Origin: Caecitellus pseudoparvulus
Lineage: Eukaryota; Protista; Bigyra: Bicosoecida
Assembly: GCA_965644315.1 (NCBI GenBank)
Contig: CBFFRQ010000042.1
Location: 620,001-684,000, forward strand
DNA: 64,000 bases
Direction of reading: 5' to 3'
Shown in pieces: positions 1 to 64,000 of this stretch (position 1 is the first letter of the stretch; each line of letters begins with the position of its first letter). Under the pieces are notes generated by a model, which saw nothing but the letters and a program-made list of their open reading frames with translations, did not search any database and was not told the origin of the DNA. A program made the translations under genes and the position numbers.

Positions 1-1597
1 ATTTGGCTTGACCCTGCAGTCTGAGAAGTCCTCCACTGCAGGAAAGGACATTGGCGGCAGTGAAGCACAGCCGCTTGGTGCTGCCGGCACGTCCACTGCC
101 GACGCAGCTGCCGCTCACAGGCCATTCGCAAAGCCCGTCGTGGCAGGGGGTGAGGCCAGGTTTGCCGCTCGGCTGCAGGCCCGGCCACACACCACAAGGC
201 ACCGCTCCTCAAGTGATGCGCAGGCCACCCCGCCCACGTCAGTGCGTACTGGCCGCGACGACTGGGCGGGCAGCGGACAATCGAACGTGCCACCCACTTC
301 GCCATCTCCTCTCAGCCGCCCGACGCTGGGACGAGGTGACAGCGGCAGTGGGCCCATGTTTGCGTCAACGAAAGCGAAACACTATCGCAGCGCCTCTGAT
401 GGCAGCTTTAGCACTGGTTCCCTGTACGGAGGTGCTGGCGCCACACATTCGCCTGAGCCAGCCTGGCATGGTGGCGGTGAGTGGCAACAGACACGAGGCG
501 GGCCTAACTTCGTTTCGGAAGATGACGGGACTTCGCGAAGCACAGCACTGGGGTACGCCTCTGAGAGGTATGGCAGCCAAGGAACCACTGTACAAGAGGA
601 CGGACACCACGGCACTGGTTACGGTGGTCGCGGGTATGCTGGGCATGACCAGGGCGGAGATGGGTATGCAGAGCATGTCCAGGGCGGTGATGGGTATGCA
701 GAGCATGACCAGGGCGGTGATGGGTATGCTGAGCATGGTCAGGGCGGTGATGGGTATGCTGGGCATGACCAGTGCGATGATGGGTATGCTGGGCATGACC
801 AGGGTGGTGATGGGTATGCGGAGCATGGTCAGGGCGGTGATGGGTATGCGGAGCATGGTCAGGGTGGTGATGGGTATGCTGGGCATGACCAGGGTGGTGA
901 TGGGTATGCTGGGCATGACCAGGGCGGTGATGGGTATGCTGGGCATGAGCAGGGCGGTGATGGGTATGCTGGGCATGACCAGGGCGGTGATGGGTATGCT
1001 GGGCATGACCAGGGTGACGCTGGGTATGCTGAGCATGACCAGGGTGACGCTGGCCAGGTGCAGCGTCGGGAAGATCTAGGGCAGGCGGAGCGCACTCATG
1101 TAGACCAAGGCTCGGGCAGGAAACACCAGGAAAGTGGTGATCAAGTGAAGGATGGAGGGTGGGCTGAAGCAAAGTTGTTGGTGACTTGGCCGAAGACATA
1201 CAGTGAGGATGAATCCTCGCCAGGTGCCGAAGACAGTCACTATGGTCATGCAGCCAAGGGGGCATCGTTGAAAGCTGGTGGCGCAGCTCATCCGACAGAG
1301 GAGGCAACTGCTATGCCAGAATTGCCCCCCCATGCAGCAGGGACTGTCGGAACTGGGGGTGCGGATGGTGCTGGAGGGCTTCTTGGAAAGGCACCTGCGA
1401 TGGCAAAAGCTTTGGCAATCTTGGCAGCCCAGCTTGGCAGCCAAGCAGGAGCCATCAAAAGACTGGGAAAAGCAGGTTTGAAGGTTGAGCTGAAAGAAGC
1501 GGAGCAAGTCAAGAGTGACTTGCTTGCAGCCGCTGCACACGTGATGCAGCACATTGCAACCCTCAAAGTCGTGCACGACAACTCTTCCATGCATTGA
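1..1597 (+). CDS. Hypothetical low-complexity protein with a 14x GYA(G/E)H(D/G)QGGD repeat; 5' end lies outside the window
   Basis: The frame is open from the window edge to TGA 1595-1597. It contains a decapeptide repeat and a short helical C-terminus, and is followed by an AT-richer UTR-like stretch with AATGCA at 1611. Confidence 0.6.
   Translation, partial: FGLTLQSEKSSTAGKDIGGSEAQPLGAAGTSTADAAAAHRPFAKPVVAGGEARFAARLQARPHTTRHRSSSDAQATPPTSVRTGRDDWAGSGQSNVPPTSPSPLSRPTLGRGDSGSGPMFASTKAKHYRSASDGSFSTGSLYGGAGATHSPEPAWHGGGEWQQTRGGPNFVSEDDGTSRSTALGYASERYGSQGTTVQEDGHHGTGYGGRGYAGHDQGGDGYAEHVQGGDGYAEHDQGGDGYAEHGQGGDGYAGHDQCDDGYAGHDQGGDGYAEHGQGGDGYAEHGQGGDGYAGHDQGGDGYAGHDQGGDGYAGHEQGGDGYAGHDQGGDGYAGHDQGDAGYAEHDQGDAGQVQRREDLGQAERTHVDQGSGRKHQESGDQVKDGGWAEAKLLVTWPKTYSEDESSPGAEDSHYGHAAKGASLKAGGAAHPTEEATAMPELPPHAAGTVGTGGADGAGGLLGKAPAMAKALAILAAQLGSQAGAIKRLGKAGLKVELKEAEQVKSDLLAAAAHVMQHIATLKVVHDNSSMH
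632..1051 (+). repeat. 30-bp coding minisatellite, about 14 copies (consensus GGGTATGCTGGGCATGACCAGGGCGGTGAT)
   Basis: Units are directly visible at 632, 662, 692 and so on to 1022, with few substitutions. Confidence 0.97.
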
Positions 1598-1752
1598 ACT
1601 GTTCTCAAGAAATGCACAGTGTCGTTGTGATGCTAGATGCATAAAGTGGTTTGCGCTTGTCCGCTGCGCTTCTGGTGAGAGGGTGGTGCTGCTCGCGCCG
1701 TGGGCGGAATTTGCACTGGGCTGTGTCGCGGGAATTGAGCACCTTGCACTTA

Positions 1753-4497
1753 ATGGCGGCTGTGGAAGACACACGCAGTGGGAGGCAGCATAGCGTTGAA
1801 GAGATGCGAACAGTGGAGGATGGCTGCCATCACTGTCGAAGCAGCCGTGAACAGCTGGAGGCAGTGACTCGGGTGAGTTGGAGCCCGTGCAGCTATGGCA
1901 ACGCAACTCTGCCTTTTGCACGGGATCCGCGGTCTTCCCACCTACAGGAGCTGGAGAGCAAAGACTCCGAGTGCACTACGCTCCAGAGGCTGCTGTCAGA
2001 GTGCAAGGCACAGCTCGCTAGCTCAGCAGCTGCCTCCGAATCAAAGTGTAGGGAGCTGGGCAGGGTGGTCGAAGGTCTGCAGGCAGCGCTGGCTTCGAGC
2101 AAAAGCGAGCTGGAAGCACGCGCTGAAGCGCAGCTGCAAAGTGCACGAGAGACTGCGCAGAGTATGCAGAAGCGGCATGCTGAGGAGATTCACAAGGTGC
2201 GAGCGGAGATGCAGGAGTTCGCCTCCAAGCGGGCTGGTGATGTGCAGCTCGTCACGAGCAAGTATGAGACCGTCCTTCATCAACTCAGCAGCCAGTACGA
2301 GGGCGACATGGCTGAGATGCAGGCTAGCCTCGTTGCCGAGGCATCTCGCCATGAGCGAGCGGTGGAAGCAATGGCAGCGAGCCATGCGGTGGACTTGTCC
2401 AGCCTGCAGCAAGTCTCTGAGCTGAAGGTGCGCTTGCTGACAGCGAGGCTGGAGAGCCTGCAAGAACAAATGGTCATGCTGGCAGATGTGCATGCACCGT
2501 CCGCAGACGAGGTCGCTGCGTCGCTCTCTGGAAACCAAGTCCTGACCTGCTTGCAAGAGTTGCAGGCTGCTATTCCAGCTTCCAAGAACAACGCGCGGCT
2601 TCTACAGGACGCCAGGGCTGCCTTGGCAGACCAGTGCGAAGCCATGCGGGCAGAGCTGGTCCGGCGCCAGCACCTCTCAAGCATTGCCGTTCGAAACAGC
2701 GAAGTGCAGGCTGGCTTGCTCGCCATGGAGCACACGGAAAAGGCCGACGAGCTGTTGCGCAGCGTGGTGGGCCAATACCACGAGCAGTGGCAGCAAGTGC
2801 TGGAAGGCTGTGAAGGTTCGTCAATGGAACCTGCTGTCATGCAAGCAGAGCTTAACGCCGCGCGTGCCCTGGTTCGCACATGCAAGGAACAAACGGAGGC
2901 GCTGGAGCGACGGGCTGCCGAGCTTCGCGCCCAAGTGTCAAAACTTGGGCGTGAAGCCTTTGAAGCCCACTGCATGGTACTCGCGGGCTCCGGCAGCGAC
3001 GAGGCGGGGAACAGCCCGAGAAGCGCAGCTCTGCGAGGCATGAGAGCGCTGCAAGCTGCATACAGAGCTGAGCTGCGCCGTCTTGAGCGAGACCTGCGAG
3101 GTCATGCCACATCCGCGGTGCGTCAAGCCGTCACTGCTGGTCGGGTCGGCGGGGACACTGCAGTGCAACTCCTGGCTGCGGCTGCAAGCATTCACTTTGG
3201 CGCAGAGGTCGCTGCTGCAGAGTCAGCGGCGGGGCTGGCTGATGGAGGTGGCAGTCGTGCAGTCATTCTGCCGACTGCCTTGTCCCTGGCGACAGAAATC
3301 GATCAGCTGGCTCGCGGAGCCAGCGAATCTGCATCACTGCGAAGGATAGAGCAAGCCGAGGCAGCTACCAAGCGGGCAGAAGCGGAGTTGCAAGCGAAAA
3401 CTGCTGCGCTGCAATCCGCGCATGAGGCGGCGCTCCAGACTTTGTCCGCCAGCCACGAGCAGGCACTGGCTGCTGTGAAAGCACAGTCCGAGCAGCAGGT
3501 GGTGTCGCTGTCCACAGACTTGAAGGAGCTGCAGCGTGACCTCGAAGCGCGCCAAACTGAGCTGGAGGCATCGAAAGGGGCTCTAGCAGAGTGTGAGGCA
3601 CAGCTTGAGGAGAGCCGGGCTGAGGCAAAAGAAGCGCTGCTCAGGATTCGCGACCACGATGCTACCGTGGCGCAAGTCATGGAGAACGTAAAGCATGCCA
3701 CGGAAGCCATCCAGGACAGCGCCAATGAGACAGTCGCGCATGCCGTGGCCCACAGTGCGGCTGCCGCGGCAGCTCAGCGGGCTGTTGCCAGCGCTGCATC
3801 CGGCGAGGTGAAGCGCCTCAAAGCCATGGTCGCAGACCTCCACAATCGTCTTCGGCAGAAGGAACGCCAAGCTGCTGAGGCCAGTGTCCAAGCAGCGGAT
3901 GTCGTCACTGCACTCAAGCGAGAACGACAACGGCACGCCGGCTGCCGGGAAGAGGTGAACACCTTGGCCAGCCAGTTGCATGCCAATCGGCAAGTGATTG
4001 CAGACCTTTTGCTCAAGACGCAAGCGTATGCTGCCGCACATGGCCTGGAGGGGGGCTCCGGACCAACGACCCCCAGCCCGAGCAAATCATATGCTGAGTT
4101 CGCTGCTAGGAACGGCTTAGGATCACAGCCAAAGAGCCCGTCCGCAGTGGTACGAAGCTTGGCAGGAAGCACAGCGGTCAAGGACGTCACGGGTTCGCTG
4201 CCCAGTCCGACCTCTCCTTGGCGCTCGTCGCCCACCACCCGAAGCCTGGCCCGGACATCACCGCAGCCTCGCCGTGGACGAGGATCTTCACCGGCTACGA
4301 GCCCAGATCAGAAGCCAGCGTCCCCCTCTGACACACGTCGTGCTAAGGACTTGATCCGCGGCCACATTCTCCGCACGGATTCCGTGTCAGGGCTGGGGCA
4401 CAAGCGATACGATGTCAAGTCCAAGCACAAAGGTTTCGGCACCGTCGCGGTCCGTCGAACTTCCTTGCTGCTCAAGCGCAGCGCCCAAAAGCAATGA
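1753..4497 (+). CDS. Long coiled-coil protein with an S/P/R-rich basic tail; join(1753..1872,1948..4497)
   Basis: First ATG at 1753. In-frame 75-nt intron GTGAGT..CCTACAG (1873-1947). Heptad-rich A/E/L/Q composition. Confidence 0.65.
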   Translation: MAAVEDTRSGRQHSVEEMRTVEDGCHHCRSSREQLEAVTRVSWSPCSYGNATLPFARDPRSSHLQELESKDSECTTLQRLLSECKAQLASSAAASESKCRELGRVVEGLQAALASSKSELEARAEAQLQSARETAQSMQKRHAEEIHKVRAEMQEFASKRAGDVQLVTSKYETVLHQLSSQYEGDMAEMQASLVAEASRHERAVEAMAASHAVDLSSLQQVSELKVRLLTARLESLQEQMVMLADVHAPSADEVAASLSGNQVLTCLQELQAAIPASKNNARLLQDARAALADQCEAMRAELVRRQHLSSIAVRNSEVQAGLLAMEHTEKADELLRSVVGQYHEQWQQVLEGCEGSSMEPAVMQAELNAARALVRTCKEQTEALERRAAELRAQVSKLGREAFEAHCMVLAGSGSDEAGNSPRSAALRGMRALQAAYRAELRRLERDLRGHATSAVRQAVTAGRVGGDTAVQLLAAAASIHFGAEVAAAESAAGLADGGGSRAVILPTALSLATEIDQLARGASESASLRRIEQAEAATKRAEAELQAKTAALQSAHEAALQTLSASHEQALAAVKAQSEQQVVSLSTDLKELQRDLEARQTELEASKGALAECEAQLEESRAEAKEALLRIRDHDATVAQVMENVKHATEAIQDSANETVAHAVAHSAAAAAAQRAVASAASGEVKRLKAMVADLHNRLRQKERQAAEASVQAADVVTALKRERQRHAGCREEVNTLASQLHANRQVIADLLLKTQAYAAAHGLEGGSGPTTPSPSKSYAEFAARNGLGSQPKSPSAVVRSLAGSTAVKDVTGSLPSPTSPWRSSPTTRSLARTSPQPRRGRGSSPATSPDQKPASPSDTRRAKDLIRGHILRTDSVSGLGHKRYDVKSKHKGFGTVAVRRTSLLLKRSAQKQ

Positions 4498-4743
4498 GCC
4501 ACGTGCAGGCCCAATGCAAAATGAAGTGCAAGACTGTACGTGATAGAGGTGGTGGCTCTGCGTGCCCCCTGACTCCAAGCCGGTGTGTTGCCTTACACCC
4601 AGGGAAAATGCAAGGCTGGCCAACAGCGGCATGCCAGGGCTCAGCATGCCAGAGCCATTCAGACATATGAAACAAATCACCATCCCCTGCCAATAATACA
4701 CGGTTCCTTCTTCATTGCCACATGTTCAGTCAGTCAGTTCACC

Positions 4744-6257
4744 ATGCTGTCTGCAGCATTGTCTCTTGGTGGGCGAGCGGTTGGGCGCCAGCTGCCGGCC
4801 TCCAGCGCCCTTTTGCCAACCCTGGCGCCGCTGGTGTTTGGCAAGCCCCAGAAGTATGTGCGCACATTCTTCAGTACTCGTGAAGAAGTCTGGCCGGAGC
4901 GAGGCGTGAACACCATCGTGCGTGACCTGTGGTAGACACAGGCGTGGTGAGGGTGTGCGTTTCGGGCCGGCACCACAGGGACGCCTTGGCCCGTCTGTGC
5001 AGCTCAACATCGTCCCCCAAGGCAATGCCCACATCGTTGAACGTTTTGGAAAGCTGAGATCCGTCGAGTACAGTGGCTTTTACTTTGCACTGCCCTGTGA
5101 GTGCGGCGGGTGCCCGTATTACCGGCCAGCCACCACGCCGAACTGCTTGCGCCGTCCACACCGGCGCCATGCCCTCCCCCCTTTACAGTGGTGGACAAGA
5201 TCGCCTACGGTACGTGGCGAGTGGAGGTGCATGCCTGCATTTGATTGCATCCGTGTTGTTACCCGCCCCCTGCTCAGTCATTGACATGCGTGAGCGTGCG
5301 ATGGCCATTCGGCCACAGCAGGCAATCTCTCGGGACAATGTATCCCTGACGCTGGATGGCGTGGTGTACGTCAGGGTTGTGGAGCCCGAGAAGTGCGCGT
5401 ACGGAGCTCGGCGCCCATTCTACGCTGTCGCACAGCACGCGCAGAGCGTCATGCGAGCAGCCATCGGGCGGCGCAACATGGAGGACGCCTTCCACGACCG
5501 GGCTGGCTTGAACAAGGACATCCGCGACGACATCTCCGCGGCCGCAGTCGCGTGGGGCTTGGAAGTGATGCGGTACGAAGTGCTGAACATCGAGGCAGAT
5601 GCGTCTGTCTCCCGTGCAATGGACTTGCAGGCCACCGCTGAGCGCCGGCGGCGGGAAGAGATCATCACAGCCGATGGCCTGGCCTCCGCCATGGAGCGCC
5701 AGGCAGAGGCTGAGAAGCGCAGCGCCATTCTTAAGGCTGAGGGGATGGCCGACAGCGTGCGCCTGGCGGCCCAGGCAGAGCGCGAGCGGCAAGTGCTCAC
5801 CGCCATGGGCCAGGCAGAGAGCTTGAAGGCGGTGGGGGCAGGGCTGTCTCAGGAGGCGGGGGTGGCGGCTGCGCACATGCAGCTGGCGCAAGCCTACATG
5901 GACATGATGGGCCGCATGGGCTCCACATCCAACACGCTCATGCTGAGTGGCGGGGCGGGGGGCGCTGGCAGCGTGGAGGAGATGGCAGCTCGGGTGTCTG
6001 CTGTGTTCAGCACCATGGGCGTAGTGCCGCCTGTGAAGACAGACCCCTCCGTGCAGACGAGCGACTTGCCCGAGGCTGTGTCGAAGTCTGAGACAACCAA
6101 GCCGGGGAAGCGCGCAGCGCCCACCCCCAGTGACACTGTCATGGCCACCGTGGAAGCCGCGCTGAGCAGCTCCCCGGATGCCGACAAGCGGGAGGCAACG
6201 GACGAGTCCTTCGGCGCGGGTCTCTTGGACAACAAGTACTTCTCGAACATGAGGTAG
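4744..6257 (+). CDS. STOML2: Mitochondrial stomatin-like protein 2 (SPFH/band 7); join(4744..4917,5003..5096,5189..5209,5278..6257)
   Basis: The spliced product reads presequence, then NTILNIVPQGNAHIVERFGK..LPLVDKIAYVIDMRE..QQAISRDNVSLTLDGVVY..AWGLEVMRYE..AMDLQATAERRRR. Three GT-AG introns of 85, 92 and 68 nt. Confidence 0.9.
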
Positions 6258-6641
6258 CTCGCGTATTGCCTGCCTGCACCTGTCATGCCCAAACCTGGCG
6301 ACCTGACATTCCCGAATGCAGCGTTTCCCGTCGCGTTGCTTCTCTTGTAGCTCTTGTTCTCTCAAAGCTTTGCATGCACAGTCTGATAATTGGACGGGAG
6401 ATCCATTCAACAAAAGCCCCGTAGTGGTACAATTGCTTTGCTGCAGATGGGAACTCCAGTCCTCTCCCATGCACATGCAACAACCTCTGTGACTAGGTCT
6501 CACGCGAGGTGTTGGGCGTGGTATTCCTTGCCCAACAGAGGCGCGGCCGAGCGCGGGAAGCGCGGCCAGCGACGTCGAGACACAGGATTGCTCAAGTGCC
6601 TGTGCAGCTGCGTGCGAGGTCACCCAGCGCACTCATTCACC

Positions 6642-8161
6642 ATGCCTAAGCGCAAGAAGGGGAAGAAGAGCAAGGCGCCGCCCCCTCCCGCTCTGCCAGT
6701 GCGTGAGGTGTCTGCAGCGTGCAGGGCGAAACGCTGCTGAAACGTGCTTCCCATTCTCTGCGCTCAGAGGGACTTCACCGCCATCCCAGCGCTAGATGGA
6801 GCGGCAGGCGCAATAGGCATTGAACAGATGCAGTTCTCCCGCAAGATTGATGCCGTGAAGATGGTGAGTGTGCCCTGGTCGTGGTCGTGCGCCGGGTGAG
6901 CATCGCTGTGCAACGCTCCTCAACTCAGGCCATGGCCGAGGATGTTATTTCTGCCGCTGTCGCGTCAGGGGAGCGGGGCGTGTCCCTGTCCAGCTTATCG
7001 CTACATGCACTTCCAGATTCCTTGTCCAGCCTCGCCGGCCTTCAAGAGTTGGACTTGTCGGACAACTTCATCGTGCCAGGTGTGTGCTGGTGACAGAAAC
7101 GCTGGCGTGCTTGGAGGCCATGCAGGTGCTCTCTCTGCCGCGCAGGCATTTTTGACCACCTGTCCGAGTTCACTGCACTGAAAGCACTCAATCTTCGGAA
7201 GAACTTCCTCGCGGGGCCGCTCCCAGATGCTCTGGGTGCCAATGCGCAGCTCACAGAGCTGGAGCTGGATGGTGGGTAGCGAGGCTGCATGCCGTGTGAG
7301 AACACTGCTGCACTTGCACGTCATCGCCCCGCCACAGACAACATGATCACAGAGCTGCCTGCGGCTGCCGCCTCGCTGGCAGAGTTAGCCGTGCTGACTC
7401 TCAGTCACAACCGACTGACTGTGCTGCCAGGGGCGCCGTTTTCTGCATGGGCTCGCCTGCTGCACCTTGACCTGCGCCACAACCAGCTGAAGGAAATCCC
7501 AGCCGAGATCGGGAGCTGCGACAGCTTGGAAGTGCTGCTGGTGTCACACAACCAGCTGGCTGCCTTGCCGGACAAGCTGGGCCTCCTGTCGCGGCTGCAG
7601 GTGCTGGACGCCTGCCACAACGTGCTCACCAGCACGCCGGAGAACTTGGAAGCCTGCACGCACCTCCGCCGACTGGACTTCAGCTACAACAAACTGACAG
7701 AGCTGCGCAGTGACACGTTTGGAACGCTGGAGGGGCTGCAGGAGCTGTTCGTGAACAACAACAAGATCGCAGCGCTGCCCCCCAGCCTCGGCAGCTGCTC
7801 TGCGTTGACGGTGCTGTGTGCGGCCAACAACTCACTGACTTCCCTGCCCGAGGAGCTGGGCGCCTGCACGGGCCTGCGGGAGGTGTACTTGCAGAACAAT
7901 CCCAAACTGACGGCACTGCCAGCAGGCGCGGCTGCATGGGCCTCCGTGCAACAAGTGACCCTGCACGGGTGTAAGCTGAAGGTGGTGCCAGCCGAAATTG
8001 CGACGGGGTGGAAGGAGTGTGCCTTTTTCGACGTGCAGAGCAAGGGCAAGAAGAAGAGCTGCAAGCTGACTGAGGAGTTCCTGTTCGAGATGGACAAGAC
8101 GCACATCACCGGATTTGCCATGGCAAAGAAGAAGAAGGGCAAGAAGGGCAAGAAGAAATGA
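6642..8161 (+). CDS. Leucine-rich repeat protein with lysine-rich N- and C-termini; join(6642..6698,6768..6863,6929..7079,7146..7271,7338..8161)
   Basis: LxxLxLxxNxL repeats run across the exons. Four frame-consistent introns of 65-69 nt. Starts MPKRKKGKK and ends KKKKGKKGKKK. Confidence 0.85.
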
Positions 8162-8377
8162 ACTGCGCTGCTGTCAAGTCACAGCCGCACACTGAGGCTG
8201 CGGGCGGCCGCCCATGTCTGCTGCTGGAAAACACCGGAGATACAGCGGCAAATTCGTGCGGCTGCCTCACCACACGCCTCTTGCGCAGCTCTGTCCTGTC
8301 CACATGTGCAGCAGGGTGTCCAGTGGAGCACCACGCCGGTCCTGGGAGGGAGTGGCTTCAGCGCAGCAATTTCCGCA

Positions 8378-10138
8378 ATGGCGCCACTCAAGCGAACGCA
8401 CATCAATGCCATCGTCGTTGCGGCATGCATCACGATCCTGTACCAGTGCCTGACAAACATGCGCAACATCCTGCAGTTCCCCGCGGCACGGACCCTCATT
8501 TCGTGCTCCACTCCCACCCCGCCTGGGTACGACCGGTCTCAGGCAGAGTGGTCTGGGTCCGCACATTGCAACGACACCTCCCTTGTCGTGGAGCAGGCCC
8601 AGCTGCTTCGCGGCACAGCCACTGGCTTTGACCTTGCCCTGCAGTGTGTCACCGTGCCCATTGCAGGCTCGCTGGCTGATGCCGTGGGCCGGCGCAGTGT
8701 CGTGCTGTGGAGCTGTGCGTTGCTGGTGCTGGCAAGCTTGGCTTTGTACGCCGCCACCGCTGCGCTGTCGCCTGGGCTGCTGCTCATTGGGTACATCTTA
8801 GCAGGGCTCGGCGGCCAGGTGCAGGCCATGCTGAACATCCAAGTGGCTGACTCCATCCGGCACGGGCCGACCCGGGCGCTGGTGTACGGTGCCCAGCAGG
8901 GGGTGTCCCTCCTCACCACCATCGCGCTGACGGTGCTGACGGCGCAGTTTGTGCTGGAAGACAACCCCACTGACTATGGGCCTCTCTTCGGCCTGCTGTT
9001 CTTGCTGACGATGGTCTTTGTGCTGTGCGTGCTGCTGCTGTGGCCGGAGACGGTCGTGCCTGCCGCCGTGCTGCAGGTGAGGCCGGACTGGCGGGTGCGA
9101 GAGACACCCCACAAGGACGGGGCCGCTTTGCTCCCTAGTGAGGAGCACGAAGATCACGCCCCCACCGCCTCGCCCACGGCCCTCACTGGGGCAGAGGCGG
9201 CGGTCCCCCCTGAAACTGCTGCGGCTGCTCTGGCGGCTGCGGGCAAGGGGTCCTCCTCCAGCTTGCTGCTGTGCTGTCGCTACGGCCTGTGGTGCGCCAT
9301 CGCGCGCAGGGCTGAAGTCAAGCACGCTGCCGCACCCCAAGGCGCCGCAGCGGAAGGCGCTGCTGTCCTGGTGAGTGCTGGCGAGCAGGGTGAGGAGGAG
9401 GCGGGGCAGGGGGTAGAGGCGCCCCTGCGCCTGCCCACCTCCGTGCCCTGTGCGGCCAAGCTGTGCAACCCCTGTCGCTCGCCGTTCACGCTGTGGCAAC
9501 ACGCCTTCCCCTGGCGCATCATGTGCGTCATGTGCACCGCCGTGGTGGGCGCCTCCGCCATCATCAACCTGCAGGCCTGGACTGTACAGCGCTACGGCTT
9601 CTCTAACGCCCTCAGCACATACGTGTACGGCGGCATCATCGTCGTGCTGCTGCTCTCCTTCCTGGCCTCTCCGCTTGTTCTCTCCTTTGCGGGCCCCGGC
9701 AACACACTCACTGCAGGGTTCGCGACGCTCGTGGTGGGCTTCGCGTTGCTGGCAGTGTCGGCGCCCCACCCCGCCCTGGGTGTCAGCGGTGCAGTGGTGG
9801 TGGCCGCTTCAGGCTTTTGTTACCCAGCCCTGCAGAGCCTCATTGCATCAGCAACACCCCCCGCTGCCCAGGCCAGGGTGCAGAGCGGACTGTCCTCCCT
9901 GGTGCTGGTGGCGGCGGGGGTGGGCGCAGCCACACACTCCGCCCTATTCGCGTACGCCCCGCTGCTGGGCGGCGTGGTGTCCACGGCCTTTGCCTTAGCG
10001 GTGGTGTGCCTGTCCTGCTCAGTGCTGCTGCTGCGCCTGTGGGCGCTGCCAGTGCTGCCAGCGCAGGCCGAGGGAGGGGGGCCTGAGCGCGGCACGGGGG
10101 GGGTGGAGCTGGCGCCGCTGGCCCGTGCTGGGGTGTGA
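8378..10138 (+). CDS. Major facilitator superfamily transporter (TetA/SLC46-like)
   Basis: Motif A (GSLADAVGRR), about 12 hydrophobic segments in two halves, a long central loop and a C-half QARVQSG motif. The ATG may be 8378. Confidence 0.8.
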   Translation: MAPLKRTHINAIVVAACITILYQCLTNMRNILQFPAARTLISCSTPTPPGYDRSQAEWSGSAHCNDTSLVVEQAQLLRGTATGFDLALQCVTVPIAGSLADAVGRRSVVLWSCALLVLASLALYAATAALSPGLLLIGYILAGLGGQVQAMLNIQVADSIRHGPTRALVYGAQQGVSLLTTIALTVLTAQFVLEDNPTDYGPLFGLLFLLTMVFVLCVLLLWPETVVPAAVLQVRPDWRVRETPHKDGAALLPSEEHEDHAPTASPTALTGAEAAVPPETAAAALAAAGKGSSSSLLLCCRYGLWCAIARRAEVKHAAAPQGAAAEGAAVLVSAGEQGEEEAGQGVEAPLRLPTSVPCAAKLCNPCRSPFTLWQHAFPWRIMCVMCTAVVGASAIINLQAWTVQRYGFSNALSTYVYGGIIVVLLLSFLASPLVLSFAGPGNTLTAGFATLVVGFALLAVSAPHPALGVSGAVVVAASGFCYPALQSLIASATPPAAQARVQSGLSSLVLVAAGVGAATHSALFAYAPLLGGVVSTAFALAVVCLSCSVLLLRLWALPVLPAQAEGGGPERGTGGVELAPLARAGV

Positions 10139-10156
10139 AGAGAACACTGCATTAAG

Positions 10157-11034
10157 CTATCCACACGCACAGCCCCCGCCGCTGGCTGGTGCGGGGTCAG
10201 CGCGCAAGTCCTTGCCGGAGACGGTGCCGGGTGCCACAGTTGGGGCGGTGGTGGTGGCGGTGGTGCTGCGCTCGTTGATGACGCGGAAGATCTCCCCCAG
10301 GATGTTCATGAAGGCGGTGTCCACGCCTCCGGCGTCCAGGGCAGACGTCTCGATGAAGGCGAGGTCGTGCTTCTCGGCGAAGGCGAGGGCCTCCTCTGTG
10401 GACACGGAGCGCAGGTGGCGCAGGTCACTCTTGTTGCCCACTAGCATCACCACGATGTCCTCGTCGGCGTGGTCCCGCAGCTCCTTCAGCCATCGCTCGA
10501 CATTTTCGAACGTGCTGTGGTTGCTGATGTCGTACACGAGCAGGGCACCCACGGCGCCCCTGTAGTACGCCGACGTGATGGCACGGTACCGCTCCTGCCC
10601 TGCTGTGTCCCAGATCTGGCTCTTGATGATTTTGGAGTTGATCTCCACGGTCTTGGTCGCGAACTCCACGCCGATGGTCGTCTTGCTCTCCAGGTTGAAT
10701 TCATCCCTCGTGAAGCGGGACAGCAGGTTGGACTTGCCCACGCCGGAGTCGCCAATCAGCACAACTGTGGGGGCGGCGGCACGGAAAGGTGCTCACGTGC
10801 GCCCAATGCGGGTGCCTGCCTGCACCCCCGCACGCCCAGCATACAGGGCGGAGGACACGCATGCAGGGCGACCTGTCTCGCGCAGCTGCGACGCCAAGGC
10901 GTCTCAGCAGCTTCCACGCCACCGTGGGGAAAGCCACCTGCACTGCACCAGGTCATGGCACAACGCAAGCTTGCCGGCAAGCGGCCACGGCACGCACTCT
11001 TGAACAGGTAATCATGATCATCCCCAGCACTCAT
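10157..11034 (-). CDS. RAB11: Rab11 small GTPase; join(complement 11034..10998,10764..10157)
   Basis: [55 protein letters not shown] and a C-terminal CACG prenylation motif. One 233-nt phase-1 intron. Confidence 0.97.
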
Positions 11035-11362
11035 GGCTCAGGTGATGTGCCCCTCTTGGCAGGTGCAGTCAGGGCTGAGTGCCCAGAAAGGTCCCTCGCG
11101 AAGGGTGTGCGGGGAAACGCTGAGATCCACTGGTTCGCAGAGCGCGGTGGCCAGAGGCCGGGCCGGCAGCTCGTGGATGGGGCGTGGAGGGCGGCAGCTG
11201 GCGGGAATGCTTTGCATGGTGTGGATTGTCTGCCGTGTGCATTTGCGCACTTGGGCTCCGGCGTGTGCCGTGTCGGCAGTGCGCCGAGAGCGCAGCGCTT
11301 CATGGCCCAAGCACCCACTGCAGGCGGCCAGCACAGGCAGACATGGGCACGGAAGCCACCCG

Positions 11363-12204
11363 TCACTCTGGAAAGTCCGCGTGGTTGGCCTGCACCATGC
11401 CGACAATCATGCCGAAGATGCCCAGTGCCGAGCCGAAGATCTGCACAATGATGACCTTCATGAACAGCGACGAGTCGGCGGCGTCAGCGAGGGCGCAGCT
11501 GCTGCCCGCCACGCCCACACACACGCCACTGGCAAGGTTGGACAGGCCGACAGTGAGACCAGACCACAACACGGCATAGCCTGCGCAGGCACCGGGCAGC
11601 GCGAGGTGGGTTGGGCGGCGAGCGTGCTGTGTGAGGCGGCAGCCGCACCTGCGTAGCGGAACTGTGCAAAGTCGTAGTCAGGCGAGAACTGGCCGTCCAC
11701 AATGTGGGACTTCGCCAAGTTGACCTGTGGTCGTCCAGCGGAGAGGTGCTGTGGTGCGGCAGGCGGCGCACGCCAGCCCACGCACTTTGTTCATGAGGAT
11801 GATGGCCATGATGATGCCGTAGATGGCTGTGGCCTCGCAGAACACGACGCTGATGAGGTTCTTGCTGCGGATGCGTGGCGCCCTGATGGCTGCCGACAGG
11901 ATCGTGCTGCCTGTGATGAAAATGCCCCTGTGCAGGCAATGGGCAGAGGCCAGTGCATGCCAGGCGACGCTCGTCCTGCGGCAGGGTGCCTCACCAGGCG
12001 GCACCGATGATGCTGAGGCCGAAGCCCAAAGCAATGCCCAAGTATCCCAGCGTCAGGGGGGACACGTTGGCCCACACCTCGAACCAATCTGGGCAGCGGA
12101 GCGCGGGCAGGGGGTTGAGGTGCGGAATCTGAGCGCTGTCCAACCACTCGGGACGCACCTGCGTTGTGCAGGGGGAGTGCCCCGTCGGCAGCAAAGGTTT
12201 CCAT
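11363..12204 (-). CDS. ATP6V0B: V-ATPase V0 proteolipid subunit c''; join(complement 12204..12159,12088..11995,11927..11786,11724..11649,11580..11363)
   Basis: [50 protein letters not shown] and [19 protein letters not shown]. Four introns of 61-70 nt. Confidence 0.93.
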
Positions 12205-12415
12205 GGTCACCTGCTTCAATCCAGGAGGGGGCCGCCCAGTCCTGCCTCGTGGGCTGCTCTCCCGCAATGCAGCACTTCAGGTGGCACGGCAGTGCTCTGG
12301 TGCTGGTGCCGTGGGGACAGCGTGGGGGGGGGGGAGGGGGCGACAGCAGACTCCTTGTCGGCTGGTCATGTAGTAATTATGGATTTGGTGCCGGGCATGC
12401 AGTGCATGCCATGAT

Positions 12416-13448
12416 TCACCCTTGAGCAGCAGTCACGGCCACGGCGCCAGCACCAATGACTGCCTGGGCCGTGGCGCCTCGTGCGATTTTGAGTGAGAAG
12501 TCCAGCGTGTCGTAGCCCTGCGTCAGGCTGCCCATGGAAATGATGTCCACGTTGGGGTGGCAGTATGCTGGGAGGGTCTTGGTGGTGATGCCGCCGCTGG
12601 CCTCCACCATGACGTGGGGGTGCGCCGCCTTGAGCTTGCCAGCGTCCGCGATCATGCCTTCGGGGGAGTAGTTGTCCAGCATGATGACGTCTGCGCCGGC
12701 AGAGGCGGCCTCCAGGGCCTCCTCCAAGGACCGCGTCTCCACTTCGATCTTGCTGCTGAAGCCGGCGGCGGCGCGGGCGGCCTGCACGGCGCCGGTGATG
12801 GAGCCGGCCGACCAGATGTGGTTGTCCTTCAGCATAACCATGTGGGACAGGTCCATGCGGTGCGTGCTGGCGCCGCCCACCAGCAGGGCGTACTTCTCCA
12901 CCAGGCGGAAGCCCGGCGTGATCTTGCGAGTCCCAGCCACCTCCCCTTGCCACCCCTCGGCCTTGGCCGCCGTCACTGCGGCACGCGCGGCAGTGGCAAT
13001 GCCACTCGCACGGGTGAGGATGTTCAGGGCTGTTCGTTCCCCCAGCAGGATGTGCCGGGCAGGCCCCGTCACCTTGGCGACATGCACGGGCCCGGACTCG
13101 GGCGACACCTCATCCCCCTCGCTCTTGAACCACTCCACGGTGCACCCCAGCTGTGCAAACACCTCGTTGAAGAAGGGGGAACCAGCGAGCACGCCCTTGG
13201 ACTTGCCCAGCAACACGGCAGTCTCCTCCGACTCTGCGCGGCGATTCCGCAGCGGTTGCGTGGTTCGGTGCGGAATTCGAAGCTCAACGCCAACACGCCG
13301 CCGCACCTCCGACAACAAACCCGCCGACGTCAAAGGTGGGCGCGTCGTCCTTCAAGTACTGCGTGATGACTCCTTTCCAGAACGGGGGCAGGGTGTGCGA
13401 CCACTTCAGCCTGTCCTTGTCATACGTGTCTGGCGCGGTTGCTGCCAT
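12416..13448 (-). CDS. QPRT: Quinolinate phosphoribosyltransferase; join(complement 13448..13307,13233..12416)
   Basis: [54 protein letters not shown] and EASGG. One 73-nt intron. Confidence 0.95.
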
Positions 13449-13522
13449 GGCTGCACGGAGAGCGGCGACGGCGGAGTGCTCTGCACCGGCAGGGCGGCGA
13501 CTGGTGCATGTGGGTGCTGCAT

Positions 13523-15583
13523 TCACGCATCCCCGGCACTGCTGCGTTTGCGGCGGCGCTTCTTTTTGCTGGCCGCCGTGACTGCTGCCGCGGCAGCCGC
13601 CCCGTACGAGGCCAGGCGCGACTTGGACAGGCCAGGAGCCGCAGATGCCCCACTCGCGTCAGCCCCCTCACTGGCCGCTTCCTTGGCCTCCTTCCGCCTG
13701 CGCTTGCGCCCGCCGACTTTCTCTTTCTTTGGCTTGTCGGCCCCCTCCCCCGACGCCTTCTTGCTGGCCTTCTTCTCCTTCCGCGCCTTCCGCGCTTCCT
13801 TCTTGCGTGCTGCAGCTGCCGCCGCTGCCGCCGCCTCCGCCTCAGCAATGCTGGCGCGGACACGGGACGCAGCCATCGCTGCACGTTTGCCGGAGAGCCG
13901 GTACTCGCTGTCTCGGTACGGCGCCAGCTTCTTCAGCGGCACGAATTGGTTCAGGGTGGCGTCTGGCGCAGCCAGCAGCGTGGCGGTGTCCAGCCCGTAC
14001 GCGTTCTGCGGCACGCCTCTGTACTTGAACTTGGTCTTCAGCGTGCCCCCCGCGATGACGTCTTCGTACCCCAACTCGGCCTCCTTGTTCGCCACGGCGG
14101 CCTGCACCACAGCCCGGGAGGCAGCCGACAGCAAGGCCAGGCGCTCAGCCTCCTGGGCCTGGGCGTCCGTGTCCGGAGCAGGCTGGCTGGCCTCCCCATC
14201 GGAGCCGCCATCTTCCTCCTCTCCCGAGGCGGGGGGAGCAGCACCCCCCGCCGCATCGGGACCGGGTCCGCCGTCCTCCCCCTCATCCCCCTCCCCCCCC
14301 TCCTGCAGCATCCAGGCTGGAATGGTGGGCTTGCCATCCGGCCCCACGTCGTCCTCCTCCGCCGCCATGTAGTACTCCTGCCCGAAGGCGCCCGCCATGG
14401 CCGCGTCGAAGGCGCCCTCGTCCCAGTCCCCCCCTGCCACGGAGGCCAGGATGGAGGCGGCGGCCTCCTTGTCCAGGCCGTCGCCCGCCATGTCCAGCAG
14501 CTTGGCCACCGCCTTGGTCTCCTCCTCGCGCTTCAAATTGATCAGGCGCCGCGTCTCAGCCTCCCGCTCGGCCTTCTCTTCCTCCTTGCGCCGCGCCTTG
14601 GCCTCACGCTGCCGCTTGCGCTTGCTCTCCTTGCGGCGCAGGCCCCCGTCTTGGCTGCGGGGGTACGTCGCGATGTCAGCGCCGCCTGGCTCTTCGAAGC
14701 GGAAGTTGTACGCCGCTTCGAACGCGTCGGCTGCATCCAGTTCGTCGGCGTCCTCCTCCAGCTCCGCGTCCTCGTCCTCCTCGCCACCCTCCGCCTCCCA
14801 CGCACGGGTGGCGGTGAACCACTTGAGGTAGTCCTGCGCCTTGTCTGACAGGGCGCCACTGGAGGCTGCAGCGGGGTTCAGCACGTCGTCGTCTGAGATG
14901 GGGGGGGGGGCGGACGACACCCCCCCTGCCCAGGCACGCGCAGAGGCCACCACCTCCGGGTCCACGCCGCCCTCCCCGTCCTCGTCGTCGCTGCTGCCAG
15001 CACCCGCCTGCACGGGTCGCTTCACCAGGAAGTCGTCGTCGTCGTCCTCCCCACCCTGCACCTCTGCACCGGCGCCAGCGGACAGCACCGCGTCGCGCAG
15101 CGCCGCCTGCTCCGCGTCGTACATCTTGTCGCCCATGTGCACGGCGGACTGCTTGTCATCGAAGGCGTCCGAACGGCCTGTGGCAGCTGCTTCCAGCACC
15201 TGGCTGCGCACGATGTCAGCGGCAGTGGTCTTCTTTCGACGCTGGCTGGGCGTTTCGGAGCCTGCCTTGTCTCCACTGTCCTCTTCCGGCGCCTTGAAGA
15301 AGTGCGCGTCTTTCTGGTAAATGGAGGGGTCCTTCTTCTTGATCAGGTTCAAGACGTGCATGACCTTCAGGGACTCCGCCTTGCTGATGGCGACGTCGTC
15401 GTCGTCGTCTGAGCTGCTCTCCTCGTCTTGCACCACCTCCCCCCGCTCGTCCAGAAGACCTGCTTCACGAGCCTGGGCCAGCTCTTGCCGCCTCTTGCGA
15501 TCATGATAAGCCTCGGCCCACTTTTTGTTCACCTGGAAGTCGCCCAACTCCCCGCCGTCCACATCATCGAAGAGGGTGGCCAT
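13523..15583 (-). CDS. KRI1: KRI1 40S ribosome biogenesis factor
   Basis: IKKKDPSIY, AYNFRFEEP, TYPR and the C-terminal KFKYRGV..YGL..LNQFVPLKKLAPY. Acidic; intronless. Confidence 0.92.
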   Translation of the reverse strand: MATLFDDVDGGELGDFQVNKKWAEAYHDRKRRQELAQAREAGLLDERGEVVQDEESSSDDDDDVAISKAESLKVMHVLNLIKKKDPSIYQKDAHFFKAPEEDSGDKAGSETPSQRRKKTTAADIVRSQVLEAAATGRSDAFDDKQSAVHMGDKMYDAEQAALRDAVLSAGAGAEVQGGEDDDDDFLVKRPVQAGAGSSDDEDGEGGVDPEVVASARAWAGGVSSAPPPISDDDVLNPAAASSGALSDKAQDYLKWFTATRAWEAEGGEEDEDAELEEDADELDAADAFEAAYNFRFEEPGGADIATYPRSQDGGLRRKESKRKRQREAKARRKEEEKAEREAETRRLINLKREEETKAVAKLLDMAGDGLDKEAAASILASVAGGDWDEGAFDAAMAGAFGQEYYMAAEEDDVGPDGKPTIPAWMLQEGGEGDEGEDGGPGPDAAGGAAPPASGEEEDGGSDGEASQPAPDTDAQAQEAERLALLSAASRAVVQAAVANKEAELGYEDVIAGGTLKTKFKYRGVPQNAYGLDTATLLAAPDATLNQFVPLKKLAPYRDSEYRLSGKRAAMAASRVRASIAEAEAAAAAAAAARKKEARKARKEKKASKKASGEGADKPKKEKVGGRKRRRKEAKEAASEGADASGASAAPGLSKSRLASYGAAAAAAVTAASKKKRRRKRSSAGDA

Positions 15584-15740
15584 TGCGAAACGCCCACGAA
15601 ACGCAGGAACAACCCTTGACCCCCCCCCCACGAGAGGGCTCCACAATGGGCAGCGTGGTCACGTGTCACACTTAAAATTGAACCGATGTCATGGAACAGG
15701 AGGCCTTGAGTTTTGGCACACGGCACGCCTTTCAGGCAGC

Positions 15741-16797
15741 ATGGCGACTGTTCGAAGAGCTGGCCTGGCCGGCGCACGCACGCTGCACTTGGCCCACGCT
15801 CAGGGCGTGCAGCCGTGGCTGGAGGTGACACCCCAGCGCATCCTGCAGGACAACTATACATACCTGCTACATGATGCCGTGTCTCAGGCTGGCTGCATCG
15901 TGGACCCCGGCGAACCAGGTGCGCTGGAGGAGCCTCTCAGCCGTGCTGGCCCCCACCACACGCCCCCTTGTCACACGCCCTGCTGCAGATGCGTCCCAGG
16001 GCGGCTTGGTGCCCGCCTTCAGCGGCGAACTGGAGGCAGTGTGGTGCACGCACCACCACTGGGACCACGTGGACGGCGCAGTGCCCCTGGCAGGCGCCTT
16101 CCCCGGCCTGCGCGTGCTGGCGCCACGCGACTCGTCCCCCATCCCCGGCGCCACACACACCGTGGGCGCCGGGGAAGGCCTGGACCTGGCGGGGCGAGAA
16201 GTGGGCCGCATCCTGTCCGGCGGCGGCGCGCACACGCAGGGGCATGTCATGTTCCTGGTGGGGGAGGGGCAGGGGGGCGTGGTGCTGGCGGGGCACACCT
16301 TCTCCTGCCTGCTGCTGGCGGGGGACGTGCTGTTCCCACAGGGCGCCGGGCGCTGGTTCGAAGGCACGGCGCAGGATTTCTACAGGGCCGTGTGGGGCAT
16401 GGCCAAGGCCTTGCCTGGGGACGCCTTGCTGTGCACTGGGCACGACTACAGCGCCGGCAACGCGGCCTTTGCGGCGGCGGTGGGGTGCCCGCCGCCGCCA
16501 CGCGAGGGGGCCCTGCAGGACGCCCCCCCCTCCGTGACCACCTGGCAGGAGGAGGTGGCGGGGAACCCCTTCCTGCGCTTCCTGGATGCGGACGTGCAGG
16601 GCAGGGTGGTGCAGCGCCTGTCTGGTTCGTCTCACGGGGTGGTGCAGGCGGCGTGCGAGGAGCTGGGGGGCGTCGCGTGCCCCACCTCCCCTGCCGCCTA
16701 CCGAGCCACACTGGAGAGCCTGACGCCGCGGCAGACACAGGCGGCCTGTGTCGTGCTGGGTGCGCTGCGTGCATTGAAGAACGGCGAGGTGGGTTGA
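15741..16797 (+). CDS. HAGH: Hydroxyacylglutathione hydrolase (glyoxalase II, metallo-beta-lactamase fold); join(15741..15918,15989..16797)
   Basis: DNYTYLL, VDPGE, THHHWDH, HTQGH, GDVLF..GAGRWFEG, GHDY and E..GNPFLR. One 70-nt intron. Confidence 0.88.
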
Positions 16798-16801
16798 GCC
16801 C

Positions 16802-19508
16802 TCACCCGGCCTTCTTGGCTTTCTTGGCCTTCTTGGAGGAGCCCTCAGCCTTCTTGGCTTTCTTGGCCTTCTTGGCACCGCTGCTGGCGGCGTCCTTGGA
16901 ACTTGCCTTCTTGGCCTTCTTGCCCTTCTTCTTGCTCTTGCGGGAGGCCTTGCCGCCGCCGCCGCCGCCAGTCAGGTCGATGCCGGCCAGTGCATCGTCG
17001 CCGCCTTCGCCACCTTCCCCGTCGCCGTCCTCCTCAGAGTCATCGTCGCCCATCTCCACGACGTACTTGACGCCGGCCGGCGCGGCAGGCAGAGGCGCGC
17101 TGGTGGCCAAGGCGGACGTCGGGGAGGATGGCTGCAGCTCGCCGATGTCCAGCGTCTCCAGAGGGATGTCTGCCACGGTGGGCGTTGCGGCAGGCGCTGC
17201 GTCTCCCAGCATGAATACACTGCTCTCCCCCGACGCCTTCTTGGCCTTCTTGCTCTTCTTGCCCTTCTTGCTCTTCTTCTTGCCCTTGCGGGACGACTTG
17301 CCGGCCAGCTCCCCAAACAGGTCATCGTCGCTGTCGCCGCGCAGGTCACCAGCCAGGTCGGCCTGGCTCAGGCCCTCCTCGCCGCCAGTGGAGTACGCCT
17401 CCTCGAAGGACACGTAGGGGGCAGCGCCTGCAGGGTCCCCTGCTGAGTCTGCCCACACCTCAGCTGTGGACGGCACAATGGGTGCGTCCAGGTCCAAGCC
17501 CTCAGGCACCGCCACGCGCTTGACAGCCTTGGCACTGACCGCCTTGAGCGGCTCGATAACGGTGCTGGCCACCACCTGCACCAGGGCGGTGAGGGCGGCC
17601 ACCTGGTCCACCACAGGCGTCTGGCTGTGCACCCCACACGCCTCCAGCAGGGCCCGCAGCACGCCACTACGCTCCTGCACTGCCACATGTGACGAGCGCA
17701 GGAAGGCCCCCAGGCGGTCGTGCAGCGTCGTGGCGGTGGACGTGGCAGCGGCCAGGCTGTCCTCGTCCCCAGCTGCCAGGGCGGCGTGCCCTGTCACCAG
17801 CAGCACCTTGCCGGCGCACTGTACGTAGCTGGCCTGCACGTGGGCAGGCAGGCCCTGGGTGGTGGGCGCCAGCAGCGCCGTCAGCACTGCCTCCCGCATG
17901 CCGTCTGGGATGAGGGGGGCATACTCCCCCACGATCCAGGCGGCAGCGAAGAGCACCTCCGCAGTGGTGCCCGTGGACGCCGCCGCCAGGGCGCGGTCCT
18001 CCAGCAGGGGCAGCACGGCTTGCACGGCGTAACCGCGCACAGCCTCCACACGCACCGCCACGTCCAGCAGTTGGGCGGCGATGGTGGGCGCGTGCTCCTC
18101 GCTCTGGCAGTGCGCCAGCTTCACCAGCACTGACACGTACCAGGCGAAGTCCAGGAGGAAGGCGTACTTGTCCCGGGAGCACATGAAGATGATCTTGCCC
18201 ACGAGGGCGTCCCGGTAGTACCCCTCGGCAGCTGCGACGTGGTCCACGAGGCGGGTGATGACCTCCACCAGGTTGCGCTTGGTGACCATGCCCGTCAGCA
18301 GTTCCAGGGCCTGCAGGCGAATGGTGACGTCGTCGTCCATGAGGCAGGTCAGCACTTGCTCCCGGTGCTCCGCCACCACCCGCGGGTGAGACCGCATGAG
18401 CTTGGTGAGGCCCACCAGGCCCAGGTACTTCAGGTTCTGGTCTGCTTCGCTGAGCAGCTCCCGCAGGCGGTCAGTGCACAGGCGCACGACGGCAGGGACG
18501 TTCTTGGCGTCGCTGCCGTCAGCGCGCTTGGTGAACAGCAGCGCCTCCGTGACAGTGTTGATGCACTCGTACATGAGGGACTTGGCGGGCGTGTTCTGGA
18601 TGATGTTGGCGAGGGGCTCCAGCAGCTTGCGCGCCAGGCGGGGCTCCTGGGACACCAGGCTGCCCATGAGCTTGGCCACCTTGATGAGCATCCAGTTGTT
18701 GGCAGAGCCGACGAGGATCTTGAACAGGTCGGGGGCCAGGGACAGGTAGTTGCTGGGCTTCTTGCGGGCCAGCTCGCAGATGACGTTCACCGCGCAGGAC
18801 AGGACAGACGGGTTGTCGTCTGTCAGGCGCCGCTTCAAGTGGTCAAAGGCCATGCGGAGGCCCTCTGGGTACGCCAGGAACATGCGGTACAGCACCAGGG
18901 TGGCCTTCTTGCGGATGTAGGGGCGGGTGGAGGTGAGCATGGTGACGACGTCGGGCAGCAGGGCTTGGGCCAGGTCGGGCGTGACGATGTTGGCGAGGGA
19001 GTTGATGGCCAGGCCGATGGCGAACTGGTTGGGGCTCTGGAAGTCCCGCTTCAGCTGCTGTGTGCACAGCACCAGCACGTCCGTCTTCTCGTCAAACGAC
19101 AGCGCACACGCCAGGGCCCCGATGCGCTTGAACTCGAAGCGCTCCTGTGTCAGCAACTCGATGATGTGGAAGGCAGCCCATCTCATGTCTTGGCCATGCA
19201 GAGTCAGCTGGGGAGGGGGAGGGCAGGGCGCAGAAGGTGCGGCGTGGTGCTGCTGCGTCTCTGCGTGCATGCAGCTCACATAGGTCAGCTTCTGCACCGC
19301 CAAGGCCTTGGTCTTGAAGTCGCGGGACTTGATGTCTTCCCGGATGCCTTGCACCGCTGCTGAAATGTACGCCGTCTCGTCATCGGCGTTGCGGATGCCC
19401 TTCACAAGGTCTGCGAAGGGACTCCACGAGCGGAGGTGTGCTCCCTGCTGCAGTGCACTTGGTGCGCCCGCTGCACGCACCCTGCATGCTGCGCCTGAAG
19501 AGGTCCAT
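16802..19508 (-). CDS. AP3D1: AP-3 complex subunit delta; join(complement 19508..19481,19410..19280,19207..16802)
   Basis: MDLFRRSMQDLVKGIR, WAAFHIIE, RPYIRKKA, NNWMLIK, EPRLARKL, DQNLKYLGL, AAWIVGEY and VPEGLDLD. Introns of 70 and 72 nt. Confidence 0.95.
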
Positions 19509-20021
19509 GGCGGGCACACTCGTCACAGGCAGCAGAAGTTACACTGCAGTGCTACTACTGATGCCTTCACTGGAGCAGCGGGCTGAGGCACAGGTGGGGG
19601 GCGGAGCTGGGAGTCGAGCCAGCCGCGTTGGGGCTGCTGGGCTGGCGGCTCAAGCGGCACGCCAGACAGCTGCTGGTGGGCAGGCAACGGCTGCGCGCTC
19701 GGGGAACGCGCGGCTTGCTGAGGGTGCTGAACGACACACGTCGGGTTTTGTCGGTGGGTTTGCGGTGGCACATGGCTGGCTCGGTGCCATGCAGACGCTC
19801 CGCAGCAATGCTGATTGGAGCAGAGGTTGGACTGCAGGACATTCGACCAAAACCCACCCACTCTTGAACACGCCCACGCCACGTTTGATTGCCCTCTTCG
19901 GCGTGTGCTTGTGCCTGCGCCGTGCAGCGTGTCAGGGAGTGTGGGCTGTCTGGCACATGTTCCGCAGGCCAATTTCCGCGAGTTCACGCAGACTGTGATT
20001 GGGACTCTGCCTGACATCACC

Positions 20022-22910
20022 ATGGCCAAGCCGTTCAGCAGCTGGACCCGACTGCATAGCAGCACAGGCTGCTACACTGGTGGCCGCCTCGTTGCCTCTG
20101 AGTGGGTGCACGGCGAATGCCTGCTCACGGTGGCTGGCGCCGAGCTCATGGCGCTGGACATTGCCAGCGGCCAGGCGGCACCCGTCGACCAGCCAGAGCA
20201 AGAAGAAGCATCAGCGCCCACAAAGGCAGCTGCATCTGGTGGCGGTGACGGTGCTGGCGCGATTCTGGCGGGTGATGACATCAGCGCCACCGCTGCAGCC
20301 GGCTCCCGCGCCGTCTGTGTGCATGCCTCTGGCCGCCTGGTGGTCCGCGACACAGCCTCAGGGGCCATCACCCGCACCATCAAGGCCCCTGCTTCTGTCG
20401 TCTCGTGTGCTGCCATGGACCGCTCCGGGCGGTACGTGGCTGTGGGCACGTCCACAGGCACGGTGGGTGTGTGGGACGCCGCGTCAGGCAGCGCCACACA
20501 CTCCATCAAGGACGGCCTGCCCAAGCCAGGGCACGTCACGCACGTGGCGTTCCACCCCGGCGCCGGCCTGGGCATGCTGCTCATCGGCATGGAGAGCGGG
20601 CATGTCGCGCTGTACGACCTCATGGCCCGCCGCATGGCCGCCGTGGCGGGGGAACACTTCAGCGCCGTGACGGGGTTCGCGGCGTCTCCCTGCGGCTCGG
20701 GCCTGGTTAGCGCGGGGCGGGACGGCGTGCTGAACATCTGGGCGACGCCTGCCCGCGAAGCAGGCGCACGCGCCGCCGCCTCCCTCACCCTCAAGGGCTC
20801 CATCCCCGCGGGGGCCAGTGTCGAGGTGCTGGCCCCGCTGCACGCCGCGCCAGGCAGCCAGGCCGAGCCAGCCTGCTCCACTGCATTTGTGACGGCGGGC
20901 GAGAATGGCCACGCGGCACAGTGGTGCCTGTCCGTCAAGGGCGGCGTTCCCCGCCTGGCAAAGGTGGGCCAGCTGCCCCTGCCGCCCTTCCTCGCGGCTG
21001 GCTCAGATGCCAGTCGTGCCGTCGTCACCGCTGCCGCGCTGGGCATGCCAGCGGCAGCCCGCCAGGCTGCTGCACCCCCCGCCCCTGAGGACTTTGCCTC
21101 CACGCTGGTGCTGGCAACGGCTGCCCACATGTTGCTGGTGTTCGACGTGGCGGGTGACGCCACGTCAGGCACTGCCACCGTGACCCCCCGCCACTGCCTG
21201 CCTGGCTTCAATGACCAAGTGCTGGGTGCGGCGCCCTTGCCCGTGTGGCAGGCAGCGGCGCCCCCCCCGCCCGGCCCCCTTGCGGAGGCCCTGAGCAGCG
21301 GCCAGGCGGCTGCCGTGGTCACGAACAGTGAGCTGGTGCAGCTGGTGGACGTGCGGAGCAACGCGACGACCTTCATGGCTGGGCACAGCGACATGGCGCT
21401 GTGTGTCGCTGCCTCGGCGGACGGGGCGTTCATCGCGACGGGCAGCAAGGACGCCACTGTGCGGCTGTGGAGCACAGGCACTGCCGAGTGCGTGGGGGTG
21501 GGGGAGGGCCACGTGGACGGCGTGGGGGCCGTGGCGTTGCCGGTGAAGGTGGCCACGCGCGGTGGGGCACCCCTGCGCGCCCCTGCCTGGCTGGCCTCTG
21601 CGGCAAAGGACCTGACGCTGAAGGTGTGGCGCCCCACGGGCCGCGGGCGGCTGGAGGGCGCTGTGACGGTCAAGGCCCACACCAAGGACATCAATGCCAT
21701 CGCTGTGGCACCCAACGACCAGCTCCTGGCCACTGCCTCTGCAGACAAGTCTGTCAAGCTGTGGCGCCTGCCTGACCTGCAGCTGGTTGGCACGCTGACA
21801 GGGCACAAGCGAGGCGTGTGGAGCGCCGCCTTCTCACCCACGGAGCAGGTGCTGGCGACGGCCAGCAGCGACACGACGGTGCGGGTGTGGGACTTGGCCA
21901 CGACGACCTGCTTGACCACGCTGGAGGGCCACGGCGTGTCGGTGCTGTCGCTTGTGTGGCTGCCGGGGGGTGGCCACATCGCCTCGGCCGCCGGCGACGG
22001 CACTGTGAAGGTGTGGGCGGTGAAGGGCGCGGAGTGCCTGCACACGGCAGCCGCCCACGAAGACCGTGTGTGGAGTGTGGCGGTCATGCCCCCTAGGGAG
22101 GGCGCGCCCACGCAGCTGCTGACGGCGGGCGGTGACAGCGCCGTGCACGTGTGGGGCGACACCACCAAGGAAGCGGTGGCGGAGGCTGCGCAGGAGGCCG
22201 CGGCAGACGCCGAGAAGAAGCAGGCTCTGTTCAACGCCATGTTCAGCCGGCGGTACGGCGACGCCATCGCTCTGTGTCTGGACCTGGGCTTCCGGGGGCG
22301 CCTGCGCGACATTGTGATGGAGGTGACGTCTGTGGGCATCACCCCCGCACAGACGGTGGCCAAGCAGCCAACGCCAGCGCCTGCTGTGACAGGGCACCTG
22401 TCTGAGGCTGCAGTGGGCCCCTTGCCCACTGCCTGGCACGCCGCTGTTGCAGGTGAGGTGGCAGCTCTGGATGGCGAGGCAGCAGAGGCGGCGCTGCCCC
22501 TGGCGCCACCCCCCGGCGCTGGCAGTGGCAAGGGCGCGGAGCATGGCATCGCACTGCTGGCCGCTGTGCTGGAGGGACTGTCCATGGACCAGTTGGAGGC
22601 GCTGGTGGGGCATGTTCGGTCGTGGGTCACGCAAGGCCGCACGGCCTACATCGCCACCCTGCTGCTGGGCCTGCTGCTGACCACCCTGCCCCAGGCAGTG
22701 CTGCACTCCATTCCAGGCCTGCCCCACACGGTCTTCGCTGCTGCGCCGTACTTGAAGCGCCACGCCCAGCGCTACGAGCGCCTGCTGCAGCGGTCCTACG
22801 TGCTGGGCTTCCTGCAGGCGCAGGGCTCAGGTGCCGGCGCACTGGGCGGCGCAAAGCGCGCTGCCTCGCCAGAGCCAGCTGCGCGGGACAAGAAGCCGAG
22901 GCTCGCGTAG
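20022..22910 (+). CDS. TBL3: WD40 U3 snoRNP protein TBL3/UTP13
   Basis: YTGG N-terminus, many WD repeats (AHTKDINAIAVAPND, GHKRGVWS) and a Utp13-like helical C-terminus (PYLKRHAQRYERL..SY.L.F). Confidence 0.88.
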   Translation: MAKPFSSWTRLHSSTGCYTGGRLVASEWVHGECLLTVAGAELMALDIASGQAAPVDQPEQEEASAPTKAAASGGGDGAGAILAGDDISATAAAGSRAVCVHASGRLVVRDTASGAITRTIKAPASVVSCAAMDRSGRYVAVGTSTGTVGVWDAASGSATHSIKDGLPKPGHVTHVAFHPGAGLGMLLIGMESGHVALYDLMARRMAAVAGEHFSAVTGFAASPCGSGLVSAGRDGVLNIWATPAREAGARAAASLTLKGSIPAGASVEVLAPLHAAPGSQAEPACSTAFVTAGENGHAAQWCLSVKGGVPRLAKVGQLPLPPFLAAGSDASRAVVTAAALGMPAAARQAAAPPAPEDFASTLVLATAAHMLLVFDVAGDATSGTATVTPRHCLPGFNDQVLGAAPLPVWQAAAPPPPGPLAEALSSGQAAAVVTNSELVQLVDVRSNATTFMAGHSDMALCVAASADGAFIATGSKDATVRLWSTGTAECVGVGEGHVDGVGAVALPVKVATRGGAPLRAPAWLASAAKDLTLKVWRPTGRGRLEGAVTVKAHTKDINAIAVAPNDQLLATASADKSVKLWRLPDLQLVGTLTGHKRGVWSAAFSPTEQVLATASSDTTVRVWDLATTTCLTTLEGHGVSVLSLVWLPGGGHIASAAGDGTVKVWAVKGAECLHTAAAHEDRVWSVAVMPPREGAPTQLLTAGGDSAVHVWGDTTKEAVAEAAQEAAADAEKKQALFNAMFSRRYGDAIALCLDLGFRGRLRDIVMEVTSVGITPAQTVAKQPTPAPAVTGHLSEAAVGPLPTAWHAAVAGEVAALDGEAAEAALPLAPPPGAGSGKGAEHGIALLAAVLEGLSMDQLEALVGHVRSWVTQGRTAYIATLLLGLLLTTLPQAVLHSIPGLPHTVFAAAPYLKRHAQRYERLLQRSYVLGFLQAQGSGAGALGGAKRAASPEPAARDKKPRLA

Positions 22911-22962
22911 GGTGCATTGCAGGGGACATATCAAATACACAGACAGGTGTAGCGGGCGGCTG

Positions 22963-25900
22963 TCACGCCACCTTGCTTTCTCCCTGCCCCAGGCTGCCCT
23001 CCAGCCCATGCAGGTCGTCGAGGGAGGCGTCATCAGTCTCTGTGTGCAGCACTTGCACAGCGGTATCACCACCGCCTTGGTCGGCATCCAAGGACACATC
23101 CAGCACGGACGGCGCGTCGTCCAGCAGGTCCACGTGGGAGCCCCCCGGCACGGTCGGCACATGCGCCGTGTCCGCCTTGGCGAACGCGCGCTCCAGCTCT
23201 GCCTCGTGGGCCTCCCACACTCGGTGGCGCACAGGCGTGCCCATGTGTGTGAGGGTGCCCGCTTCCATGCTCCACTCGTTGGAGACCAGCGCAATGCCTC
23301 GGGGCATCTGCCACGCAGCCATGCCGCACTGGGCGCACTGGTGCTGGATGGCGTCCAGCAAGAACGTGTGCACGACAGAGCTGTGCACTGCCACGTGCAG
23401 GCTCAGGGCCAAGTCTCCGTTCGCGGAGCGGGGCAGGGAGATGTCCTTGTCCGCGCGTCGCAGCGCTTGTGTGCGCAGCATCGCGTGCACATCCGGGACC
23501 ACCAGGACCACGGCCACTGCACGGGAGGCGTCAGCGTACGCCACAACAGCGGCGACGTAGGGCGACAGGCGTGCCGCCGCTTCGATGCGGGCGAGGGACA
23601 CGAGCTTGCCGTTGGCGAGCCGGACGATTTCGTGCTTGCGCCCCAGCACGTGCAGGGTGCCGTCGCCGAGGATCTGCCCGACATCCCCCGTGCGCAGCCA
23701 GCCGCCGTCTCGAGACATGTCTGGCATGGCGTGCGCCGAGTAGCCGGAGCCGAGGTTGGCGCCAGACAGGCAGATCTCCCCGATGGGCAAGGCCTTGCCC
23801 TTGACGCTGACGCCGATGTCGGGCCAGTCGGCCAGCTTCAGCCGTCCACAGGCGACGGGGGGCCCTGCCGAGTCCTGGCGCCGGCGCAGCGGCCAGGACA
23901 TGGTGCCCATGCCCGCCGACTCGGCACAGCCGTACACCTGCACGATGGGGCAGGACATGACTTCTGACATGAACTGGTGCAGGGGCGGCAGGACAGGAGC
24001 GCCGGTGGCCACGACCACCCTCAAGTTGCCGCCGAACGTGGCGCGCCGCAGAGGCTCAAAGACGAGCCAGTTCCAGAGGGGCGTGGCCACGCCGCGGTGC
24101 GTCGCAGACTGCTTGGCGCGCCTGCCACACCAGACCAGGCAGTCGTACGCCCACCCGGCAGCAGCGACGCTGGCCTCCACCTCGTGCATGAGGCGGTCTA
24201 GTTGCGTTGGCAGGACGGCCATGATGGTGGGGCGCACGATGGCGGCATCCCCTTGTACGACGCCCCCTTCACTGCTGGGCGTCAGGGCGGGGATGCGCTT
24301 GCCGTGGGCGGTGAGGCTGTCGGGGTACCCGCACGCGACGGCGCCGCCCTGTGACAGCAGCGCCAGCTGCATGATCAGCTCCAAGGGCGCCGCCACGGAC
24401 GAGTACGACAGCATGGTGTCTGTGTGGTTCAAGGCAGGCACGCCCACTGCGTAGGAGGCCAGCGCAGCCAGGAGGTTTCCGTGGGACAGCTGCACTGGGC
24501 GGGGCTGTCCCCGGCCGCCAGCGGAGAAGGTGATGACGGCGGTGCTGCTGCGCTGCACACGCTCTGCAGCGAAGAGGGTCGCGGGCAGGGCATCGGGGAG
24601 AGCGGCCGTGGTCACGCGGGGCTCTGTGGAGGGCGTCACGGCAGACTCCGGCGCCACGGACTTGGAGGTGCCCTGCTTGCCGGCGGAAGACGTGGGGAGG
24701 GCGGCGGGTGCTTCGGCTCGCAGGAGGGGGGAGCCCTGCTCCCCCAGGGCCAGCAGAGCGCGCCACGGCAACACCGTTGCGCCGAGGGCAGTGACATCCC
24801 GCACGGCACGGGCCTGTGTGCCTGTGAAGCCGGCCATGAGCTGCTCGGCCATGATGGGGGCGAGGGGGCTGGCCAGGTTCCAGGCGGGGTCATTGCGGTC
24901 CCGCAGCGGCACAATCATGCGCAGGGAGCGGCAGCGGCGAGCCATGGAGTCCCCCGTGTCAGACAGCAGCGCAGCCACCGTCTCCATCTGGTGTGACTCG
25001 CACACGAGGATGGAGCACTGCGTCGCCTCGATGCAGTGCTGCAGTGTGCGGGGGGCGCACCAGGGCAGCAGCACCGCCGTGAGGCCGTGGTAGGCACACG
25101 CCAGCGTGGCCAGGGTGCTCTCTGGGCGGCTGGAGCAGAGGATGCCCACGTGGGGCTTCTGAGCGCGGGGGTCCCGTGAGGGGGCCAGGGCGCCCATGTC
25201 CTCCAGCAGCGCCACGAAGCCACCCCCCACCTGCAGCACGGCCTGGTGGCTGGCGGAGTACGACAGCCACTCCAGGGAGTTTTTCAGCACCCACTTCTCC
25301 ACTGTGCGGGTGCGGCGGCCGCCGTCGTCCAGGCCGTACGTGAAGGGCTCCGTGGTGACCTCATCCACCAGGCGCCAGCCGAGGCAGCGACTGGCGCCGT
25401 ACAAGTCCACGGACCTGTCCCACAGCTGCCGCAGCGTGGTGGCCCCGCCCACGGAGGTCGTGTATGACTCCAGGAAGCGGGTGTTGCGCAGCGGGTCGGT
25501 GCTGTACGGCGTGGGTTTGCCGGGCTGCGCCACGGCGTGTGGCACGGCGTACGCCCTGCGTGGCGCATCCTGCCAGAAACCCGCCAGGACACAGGGGGCC
25601 ACTGCGAGGATGATGGCAGTCACCAGGAACAGCGCGACGAGGCCCGGGCCCATGCTGTGCTCAGAGGCTGTGGAGGGCGGGTGTCAAGGCGTGGGTGAAG
25701 AGCGGGCGACACGGCGAGAGTGAGGGGGGGCCACGCACCCACGGCCCACCACAGTCCAACTGTGGCGGCGAGCAGCGCGCTCACGCCCAGTGTGACGCAG
25801 ACCTTGGTGACAGAGGCGCGCAGCCGACCGAGGCGGTTGGCGGCGGCATCTTGCACAGCGTTGTTGAGCCAGTCTTCCTCGATCCACGTTCGGAGCTCCT

Positions 25901-26018
25901 CTCCGGATGGCGCGGGGCAGTGTGGAATGAAGATCGGCCCTGCATCCCCTGCGCCCCTCTGCGACTTAGATGCAGCCGCCTTGGCCCCGCCGGCATCCAC
26001 TTCGCCGCTGCGGCCCAT
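22963..26018 (-). CDS. Long-chain acyl-CoA synthetase-like protein with degenerate catalytic motifs and two N-terminal TM segments; join(complement 26018..25739,25667..22963)
   Basis: Adenylate-forming fold motifs: SHGNL, GGNLR, QVYGCAES, GEICLSG, GWLRTGDVG and GRKHEIVRL. A 71-nt intron links the upstream exon in frame. Confidence 0.8.
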
Positions 26019-26644
26019 GTCAGGTGCCGTGGTCAGAAACGCGCCTCAGCAACCGGTCACAAGTGGAGAGCAGGCGCAGCCTTGCGGTGGCCGAGTGGCA
26101 CGGTAGCCAGGGCACACTGCAGCACCAACACGCGCTGGTGTGGACTCCTGACTTCCTCAACTCTTTGGGGCCTCGGTGCAACGCCAGCCGCCAACGGGCA
26201 GAATTTCGGCTGCGGAAGTAGAACCTCGCGCTGCCGGAGCAACCTCCTTTCTTCCGTGCCAAACAGGCAAGCGCAGCAGGCGCAGACGGGAGGATGGCAG
26301 TACCCACCGCATCACAGTGGGAAATAGATTTACACTGTGGAGTCCACTTGCTCCTGCCCCTCTCGTGCTCTTGGCCTTGCCTTCGCCAGCTGCCTGCACA
26401 GCTGCCAAGCATGGCGGCAGCTGGACATCGAGCAGGAGCAGTAGGGAGTCAAATCCTGCAGTCCTCTACAACTCTGATCTGAGCACGGGGCTTGTTGGAC
26501 CCCTTTGGCAAGCAGCAAGCGCTGCCTGCGCTTGTCGCTCAGGCAGCACCTGCACTGCAAGTGGCTGCGAGTTGGCTGGCGTTTCATCCCGCCAAGCCTT
26601 GAGGGGCGGCACGGCGTTTGACGGGTCAGGCCTTCATGTGCAGC

Positions 26645-28507
26645 ATGGATGGGGCATACCAGGCGCACCTGTATGGCGTGCATGATCGGTCAACGGAAGG
26701 AGGGTGCATGCAGGGCTTTGCCGTCTTGTGGGGGGGCCAGGTTGTCGGGGAGTTTCCCGAGCGCACTGCCGCAGCCATGGCCTTCGCGTACGCCCTGCGC
26801 AAGTGCGGGCAGAGCACGCACCCGCAGGCCTTGTCAGACGTGGATTTCGGCAAGTTTTTCCCCTCTTGGCGCCAGACGTATGCTTCACAGCTGCCGTTGT
26901 TGGACGATGTCGTTGCGCAGGTGGTGGCGCAGGAGCAGGCTGCAGCCGCTGACAAGGCGGCAAACGGCGACACCGACGGCTGGTCTGCTGACGGGCAAGG
27001 CGTCGTGCAGTTGGGCGTGCATTCCATCCGCATCCCCGACGTCGCGGGGCACGTCCTGTCGGGGGCCATCGCCTCCTGGCAGCAGCAACGCCAGGCGGCG
27101 CTGCAGCGCAAGGACATGGCCACGGCGACAGCTCTGCAGCAGCAGGGGCTGTCCGAGGAGACGCTGCGCTGGGCGTGCAAGACGGCTGCAGATGCCATCG
27201 TGCCCATCAGCATCTCTGCGTCGGACCTGGCCCTGCCCGCGGCCCAGGACCCCAGCATGCGCAAGCTGGGCGTGGCAGCTGGCTTCCGCCTGCCTGCAGC
27301 GCCGGCCCAGCTGCAGCCCAGTGACCTGGCCTTGACGCCTTCAGACTTGGCTGTGCCACCCTGCCTGCCCCCTGCTCGGCGCCCCAGCGATGCCGAGGTG
27401 CCTGCCCCTGGCCCCGGGGAGAGGTGGCGCGCTGGCGCCGATGCGTCCCTGCCGCTCGCCATGGCGCTGCCCCGCGCGACACGGGATTGGGAGGAGGGCG
27501 TCATCATGAACGGGCTGTGGAAGAGCGCCAAGGACCCCTTCACCTCCACCCGGGTGCGCCTGCGCCTGCCCCAGCCGGTGGTGCTGCGCGGCGCTGCTGC
27601 GCGTCAGGCTGCACCGCCCCTGACAGGCTGGCGCCTGTGCTTGGGGACGGCCACCATCTCCAATGTCTCCGTCGACTGGGATGCTGCAGCACAGAGTGGG
27701 AGCTTCCAGCTCTCCCTGCATTCCACACCAGCGGCGGGCCACGAGGGCGGGCCGCAGGGGGTTTCCGTGGCCACGCCCTTGCCCGAAGCAGGGCAGGAGC
27801 TGCCCCTGCCCCGCCTCAGAGAGCAGCGCATGCTGCGGAGCGCAGTGGCTGTCGGCCCCGTGGCAGTGTTGGCCCAGCCCGGCCCTGGCGCGTCGCCCCC
27901 CCTGGACATCCTGCGCCACTCTGCGCCGGGTCAGGCGCCGGGCGGCGAGGACGCCGGCGGCCTGGCCATGTCATGTGCCCTGGCTGGCACCATGCGGCAG
28001 TGGTACGACGTGTGGGGACAGGCGCGCAGCAAGCCTCTGACCAGTGCAGATGCGGGCGAGGCGCCGCCTGCCAAGCGGCCTCGGCCTAGCCTGTGGCGAG
28101 ACGGCACTGTCCTGGCCCTGGGCACACTGCAGGGCGGCGCTGCTCTCAGCAGTGCGCCAGAGTGGGCCTGGCGGCACGTGGATCGAGTGCTGGGCACCCC
28201 ACCCCCCGGCAGGCAGGGTGACGTGCACTGGAGCCAGCTGCCGCCGTGGAGCGGGGCCAGCCTGGATGCGCAGGGCACGGTGGCTGCCGCCGCCGCCTCC
28301 ATCCGCGCAGCCTGCATGGCGTGGCACACGAAGCTGTCCACAGCGCGTGGCGCCGCCTCGCGCTGCGTCACGTTCAAGTACCGGGACCTGCTCCTGCAGC
28401 AGCAGCGGGCGATGCTGCTGGCACAGAGCCACGGGCAGTTGGCGGCGGACCAGGGGGGGGGCGGTGGCATGCACTTCCAGGGGCAGACGGGGCCTCCCCA
28501 GGGCTGA
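26645..28507 (+). CDS. Hypothetical protein with a possible degenerate N-terminal AP2-like domain
   Basis: Open frame of about 620 aa with coding-like composition. N-terminus LYGVH..FAVLWGGQVVGEFPERTAAAMAFAYALRKCG and an NLS-like PPAKRPRP. Confidence 0.55.
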   Translation: MDGAYQAHLYGVHDRSTEGGCMQGFAVLWGGQVVGEFPERTAAAMAFAYALRKCGQSTHPQALSDVDFGKFFPSWRQTYASQLPLLDDVVAQVVAQEQAAAADKAANGDTDGWSADGQGVVQLGVHSIRIPDVAGHVLSGAIASWQQQRQAALQRKDMATATALQQQGLSEETLRWACKTAADAIVPISISASDLALPAAQDPSMRKLGVAAGFRLPAAPAQLQPSDLALTPSDLAVPPCLPPARRPSDAEVPAPGPGERWRAGADASLPLAMALPRATRDWEEGVIMNGLWKSAKDPFTSTRVRLRLPQPVVLRGAAARQAAPPLTGWRLCLGTATISNVSVDWDAAAQSGSFQLSLHSTPAAGHEGGPQGVSVATPLPEAGQELPLPRLREQRMLRSAVAVGPVAVLAQPGPGASPPLDILRHSAPGQAPGGEDAGGLAMSCALAGTMRQWYDVWGQARSKPLTSADAGEAPPAKRPRPSLWRDGTVLALGTLQGGAALSSAPEWAWRHVDRVLGTPPPGRQGDVHWSQLPPWSGASLDAQGTVAAAAASIRAACMAWHTKLSTARGAASRCVTFKYRDLLLQQQRAMLLAQSHGQLAADQGGGGGMHFQGQTGPPQG

Positions 28508-29984
28508 CGCGGGGCAGGCCCAGCAGGGTGTCCTGCACCCACTCCACCTGCTCCTGCACGCTGGCGCGCACCCACCAAGCAGTGGGCAGGGCGAACCACC
28601 GCCAGCCAGCAGCTGCCAGGGTGCGTGGAAGGGAGTCTGCGGCCGCTGCAGCCCTGCCTTGCGTGGGGTCTGGGATGAGGCATGCTCTGTAGGCTGGCAG
28701 GGCCAGGGGCAGCACTGCTGTGCCCCCCCACGGCAGCTGCAGCGTGTGCTGCACGCGGCAAGGGTAGCCTGCCTGACGCACCCGAGCGGCCGCCGCCTTC
28801 AGCAAGCTGCGCAGGCGGCGCTGGGCAGCGGAGGCACCTGCTGCATGCTTGCACTGCTGCTGCAGCCAGGCAGGCGGCGTCTGCTGCAGTGCGCCGCAGG
28901 CGCTGTGCAGGTGGCGCGCCTGGCCTGTGCTGAGGGGCAGGTGCTGGTCCTGTACGGCGCGCAGCAGGCGCTGCAGGAGGCCAGGCACGTGCAGGCCGGC
29001 ATGAATGCAGCCACGCAGCGTGTCGATCATGTCGGCCAGGGGCATGGCTGGCCCTGGCGCCCGCAGGCCATCTTCCACTGGCCCCAGCAGGCCCGGCGCC
29101 AGCTGCCCGGTGAGGAGGGCGCTGGCAGCCAGCGCCTGCAAGGCCGGCGCGGGCAAGCGGCCATGGGCTGGCAGTGCCTGCAGCACGGCATCTTGTAGCC
29201 ACGCGTGCAGGTGCGGGTCGTCCATGCGGAAGGCGCTGACCGCTGCGAGGGCATTGCTGGCAGGCTGCCCTGCGGGGAGCATGGACGACCAGGGGGCGGC
29301 GTGCGGGGGGGAGGCGTCCCACACCTCAGAGGGCGCAGGGGGCGACAGCGTCAGGGCCGACGGAATGCAGGCGTGGGGAGGCTGCAGGCTCTCCTCGTGC
29401 GCGTGCAGTTGGCGGTGCAGAAAGCGCTGCACCGCACTGCGCGACCTCGGGCGGAGCTGGTGGCCATAGCTGGCACACAGGTGCAGGAAGGAGAGCACCT
29501 CGGGCATGGACAGGTGACCAATGAAGGAAGGCAGCCCCTCGTCGCACTGCGTCAGCAAGTCCGCCATCACGTGGGCACGGCGTCCAAACTTCCCTCGCTC
29601 GCCCTGCGCCGCGGCGACCTTGCAGGCCGCGAGGAGGCAGTTGGGCACGGCGTAGTCACAGCCGAAGGCCGTGTAGTGTGCAACTACAGCGGGCGCGCTG
29701 TCTGCCGCCTCGAGGGCTGACTGGGTTGAGTGCAGCGTGGCGTCGTGCATGTCCAGCCAGTGCTGAACGTGGCGCTGCGCTGCCCAGTCGCCTTGACCCT
29801 CATGCTGCTGTGCTTTCACGCCCACCTTGGGCCTCCCCAATGGGACATGCTCTCCAAGAATGACTGAGTGTGGGCCGGGTGCCGTCTGGGTCGCACAGCC
29901 GCGCAGGAAAGGCGTCCAGCCTTGGGTGGGGCTGTGAAACGCAAGCGAAACTGCGGCCTTCGCAACTCGGCAACGTCCCCACAT
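28374..29984 (-). CDS. Helical-repeat protein with a C-terminal RAP domain, probably mitochondrial
   Basis: Presequence-like N-terminus and Ala/Leu helical repeats. The C-terminal LALPAYRACLIPD..RTLAAAGWRWFALPTAWW resembles the RAP consensus. The start codon is uncertain. Confidence 0.6.
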   Translation of the reverse strand: MWGRCRVAKAAVSLAFHSPTQGWTPFLRGCATQTAPGPHSVILGEHVPLGRPKVGVKAQQHEGQGDWAAQRHVQHWLDMHDATLHSTQSALEAADSAPAVVAHYTAFGCDYAVPNCLLAACKVAAAQGERGKFGRRAHVMADLLTQCDEGLPSFIGHLSMPEVLSFLHLCASYGHQLRPRSRSAVQRFLHRQLHAHEESLQPPHACIPSALTLSPPAPSEVWDASPPHAAPWSSMLPAGQPASNALAAVSAFRMDDPHLHAWLQDAVLQALPAHGRLPAPALQALAASALLTGQLAPGLLGPVEDGLRAPGPAMPLADMIDTLRGCIHAGLHVPGLLQRLLRAVQDQHLPLSTGQARHLHSACGALQQTPPAWLQQQCKHAAGASAAQRRLRSLLKAAAARVRQAGYPCRVQHTLQLPWGGTAVLPLALPAYRACLIPDPTQGRAAAAADSLPRTLAAAGWRWFALPTAWWVRASVQEQVEWVQDTLLGLPRVSPGEAPSAPGSACHRPPPGPPPTARGSVPAASPAAAAGAGPGT

Positions 29985-30115
29985 TACACGTTGCGATGCA
30001 AGGGGAGGTGCAATGCGTGTTCTGGACACAGTCTATCACAGTCATCCGGACAGTCCCATGCATGGGCTTCAATGACGTGCATGCCCACACTGTGAAGTTT
30101 GTACGAGGCGCAAGC
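29985..30115. promoter_or_regulatory. Putative bidirectional promoter (RAP protein / CutC), about 131 nt
   Basis: Head-to-head ATGs flank an AT-richer spacer. Inferred from gene layout only. Confidence 0.35.
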
Positions 30116-30931
30116 ATGGCTGAGGCCAAGCTCGCAACCACCGTGGAGGTGTGCGCTGAAACGCTGCGGTCCTGTGCTGCTGCTGTGGAGGGGGGTGCAC
30201 ACCGCATTGAACTGTGCAGTGCGCTCAGCGAAGGCGGCTTGACGCCGAGCCTCGCGTTCATCCGGGCGGCGGTGCAGCTGGCTGCCGGCACGTCAACGCA
30301 GGTGGGTGTCCTCATCCGCCCCCGCGCAGGCGACTTCGTGTACTCAGCCGAGGAAGTAGCCATCATGGAAGCGGACATTGGACTGGCAGTGGATGCTGGT
30401 GCCGCCTTCATCGTATCTGGTGCCTTGGCTGCAGACGGGTGTCTGGACGAGGCCAGCCTGCGCCGCCTCATCGCAGCGTGTGGCCCCGATGTCCCCTTCG
30501 TGTGCCACAGGTGTGTGGACGTCAGCGTGGACCCGCTGACGGCCTTTTACAACGCGCTGCAGTTGGGTGCGGCGCGTGTGCTGACGTCTGGTGCAGCGGC
30601 CAGTGCGCTGGAGGGGCACGGCACGCTGCAGGCCATGTTGGCAGGGGCTCAGGGCGACGCCACCAAACTGTGCGCAGCTGGAGGCATCACGGCGGCCACG
30701 GTGGGGGACCTGCTGTACAGGGTTCCCGGGCTGCAGCAGGTGCACGGGAGTGTGCGGGTGAGTGGCTCAAGCGGCTGCCAGCACCAGCCCGATCCACCCG
30801 TGTACATGGCCGCTGAGCGGCACAACACGCCTCAGAGTGAACACAGCCGCAAGGACAGCACATTTGAGTCTGTGACTGCCTTTGTCGCCGCGGCACAGTG
30901 TGCTGAACTGAAGGGCAGCCATTCCCCATGA
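30116..30931 (+). CDS. CUTC: Copper homeostasis protein CutC
   Basis: VEVC, GGAHRIELCSALSEGGLTPS, LIRPRAGDFVYS, HR..D, RVLTSG and QVHGS. Confidence 0.93.
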   Translation: MAEAKLATTVEVCAETLRSCAAAVEGGAHRIELCSALSEGGLTPSLAFIRAAVQLAAGTSTQVGVLIRPRAGDFVYSAEEVAIMEADIGLAVDAGAAFIVSGALAADGCLDEASLRRLIAACGPDVPFVCHRCVDVSVDPLTAFYNALQLGAARVLTSGAAASALEGHGTLQAMLAGAQGDATKLCAAGGITAATVGDLLYRVPGLQQVHGSVRVSGSSGCQHQPDPPVYMAAERHNTPQSEHSRKDSTFESVTAFVAAAQCAELKGSHSP

Positions 30932-31162
30932 GCGTCTGCGAGACCAGAGATGGGTGTGAACGGCCACGCCCTCAAGCATGGGCGTCTGCATCTTTCCTTG
31001 CAATGAAATTCACCAAAGTACAAGTACTACTCTACCATTGCACCTCACACTATCCCTCCTGCAATAGCTTCCTTGCAAGAGCCTGTGTTGTGCTGCAGCG
31101 TGCGGAAATCGCTTGCACACACGTCAGTGTCCCCCCCCACAACCGAGGCCTCCGTCGCCAGC

Positions 31163-31853
31163 ATGAGCCTCACATCAACGGCTCGGAAGCAGGTTGCAAG
31201 GCTGTCCATGTCAGCCAGGTGGGCGCCTCACCGTCAGCTCTCCACTCAAGACTTGCCTGATTTGGGAGCATATGGGTACACCGTGGCGAGCATCGAAGGG
31301 CGTGTCAGACGGCGCCGTCGCCCCCGCCCGCCTGGAGGTGAGTGCCTCCCCCCACCTCTGATCTTCGCATGGTCTCCTGTATCCGAGGCTTGCGTCACGT
31401 TCATGCCGTGGCGCCGTTGCAGCGACGGGGCGCACCTCCCGGCCCAAGTCCGAGGAAGACCACTGGGCCGCAGCGGGCGCGTTCGACCACGCGAAGGACC
31501 CCAAGCCAACGAAGACGGAAGCCAACGCTGCCTCAGTAACTGTGCTGCAGTCTCGCACTGTTGTGCGCCAGGCTGATGTGCCGGCGTTCGTGGCCAGCAG
31601 CAAGCGTGCGCTAGCTCGCCTGGTCCAAGCAGTCCCTAGCCTGACGGCAGCTGAGCTTCGAGTAGGTGGACAGGCTGACAGCGAGGGCAATGTGGAGGTG
31701 CAGTCCCACACCACGTGGGCTGGGGAGCCTGCCATGCACTCCCTCCCAGAGGACCCTCTCCTCACCGCGTGGCTGGCAGACATGGCGCAGTTCATGAAGC
31801 AGCGCCCGGAGGTGTCGTCATTCACACAGGAAGTTATCATTCCTGAACGATGA
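31163..31853 (+). CDS. Small putative mitochondrial protein with an ABM/dimeric alpha-beta barrel-like C-terminal domain; join(31163..31337,31423..31853)
   Basis: Presequence-like MSLTSTARKQVARLSMSARWAPHRQLST. An 85-nt GTGAGT..TTGCAG intron joins it in frame to the 31542-31853 ORF. Confidence 0.55.
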
Positions 31854-32108
31854 ACGCGGACAGGTGTCCTGGAGGACTGCGCGCGCTGTTTTCATGTGCT
31901 CAGGCGGTGCCCCAACTCAGTGTCGTGCCAAGCTTTACCCCGCTCTGCCTGTCCTCGGCGTCGAGCGAGACACTCCGCCAACATACCCCACTTGACAGAA
32001 AGAACAGAGGATGTATCATCCTCCACAGTCAATGCACCGAGTGGTTATGGCCTGAGCTGCTTGTAGGAGCATGTACATTGTCTGCGTTTCGGCTGCGTTT
32101 CGGAGGCA

Positions 32109-33461
32109 ATGCAAGCTGCTTTGACCGTGTGGGCGCCCTTTTTGGGTGGTGCATGCCTGCTCGTTTGCATTGCAGTGGGTCTGAATGCTGTTTTGTTCCC
32201 AGCTCTTCCCCTGCAGCGTCCGGGATGGAACTTTCCAGCCGTTTGCGAGACGCTGCGTGGGAGCCTGCCAGCCTTCCCAGCAGCTGTCGTGGACATGGAC
32301 GCCTTCGAAGCCAACGTGGCAGCATACGCGGACATCGCGCGCAAGGCAGGGAAGCGCATCCGCATCGCCACAAAGAGCATCCGTGTGCCACACCTCATCA
32401 GCTCTGTGCTGACGGGACCCCACGCAGACGTGTACAAGGGTGTCATGGCCTTCAGTGTGGCAGAAGCGAGCTTCCTGTGGCGGGAGGCGGGTGTGCGGGA
32501 CATCCTGCTCGCGTACCCAGTCGTGCACGGGCCAGCGTTGGCAGTTGGCATGGAGGCGATTCAGTCTGGCGCAGACATCACCTTCATGGTGGACTGCCCT
32601 GCACACCTGCATGCGCTGCAGGCCGCCGCGACAGAGGCTCGGCTGCAACAGCCTGTGCGTGTGTGCCTGGACGTGGACATGTCCTGGCGCCCGCTGGACC
32701 TGCTGCATGTCGGAGTGCAGCGCTCCGGCCTCCGCACTGCGCCTGACGTGCGGCGTGTGCTGGCTGAGGCTGCTGCGTGCCCGACTGTGGCGGTGGTGGG
32801 TGTCATGGGGTACGAAGCCCAGGTGGCTGGTCTGCCTGACGCCACCACCCTGGGGTGGCTGCCCAACTGGCTGGTGCACGGCATCAAGGCGGTGTCAGTG
32901 CCTCACGCAGCTCGCCAGCGCGCCATGGCCGTGCGGGCTTGCTTGGCGGCGGGCTGCGGACCACCCCTCCTCGTGAACGGCGGCGGGACGGGGTCCGTGG
33001 CCAGCACAGTGCAGGATGCCCTGGTGACGGAGGTGACTGTTGGCTCTGGCCTCCTGCACAGCACCTTGTTCGACCGATACACTGGTCGCGTCTCTCGTCC
33101 CGCTCTCGTCCTGGCGCTGCAGGTGACACGCCTGCCGCAGCCTGGTGTGGCCACTGCACATGGCGGCGGATTCATCGCCAGCGGTGCTGTGGGACGGGAC
33201 AAGCAGCCCAGCGTGGTGCACCCACACGGGGCACGCCCGCTGCAAGATGAAGGCTTCGGGGAAGTGCAGACCCCCCTGCAGTGGCCGAGGGGTGCGCCAG
33301 CCCCTCGCCTGGGGGATGTGGTCTTGGCACGCCCAGCCAAGGCTGGGGAGGTGGCCGAGCACTTCAACACGTACGCCCTGTGTCGTGGCATGCACAGCTC
33401 CGCCTGTGCAGTGCAAGAGCAGGTGCTGACGTACCGTGGGCACGGCATGGAGCTGCATTGA
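32109..33461 (+). CDS. PLP-dependent fold-type III enzyme (D-serine dehydratase/D-threonine aldolase-like) with an N-terminal hydrophobic anchor
   Basis: RIATKSIR (PLP lysine), GVMGYEAQVAG, VNGGGTGS, EVTVGSG, GGGFIASG, EGFGEVQTP, AKAGE and TYRG. Intronless. Confidence 0.85.
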   Translation: MQAALTVWAPFLGGACLLVCIAVGLNAVLFPALPLQRPGWNFPAVCETLRGSLPAFPAAVVDMDAFEANVAAYADIARKAGKRIRIATKSIRVPHLISSVLTGPHADVYKGVMAFSVAEASFLWREAGVRDILLAYPVVHGPALAVGMEAIQSGADITFMVDCPAHLHALQAAATEARLQQPVRVCLDVDMSWRPLDLLHVGVQRSGLRTAPDVRRVLAEAAACPTVAVVGVMGYEAQVAGLPDATTLGWLPNWLVHGIKAVSVPHAARQRAMAVRACLAAGCGPPLLVNGGGTGSVASTVQDALVTEVTVGSGLLHSTLFDRYTGRVSRPALVLALQVTRLPQPGVATAHGGGFIASGAVGRDKQPSVVHPHGARPLQDEGFGEVQTPLQWPRGAPAPRLGDVVLARPAKAGEVAEHFNTYALCRGMHSSACAVQEQVLTYRGHGMELH

Positions 33462-33472
33462 GTTCGGCAGTG

Positions 33473-34418
33473 CTACTCCTGCTCGGAGGGTGGACCCGTC
33501 AGCGTGTCGCCAAAGGCGTCGTGGTATGCCGCCACCTTGGCTCCCACGCCTGCCGTGAACAGTGGGGAGGCGCTGCTGGCAGAGCCCCACGGGTTCCACG
33601 GCGTGTACCCTTCCGCGCTGCCCTGCTTGGATTCTGTGCCCTTGCTCGGCTCGTCAGCCGGCTTGGCCTCTGGTGCGGGGCTGGGTGCTGGGGCAGGGGC
33701 GGGGGCTGGCTCTGGCGCAGGTGCTGGTGCAGGGCTGGGTGCCGGAGCAGGTGCAGGAGATGGCTCAGGTGCAGGCGCTGGCGCAGAGGCTGGTGCAGGG
33801 GCGGGGGCGTCCGCAGCCCCCTCCACATCCTTCAGCGAGAACTCGGCAAAGGCGGACACGGTGTCAGCATCCTCCACGGACACGGCGATGGCCTGGCCGA
33901 TTTTGACATCCTCCGTGCCGCCTGGCACGAGGATCTTGGCCAGGAAGCCTTCGTCCTGGCACTCGAAATCCACCGTTGCCTTGTCTGTCTGCACCTCAGC
34001 CATGACCTCGCCCGGAGCAAGCTCGGAGCCCTCTTCCATGAGCCACTGCACGAGGGTGCCGCTCTCCATCGTCTGCACCAGTGATAACATGAGCAAGGTG
34101 ATGCAGCATGAGGGAATGCGCACAGGTGTTGCGCCCGCCACTCACCGGGGACAGCGCTGGCATGCGGATGACGTCGTGGGCAGGGAAGGTGCTGAGCCAC
34201 CGGGCGGCCTGTGAGCAAACGGGAACGTTCAGTGGTGTGGAGCAGCCGGCTACAGCAAACGCAGCCACGAGAAAAGGTATGGGTAAAACGGGTCGCGCAC
34301 CCTGTGATGGAGGGGAGCCGGGGTGAAGGTTGTGGTTGGGTCTGGCGCAAGGTGCGGGGTGTGCTTGCCCGACGCACTTGGTTGCCGCCCGGCTGCTCCT
34401 GGCTGCCAGCGCAAGCAT
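33473..34418 (-). CDS. Mitochondrial single-lipoyl-domain protein (PDH E2/E3BP-type lipoyl domain, no acyltransferase domain); join(complement 34418..34378,34301,34208..34146,34072..33473)
   Basis: MPALSPTMESG..EVQTDKATVDFECQDEGFLAKIL (lipoyl-Lys in TDKA), a Pro/Ala linker and a short C-terminal domain. The 5' structure includes an inferred 1-nt exon. Confidence 0.85.
33670..33812 (-). repeat. Pro-Ala (APAPAP) coding linker repeat
   Basis: Degenerate 6-bp GCACCA/GCCCCA units encoding PAPAPE/PSP. Confidence 0.8.
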
Positions 34419-34557
34419 GCCTGCAGGCGTGTCAAATTGGAAAAACGTAAAAATGAAGACGAACTTGCGTCTTTGCGTGGTCAGCGTGGGATTTGTTTTG
34501 CGTGCAGGCGCAGCTGGCTACACCCCTGCCGCGTTGCGAAACGCGAGCGAAACCCCG
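34419..34557. promoter_or_regulatory. Putative bidirectional promoter (lipoyl protein / GPATCH11), about 139 nt
   Basis: Head-to-head ATGs flank an A-rich core (AAAAACGTAAAAATG). Inferred from gene layout only. Confidence 0.35.
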
Positions 34558-35424
34558 ATGCCGGGGAGTGCTCCTCAGCGCGGCACCAAGCGTTCTCGTG
34601 AGACGCTGACCTTGATATTGTCCTCAAAGCGTAAGGCACGGCAGATCCCCTCCGTGGGCGGCACGCCGTCAGCCAGCAAGTCTAAGAAAGGGGCAGGGAG
34701 GGGAGAAGCAGGCTTGCAGGAGCAGATGCGCAGCTCAGTGCAAGAGGGGCTGGCACAGGCGCTGCACCCCAGCAACAAGGGCCTGCAAATCATGCAGGCC
34801 ATGGGGTACAAAGGAAAAGGACTGGGCAAGCACGAGAGCGGCATGGAGGCCCCGCTGGCACTGGCGCTGGACCAGGGTCGGCAGGGCCTTGGCTTGCGCA
34901 GGGCAGAAGCAGATGCTGCCGCAAGGGCGGCGCGAGCTGAAGCACAGGCGAAAGCGGCGGCCGCCGAGGCGGCTGCTGATGCGAGGGCTTTTCACCGATA
35001 CCACATGTCGTCGGCGTTCGCTGACCGGCAGGCCGAGGCGGACCTGCGTGCTGCACAGCTGGCGGTGCTGGCGCTGGACGAGGAGGCTGGCTGCACAGGT
35101 GGGCGGGCCATGTGGCCAAGGCAGGGCAGTGCACAGGGTGCGGCTGTGGTTGGTGGGGGGCCGGTGCCCGATGCCGACGTTGGCGACACCTTGTGCGGCT
35201 GTGGTGCATCTGCACCCCCACCGGTCGGGGCGGGAGAGGCTGAGCAGACACACGGCCAGGCAGAGCATCCCGTGTGGCAAGCCTGCTCAACCAGGCAGCG
35301 CCTGGCTGCTGCAGAGGAGTACTTGCGAGCCGTGCACACCTACTGCCTGTGGTGTGCGGAGCGCTTTCCCGACGAGGCTGCATTGCACGCTGCCTGCCCC
35401 GGCCCCGGCAAGGCTGCTCACTGA
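34558..35424 (+). CDS. GPATCH11: G-patch domain protein 11 (CCDC75-like, C-terminal DUF4187-type Cys motif)
   Basis: SNKGLQIMQAMGYKGKGLGK..GRQGLG (G-patch) and YLRAVHTYCLWCAERF..CPGPGKAAH. The start codon is uncertain. Confidence 0.82.
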   Translation: MPGSAPQRGTKRSRETLTLILSSKRKARQIPSVGGTPSASKSKKGAGRGEAGLQEQMRSSVQEGLAQALHPSNKGLQIMQAMGYKGKGLGKHESGMEAPLALALDQGRQGLGLRRAEADAAARAARAEAQAKAAAAEAAADARAFHRYHMSSAFADRQAEADLRAAQLAVLALDEEAGCTGGRAMWPRQGSAQGAAVVGGGPVPDADVGDTLCGCGASAPPPVGAGEAEQTHGQAEHPVWQACSTRQRLAAAEEYLRAVHTYCLWCAERFPDEAALHAACPGPGKAAH

Positions 35425-36170
35425 GCCACAGGCGGCGCTGCCAAGCCACTGGCGCTCTGCACCTCGGCCGCAGTGGGCGCTGCCTGGCGGTGACCTGGCA
35501 CTGCGTGCACTCCGTAGTGCTCCGGGTGCATGAAGGGGGCCAGCGCCAGCAGCATGGCGTGCACGTAATACGCGGTGCGGTCCACCAAGCCGTGCGTGAG
35601 CAGCCCCACTGCGCCGGAGCCTTGCTTGCTGCCGCTGCGGCGGAACACTGCGTCGTCCGCGTCGCCCAGCTCCATGCCCTGTCCCATGAGGCGCACGACA
35701 GGGTCGGGCAGGGGGAAGGAGGCAGTGGTGGCGTGGCCCCAGGCGCCCGACGGCACGTGCACGACAGCCATGCAGGCGAAGCACGACAGGGAGGGGGCGC
35801 TGGTGGGGTCGCCCATGTCCACCACGAGGGGCGGTGCGCCAGCCTTGGCCGGCAGCTCCAGCCCGCCGCCAGGCTGCACACCCCCTTCCATGCCGACGGC
35901 AAAGGTCACAGGCAGTCCTTTGTCCTCCGTCTGCACCTGCTCGCCTGCCATGGCGCTCGCAGCCGTGGCTCGGTTCACGGCGCCCTGCAGCGTCTCCGCT
36001 TGCCCCACTGGCTGGTCAGCCACGCCGCTGGGCACCTTGCACACGACGGTGTCGATCACCGCCGAGGGAAATGCAAGTTGAAAGGCCTGTTTGGCTGCGT
36101 TGACTTTCACAGGGTTCCCGCTGCCCACGGCAATGCGCAGGGTGGCCGGATGTGCCTCTTGGCTGGCCAT
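35418..36170 (-). CDS. yjjX: Inosine/xanthosine triphosphatase (YjjX/PRRC1 family)
   Basis: VGSGNPVK, VPSGVADQP, ETLQGAVNRA, VGMEGG, ELGDADD, KQGSGAVGLLT and R..YY..A..LAL.PF. Confidence 0.9.
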   Translation of the reverse strand: MASQEAHPATLRIAVGSGNPVKVNAAKQAFQLAFPSAVIDTVVCKVPSGVADQPVGQAETLQGAVNRATAASAMAGEQVQTEDKGLPVTFAVGMEGGVQPGGGLELPAKAGAPPLVVDMGDPTSAPSLSCFACMAVVHVPSGAWGHATTASFPLPDPVVRLMGQGMELGDADDAVFRRSGSKQGSGAVGLLTHGLVDRTAYYVHAMLLALAPFMHPEHYGVHAVPGHRQAAPTAAEVQSASGLAAPPVAQ

Positions 36171-36439
36171 TGTTGCGGCGCTGCGGAGGTTTGAATGCCC
36201 TGGGCCACCGTGCGCCAAGCAGTGCTGCGGAGCTCCACACTGCAGGGATTCTGTGCACTTCAGACAGCCACCTTGTTCGATTTAAATGACCTTATACACT
36301 GCTGTGGCGGGGAAGCCGCGCGAATCGAGATACGGAGCAATTTCCGCTGCGGCAGGGTCTGCATTTCCACGCCCCGTGCACTGCCCCAGGGACGCAGAGA
36401 GCCAGAGCCAAGTCAAACCAAGTCCTCCCCTTACATTCA

Positions 36440-38644
36440 CTACCTGTCTCCACCTTTCACGGTTGGCTCGTCACTGCCACTGTCGTCATCGTCTGCCGAA
36501 GCCTGGACCTGGCTCACAGCGCTCTCCTCAGCTCGCATGGCCCATATGTAGGCCCACTCCTTGCCATCCGAGCAAGGGAGGCCCCTGGAGGGATGGGACA
36601 CGTAGCCAGTGAAGACGACAGTCTCCACCCCCCACTCCACGGTGCTGGTCAGGGGCTGCGAGGGGGAGGTGTAGTTGTATGGAGCGTGGGTGGTGTTGGC
36701 GGTCCACTCCAACGTCACGGTGGCTGGGGCCTGCACCTGGTGCATGTTAAGGACGGTGAAGTCCAGGGCAGCCTTACCCGCACACCCCGCCGCCTTCTCT
36801 GTCCCCGTCAGAGCACGGCGGGTGCAGCCGAACACCAGGTGCCCGCTGCCTGCGTTATTCACGACACAGGCCAGCAGCTGCTCAGTGGGAACCTCACCGC
36901 GGCTGCCAGTCGAGGGCCGGGTCGAGGCACCAGGAGCTGGTTCACGCACTGCGGCTGCTGGCGTGGCGGCAGCAGTTGACGGGGCGGCAGCTGCCGTCGC
37001 TCCGGCAGCGGTCCGGGCATCACACAGGCGACTGCTCTCAGCAGCCGACAACACACCAGGCGCCAGGCGGGCCTTGATCCACAACCACGACTCGTCGGTT
37101 GCCAGTTGGTGTTTGCTCACCCCCGACGGTGCGCGCCGGCGTGCCTGCTCCACAGCCTCCAGCACAGCGCCGCGAACGCTGCCCAGCAAGCTCTGCAGCG
37201 GGGCGGCGTCGTGGTGAGCGCCATTGGCGGCAGCCGCGTCCCCTGGCGCCACACCTTTCGTTCGCTGCTTCACCAGCTCCGTCACCGCCTCCTGCAGGTC
37301 AGGGTGCAGCGCCGCCGTATCACAGCCGGCAGCCAGGATCCACGGCAGCAGCCGGGCAGCGCGGGCCCCCTGGGCTGGGTTGTCCAGCTCCATGACGTGC
37401 AGGGGCAGCAGCATGCTGGGGTCGCTGGCTGCCTGCGCCACCCCCACTGCCAGAAGGGTGCAGAGCGCGTGCAAGAAGGCCGTTTGCCGCTGCCGCTTGA
37501 GGGCGTCCGGCACACCTGCGCCGTCCTCGCCGTCGTCGTCGTCGTGCATGGTGGAGTAGAATTCGTGGGCAGCCAGGCCCAGGTCAACCAATGCACCCAG
37601 CAAGCGGGCAACGGCGATGTCGCCCCCCTTGTGGTACGCCTTGGCCTTGCGGGAGTCGGCGAGGAGGAAGTGCAGGGAAGCCAAGACGGGCCCCGCCGCC
37701 ACGGCAGTGCCGCGAATGCACTGCCGAAGGAGGATGTCGTGGCCGTCCTTGTCCACAGTGGGGAAAATGAAGCTGTCCGTTGACTCGAGTCTGCGCATGA
37801 GGCCCGTGTTCCCGGCAGAGGCAGCGGCCAGGTACGCCTTGGGCGCGGCGCTGGCGAGGTCCAGGCGGCAGGAGCTCATGTCTGGCGGCAGGAAAAAGGC
37901 AATGCAAGGCTCGTGGCCGGCGGTGATGGCATCCAAGACACCGGCCTGCGCAGGCAAGGCACTCGCGTCCCCTTGGCCAGCCACGCTAGCAGGGCCCAGC
38001 AGCCGCTCCAGTGTCGGCAGGCGACCGGCGGCGCTGGCAGACCGCGTGACGGTGTACAGGGCTGCGCTGCTCTGCGCGAAGAGCACCTTGAGTTCATCCA
38101 GGGCTGGCCCACTGGCTTCGTGCTTCCCCAGCACCTGCAGGAAGGGAGTCGCCTTCTTCACAAAGCCGCGCAGCTCTTCCTCCAGCTGCTCTTCCAGGGC
38201 ACCGTCATCGCCCTCCGCCTCCTCAGCACCACCCCAAGCCGCACCTTGGTCCTCATCTTCCTCGTACGCAAAGTCCTCCTCGCTCACATCGTCGTAGCCG
38301 TCATTCAAGCCACCCACGGACTCCTCGTGCTGCCCCAGCTGCAGGGCGGTGGGTGCCTGCAGCTGCTCGGCCCGGAGGATGGCCTCCACGATGGAGGGCT
38401 TCATGGCCCAGCGCTTCATGCTCTGCAGAGCACACGTTGCGGCCTGCACGGCGTCCGCCTCCACCAGGTGCTGCAGGAAGCGGTCCAGGTCGGCCACCAG
38501 CACGTCGGCCGGGAAAGCCTCTGCCGGGCACACAAAGCTGTCCAGGTGGGCTTTCCAGGGGTCGGACACATCAGGGGCATGTGTTCGAGCCTCCGTTAGC
38601 AGCTCCTGCAGGGTGCTGGTGGTGGCCGCGCCAGTTGCTGCCAT
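36440..38644 (-). CDS. Hypothetical protein with degenerate ankyrin-like repeats and a beta-rich C-terminal domain
   Basis: Intronless frame of about 734 aa. Ankyrin-like segments ASAAGRLPTLERLL, AITAGHEPCIAFF, AASAGNTGLMRRL and DKDGHD. Confidence 0.6.
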   Translation of the reverse strand: MAATGAATTSTLQELLTEARTHAPDVSDPWKAHLDSFVCPAEAFPADVLVADLDRFLQHLVEADAVQAATCALQSMKRWAMKPSIVEAILRAEQLQAPTALQLGQHEESVGGLNDGYDDVSEEDFAYEEDEDQGAAWGGAEEAEGDDGALEEQLEEELRGFVKKATPFLQVLGKHEASGPALDELKVLFAQSSAALYTVTRSASAAGRLPTLERLLGPASVAGQGDASALPAQAGVLDAITAGHEPCIAFFLPPDMSSCRLDLASAAPKAYLAAASAGNTGLMRRLESTDSFIFPTVDKDGHDILLRQCIRGTAVAAGPVLASLHFLLADSRKAKAYHKGGDIAVARLLGALVDLGLAAHEFYSTMHDDDDGEDGAGVPDALKRQRQTAFLHALCTLLAVGVAQAASDPSMLLPLHVMELDNPAQGARAARLLPWILAAGCDTAALHPDLQEAVTELVKQRTKGVAPGDAAAANGAHHDAAPLQSLLGSVRGAVLEAVEQARRRAPSGVSKHQLATDESWLWIKARLAPGVLSAAESSRLCDARTAAGATAAAAPSTAAATPAAAVREPAPGASTRPSTGSRGEVPTEQLLACVVNNAGSGHLVFGCTRRALTGTEKAAGCAGKAALDFTVLNMHQVQAPATVTLEWTANTTHAPYNYTSPSQPLTSTVEWGVETVVFTGYVSHPSRGLPCSDGKEWAYIWAMRAEESAVSQVQASADDDDSGSDEPTVKGGDR

Positions 38645-39071
38645 GCTGCGCGGGTTCCTGCGGTGTGCCACGGGGAATTAGCCCGCAGCCCTTGACGTCG
38701 ACCACTGGGGCTGCCGTCAGAGAAGGGACACCCCAGACCTGTTCAACACCGCATGGCATTGCCATGCAATAGTTGCAGCCTTTCGGGATTGTTGGCGGCA
38801 GGCAGTGCTGATCAGGCCAACACGCCAAGTGGCGATGCCCCCCTGCTGCACCGCGGAGGGGGGGGGCATCCACTGCGGCCAGCGACCACGGCAAGGTGGG
38901 CAGCATAAAGCAACTCCAGGGCAGTGCTTGTGTCACATGCTCACTGAATGACGCCTCAGCTTCCATGAGAAACGCCGGCGCGAGTGAAGGTTCCACCCGG
39001 GGCGGCGAGTTGCGGAAATAGGGTTGCACGTCTCGCTGCCTGTGGCACTGCTGGTGTGTTGAGAGGCGAGG

Positions 39072-42000
39072 ATGGCCAGCTTGGACGCCATTGTGAAAGA
39101 GGCTACCGTAGAGATTGACGGAGAGGGGCGCTTCTACACAACGTACCAGTGAGTTGGCACCGCACATGCGACAGCGAGGCGCTGAGCAGCACGCTGGCAT
39201 TCACCTGTGCAGTGTCCAAGCGAGCGTGCTGCCAGCGGGCGACACGTGGGTGACACGGCACCGGTACTCGGACTTTCACGACTTGAAGTCCCGCATGCTG
39301 GCACTGCCGCGTTCAGAGCGCCCGGACAAGGCGCACCTGCCCCGCCTGACGGGGCGCAAGATGAACAAGGGCACCTCCCAGGTGGTGGTGGACCGCCGCA
39401 TCATCAAGCTGACGACGTACCTGCAGAGCCTGTGTCGCCTCGCACAGCACTACCCCACCATCCAGAGCATCTTGCTGGATTTCATGGACGAGATGCCCAG
39501 TGACCAGCCCCGCGCCCGGCCTTCTGCCGCCTCCGCCCGCCGCAACCCCACCGCCGCCCTCATGCGCATCTCGGCCCACCGGTCCTCCAGCTTCTGCGGC
39601 GGCACGGAGGAAGACGACCGCAGTGATGTGGGGTTGGGCGAGGAGGATGACGACCACAGCGTCAGCGTCAGCAGCACTGTCTCGGCACCCACCAGCCGCA
39701 CAGGGTCTGCCGCCGGCGCCGCCACCACCACCAGCGACCTGACAGGGGACCCCGACCCTGCCCAGTGCTCCAGGTGTGGCCAAGTGCTGCAGGGAGTGTC
39801 AGCTGTGCAGCATGAAGGGCGCATGTACTGTGGTGATTCGTGCTGGATGTTCATGAAGGCGGAGGCGGCCAAGGGCAGCAGCGTGCTGTCGCCGGGCTCC
39901 TCTGGACGCGGCGCCGTGGCCGGACCAGGCGTGCCGGCGGCGAGCAGCCAGATCTCGTCCCACGACGACGGCGGCAGTACCAAGCGCAGCAGCCTGCGCA
40001 TGTTCACAGGCCTCTTCCGTGGCATCGGCATGGGCGGCTCCAGCGCCAAGCCAGCGCCGCCGCGGGAGATGGGCCCCAACGTGCACAAAGTGCACGAGGG
40101 CTGGCTGCTGAAGCGGGGCGGGCAGTATGGCGGGCGCAAGTCGTGGAAGCAGCGCTGGTTCGTGCTCACGGACAGCGCACTGTTTTACCACTCCTCCAAG
40201 CCCTCAGGGTCCTCCTCCACCCTGCTGGGTGTGAAGGAGCTGCTGCCCGTGCCGGGCGCCCCCCCTGCCACCATCCGAGCCCTCCCTGCTACGGCAGCCG
40301 AGGAGCTGGGCTTCTCCCTGTCCCGCTTGGCGGCGCCCTTCTTCATGTCCATCGAGACGCCGGGGCGGGAGCTGTTCCTCTGCGCCACCAATGCGGAGGA
40401 CCAGGCGCGGTGGCTGCGCAAGCTGGCACAGGTGACGGCTGCCTTGGGCGGCTCGCGGCCTCCCTCACAGTCCAGCAGTGGCACCAGCAGCCCGGCCAGC
40501 TCACCTGTCGGCCGCCGCTCCCCGCGGCACTCGGCAGTGTTTGCGGCCATGGGCAGCGGCAGGGGGCGGGGCGGCGCGCTGCACTTGCAGCGGGCAGACG
40601 TCATCACCATGGCAGACTTGAACGAGCAGCGTGCTAAGCTCCCCAAGCGCCAGAGCGGCGGGGAAGGGAGCGCCACCAGTGCACCGCCAGTGCCTCCCAC
40701 CTCCCCTCGAGGCGAAGCGCTGACTCCTGTGGCGGAGTCACACCCGCCCTCCCCCCACGAAGACCAGTCGCCCATCGCCAAGGCGACGCCTGCCGGGGAA
40801 GACAGCGACGAGGTCTTTTCACAGCGCTCCCCCTCCCTGCACTCGCTGGCGTCGGCAGGCGACGGGGACGCCCCCCGCCGCTCCAAGCGCAACAGCCTCT
40901 TCAGTGTGGCCGGCGCGGCGCAGTGGGAGGTGCACGACGAAGAGGTGGAGATGCTGTCCAAGCTGGGCAAAGGCCAGTTCGGGGACGTGTACCAGGGGCG
41001 TCTGTGGGGCACAGACGTCGCAGTGAAGCTGCTGGTGTCTGCGGGGTTGACAGAGGACATCCTGGCGTCGCTGCGGGAGGAGGTGGCGGTGCTGTCCAGC
41101 CTGCGCCACCCGCACATCGTCCTGTTCATCGGCTGCAACACCTCCTGCGCCAATCCCTTCATCGTGACGGAGTTCTGCTCCCGAGGCAGCCTGGATCGAC
41201 TGGTTTACGCGCAGGACGCGGCGTTGCCTGCGACGCTGGCGCTGCGGTTCGCACTGCAGTGTGCGCAGGGCATGGCGTACATTCACAGCCGGGACGCAGG
41301 CATGATCCACCGCGATGTCAAGTGTGAGAACTTGCTGCTGTCTGGCGGCTGGGACGTGAAGGTCGCAGACTTCGGGCTGACAGTCATGAAGGCACGGGTG
41401 AAGGGCAACGCCAGCAGTGGTGCTGGCGCGGGGGGTGGGGACGGCGAAGTGGAGCGAGACCTGGCCAACCTGGGCGGCACACCCCAATTCTGTGCCCCCG
41501 AGGTATTTGAAGGGGAGCACCCAACCAACAAGGTGGACGTGTACGCCTTTGGTGTCGTGCTGTGCGAGCTCTTCCACCGCGTGCTGCCCTTCTCCGACGC
41601 GTGGGACCGGTGGGACTTCATTCAGTGCGTGCTGGAGGACGGCGCGACGCCCACTCTGCCCGTCTGGACAGACGTGCCGGCGCGGTATGGCGCCAGCACT
41701 GCCACCGTGCCCCTCGGCACGCCCAGCCCCCTGCTCCTGCACGCAGCTGCGGAGGTGCGGGCGGCGTCCGAGGCGGTGAGCGAGGCCCCCCGCCTGCCGG
41801 AGACGGTGCACGAGGGCTCTGCCTTCCACTGTGAGGAGAGCTGGGGCGACGACGACGTCGCCTTCGCCCGGGCGCTGTGGCAGGGCATGGCTGGGGCGAC
41901 CCCTGCGCAGCTGGCGTCAGGCACCGCCGCCGTGTCAGTGATGGGCAACCTGCCCACGCTGCACCCATGGCGGGTGGTGGGGCCGGGCTTGGACGGCGTG

Positions 42001-43923
42001 CCCGCTGAGGAGGGCGCTGCCGACCTCCGTGCGCGGGCCCGCTCCGCCTCGGGCAGCACTGACGCCAGCACGCCGGCCATCTTCCTGTCACCAGGCACAG
42101 GGCGGCTGAGCATGGCTGGCGGCAAGACTGCCACGCTGGGCTCCGACACGCCCCTGCCACCCTCCCGTCTCGACAAACTCATGCCGTCGCTGTGCGGCGC
42201 GCCGCTGGACTCCGTCCGCCCGGGGCGGGTGCAGGAGTGGATGGCGTACGAAGGCGACGGCACGGGCGTCTTGCGCGCTCTCATCGAGGCCTGCCTGCAC
42301 CGGGACCCCGACTGCCGCCCCCACTTCCACGACATCGTCACGCTGCTGCGGGAGGTGGTGGCGCTGCCCACCCACGACCTCTTCCTCTGCTTCGAGCTGC
42401 CACGCCTGCAGGAGACGCTTTCGTACGGCCCTGTCGCGGCGCAGGGCCGTGCGGCGCGCGAGATCTCCGCGCTCTGCTGCACGGCCATGGCCGACCGCAC
42501 GGTGAACCTGCGCTGCCCACCGCCGGAGCTGCTGCTGGAGGGCGCCGGCGCACAGACGCCGTCCTTCCTGCGGTCCCCCCCCCAGCGCCGGGCGTCCTTG
42601 CTGGGCATCGCCAGCGGACGGTCGGCAGATGGCTCCCTGCCGCCGGTGTTTGGGCGGGTGCTGGCCGGCTCGCCGTCCCCCGACGCCCCTCTCGCCCTGC
42701 AGGTGGGCACGCTCACCACTGCCCTGCCGCACCTTATGGCAGCCGTCGCCGCCATGCTGCGGTGCCATGACATGTCTCTACGTGCCATGTGCGGGTTCCC
42801 CCTCACAGCAAGAGGGGCAAGTGGGCTGGACCCGACCCCCCCTGGCGCACAGCCCCACCCCAGCCAGCCCACCGAGCCCGCCACGCCTGCTGCCGACAGC
42901 AAGTCTGCGGCGCGGGGCAGCAAGATGGCTGCCCGCCGCGCCGCCCGCAAGGCCATGGAGCAGATGTACGCCCAGCGCACGGACGCGGAAGGCATCATGG
43001 AGGCGGTGGTGGCTGGCGTACAGGCGCTGGAGTTCCTGCTGTTCACGTGGGTGTCCCTGGAAGGCACCGACGCCGCCCAGCAGCAGGGCACCGTCCTGCC
43101 CTTCTCCGCCATGGAGCACATCGCATCCTGCGGCATGCTGCCGCCGCAGGAGCTGTCGCGGGTGGCGCACAGCCTGGCCACGCTGGCCTCCGCACCGCGC
43201 CCCCTCCTGCGGTGGGCGGAGCAAGTGCAGCAGCTGCTGGACACGGGTGCCAAGGCCCCGCGCGGCGCACAGGGCGGCGGGGACCTGTCCACGGCCAAGA
43301 ACTACACCGTGCGCAGCCACGTGCAGGGCACGGCCGCCCGCCTCTTCGGCACGCTGTGGGTGGTGCTCCCTGCGCACCGCGGCAAGCTGGAGCGCATCCT
43401 CGCCAACACCCTCGCAGCGGCGTGCCTGTCCCAGCATGAGCCAGGCGCCCACGCGAACGCCCACCTTGCCTGGCTGTGCAAGCCCTTTATGGAGGTCCAG
43501 GCGAGGGAGGCGGTGCGGCCGTCGCCGGCTCGGCGTGCCACCGTGGCGGTGCCCCGACGGTCGGCAGCTGCTGGCACGCCAGGCGCTGCGGGGGAAGGGA
43601 CGGTGATTGTGCTGGGGAACCAGGTCCTCACGAGGGGCCAGCGCCTGGTGGCGGGGACGGTGGACACCTCCTCCACCGCCAAAGTGTCGGACACCGTCGC
43701 GTCATGGCAGCAGCGGAGCACGCCGCCCATGGCCCGCAGGGGCAGCGCGAGTGGCAGCTCGAGGACGGCCCGACCGCCCAGCAGCGTGCGTGCGACACCC
43801 CCTCCAAAGACAACGCCTGCTCCGCCCCCGCGGGGGGCCAAGGTCAGCGCGCAAGGCCGAGAGGGGGAAGGGGTGGGCAGCCCGCCCCCGCCGCCACCTG
43901 CGCCGGAAGTGGATGGCGTGTGA
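39072..43923 (+). CDS. Multidomain TKL protein kinase: PX, Cys4 zinc finger, PH, kinase and helical tail; join(39072..39148,39213..43923)
   Basis: PX (YTTYHVQ..RHRYSDFHDL..RRIIKLTTYL), CSRC..YCGDSC, PH (HEGWLLKRGG..SWKQRWFVL..W) and kinase (GKGQFG, VAVK, HRDVKCEN, DFG, APE, DVYAFG). One 64-nt intron. Confidence 0.9.
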
Positions 43924-43935
43924 GCTGCAGCGCTT

Positions 43936-43956
43936 TGCATTGCGCATGAGAATGTA
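43936..43956. terminator. Paired opposite-strand AATGYA elements between the convergent kinase and kinesin genes
   Basis: TGCATT at 43936-43941 (sense for kinesin) and AATGTA at 43951-43956 (sense for the kinase), within a 50-nt gap. Confidence 0.4.
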
Positions 43957-43973
43957 CACCCTCTCTTTCCACC

Positions 43974-46900
43974 TCAACCAGCGGCCGTCCCCACAGGCCC
44001 GCCCTCCTCCTCACCCTCCCCATCCACCGCCTCGTCATCCTCATGCACGGCTTCGCCGGCTCGCAGGCGGCGAATGGTGGCCTTCAGGTGCCGCACCAGC
44101 TTGGATTCCTCTGACTTGGCAGCTGTGTTGGTGATCTTCTTCACTCGCTCAGCGTACTGCAGCGAGGACAGCGTCTCGTCGGTGTTGTCCTCTGCCGGCG
44201 AAATGTTCACGAACATGAGTGTCTTCGCACTGCCGCCCAGGCCATCCTGCAGCACGCGCGTGAGCAAGTTGTCGCGGTAGGGCACGTGGCCAGGGCCCTC
44301 GTCTGTGCCCTCCGTCGAGGACAGCTTGTTGATGACGTTGCCCAGGGCAGCGAGGGAGCGGTTGATGCTCTGGGCCTCCCGCAGGCGCTCCGCATCAGCG
44401 CCAGTCTTGGACACGCGCTCCGAGCCAGCAAGATCCACCAGGGTCAGCTTGCCGAAGGAGGTCTTGCCCGTGGCCGTGTTGCGCACCTGGATCATGATGG
44501 TGAAGACGAGGTGTGAGCGGGACGATTCGGCGTTCATCTTGGTGGAGCCGGTCTTTCGGGCCGCATTGCCCTCATCGAAGTGCGCCAGCACCTCTGCTGG
44601 CGAGTGTGCTTCACGCACAGCGGCGCCTTGGATGAACACGCGCTTCTTGCGGTCCATCTTCACCTCCAGGCGGGGGGGCTTCAGACTCCCACCCGCCTTG
44701 GCGTGGTCCACCATGAAGTACAGGTCTTGCAAGTTGTCGTTGTACAGCTCCACCATGGTGGTGGTGATGGACACCTCCGTGCTGTCTGCGTTCTCCTCCA
44801 TGATGGAGAAGAGCCGCGCGATGGCGCGCGGTGTGACGCCCAGCAGCTCGCCGCCGCCCGCTGTCGCGCCCAGCATGGTGAACGTCTTGCCACTGCCCGT
44901 CTGCCCGTATGCGAAGATGCAGACGTTGTACCCGTCGAAGGCAGACTGGATGAGGTTGTCCACCTCCTCGTACACCTCTGGCTGCGTGGAGGTGGGCCCG
45001 AACACGTGGTCGTACACGAAGCTCCGGTCGCCCTTGTCCGTGCCCAGAGTGATGGTCATGTCGTCGGGCATTGACACGACCGAAGGCGACTTCAGGTCCC
45101 GCTCGCGCTTGTTGGGCGGGCGGCACCTCGCGTACACGCGGATCTTGCCCTTCATGTCTTCCAGCGCGTTGTGCAGGCGCTTGCGCTTGACTTGCTCCTC
45201 ACGGTACAGCTTGGCCAGCTCAGCCCCCTGCTTCTCCAGCTCCTTGATGCTGGCTTGCGCCTCCACCAGGGCCGCGCTCTGGGCACGCAGGCCCTCCAGC
45301 TCCGCCTGCAGGTCCCCCATGCCGCCCACCTGCGCCTTGAGCCCGTCGCGTTCGGCCGTCACCTCTGCCAGGCGCCCCTCCAGCTCCTCGCTCCGGGCTG
45401 CCAGGGCGTCGGCCTCCTTGGTCTTGCGGGTGAGGTCTTTGGTCACCTTGGCCACGGCCTCGTCCTGCGCCTTGGCGGCCTTCTTCAGCTCGCTGTCCAT
45501 CTGCTTCTGCATGCGGCGCACTTCCTTGTCGGCTTCCGAGGCGGCCGCCCCCGTGCCCTTCTCCAGGCGCGCGATCTCCACCGACGCCTTCTTCAGCTCC
45601 GCCTTCACGCTGCGCAGCTCCTTCTCCTTGTCCTTCACCTTGCCCTTCTCCTTCTCCAGCGCCTCCTTCAACCTGCCTTCTGCGGCACTGCTGCCACCCG
45701 AAGCAGCAGCGCCACCCCGGCCGCCGCCCCGGCCCGCGTCAGCTTGCGCCGCCTCCACTTGCGCCTTGAGCTCTGCCACCTTGTCCTGCAACACCGCCAC
45801 CTTCTTCTCGGCGCGGTCTGCACGCCGGGAAGCCTCCCGAGCATCTGCAGATGGGGCGCCACCATGGGCGGAGCGCTGTGCCGGCGCCGCGTGGGCGGGG
45901 CGCGACGCAGCAGCGGCTTGGGCAGCCTTTGTGGCGGCTTGTGCTGCCTGCAGCTCCGCTTGCAGCGCCGCCAGGGCAGCGGCAGAGGCACCGTCGTCCC
46001 CAGCGCCGCCGCTTTGCGCCGGCTCAGGCAGGTCACCCTCCAGCAGCGCCGCGGCATCCTTCACAAAAGCATCCAGGGCTGTGCGCAGGGCAAGGGCAGC
46101 CTTGGACACCTTCAAGCTGGCAGCCTCTTCTCGGGTGGACTGCAAGGCTTGCAGCAGGGGCTGCAGTGGCTCGTAGTCATGCTTGCCCAGCCGGCCAAGG
46201 ACGTCGGAGATGGTGTCCTGCAGCACGGAGCAGACCTCAGACTTCTTCTTCTCCTTCCACAGGGTCTTGGCGTGGGCGATGGCGGCGCCCACTGCCTCGA
46301 TGAGGGCCTCCAAGTCTTCACGCAAGGAAGGGCCGCCGCTGCCGCCGCCAGCGCCTGCCTGGGCAGCGCTTGTTGCTGCCTGCGCCAACGCAATACGGTG
46401 CGCGATGGCATCCTCGGCTGCCTGCGCCTTGGCAGACTCCAGGGCATCCTGCAGCGCGGCCACCTCGCCCTCCAGCTCTTCCTGCCGCGTCTGCAGGTCG
46501 GCCACTTCAGCCTCCAACTCCGCTTCGCGCTCCGCATCCCCCTCAGGCGACGCGCTAGACGACCTCCCTGCCGCCAGCTCTGCCTTGAGCGCAGCCACAG
46601 TGCCCTGTGCGGCTGCCAGGTCCTGCTGTGCTTGGGCAGCTGCCTCGCGCTGCTGCGCCAACGACGCCTCCACCACAGCCAGCTCGGCAGCTGGCACGGA
46701 GTCACCGCCAGCATCCGCACGGGCATCCAAGCGCGCCTGCAGGTCGTCCCGCTCGCTGTCGGCAGCTTGCAGGCGCGCCTGTAGCCGTGCGACCTCCTCC
46801 TTCGCGCGCCGCAGCTCGGCACCCGAGGCAGCGGCTGGGGGTGGGCCGCTGAGGCGCCCCGCGGCGAAGTCTTCCTCTGCACGGGCCAGGGCAGCCTCTG

Positions 46901-48401
46901 CCTCCTGCAGTCGCCGCTGTGCCTCGGCGTTGGAGGCGCTGGCGGCATCAGCTGCGGCCACTTGCTCCTTGTGCTGGGCCGACAACGCATCGTATGCGTG
47001 GTACTGCTCCTTGATGGCCTTCTTGGCCTCCTTGTCCGCCGGCTGGCCCTCCCGAGCCTCGTAGTCTGCCAGCCACGTCTTGATGTCAGCCTTGACAGCC
47101 TTGTACCTGCCGTGCAGCGCATCTGCCTCAGCTGCCGCCTCCGCTGCCGCCTCCGCGCTCTCCTGCACCTCCGCCCCTGCCACCCGCACCTCCTCACGGA
47201 ATGGCGCCAGGGCAGCTTCACGAGCCGCTGGATCCACAGGCGGTGCGTTGAGCAGGCCCAGGTCGCGCAGTTGCTGTGCCCGCGGTGGGTCTGCCTGCCA
47301 CTCCCGCAGGGTGGTCAGGAACTGCTCGTCGGACTGGGCAGGCTGCACAGCGGCAGAGGGCGCGGCGGCCCACTCGCCCCGCGGGGAGGTCTGCAGGCGC
47401 TGCACCTCTGCAGCCAGTCGCTCCCTGTCTTCCTCCAGCGCTGCCAGGCGCACTGCCGCCTGTGGGTCACCTGTGGCGCCGCCCGCCTTCTCAGCTGTGG
47501 CGGCAAGCACCGTGGCGCCTTGCCCCGCCTTGGCCAGCGCCGCCTGCAACGCCGCCACCTGTTGCTGCAGGGCAGCAATGGTGGCTTCGCGGGCGTCCAG
47601 CTTGGCGTCGGCGCGCTGCTGCAGCTGCCGCTTCAGGGCGGGGAAGGCCGCATGTGCAGCGTGCAGTGCCGCCAAGGCAGGCCCTGCGGCGGGCCCATCG
47701 CTGCCACCTGCGGTGGTCGGCAGCGTTGCAGCTGCCGCAGCAGCAGCTTCTGCCGCGTCTGCCTTTGCTTCTGCTGTCTTGGTCGCTGCCTGGGACTGTG
47801 CCAGCTCCTCGCGCAGCTCAGCCAGCGCCTGCGCGTGCTGCTCCTCGATAACCTGCCGCAGACGGTCCGAGTCGCCACCAGAGGCATCCACCTGGGCCTC
47901 CAGGTGCGCCACGCGCTTCTCTGCCTCGGCGGCGGCGGCAGCTGCTCGCCGGCGCTCCTCCTGGCGCTGAGCCTCGGCGGAGGTCAGCTCCTGCTTCAGC
48001 TCGGTGGCGGCGGAGCGGTAGTACTGGATGCGTGTGTTGGCACGGGAGCGCATGTCCTCGATGTACGACACGTAGTGCTGCCGTGCTGTGGCCTCCCTGT
48101 CGCTGTAGTACTGCTGCACCTTGCGCAGGAGGTCAGCGTGCCGTGCACGCATGGCTTCCATGTCGCCCGTCATGCGCTTGATGGTGTCTTGCGCCACGCT
48201 GAGGGGGATGTACGACTGCTCCTTCACCTCAGAGGGCTGCGGGACTTTCTGCTCCCCTGCGCTCTCAGCAGTGCGCCCTCCGTGCGGAGTTGCTCCGTAC
48301 TCGGCAAAGACGTGGTCAGTGGCAGGCAAGCTGCCAGCAGGGCTTCGCGCCGCTCCAGGCCCTACTCCCGCCGCGGCCAGCCGGGACTTCAGGGAAGCCA
48401 T
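43974..48401 (-). CDS. Kinesin-14 with a C-terminal motor of KCBP type and a long coiled-coil stalk
   Basis: Neck LHNALEDMKGKIRVYAR, AYGQTGSGKT, NAESSRSH, VDLAGSER and a basic amphipathic helix after the motor (KLVRHLKATIRRLR). Confidence 0.93.
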   Translation of the reverse strand: MASLKSRLAAAGVGPGAARSPAGSLPATDHVFAEYGATPHGGRTAESAGEQKVPQPSEVKEQSYIPLSVAQDTIKRMTGDMEAMRARHADLLRKVQQYYSDREATARQHYVSYIEDMRSRANTRIQYYRSAATELKQELTSAEAQRQEERRRAAAAAAEAEKRVAHLEAQVDASGGDSDRLRQVIEEQHAQALAELREELAQSQAATKTAEAKADAAEAAAAAAATLPTTAGGSDGPAAGPALAALHAAHAAFPALKRQLQQRADAKLDAREATIAALQQQVAALQAALAKAGQGATVLAATAEKAGGATGDPQAAVRLAALEEDRERLAAEVQRLQTSPRGEWAAAPSAAVQPAQSDEQFLTTLREWQADPPRAQQLRDLGLLNAPPVDPAAREAALAPFREEVRVAGAEVQESAEAAAEAAAEADALHGRYKAVKADIKTWLADYEAREGQPADKEAKKAIKEQYHAYDALSAQHKEQVAAADAASASNAEAQRRLQEAEAALARAEEDFAAGRLSGPPPAAASGAELRRAKEEVARLQARLQAADSERDDLQARLDARADAGGDSVPAAELAVVEASLAQQREAAAQAQQDLAAAQGTVAALKAELAAGRSSSASPEGDAEREAELEAEVADLQTRQEELEGEVAALQDALESAKAQAAEDAIAHRIALAQAATSAAQAGAGGGSGGPSLREDLEALIEAVGAAIAHAKTLWKEKKKSEVCSVLQDTISDVLGRLGKHDYEPLQPLLQALQSTREEAASLKVSKAALALRTALDAFVKDAAALLEGDLPEPAQSGGAGDDGASAAALAALQAELQAAQAATKAAQAAAASRPAHAAPAQRSAHGGAPSADAREASRRADRAEKKVAVLQDKVAELKAQVEAAQADAGRGGGRGGAAASGGSSAAEGRLKEALEKEKGKVKDKEKELRSVKAELKKASVEIARLEKGTGAAASEADKEVRRMQKQMDSELKKAAKAQDEAVAKVTKDLTRKTKEADALAARSEELEGRLAEVTAERDGLKAQVGGMGDLQAELEGLRAQSAALVEAQASIKELEKQGAELAKLYREEQVKRKRLHNALEDMKGKIRVYARCRPPNKRERDLKSPSVVSMPDDMTITLGTDKGDRSFVYDHVFGPTSTQPEVYEEVDNLIQSAFDGYNVCIFAYGQTGSGKTFTMLGATAGGGELLGVTPRAIARLFSIMEENADSTEVSITTTMVELYNDNLQDLYFMVDHAKAGGSLKPPRLEVKMDRKKRVFIQGAAVREAHSPAEVLAHFDEGNAARKTGSTKMNAESSRSHLVFTIMIQVRNTATGKTSFGKLTLVDLAGSERVSKTGADAERLREAQSINRSLAALGNVINKLSSTEGTDEGPGHVPYRDNLLTRVLQDGLGGSAKTLMFVNISPAEDNTDETLSSLQYAERVKKITNTAAKSEESKLVRHLKATIRRLRAGEAVHEDDEAVDGEGEEEGGPVGTAAG

Positions 48402-48957
48402 GCCAAACAGACAGTTGTACAAGCGATGCTACACGGGTCTGCAGGGTGTGGGGCGTTGCCCGGCCGCCTAGCCTTGCGGGTGGGCTGTAACCGACTGCGG
48501 AAGTTGCAGAGAGGTAGAAACGCCGTGGCGTCGCTTGCAGCCAGCCAAGGCGCACGCAAGGCAAGCACCAACCCAGCGAAAGTCGATGGCTCTCAAAGAT
48601 GCATATGTTTCAGGAGTGGCCCTGTGTGTGAATTGTGTTGCGCAGGGTTTGACTGGGCTTCGGCGAGAGGCGAGAGGCAGACAAGCAAAGTGCCAGCTGC
48701 GTTGCCTGGCTGCACGGAGGCACACAAAGCGCAAGCTGCGAGTCAAACGTCTTCAGTGCACACGAACCCTGTGCTAGCAGGAGATAGCGGGGGTGCAGCA
48801 TGGCGCCGCTTGCCCGGAAGCTGCCCAGACCGCTGCCCCGCGGCGCTGGCTTGAGCGCGGTGGGTGGCAAGGACGCCTCCTAGCAGGCCTACAGCCTGTC
48901 CTGCCTGCCATGGCACAAGGGGCACTCGCCAGCCCCCCATGCAAGCCAAGGCCTGCC

Positions 48958-49449
48958 CTAGCGGGGGGCGGTGGACCGTGCTGCTGCTGTGGCGCCTGAC
49001 GCTCGCAGGGTGCTGCCGTGCTTCACCTTCTGCACCTGCAAGCGATCCCGCAGCGCAGCCATGGTGGCCTTGGCCGCTTCGAGCTGTGCCGCCGCCGTGC
49101 GCAGGGCCATGGCCTGGTGCTCGCAGTGCATGACGGCGTGCTGCAGGGACGTGTGCAGCACGGCAGCTGCCGCAGCTGACGACCCCCGCGCCGCAGTGAG
49201 GTCTTCCACCGAGGTGTTGGCAAGCTCCAAGGCCAGCACAGTGCCTCTGGCTTGGTGCCAAGCAGGGAAGGCGGCCTGCTGACCCTTGGCGAGGAAGCCG
49301 ATGTCCACACCGGCCGTGTCACTGTCGGAGTCATCTGGTGCCGTGGTCTTTGCAGGACCTGTTGTGGCAAGGGGCTGCTGGCCAGCTGGAGAACTGGGAT
49401 ATGAGGGCACCCCCCTGCCTTTGCGGCTGCGCTTCTGCCCACGTGACAT
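48958..49449 (-). CDS. Small hypothetical coiled-coil protein (about 163 aa)
   Basis: ATG 49449, basic N-terminus and heptad-like C-half. It occupies the gap between the kinesin and WNK-like genes. Confidence 0.4.
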   Translation of the reverse strand: MSRGQKRSRKGRGVPSYPSSPAGQQPLATTGPAKTTAPDDSDSDTAGVDIGFLAKGQQAAFPAWHQARGTVLALELANTSVEDLTAARGSSAAAAAVLHTSLQHAVMHCEHQAMALRTAAAQLEAAKATMAALRDRLQVQKVKHGSTLRASGATAAARSTAPR

Positions 49450-49822
49450 GCTAAGCCAGGGGCGCGAGTGTGGGGCTGACCAATTTCCGCGCGGGCGTCG
49501 TGCTGGCCGAGCTTGCTGCGCGGTGGTTGGGGCCCAGCGCCCAGGGTACAGAGAGGACTGTATGGAAAAGCAGTCAGCGTACGCCGTGGTCGGATGCGGC
49601 GGTCGGAAGATTTTGTCGGGGCGTGTGCTCGAGGCTTGAGCCTCCTTTTGCCGCAAGGCACCAACTTCGCCGCGACAAGCAAGCCCATTCCGATGGCAAG
49701 GAACAAAACGAAAGACAAGCACGCGCTCGCGGGGGTTAGCCATCAAGCCCTCCCCGGAAGGGTCAATTTCGCCGCGAGGAGGCTGCAGCCCCCGGTGCAA
49801 ACTCGCCAGCGTTTCGCGCAGC

Positions 49823-51544
49823 ATGGCGGCGGAGGGGCAGCAGGAGCCACGCATGGGCACAGTGTCAAGTGACCCGGAAGGTGTTGCTGCAGGGGAGGCA
49901 ACAGTGTCACGAAGCACCCATGACGAATCTAAGCGGCCCAGCCGGTACATGAAAGTGCGTAGGCAGCGAGGGCGGCAGCGTTTCATGTGCCTGGTGCACT
50001 GTGGAAATGCACGGTGCTCCCCCTTTGCAGCCAAGCCCCGAGGAGATGCCAGGGTCCACCTCCATTCGGAAAATGTCAGTAGGCAGCGCGGGACTATGCC
50101 GCCATCCTGCAGCGCGTGCATCCCTGCCCCGATTGCGCCGCGCAGATATAAGACGTACGACAAGGAGGAGGGCGTGGAGGTGGCGTTCCACACGGTGCAC
50201 ACCTCCATCGCCTCGACCGCTGTCAGTGTCCCTGCCGCTGTGTCAAGCCCACACCTGTTGCGAGTGCTAGATCAGTGGAGTGAGGGCGACCATCACGTGT
50301 ACGTGACGGAGATCGTGGTGGACGGCACTTTGGAGGGCTTCGTGCAGCGTGTCGGCGCCGACGTGAAGATGAAGGTGCTGCGGAAGTGGTGTCGCCAGCT
50401 GCTGCAGCTGGTGGACACCCTCAGCAAGCAGGAGCCACCCGTCGCCATCGGGTACATCCGCCCGGACAACATCTTCCTGAACTCCACAGAGGGCTGGGCG
50501 CGCCTGTGTGCCCTGCGCATGCAGCATGGGGACGAGGAGGGGGGCACCTGCTCCTCGGCACTGTACGCGGCGCCAGAGCACGACCCCGCCGCGCCCACTC
50601 CCTCCGGAGACATTTACAGTCTGGGCTTGACGCTGCTGCAGCTGGCCACGCAGGAGGCGCCGTCGTGGGTGGGGGAGGACGGCTCCCCCCTGGACCCCCA
50701 GGCCGCCAAGCAGCGCGGCATCCTGCCTGCCGCCCTGCAGGGCAGTGACGGCCCCGACTCTGCCTCCAACGCCGAGCTGTACGACTTCCTCCGGCTCTGC
50801 TTGCTGGACGCGCAGCGGCGCCCGTCAGCGGCCGAGCTGCTGCAGCACTCGTGGGCTCAGAAGCGGCGGCGGGCAGCTGGGGCAGCCAGCACGCCCAAGC
50901 CGCCTGGGGAGGGGGAGGCGGCAGCCACTCCAGAGGATGGCGAGGCAGGTGCTGGGGAGGCCAACCAGCCGCAGACACCGGCACCAGCACCGGCGCCAGC
51001 ACCGGCACCAGCGGCACAAGGCACGGCTGGCGGTGTGCGGCGCACCACAGCACGCGCGACAGCTTACCCACCCACCAAGCCAGCCATCGTGTCTGCACAA
51101 GGTGGTGCGACGGGCGCCGCCACTCCTGCTGCTGCGGCAGTGGGCACCCCAGCTGTGCCACGGGAGGCTGCAGGCGGCACAGTGGAAGCCACCATTGGCC
51201 CGCCGACGGAGCTGGTGGGGCTGACTCTGGACTCTTTCACGTACAAGGGGATGAAACGGGTGTCTGTGCAGATTTCCCTGTTTTCCAAGTCTGAGACAGC
51301 CCACGATGAGCTGCGGTACCGCTCCCTGAAGTTTGTGTGCGACAGGGAGCCGCCCGAGAAGGAGCTGGCGGCCATCGCGCAGGAGCTGGTCACGCAGAAC
51401 TTGGTGCGACAGCAGGACAGGGAGCACGTCTACAAGTTACTGGAGCTCAGCGTAGGCCGGGTGTTGCAAGAGCCACTGGCCTACAGCAGGGCTGTGGAGG
51501 CTCCGGAGCTGTCGAAGCCGGCGCCTGCTGGCGGGAAGGCTTGA
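49823..51544 (+). CDS. WNK/NRBP-family pseudokinase with a C-terminal CCT-like domain; join(49823..49954,50031..50074,50146..51544)
   Basis: RYMK..RKIYKTYDKEEGVEVAF, VTEIVVDGTL, LRKWCRQLL, EPPV..IRPDNIF, YAAPE, DIYSLG and RPSAAELLQH. No HRD or DFG. Introns of 76 and 71 nt. Confidence 0.8.
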   Translation: MAAEGQQEPRMGTVSSDPEGVAAGEATVSRSTHDESKRPSRYMKVRRQRGRQRFMCLVHCGNARCSPFAAKPRGDARVHLHSENVSRQRGTMPPSCSACIPAPIAPRRYKTYDKEEGVEVAFHTVHTSIASTAVSVPAAVSSPHLLRVLDQWSEGDHHVYVTEIVVDGTLEGFVQRVGADVKMKVLRKWCRQLLQLVDTLSKQEPPVAIGYIRPDNIFLNSTEGWARLCALRMQHGDEEGGTCSSALYAAPEHDPAAPTPSGDIYSLGLTLLQLATQEAPSWVGEDGSPLDPQAAKQRGILPAALQGSDGPDSASNAELYDFLRLCLLDAQRRPSAAELLQHSWAQKRRRAAGAASTPKPPGEGEAAATPEDGEAGAGEANQPQTPAPAPAPAPAPAAQGTAGGVRRTTARATAYPPTKPAIVSAQGGATGAATPAAAAVGTPAVPREAAGGTVEATIGPPTELVGLTLDSFTYKGMKRVSVQISLFSKSETAHDELRYRSLKFVCDREPPEKELAAIAQELVTQNLVRQQDREHVYKLLELSVGRVLQEPLAYSRAVEAPELSKPAPAGGKA

Positions 51545-51930
51545 CCAGGGCACAGCTTTGCCGCCTGCCCTGGCAGCAGGGCGCTTGTCCCACTTCCGCG
51601 CAGACAATGTAAACAATAGTGCTTGACAACGGGCGTGCAAGGGTGCAGTCCTCGCTTCGCCAGTGCTGGTGGTGTCCCTGCTCCTGTCAGCGTTTCGCGT
51701 TTCGCCCTCACAGCGCCGTCCTCAACACCGGCCGGCGTGTGGCTGCGCCGGCAGACGCCCGCGACAGGCTTGGCAGCGGGGAGAACGCACGTGCCAGGCA
51801 TGATGCCGACCCATTCGCAGCGTCAAGCGTGCGGGCTCGGCACCCGCTGGCTGTCTGGTAGGTGCTGCGTTTCCATGGCCAACACACCCTGCAGCGCGCT
51901 GGCCTTGTCCACTTGGTACCAGGAGAGCGC

Positions 51931-54499
51931 ATGGTTGTGTGTGCTCTTCACATCCACACACAACGCTTCTGTGCAGTCTTGCTTGCCCTGTCCTTAGTGA
52001 ACCTGGCAGCTGCTTGGAGGCAGTGGACGTGGGCAAGTGACGGGCCTGCGGCAAGGTCCGGGCACAGCTTCTTGCAGTGGAACAACTCTGCGTTTGTGTT
52101 CGGTGGACGGGGCAGCAACATACAGCGCTACCACAACCCCCGCACGTACGAGGTGGAGCGGGTGGGTGGGGACCTGCAGTTCATCACGTACGACACGCGG
52201 CCAACGTTCCCATGCCCGGTCGGCACGCCAGAAGCTGAGTGCTACAACATCACAGTGGGGCAGCTGTACAATGACCTGTGGGAGTACGACTTGGACTGCT
52301 TCAGGTTTGATGACTTCGGCTGCATGTCTCAGGGTTGGAGCGTTGTCGATGCAGGAGCGCCCATCGGCGGCTGCCGCATTGACACGGGGGAGTACGTGTG
52401 CTCCCACCCCAACGAGCGCTATGACCACTCTGCGGCGATCTTTGACGATGGGACGCTCTTCGTTTATGGCGGCTTCAGCAAGTGGTGCCAGGATTTCTGC
52501 AGCGACATGTGGGCGTTCAGCATTCCAGATTGCAAGGACCGGGGGCTATGCACGTGGCACCAGCTGGCAGACGCCGGCAACGCAGGCCCTGGTCGGCGCT
52601 GGCGAGCGACGGTTGTGGGGGATGGCACGCACATGTTCCTCTTCGGTGGGCACCGCATGTGGCATGGGTTTGGGAAGGACAACACCCGCAGCAACTCGTG
52701 GCAATTCTTGGACCAGTTCCCGCTGGGGGGCTACCTGGACGACTTGTGGGTATACGAGCACAGCGGCAACGCCAGCCAGCTGGGCAAGTGGCACCAGATC
52801 TTGCCCTTGGAGACGTGTCACGACACTCCCGGGCGCTTGTGGGAGCAGCGGTTTGACATCACCTGCACCATCACGTGGCCCTCGCCGCGGGCGTCAGCTG
52901 CGCTGGAGATCGTGGGCGGTGAGTTGTTTCTGCATGGTGGGTACACTTCATACTACCCCTACCCAGATGCTGACTCAGCGGGAGCAGGCCGAGGTGTGGC
53001 TCGAGCCACACAGGACCTGACGTCAGGGCAGCCGTTCGGAGCCTCCGTGCACTACCTGGGGGACATGTGGGTGTACAACGTGTCCAGTGGCTTGTGGAGG
53101 GCCGCACCGGCACAGGGTGCTGCGCGGCCTCCCGCCCGCCGTGATCACAGCATGGTGCGAGTGCATGACACGCTCATGGTGATCGGTGGCTATCGAAGCA
53201 ACTTTTACTCGAACGACGTCTGGGTGTACAACTTGACCACGCAGGAGTGGCTGCTGAAGGACACCTTCCCTCACGCGCTGTACCCGCCTTCCTGCACGTC
53301 GGACTCCATCCCGCTGAGTGATGGCACTGATTTTATCCTGTCCAGATCAGTGCAGGGGCAGCCGACTCGGGGTTTCCCCGTGGATGGCCTTGATGGGCGC
53401 GCTTCGGAGCACATCTTCATTGCGCAGGCCCGCCGGCAAGCCCCCGGGTGGGATGGCTGCCGTGACCGGCACGACGGCCGGGATGACTTGCCGGACGACA
53501 TGCAAGTGCTGCAGTACTCAGAGCCCGCACAGCGTGCTGGGCACGGGGCTTTCTTCAGCGGCAAGCACGGCATCGTGCTGGTGCACGGGGGCATTGCATA
53601 CTTGCAGGAGGAGGCAGACCTGCCCAGCCGCAGCCACGCTTTCGCCACCACGGGAGACATGTGGCAGTTCAACCTGAATCGATGCATCAAGAACTGCAGC
53701 AACCATGGCGTGTGCGCCTTCGGGAGGTGCTTCTGTGACCCCGGCTACTACGGCTTGGACTGCAGCAACGTGACGTGTCCCGGGGACTTCTGCTACTATG
53801 ACCCGAGCACCCACGAGCAGGTGTGCAAGCACTGCTGCCATGCCACCACACAGCATGAGGCACCTGGCGGGGACAAGCACGTGTACAATGAGCGCAAAGT
53901 CGCGTGCGATCACGAGCACCCAGGCGAAAGCCACGGCATTTGCGACGGCTACGGACAGTGCCAGTGCCGGCCGCCGTTCGTGGGGGAGGACTGCAGCATC
54001 CGCGACTGCCCCAATGCGTGCAGTGGGAATGGGTACTGTGCCGAGGAGTACCCAGTTGGGAGGTGCATTTGTGAGGGGGGCTGGGAAGGCCTGGATTGCT
54101 CCACAAGTACGTCGCCGCGCTCGCTCGTCGCCTTGACGCCTGGACCAACGCTGCACACGCGCCGTCTTCGCAGGGGCATGCTTGAACAACTGCAGTTACC
54201 CACAGGGGCAGTGTGTGGATGGCGTGTGCGCCTGTGCGGACATCTTGAACCCGTACAACCGCACCATTGTATGGTCGCAGTACCAAGGCGAGGATTGTTC
54301 ATACGGTGAGTGCAGCGGCGGCGCTGCAGGCATGCAGCACCCATCAACGCGCGTCGCTTCACCCTTGCTTCCCCTTCCTGCGGCCACAGTGCTTCCATTC
54401 GCAGGCGCCTCAACGGCTCGCCCCGCGGCGGGACTCCTCCTCGCAGCAGCCGCTTGGTTGGTGATGTGGGCGAGAGGCACCGTTTTAGGCCCGCACTGA
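51931..54499 (+). CDS. Secreted Kelch-repeat plus tenascin-type EGF protein with a C-terminal GPI/TM signal; join(51931..54106,54174..54305,54390..54499)
   Basis: Signal peptide, Kelch blades (ARSGHS..VFGG, YGG, DLW), EGF units (CSNHGVC..C.C..GYYGLDCS) and a hydrophobic C-terminus. Introns of 67 and 84 nt. Confidence 0.85.
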
Positions 54500-54500
54500 C

Positions 54501-55776
54501 TCAGGAGCGCCCAGGCACGCCTGCTTGTTCCGCAGAGCCATACGTGGCGGGTCGCGCTTCGCCGAGGTGGGGCATCAGCTCAGCCACGCCTTGCTTCAGC
54601 AAGCTTGCGGCAACTGCCTCGCCCACTGCGACAGCGCCTTCAATGTAGCTTTCATCAACGCCAGCCACAGTTGCCAAGCCCGTGAAAACCTTCCCCATGG
54701 TGGGCACCTCTGGCAAGTCTTGATGTGACTGTGGCAGGGCAAGGGGTGCCTCGGCTTCCGCAGCCATGCTGCGACTGCCATCCCCAGTCAGCACCCTGGC
54801 GCTCAGGGACAGCACCGGGGGGGCGCCATCCTCGCCAGCAGTCACAGTACTCGTCACTGCCAAGGCAATTTGACAGCCGCCTTCCAGTGCCTTCAGCAAA
54901 GCCCGCTCAGCGGCACACCTTGCTGCTGTGGGCGGGTGCTGCACGCGCTTCATTCGCGCCAGCAAGGTCGCCTGGGCACCAGGTGAGGGTCGCCGGATTT
55001 CGATGCCCAGGGCCCCTTGCCCGACGCTGTACCCAAACCACGTGCTGGGCAGCTCCTGGGACATGCGAGCGTCCCACCCCAAGCGCTGCATGCCTGCCGA
55101 TGCCAGGACCAGCGCGTCGTACTGTGGGGCGCCGTCAGCTGGTGTGTCCAGCTTCGCCATGCGGGTGTTGAGGTTGCCACGGACGTCTTCAATGCACGCT
55201 GTGGGGCACAGGTGCTGCAGGAGGGCGGCGCGGCGGACGCTGGAAGTGCCCAGCACGGCGCCCGACGGCAGTGCGTGCAGCAGGGACGGCGCGCCGTCAG
55301 GGCCGGGCACGGCCTGCAGCTGGGCATGGCGGGGGGCCAGCACAAGGCAATCCAAAGGGGACTCCCGCTCAGTGATGGCGGCGAGCACCAGGTCATCTGG
55401 CAGCGTGGTGGGCACATCCTTCAGCGAGTGCACGACGAGGTCCACTGCCCCACCGCTCAAGTGCACTTCCAGCTCCTTGGTGAACAAACCTGGCGTCTTG
55501 GCCGCCAAAGTTGCCAGGGACTGCCCAAGTTTCTTGTCTCCAATCGTCTTGGCTGACGTAATGGGGCATTCCATGCCAGGGTGGCGGGCCTGCGCAAGGG
55601 GGGAGGGGTGCATCCCGGCGCCATCACTGTACGAAGCGCGTTGACATCCGCACCTGCAGAAGGCCCTGCACATGCCTGGCTTGCACCATGGCCAGATCGG
55701 ACGAACGGGATCCGATGCGCAGGGTCTGATCACCTGCAAGGCTTGTCTCTGCGCTTGCAGAGGTGTCGGCAGCCAT
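54501..55776 (-). CDS. HMBS: Porphobilinogen deaminase (hydroxymethylbilane synthase); join(complement 55776..55654,55589..54501)
   Basis: LRIGSRSSDLAMVQ, GLFTKELE, VHSLKDVPT, GTSSVRR, RGNLNTR, VGQGAL and AER..LEGGC. One 64-nt intron. Confidence 0.96.
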
Positions 55777-56171
55777 GTCCGCGTTTCACCTGCGTTTTTG
55801 ACGGGTGCGGATTGATGTGTTCTGTGCCTGGCAGGCCCTGTCTGGGCTAGCGGAGGGAGCAGGAAGGAGAGTATCTGGTGCAGATAAAAGTGCTCTGGAG
55901 GCGTGGTTGGGCAAAGTGGAGGGCACTTGAATTTGCCGTGCCAGAGCTGGACCGAGAAGTGACTGCACGCGGCCGAGAAATCCACCTGCCTGGGCGTGGC
56001 AAGGGAGGGGGGGTGCTTGAGTCCCCAAGGCTCTGCAACTCGCATGCACAAACGAACTCTGCACACAGTTGGATCTCCCTGAGCAGCAACACAGCATTCG
56101 CAGCGACAGGGCATGCACTGCCAGGGCTGTTGGCAGGACCGGCGCCGTTCCACACCAGCAGCACACGCACC

Positions 56172-57342
56172 ATGGCACTGAAGCGTGCCGTGTACGAGTT
56201 GGGCCGCATGGCCAGGGAAACAGGGCAGGCCCTGGACAAGGTGGGATTGAAGGTCCTGAACAAGCCTGTGTTCAAGGAGTCCTGTGCGTGTCCGCCGCCG
56301 TGGCGTCGGGATGCGTGCGGCACTGCACCAGCTCTCGTGAATGCCCGCCCTGCAGTCAGCCGCCACCGCGCGGTGATGAACCTGTACGAGCACCACCCAG
56401 ACGTCTCCGTGGACGCGTTTGTGGCCCCCAATGCGTCTGTGGTGGGCAACGTTTTCATCGGCATGCGGGCGTCAGTGTGGTATGGCGCAGTGCTCCGAGG
56501 TGAGGAGGGCTGCTAGCGCTCATGGCGGCGGCGGCAGCGGCTCAAGACCCACACACCCTTGCTGCTGCGCAGGCGACATGAACCACATCCAGATTGCTCC
56601 TTTCGCCAGCGTGGGCGACCGCGCCGTCATCCACACCAGCAAGTCTGTGGAGGGCAAACCCGCTGCCGTGGTCAAGATCGGCAGCCATGCTGTCATTGGT
56701 GAGTGCTGGCTCTTGGCAGTGCTGGTCTGGTCCTGGCTAGTAGTGTTTGCATGTGTGACTGGCCGGTTCGCACGTTGCGCGGGGCAGGGGCCCACGCAGG
56801 CGGCAGGGTCGGCCTTTGCTGGTGTGCTGATTCCGCACTTGGCCAGCGCCGCACTGTACGCTGCACTCACGCTGCACCCGCCCGCGAGCACAGGCCCTGG
56901 TGCACTGATTCAGAGTGCAACCATTGAGAACCACGCTGTTGTGGGCGCTGGCGCCATCATCATGGAGGGAGCCGTCGTGGAGGAGTATGCGCGTGTGGCA
57001 GAGGGCGCAGTGGTGCACCCTGGCCGCCGCGTGCCCAAGGGCCAGCTGTGGGGTGGCAACCCCGCCGTGTTTGTCCGCAACCTGACGAAGACAGAAATGG
57101 CGCACCATGCAGTGGACGCGGAGGCCGGCGCTGACTTGGCTGCCGAGCACAAGGCAGAGTTCCTGCCCGCCAACACTGCCTACCTGCAGGCGGAGGCGCT
57201 GGGCGTGCCAGCAGCCTCCCTGCCTGAGGCGCGGGACCTCAGCCCGACACAGGTGGAGGTGGAAGGCCTCATCCGCCCTGCAGCGGGCCTGCACCCTCCC
57301 AAGGACAAGGACTGGGCAGACATGACCACTGCCCAGCGGTGA
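56172..57342 (+). CDS. Mitochondrial gamma-carbonic anhydrase (complex I CA module); join(56172..56283,56356..56499,56573..56698,56894..57342)
   Basis: LGRMARETGQALD, FSRHR, FVAPNASVVGNV, SVWYGAVLRGD, hexapeptide repeats and LWGGNPA.FVR. Introns of 72, 73 and 195 nt. Confidence 0.92.
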
Positions 57343-57366
57343 GCTGCCGCCCCCCTCCGCGACAAG

Positions 57367-57374
57367 AATGCATT
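57367..57374. terminator. Palindromic AATGCATT, candidate bidirectional 3'-end/poly(A) element
   Basis: It lies in the 37-nt gap between convergent stops and reads AATGCA on both strands. The same hexamer recurs after many stops. Confidence 0.45.
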
Positions 57375-57379
57375 CCCCC

Positions 57380-59546
57380 TCACTTCTTCTTGCCCTTCTT
57401 CTTGCCCTTCTTCCGGCGCTTCTCGCGCTTCTGCCTCTCCAGCTCCATGCCAGTCACGCGCACCACCTCCGTGTCCCGTGCAGCATCCACCTGCTCCGCT
57501 GCCTGCCCGGCAATGGCCAGGGCACGCTCAATCAGCGCCTCCGCGCTGCCCTGCTCCGCCGCGCGCTGAGCCGTCCTGGTCATGCCTGCGATGGCCCGCT
57601 TCCACCTGCGCAGGTGCACCATCTGGGGCGACGCCTGGGGCATGGGCTTGGGCGCCTCTTCCTCGGCGCCTTTCTTGGGAGCCTTGCCACCGCGAGGCGC
57701 CCGGGCGCCCTTCTTGCGGGGCGCCTCCTCCTCCTCCTCAGACAGGTACCCCGCAGCCAGCCAGGCGTCCCCTGCAGGGTCCAGCGCCGCGTCGTACTCC
57801 TGCCCTGGCGGCCACGTGTCCCCTGCGCCGAACACCTCCTCCCCCTCCTTGCCCTCCCCGTCATCCGCCGCACCTGACCCCGGCGCCAGCCGTGCGAAGC
57901 GTGGGTACGCCGCGGCATCGTCTGACGCCAGCTCCTGGGCCAGCTGCTCGTACTGCGCCTGCAGCGTCTGCAGCTCCTGCATCTCATCCGTCAACTGCAC
58001 CTCCACGGTGAGGCGGGAGTGCACTGTAGCAGCCTCGGCAGCCAGGGCCGGCTGCACGCCCATCGCCTTGGCTGCCGCCAGGCTCTCTGCGAGGGCGGCG
58101 ATGTCCCCATCGTGGCCGTGTGTGGCTGTGGGGATGGCACGCCCGACGGCCACCGCGTCGGCCAGTCTGATCTCGTTCAGCGCCGCCACCAGCGCACGGC
58201 GGGCGACGCCCAGCGCTGCGACGCCCACCCCTGCCGCCCCAGCCGCTGACAGCGCCGTGGACAAGCTCTCAGCCTGCGCCACGCCCTCCAGCGGCCGCTG
58301 GGCAGTGACCTGCACCACAGCTCGCTTGAGGTCCAGCCAGGCGTGGGCACGGGCCAGTGCCTGCCGGCCAGCAGCGATGAGCTTCACAGACGCGCGCAGC
58401 TCCCGTGCCTTGTCCAGGGCCGCCAGCAAGCCCGGCACCGCGTGCTCGTCCAGCTCCTCCACGACAGCGGCGAGGCCAAAGTCGGAGGGCGGCTCGCCGC
58501 TGCCCTGCAGGGGGCCGCCCGCGTGAATCACCTCCACCTCGGGGCTCTCCTCGTCGGCGCCAGGCAGGGCGCCTGCGTCGGCGCCACCCTCAGAGGCAGG
58601 CTGCATGGCAGCCTCCAGCGCGCTCTCCGCGTCCCCCACCTGGTACTCGATCTCCGTGTAAAAACGCACCGGCATGAGGGTGTCGTCCCCGTGAGCTGCT
58701 GACGCGTGCACGGGGATGATGCGGCTGATGCACTCGTCCGAGTACATCTTGCGCGTGGAGTGGCACAGGTGCCGCAGGTCGTGGGGCCCGAACTCGTCGC
58801 CCGTCCCCGCGCACGTGCGCTGCTGCATGGCCTTGCCCAGCAGGGCAGACACGTCGGGCTGGGTGGCCAAGTCTGCTGCGGTGTTGCCGTGGTAGTTGCG
58901 GGCGTGCAGGTCCACCCCAGCGTGCAGCAGGGACGTCACGCAGTCTGTGTGCCCCCCAGCCGCGGCCAGGTGCAAGGCGGTGTTGCCGTACGTGTCCACG
59001 TCTGTCGTGCTGAGCTGGGCATTCAACAGCAGCCACACGCACTTCAAGTGGCCCTTGTACGCTGCCCACAGCAAGGGGGAATTCAGCTGTCGCCGGCTGC
59101 CCACACCACCTTCACCTGCAGCTTCGGCGGCAGCCGCCGTCGTCTCCAGCATGTCTTCAGGCAAAGCCTTGAACTCTTCCCCAGCTCCAACATCAAGCAG
59201 GCGTTGCACAATCTGCCAGAGAGCAGGTGCCGGGGTGTGCGAGACGGGTAGCTCCTGAAGCGCTGCCGGGCCGAGCTGAGGTCGTGCTCACCTCATGGTG
59301 CCCGTAAAAAGACGCCCACAGCAGCGGGTTCCAGTGCTTCTCGTCCCGGAAGCAGGGGTCGGCGCCTTGTTCCAAGGCTTCAGACAACTTCATGGCGTCA
59401 TTCTGGACAACGGCGGTGGCCAGCGAGTGGTTCAGCTCCTCGGCTGTCAGGGAAGGCTTGCTGTCTGACACTCCCAGCAACCCCGCCTCAGGCAGGGACT
59501 CCAGCTCCTCATCCTCCTCTGCAATGGTCATGCCAGTGGCCGACAT
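57380..59546 (-). CDS. Ankyrin-repeat protein with a helical C-terminal region and polylysine tail; join(complement 59546..59292,59212..57380)
   Basis: NPLLWASFYGH, SPLLWAAYKGH, GNTALHLAAAGGH and GNTAADLA. Ends RRKKGKKKGKKK. One 79-nt intron. Confidence 0.85.
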
Positions 59547-59784
59547 GGTGTCCTGGCATGCTGATGCGGGGTCTTCCACCCTTCCAGGGACCGGGTGAAG
59601 CTCGCCACGCTGCGTCCTCAGGCTGCGGGATTCTGGCTTTGCGCACACATTGCTCCTGGCACGGCATCAGCGGCCAGCACATCCTCCCGTTTTGACTCTG
59701 CCCACAGCAGCGGCGCCAGCAGCGCCCAAAGCAGCCCCACGTGCTGTCTCTGTGGGCACCCCCCTGCTGCTCGCCGTGCCTTCC

Positions 59785-60999
59785 ATGGAAGCGACGCCGG
59801 GCAGTCGCCCGACGTTTCATAGCGTTTCATGTGGCTCGCTGCGCATTCCACGCGGGCCTGCTGTCTGCATCACTGCTTTTCTCGTGGGTTTGACGGGTGC
59901 CGTGGTGCTGATTGGAATTACACTGTGGGTTGTGCTGCATTTCGTGCTCCCCTCTTGGCCCCTCGTCGCGGCAAGCCCTCCACGCTTGCTGCCTCCACTC
60001 CCGCCACAGTTTCGCGGCTGCTCAGAACGGCTTCCATGGCTCCCTCTCCCTGCCCATGAGCATCGCTGAGCTGCAAGGCATGACAGAAGCAATCCAAGGG
60101 CTCATGGATGCGGCGCCGCTTCTGAGTGTCCTCAGCTTCGCGTGGCTGTACTGCTTTGTGCAGGTGCGGCGGCCCGAGCAATGCTGCGCTTGCACTCCCT
60201 GACACCCCTGCCCCTCTCCCTCGCACGGCAGACATTCGCCATTCCTGGCAGCTTCCTGCTGAACATCCTGGCTGGCGCCCACCTCGGCGTGCTGCCGGCT
60301 CTCCTCGTGGTGGCCATGGCTGCAGCCAGCGGAGCGACGTGCTGCTACGCACTCAGCTTCGCTGCGGGGCAGGGCGTCATGCAGCACCCTTGGCTGGTGT
60401 CTCGCGTGGCAGCCATTCGAGCTGCCGTCGTGCGGGCCAAGGCCTCCGGGTCGCTGTTCTGGTACCTGCTGTCCCTGCGCCTGCTGCCCGTCACGCCCAA
60501 CTACATCGTGAACATCAGCAGTCCCTGGGTGGGCGTGCCGCCAGCCATGTTCTGGCTCACCATGGCTGTGGGCCTCACCCCCTACAACTACGCCACCGTC
60601 GCAGCAGGCGCCGCGTTGGGCGACCTGCGCCCAGACTTTGCTGTCATGGACGTGTGGCTGTTCCTCAAGCTGACCAGCATCGCCGGTGCGGCCTTGGTGC
60701 CCACCCTGTGCATTTCCCGAGTGCGGCGACTGGCAGGCACGCCAGAGGCGGGGGATGGCCAGGCAGCCACCGGCGTGGAGGCAGAGGGGGGCGACTTGCC
60801 ACGGCCCCGGCGGGCACGGACTGCCGATGCGGAGCGGCCCCCCACTGACTTCCTCCCAGGTGCGTCAGGCTCAGACGTGCTGGGTGGCGTTGGCTTCCAA
60901 TGTGACGAGGCCTTCATGGGCGTGCGGGTGGGGCAGTGGCGCGTCGGCGTGAGCCGGGCGACAGGGCCCGCTGCCCCAGCCCGCCCAGTGCCGGTGTAG
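59785..60999 (+). CDS. TMEM41: TMEM41/VTT (DedA) family lipid scramblase; join(59785..59924,60010..60163,60232..60999)
   Basis: Spliced FVQTFAIPGSFLLNILAG, GATCCY, YLLSLRLLPVTPNYIVNISSP and GLTPYNY. Introns of 85 and 68 nt. Confidence 0.88.
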
Positions 61000-61011
61000 G
61001 GGCAGGCAAGC

Positions 61012-62060
61012 TCAAGACGCGGCGAAGCCACGACTCGTGGCCTCTGTCGGCATCATGACGCCAGCACGAGTGATGGCGAAGGGCAGTCGCACGCGGGGCG
61101 CGCTGGGGCACTTGGCCACGACGACCTCCCGCGTGGAGCCGGTGGTGTCCAGGAGCAGGCGAGTGTTCACTGCGTGGGACCAGGCAACGCCGAGGGTGGG
61201 CGACAGTTCCCCGCCCGCGCGCGTGTGAGCGAGGTTCGTCACCAACACGGCGAAGGCGAAGTGCTCGGCCAGGGTTTTGAGGGCTGTGGCGGCGGCCATC
61301 AGCGCCTCTTGCCGGGCGACGTGGCCTTCGTCTGCCTTGACCGCCCCGGCAATGCTGTCCACGACGACCAGGGCGACGTCAGACTGCAGCACCATGCCTT
61401 CCAGTGTGGACAGGACGCCCAGAAAGGCCGGCGCGTCTGTGGCTGTGAGGATGTGCAGGCGGCGCAAGGCAGAGGCAGCTGCCGCGCCGGCGTCAGCGAC
61501 GCCGTCAGCAGCCAGCCGTGCCATGGCCATGCGCTCCAGCAGCTGGGGGCTGAGCTTCCCCTCAGTTTCGATGTACACCACTTCTGTCGCCTCGTGCCCC
61601 GGGGCCAACAAGACGGACAGGGCGGTGCTCATGCACCACTGGGACTTGCCGGCGCCACTGGTGCCAGCCAGCTCCGTCAAGCTGCCGAAGGCGAAGCCAT
61701 CCCCCAGCACGGCGTCGAGCATTGGGAGGGGTGTGCGCACGGAATGCGGCTGGGATTTGTACTTGTGCAGCAAATCGGCGGCCTGTGCACCCGTGCAAGT
61801 GCAGACAGGGGCGGGCAGGTGGCTCAAACGACGGGCGAAACGCGGGGCCGAAACGCACGCACCGACACGACTGGAGGGCAAACTGCAGCTGCCACAGTGC
61901 CAAGAGCAGATGCTGCACCGGTGCATGTCAGCTTGGCAGACACCTTCATCATGTCCAGCACGCGGAGGTGCAGGGCATCTTCACACGTTGTGCATCCTGC
62001 GCCCAGCAAGTCCGTGACAAGTTCTTGCGGGAGCCCGGCCCGGCGCACGCTGCGCGCCAT
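61012..62060 (-). CDS. RAD51B: RAD51 paralog B; join(complement 62060..61863,61782..61012)
   Basis: The N-terminal RRAGLPQEL..TCEDALHL..LDMMKV is RAD51B-like. Walker A GTSGAGKS, YIETE, Walker B LVVVDS and LGVAWSHAVNTRL. One 80-nt intron. Confidence 0.85.
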
Positions 62061-62111
62061 GGGTACGGCAGCGGGCTGCGAACATGTACATTGGCCGCCT
62101 TGAGCACCAGG

Positions 62112-63614
62112 TTATGATGGAGGTGGCAGGGCAGTTGTGAGCAGGAGGCCGGAAAGCGCCCCCTCCTGTGCTGGCAACGGCGCCGCTGGCGCGTGGCCCA
62201 AGCGCCCCTTCACTCTGCCCCGCCCCGGCCGCCCCCTGCTGGCACGCTCCCGGACACCCCCTCCCAGAACAGCCCGACCTCCGATGCTCAAGGGGGCTGT
62301 GCTGGGCACTGTGGCCTCCATGGGTGCTGTGGTGGCGCGCGCAGGTTCAGCTCGTGGCGTGCGCCGCCTCGGCACCAGGCCCGGGAACACCGCACACCCA
62401 CACTGGCCGCAGGCGTTGCTGGCCATGACGCTGCCTGCCAGACACGAAGCATGGGCCGCGTGGCCACACGGCAGGGCCCGCATTCCCCCACCTTCCCGGC
62501 TGCACAGTGCACAGGCAACCCTCCCAGCAGCCTCGCCCAGGCAACGCTGCACGAGGAATTCAGGCAAGGACACCTCAGGCGCCGTCGCGCCGTACCCGTC
62601 CAGCTGCAGGAGCAAGTCATAGTCTGCAGCTTGCAGGTCACGCCCTTGCAGCGCGAGCAGGGCCTGGCGTGCCTGGGCGGCAGCCGCTTCCTGCTCTGCT
62701 TGGCGCGTCGCCGGCGCCCAAGAGGCACTGATGCCGCCAGCCTGTGCCCGCCGCGGAGGGGCGCTGCTGCACGCAAACGTGTGGTGTGCATGCTTCCCTT
62801 TGTGGAAGCACCGGGCGCAGAGGTCCACAGGTGCCTCGGTGGGGCACTGCGCGCAGCGGTAGCGGCAGCCGTACAACGGGCTGGTGCCGCAGGCACTGCA
62901 CTTGGTGTGAGGGTGCACGCCCTTGGGCCGCCGCTTGGAGCCAGCCCTGCGAGCTGCCAGCAACATGTCTTCCACTTGGGCGGGGCTGCCCAGCGCAGCG
63001 CGGCACAGGGGGCACGCCACCACCACCTCCCGCCCCGCCGCCGCGTGCCGAGCCAGGGACAGCACGCACTGCCCATGCATGCTCTTGCCACAGCCCGCCT
63101 TGCACCACGTCAAGTGCTGGTCGATGGTCATGTCATCCAGACAAATGGGACATGTCTCCCCGTCCTCCAGAGGCCGCCTGGCATGGCCGCTGGCGTGCCG
63201 GCGCGCGGCCTTCCCCGAGACTGGACCACCTGCGCCTGCCGGACCCCTGCCTGCGCGGCTCCCCCGCGCTTCGTACGCTAAGATGCGCTCCAGCGCTGCG
63301 TCAGGCAAACCTGCGCCTGACAGAGCCTCTTTGTCGTCCTCTGGTACCTTGAGCACGCGCCGCAACATGGAGAGCAGGTGTTGGCAGGGGCGGTCAGGTG
63401 AGCCACATGAGCTGCAGATGTGTCTTTGGCCAACCTGCACCTTGACAGAATCACGGACTTCACTGCCAGCTACCTTCACCAGGGTCGCAGCAAGGGGGCC
63501 TTGACGCCGCTTCAGTATGAAGGATGCGCTTGGGTCCTGCCTGCGCAGCGCGAAATGACGGGCGTGCCGGCGTAACGGCAGCGAAACGCCTGGCCTGAGC
63601 ACGCACGCGGCCAT
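62112..63614 (-). CDS. ZSWIM2: SWIM-RING-ZZ-RING E3 ubiquitin ligase (ZSWIM2/MEX-like)
   Basis: SWIM (HICSSC..PCQHL), RING (CPIC..CKAGCGKSMHGQC..CPLCR), ZZ (CSAC..RYRCAQC..LCARCF..H..H), DYDLLLQLD and a second RING (CALC..LPCGHAAH..C..CGQC). Confidence 0.85.
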   Translation of the reverse strand: MAACVLRPGVSLPLRRHARHFALRRQDPSASFILKRRQGPLAATLVKVAGSEVRDSVKVQVGQRHICSSCGSPDRPCQHLLSMLRRVLKVPEDDKEALSGAGLPDAALERILAYEARGSRAGRGPAGAGGPVSGKAARRHASGHARRPLEDGETCPICLDDMTIDQHLTWCKAGCGKSMHGQCVLSLARHAAAGREVVVACPLCRAALGSPAQVEDMLLAARRAGSKRRPKGVHPHTKCSACGTSPLYGCRYRCAQCPTEAPVDLCARCFHKGKHAHHTFACSSAPPRRAQAGGISASWAPATRQAEQEAAAAQARQALLALQGRDLQAADYDLLLQLDGYGATAPEVSLPEFLVQRCLGEAAGRVACALCSREGGGMRALPCGHAAHASCLAGSVMASNACGQCGCAVFPGLVPRRRTPRAEPARATTAPMEATVPSTAPLSIGGRAVLGGGVRERASRGRPGRGRVKGRLGHAPAAPLPAQEGALSGLLLTTALPPPS

Positions 63615-63870
63615 CCTTGCCGCCTGCCACTCAACCACGGCAGCTGGAGCCCGATTTAAACGTTTCCGTCTTGCTTGGCGTCTCAGTGGCCATAAGGACA
63701 GCTGGACGCGCCCTCAGGCATGGGCTTGGGGGGCAGGTTGGCCTGCGTGTCGCTCCCCACACTGATGTACACTTGCGGAGAATGAAATAAATCCAAGGGC
63801 TTGCATCATTCCTTCGTTGGGTCAATGATGTACTTGAGTAAATTTTGCACTGGTGCACCCCCTCTCCACC

Positions 63871-64000
63871 ATGCTGAAACGAAGCGTGCTGCTGAGCCTG
63901 GCAGCGCTGCTGCACAGTGTGCTGCCGCAATGCACTGCACAAACATCGGCATGGAGCGAGCTGCAAGCAGCATCGCCGCCATCACCGCGCAGTGGCATGT
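63871..64000 (+). CDS. 5' fragment of a secreted protein, possibly Kelch-type (truncated by the window end)
   Basis: MLKRSVLLSLAALLHSVLPQCTAQTSAWSELQAASPPSPRSGM: a signal peptide followed by a W..PPSPRSG Kelch-like start. Too short for the ORF track. Confidence 0.5.
   Translation, partial: MLKRSVLLSLAALLHSVLPQCTAQTSAWSELQAASPPSPRSGM

Follow-up and report, generated by a model that had tools for sequence, protein, structure and literature searches.

A probable one-nucleotide exon between two short introns of a lipoyl-domain gene in the stramenopile protist Caecitellus pseudoparvulus

The 64,000-nt stretch of DNA analysed here, referred to as the window throughout, carries on its minus strand a gene encoding a lipoyl-domain protein. 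Read 5' to 3' along this strand, its layout is as follows:

34378 to 34418, minus strand: coding part of exon 1, 41 nt, from the ATG at 34418-34416 to ..ACC AA, with a phase 2 end.
34302 to 34377, minus strand: proposed intron 1, 76 nt, donor GTGCGT, acceptor CACAG, 15 of 20 pyrimidines (C-rich tract).
34301, minus strand: proposed one-nucleotide exon, a G, third base of codon 14 (AA+G = Lys).
34209 to 34300, minus strand: proposed intron 2, 92 nt, phase 0, donor GTGCGC, candidate branch site CTGAAC, acceptor CACAG.
34146 to 34208, minus strand: exon 3, 63 nt, encoding AARWLSTFPAHDVIRMPALSP.
34073 to 34145, minus strand: intron 3, 73 nt, GTGAGT..GCAG, phase 0, canonical.
33473 to 34072, minus strand: last exon, with lipoyl domain, Pro/Ala linker, conserved C-terminal module and the stop TAG at 33475-33473.

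A one-base exon at G34301 had been put forward in a sequence-only reading of the window, and upon re-reading the minus strand its coordinates, its lengths and the translated N-terminus all proved correct. Exon 1 encodes the start of a basic, acid-free presequence, which would direct the product to the mitochondrion. Exon 3, which opens with GCC GCC CGG TGG from 34208 and closes with ..ATG CCA GCG CTG TCC CCG, contributes the end of this presequence as well as the first strand of the lipoyl domain, and the last exon matches Pfam PF00364 (E 2.8e-10) from profile position 13 onwards. Intron 1 ends in CATCACAG at 34302 and intron 2 in GCTCACAG at 34209; the single base is preceded by a full acceptor with its pyrimidine tract and followed by a full donor (..CTCCCCTCCATCACAG/G/GTGCGC; slashes mark exon-intron boundaries here and below). 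Intron 3 served as internal control for splicing in this gene, and the 5' UTR extends to at least 34475. In the 30.6-Mb genome the gene is single copy, with all other matches restricted to the low-complexity linker, and the 169-nt interval 34377-34209 matches only itself.

The search for sequencing runs returned none firmly recorded as RNA; four runs carry a metatranscriptomic library label (three from seawater, one from sediment), and several runs of a named organism contain about half of its sequence words, the pattern expected from a spliced transcript. Four runs were mapped onto window positions 31500-37400, namely X1 and X2 of the seawater metatranscriptome study P1, X11 (organism A, study P6) and X12 (study P7), all in the form of Logan contigs, which drop rare forms. 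Contigs of X1, X2 and X11, i.e., of three runs from two studies, join 34208 directly to 34377, so that exactly 168 nt are absent from the mRNA, one less than the GT..AG interval 34377-34209 of 169 nt. The junction predicted from the sequence alone was thereby recovered. Contigs of the same three runs also join 34072 to 34146, omitting 73 nt with GT..AG ends. X1 record 2 and X2 record 20 span 34377 to 34474 and 34475, respectively, positions 34146-34208 are covered by pieces of X1 and X11, and the last exon is covered by contigs of the RNA type as well. Coverage in X1, X2 and X11 is patchy, confined to transcribed parts and zero across 31697-33272, and from this intron-less pattern we infer that the three runs represent RNA. 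X12, which shows an even depth of about 29 across everything and no splicing, is plainly DNA of a relative with about 3% divergence.

The same contigs gave hints on the neighbouring genes. At its 3' end, the lipoyl gene forms a convergent pair with almost no spacer with a plus-strand PLP/alanine-racemase-like ORF (the latter ends at 33461, the lipoyl stop lies at 33475-33473), and a transcript contig of X1 reaches 33454, inside the last codons of this neighbour. On the other side, an X11 contig extends upstream to 34642, past the likely start of a divergent plus-strand G-patch gene (ORF to 35424), which points to 5' ends that overlap or to a bidirectional promoter of very small size in 34419-34642 of the window; this contig may also join two transcripts.

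At the 168-nt joint two letters fit either side, the leftmost placement corresponding to TG..AG on the gene strand. A script found three single cuts that fit the mRNA, i.e., 34378-34211 (AG..AC), 34377-34210 (GT..CA) and 34376-34209 (TG..AG), none of which falls in a known intron class (GT-AG, GC-AG or AT-AC). The corresponding search for two introns with GT/GC-AG or AT-AC ends gave one solution, 34377-34302 plus 34300-34209 with G34301 kept, and canonical sites are therefore found only in the two-intron model. As a G stands at 34377, 34301 and 34209 alike, the mRNA of the window organism cannot tell which of them was retained, and fits a one-base exon and a boundary-shifted single intron equally well.

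Regarding the reading frame, the removal of both introns with one G kept leads, as had been claimed, through an open frame into the lipoyl domain; according to the script, keeping G34301 alone yields a stop-free N-terminus of 35 residues running into ..MPALSP. It had likewise been pointed out that a transcript without splicing remains in frame with 56 extra residues, and in fact unspliced 34209-34377 is open over 56 additional codons, so that its retention in the window genome would lengthen the presequence and not truncate the protein. The further statement that this is the only other in-frame option did not hold, since a weak donor GTCGGG at 34373 combined with the acceptor at 34209 (165 nt) and the donor at 34377 combined with a CAG inside the next exon (186 nt) also keep the frame; both cuts are contradicted by the 168-nt skip. 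Enumeration of all GT/GC..AG pairs by their dinucleotides alone gave hundreds of in-frame combinations and was uninformative, and it was therefore repeated with stricter sites (G at +5 in donors, YAG acceptors), the splice-site expectation being drawn from 14 introns (three of this gene and 11 orthologous ones).

The acceptor-base-donor motif occurs at chance density. CAG-N-GT[AGT][AC]G[TCG] was counted 22 times in the 128,000 strand positions of the window and the stricter CAGNGTRMGY 11 times, with 11.2 expected, and the chance of the motif falling within the 169-nt interval is about 3%. An enrichment of GTGCGT was sought in the window and not seen (51 observed vs. 57 expected). By itself, the motif is weak evidence, and the case rests on the RNA and the orthologues.

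Homologues were found by searching with the last exon, followed by inspection of the encoding contigs. The nearest named homologues come from brown algae, Phaeothamnion and Aureococcus, in agreement with a stramenopile host, and the following loci were compared with the window:

L002 (GCA_905221625.1, contig CAJNDU010006255.1): about 97% identical to the window, syntenic (CutC, NTPase).
L003: protein 45% identical, syntenic (G-patch, CutC and NTPase genes).
L005: 79% identical to L003, syntenic.
L008: JGI metagenome contig, 52% identical over the full length.
L004: 53% identical, other genomic neighbourhood.

L001, L006 and L007 were left out of this comparison: L001 ends about 5 nt short of G34301 and is uninformative, L006 is a true E2 paralogue, and L007 is an intron-less 2x long-read contig with a presequence frame off by one, probably due to an assembly or sequencing indel. 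At positions 2419-2560 of the latter, a presequence-like ORF (MMLRACAQTGLVLRQR..) lies one base out of the frame of the lipoyl domain. A second protein search with P0003 gave no transcript-derived full-length protein of the L003 group.

The close relative L002 keeps the whole arrangement with one extra base in intron 1 and an in-frame TAA in intron 2, and the unspliced region is consequently not coding there; its identity to the window amounts to 99% in intron 1 and 89% in intron 2, with nearly identical exons. In L003, L005 and L008, whose proteins are 45-53% identical to that of the window, exon 1 comprises 38 nt (MLQAR..) and ends in phase 2, followed by AT/GTAAGC..(58)..TTTGCAG/A/GTACGT..(61)..TGTGCAG/GTT in L003, AC/GTACGT..(58)..TTTGCAG/T/GTGAGC..(79)..TCTGCAG/ATT in L005 and AC/GTACGT..(58)..TTTGCAG/A/GTGCGT..(78)..TTCGCAG/GTT in L008. 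Comparison with orthologues had been suggested as a check of the model, and the layout with one base between a CAG acceptor and a GT donor is thus kept in three other lineages, the middle base being G in the window, A in L003, T in L005 and A in L008 (codons for Lys, Ile, Thr and Thr). Across the lineages, the peptide encoded by exon 1 is conserved, orthologues beginning ML.AR..-like, and so is the downstream peptide V/IR....R.FSS.PAHEL...PALSP in L003, L005 and L008, which fixes the second acceptor. When donors had to carry G at +5 and acceptors to end in YAG, both conserved peptides could be kept in frame in these three loci only by a one-base exon; the remaining in-frame options delete conserved peptide, and in L008 a further option is retention of intron 2 alone, whose 78 nt are stop-free and in frame. 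The position of intron 3 holds an intron in L003, L004, L005 and L008 as well.

In a MAFFT alignment the four CAG-N-GT motifs of the window, L003, L005 and L008 share the same columns. Intron identity is 39-55% when the window (or L002) is compared with L003, L005 and L008 and 51-61% among these three, and the motif is unique in each locus of 2.7-5.4 kb, its chance occurrence in the interval being 1.3-2.9% per lineage. Such persistence in otherwise scrambled introns is what would be expected if both sites are used. Of the features of a spliceosomal one-nucleotide exon, an extra base in the mRNA, a flanking acceptor and donor, the lack of a fitting canonical single intron, and conservation in orthologues were found, and the interpretation first drawn from the window alone is supported. 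Intron 1 is 58 nt long in each of L003 (2747-2804), L005 (2240-2297) and L008 (1228-1285), about 60% identical among them, and its length in these loci may be constrained.

Further observations concern the protein and the L005 locus. The C-terminal module W.GS....PL......Y...FG.TL (window 33473-33620) is conserved from the protist to brown algae and was also found in L003 (3440-3576), L004 and L008 as well as in P0010, P0016 and P0024. No catalytic E2 domain follows it, and judging from this architecture the product looks like a member of a stand-alone lipoyl protein family. Compared with L003, the L005 locus has a strongly shortened Pro/Ala linker (2730-2960), within which the reading frame changes; the protein as called ends after 120 aa, and the conserved C-terminal module can be read in another frame. 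This could reflect either the collapse of a repeat during assembly or a further small intron.

Taken together, we consider it highly likely that two ordinary spliceosomal introns of 76 and 92 nt are removed here and that they are separated by the one-base exon G34301. Each intron is equipped with a full donor, a pyrimidine tract and a CAG acceptor. An alternative option would be the removal of one non-canonical intron of 168 nt, GT..CA or TG..AG, in a single step, where the retained G is that at 34209 or 34377. Owing to the two letters that fit either side of the joint, the mRNA agrees equally well with such a cut, and neither a partly spliced intermediate nor a lariat or branch point was seen with the Logan contigs, from which rare forms are dropped. 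However, no placement falls in a known intron class, the neighbouring intron in the same transcript is plainly canonical, and the acceptor-N-donor motif with its pyrimidine tract, kept in four lineages, would be left unexplained, which makes this reading improbable. Still a little less probable is a variant in which the interval leaves in one non-canonical removal, with one lariat and a boundary displaced by one base, and the conserved CAG-N-GT acts as a signal and not as a pair of used splice sites; if true, this would be a mode undescribed for any spliceosome.

The spliced appearance of the contigs could also originate from DNA (an allele, a strain or a retrocopy) or from a template-switch or assembly artefact at the 2-nt repeat. 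In favour of this, X1 and X2 are labelled "RNA? (probably DNA)", X11 is labelled as of unknown nature, and the joint carries a 2-nt microhomology. Nevertheless, the same contigs lack the canonical 73-nt intron and end near the gene ends, untranscribed neighbouring DNA is uncovered in X1, X2 and X11 whereas the DNA run X12 is continuous and unspliced, and the identical, frame-keeping joint appears in two independent studies; two bases are, moreover, too short for typical template switching. An intron-less retrocopy was rejected as the source of the spliced contigs because no second copy of the gene exists in the genome, and we regard an origin from DNA or artefact as very improbable. Hardly credible at all is the idea that a canonical 169-nt intron, or no splicing, is combined with translation from a later ATG, i.e., the M of ..RMPALSP. 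It is true that, without splicing, the frame stays open in the window genome and that this internal ATG lies just before the lipoyl domain, but the contigs skip 168 nt, neither 169 nor 0, unspliced L002 is frame-shifted and holds a stop, L005 has GTG (Val) and no ATG at the internal position, and the exon-1 peptide is conserved across lineages.

For the two-intron model, the following course of events appears plausible. Since an exon of one base excludes exon definition, recognition must occur across the intron, which suits introns as short as these. Introns 1 and 2 would almost certainly be excised stepwise, as the U1 site of donor 2 (-3 to +6) reaches back over the AG of intron 1 and the two sites could not be occupied simultaneously. 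Removal of intron 1 first would turn the context of donor 2 from AGG/GT into the better AAG/GT and could favour this order, although either order would yield the same product, in which AA joined to G gives Lys in frame with the remaining presequence and the lipoyl domain. As the base occupies a third codon position in a predicted targeting peptide, little constraint on its identity is exerted by the protein, and its natural variation (G, A, T, A) suggests that this identity may be irrelevant for splicing. Skipping of the one-base exon, with 169 nt removed, a frameshift and decay of the transcript, could in principle regulate the amount of lipoyl protein, a role that we consider unlikely.

The locus L004 gave hints on how the arrangement could have arisen. 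Here, a single phase-2 intron of 106 nt (AT/GTAAGG..TTCGCAG/C) splits the 21st codon before PALSP, the same codon that is split in L003, L005 and L008; in the window it is the 17th codon before PALSP, a difference explained by a 4-codon indel. Intron 1 is thus common to all five lineages, whereas intron 2, in phase 0 after the split codon, is present in four. A maximum-likelihood protein tree places the window together with L003, L005 and L008 (support 91/93) and L004 outside, the tree resting on one short protein and its support being modest. Judged from this distribution, the ancestor of the clade probably acquired a phase-0 intron one base downstream of a phase-2 intron that was already in place; the alternative is a precise loss of intron 2 in L004. 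Tandem duplication as the source was rejected because in every lineage the resemblance between introns 1 and 2 does not exceed that of shuffled sequence, and an origin from an introner or repeat because the introns are unique in the genome. Likewise, the interval does not behave as an introner-like intron, being unique in the genome with dissimilar introns 1 and 2.

Several known systems share features with this arrangement. At the ratchet points of Drosophila, zero-nucleotide recursive sites within very long introns, an acceptor is directly followed by a donor, removal is stepwise, a donor context is regenerated at the end of the upstream exon, and no base is left in the mRNA. As in these, an acceptor-donor pair lies inside an apparent single intron with probably stepwise removal, but here the mRNA keeps a base, most probably the one between AG and GT, and each part is a short intron complete in itself, so that the site is not a zero-nucleotide recursive one. 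In the stwintrons of fungi, an inner intron is embedded in a splice signal of the outer intron; the order of removal is therefore forced and nothing is kept in between. The lipoyl gene resembles them in that two introns in contact would be removed successively. In contrast to stwintrons, its introns lie side by side and are not nested, and each donor and each acceptor is complete already in the genomic DNA.

Closer are the single-nucleotide exon of Arabidopsis APC11 (Guo and Liu, 2015; PMC4674806), the 1-nt microexon clusters of APC11 and VPS55 conserved across land plants (Yu et al., 2022; PMC8831610) and the one-nucleotide exon of Fusarium CYP621A, described by its authors as the second case and the first from a fungus (Nelson and Syed, 2026; PMC12940212). 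Following these precedents, the spliceosome is able to splice exons of one base. Like the plant cases APC11 and VPS55, the lipoyl gene very probably has one base between canonical GT-AG introns that is constitutively included, required for the frame and conserved over long evolutionary distances, and which lies near the coding 5' end, where annotations missing the base give wrong N-termini. For APC11, A>T and A>G mutants showed that any base is spliced, and the authors likewise infer stepwise removal (PMC4674806). In contrast to the lipoyl gene, the plant cases are directly proven by mutagenesis, RT-PCR and a base differing from the flanking G; further, the upstream intron of APC11 measures 333 nt, while both introns here span 58-92 nt across lineages, the gene belongs to a stramenopile protist of high GC content, and the retained base falls on a degenerate third position within a codon of the predicted targeting peptide. 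With Fusarium CYP621A the lipoyl gene shares short introns with a combined interval of about twice the usual intron size, a retained G that leaves the mRNA equally ambiguous, and the type of evidence, i.e., orthologue alignment together with public RNA reads across the joint. The Fusarium base, however, is the invariant middle position of a conserved Gly codon, whereas here it varies among lineages, and, unlike for CYP621A, the likely origin is revealed by a relative in which this codon is split by one intron only. A one-base exon was further described for the mitochondrial cox1 of placozoans, where organellar introns are involved (PMC5436844). Our literature search yielded spliceosomal cases in two plant gene families and one fungal gene family and none for a protist, and within the literature searched the lipoyl gene very probably has the first spliceosomal one-nucleotide exon found outside plants and fungi.

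One-nucleotide exons escape gene predictors and most read aligners. The public model P0002 in L002 starts inside intron 3 (MLSLVQ/TMESG) and lacks the presequence exons and the targeting peptide; in addition, a part of the linker around a run of N is left out of the model. The region in question (L002 2500-3850) sits in an assembly labelled Symbiodinium sp. KB8, where it is probably a contaminant from the window protist or a close relative.

An exon of one nucleotide represents the lower limit for the spliceosome, and with the lipoyl gene the phenomenon reaches a stramenopile protist whose introns are very short and would be recognised across the intron. The arrangement has remained stable while the proteins diverged to about 50% identity and provides a natural substitution series (G, A, T, A) at a single base. 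In this context, the gene offers a convenient natural setting in which to study the order of removal of two introns that touch each other.
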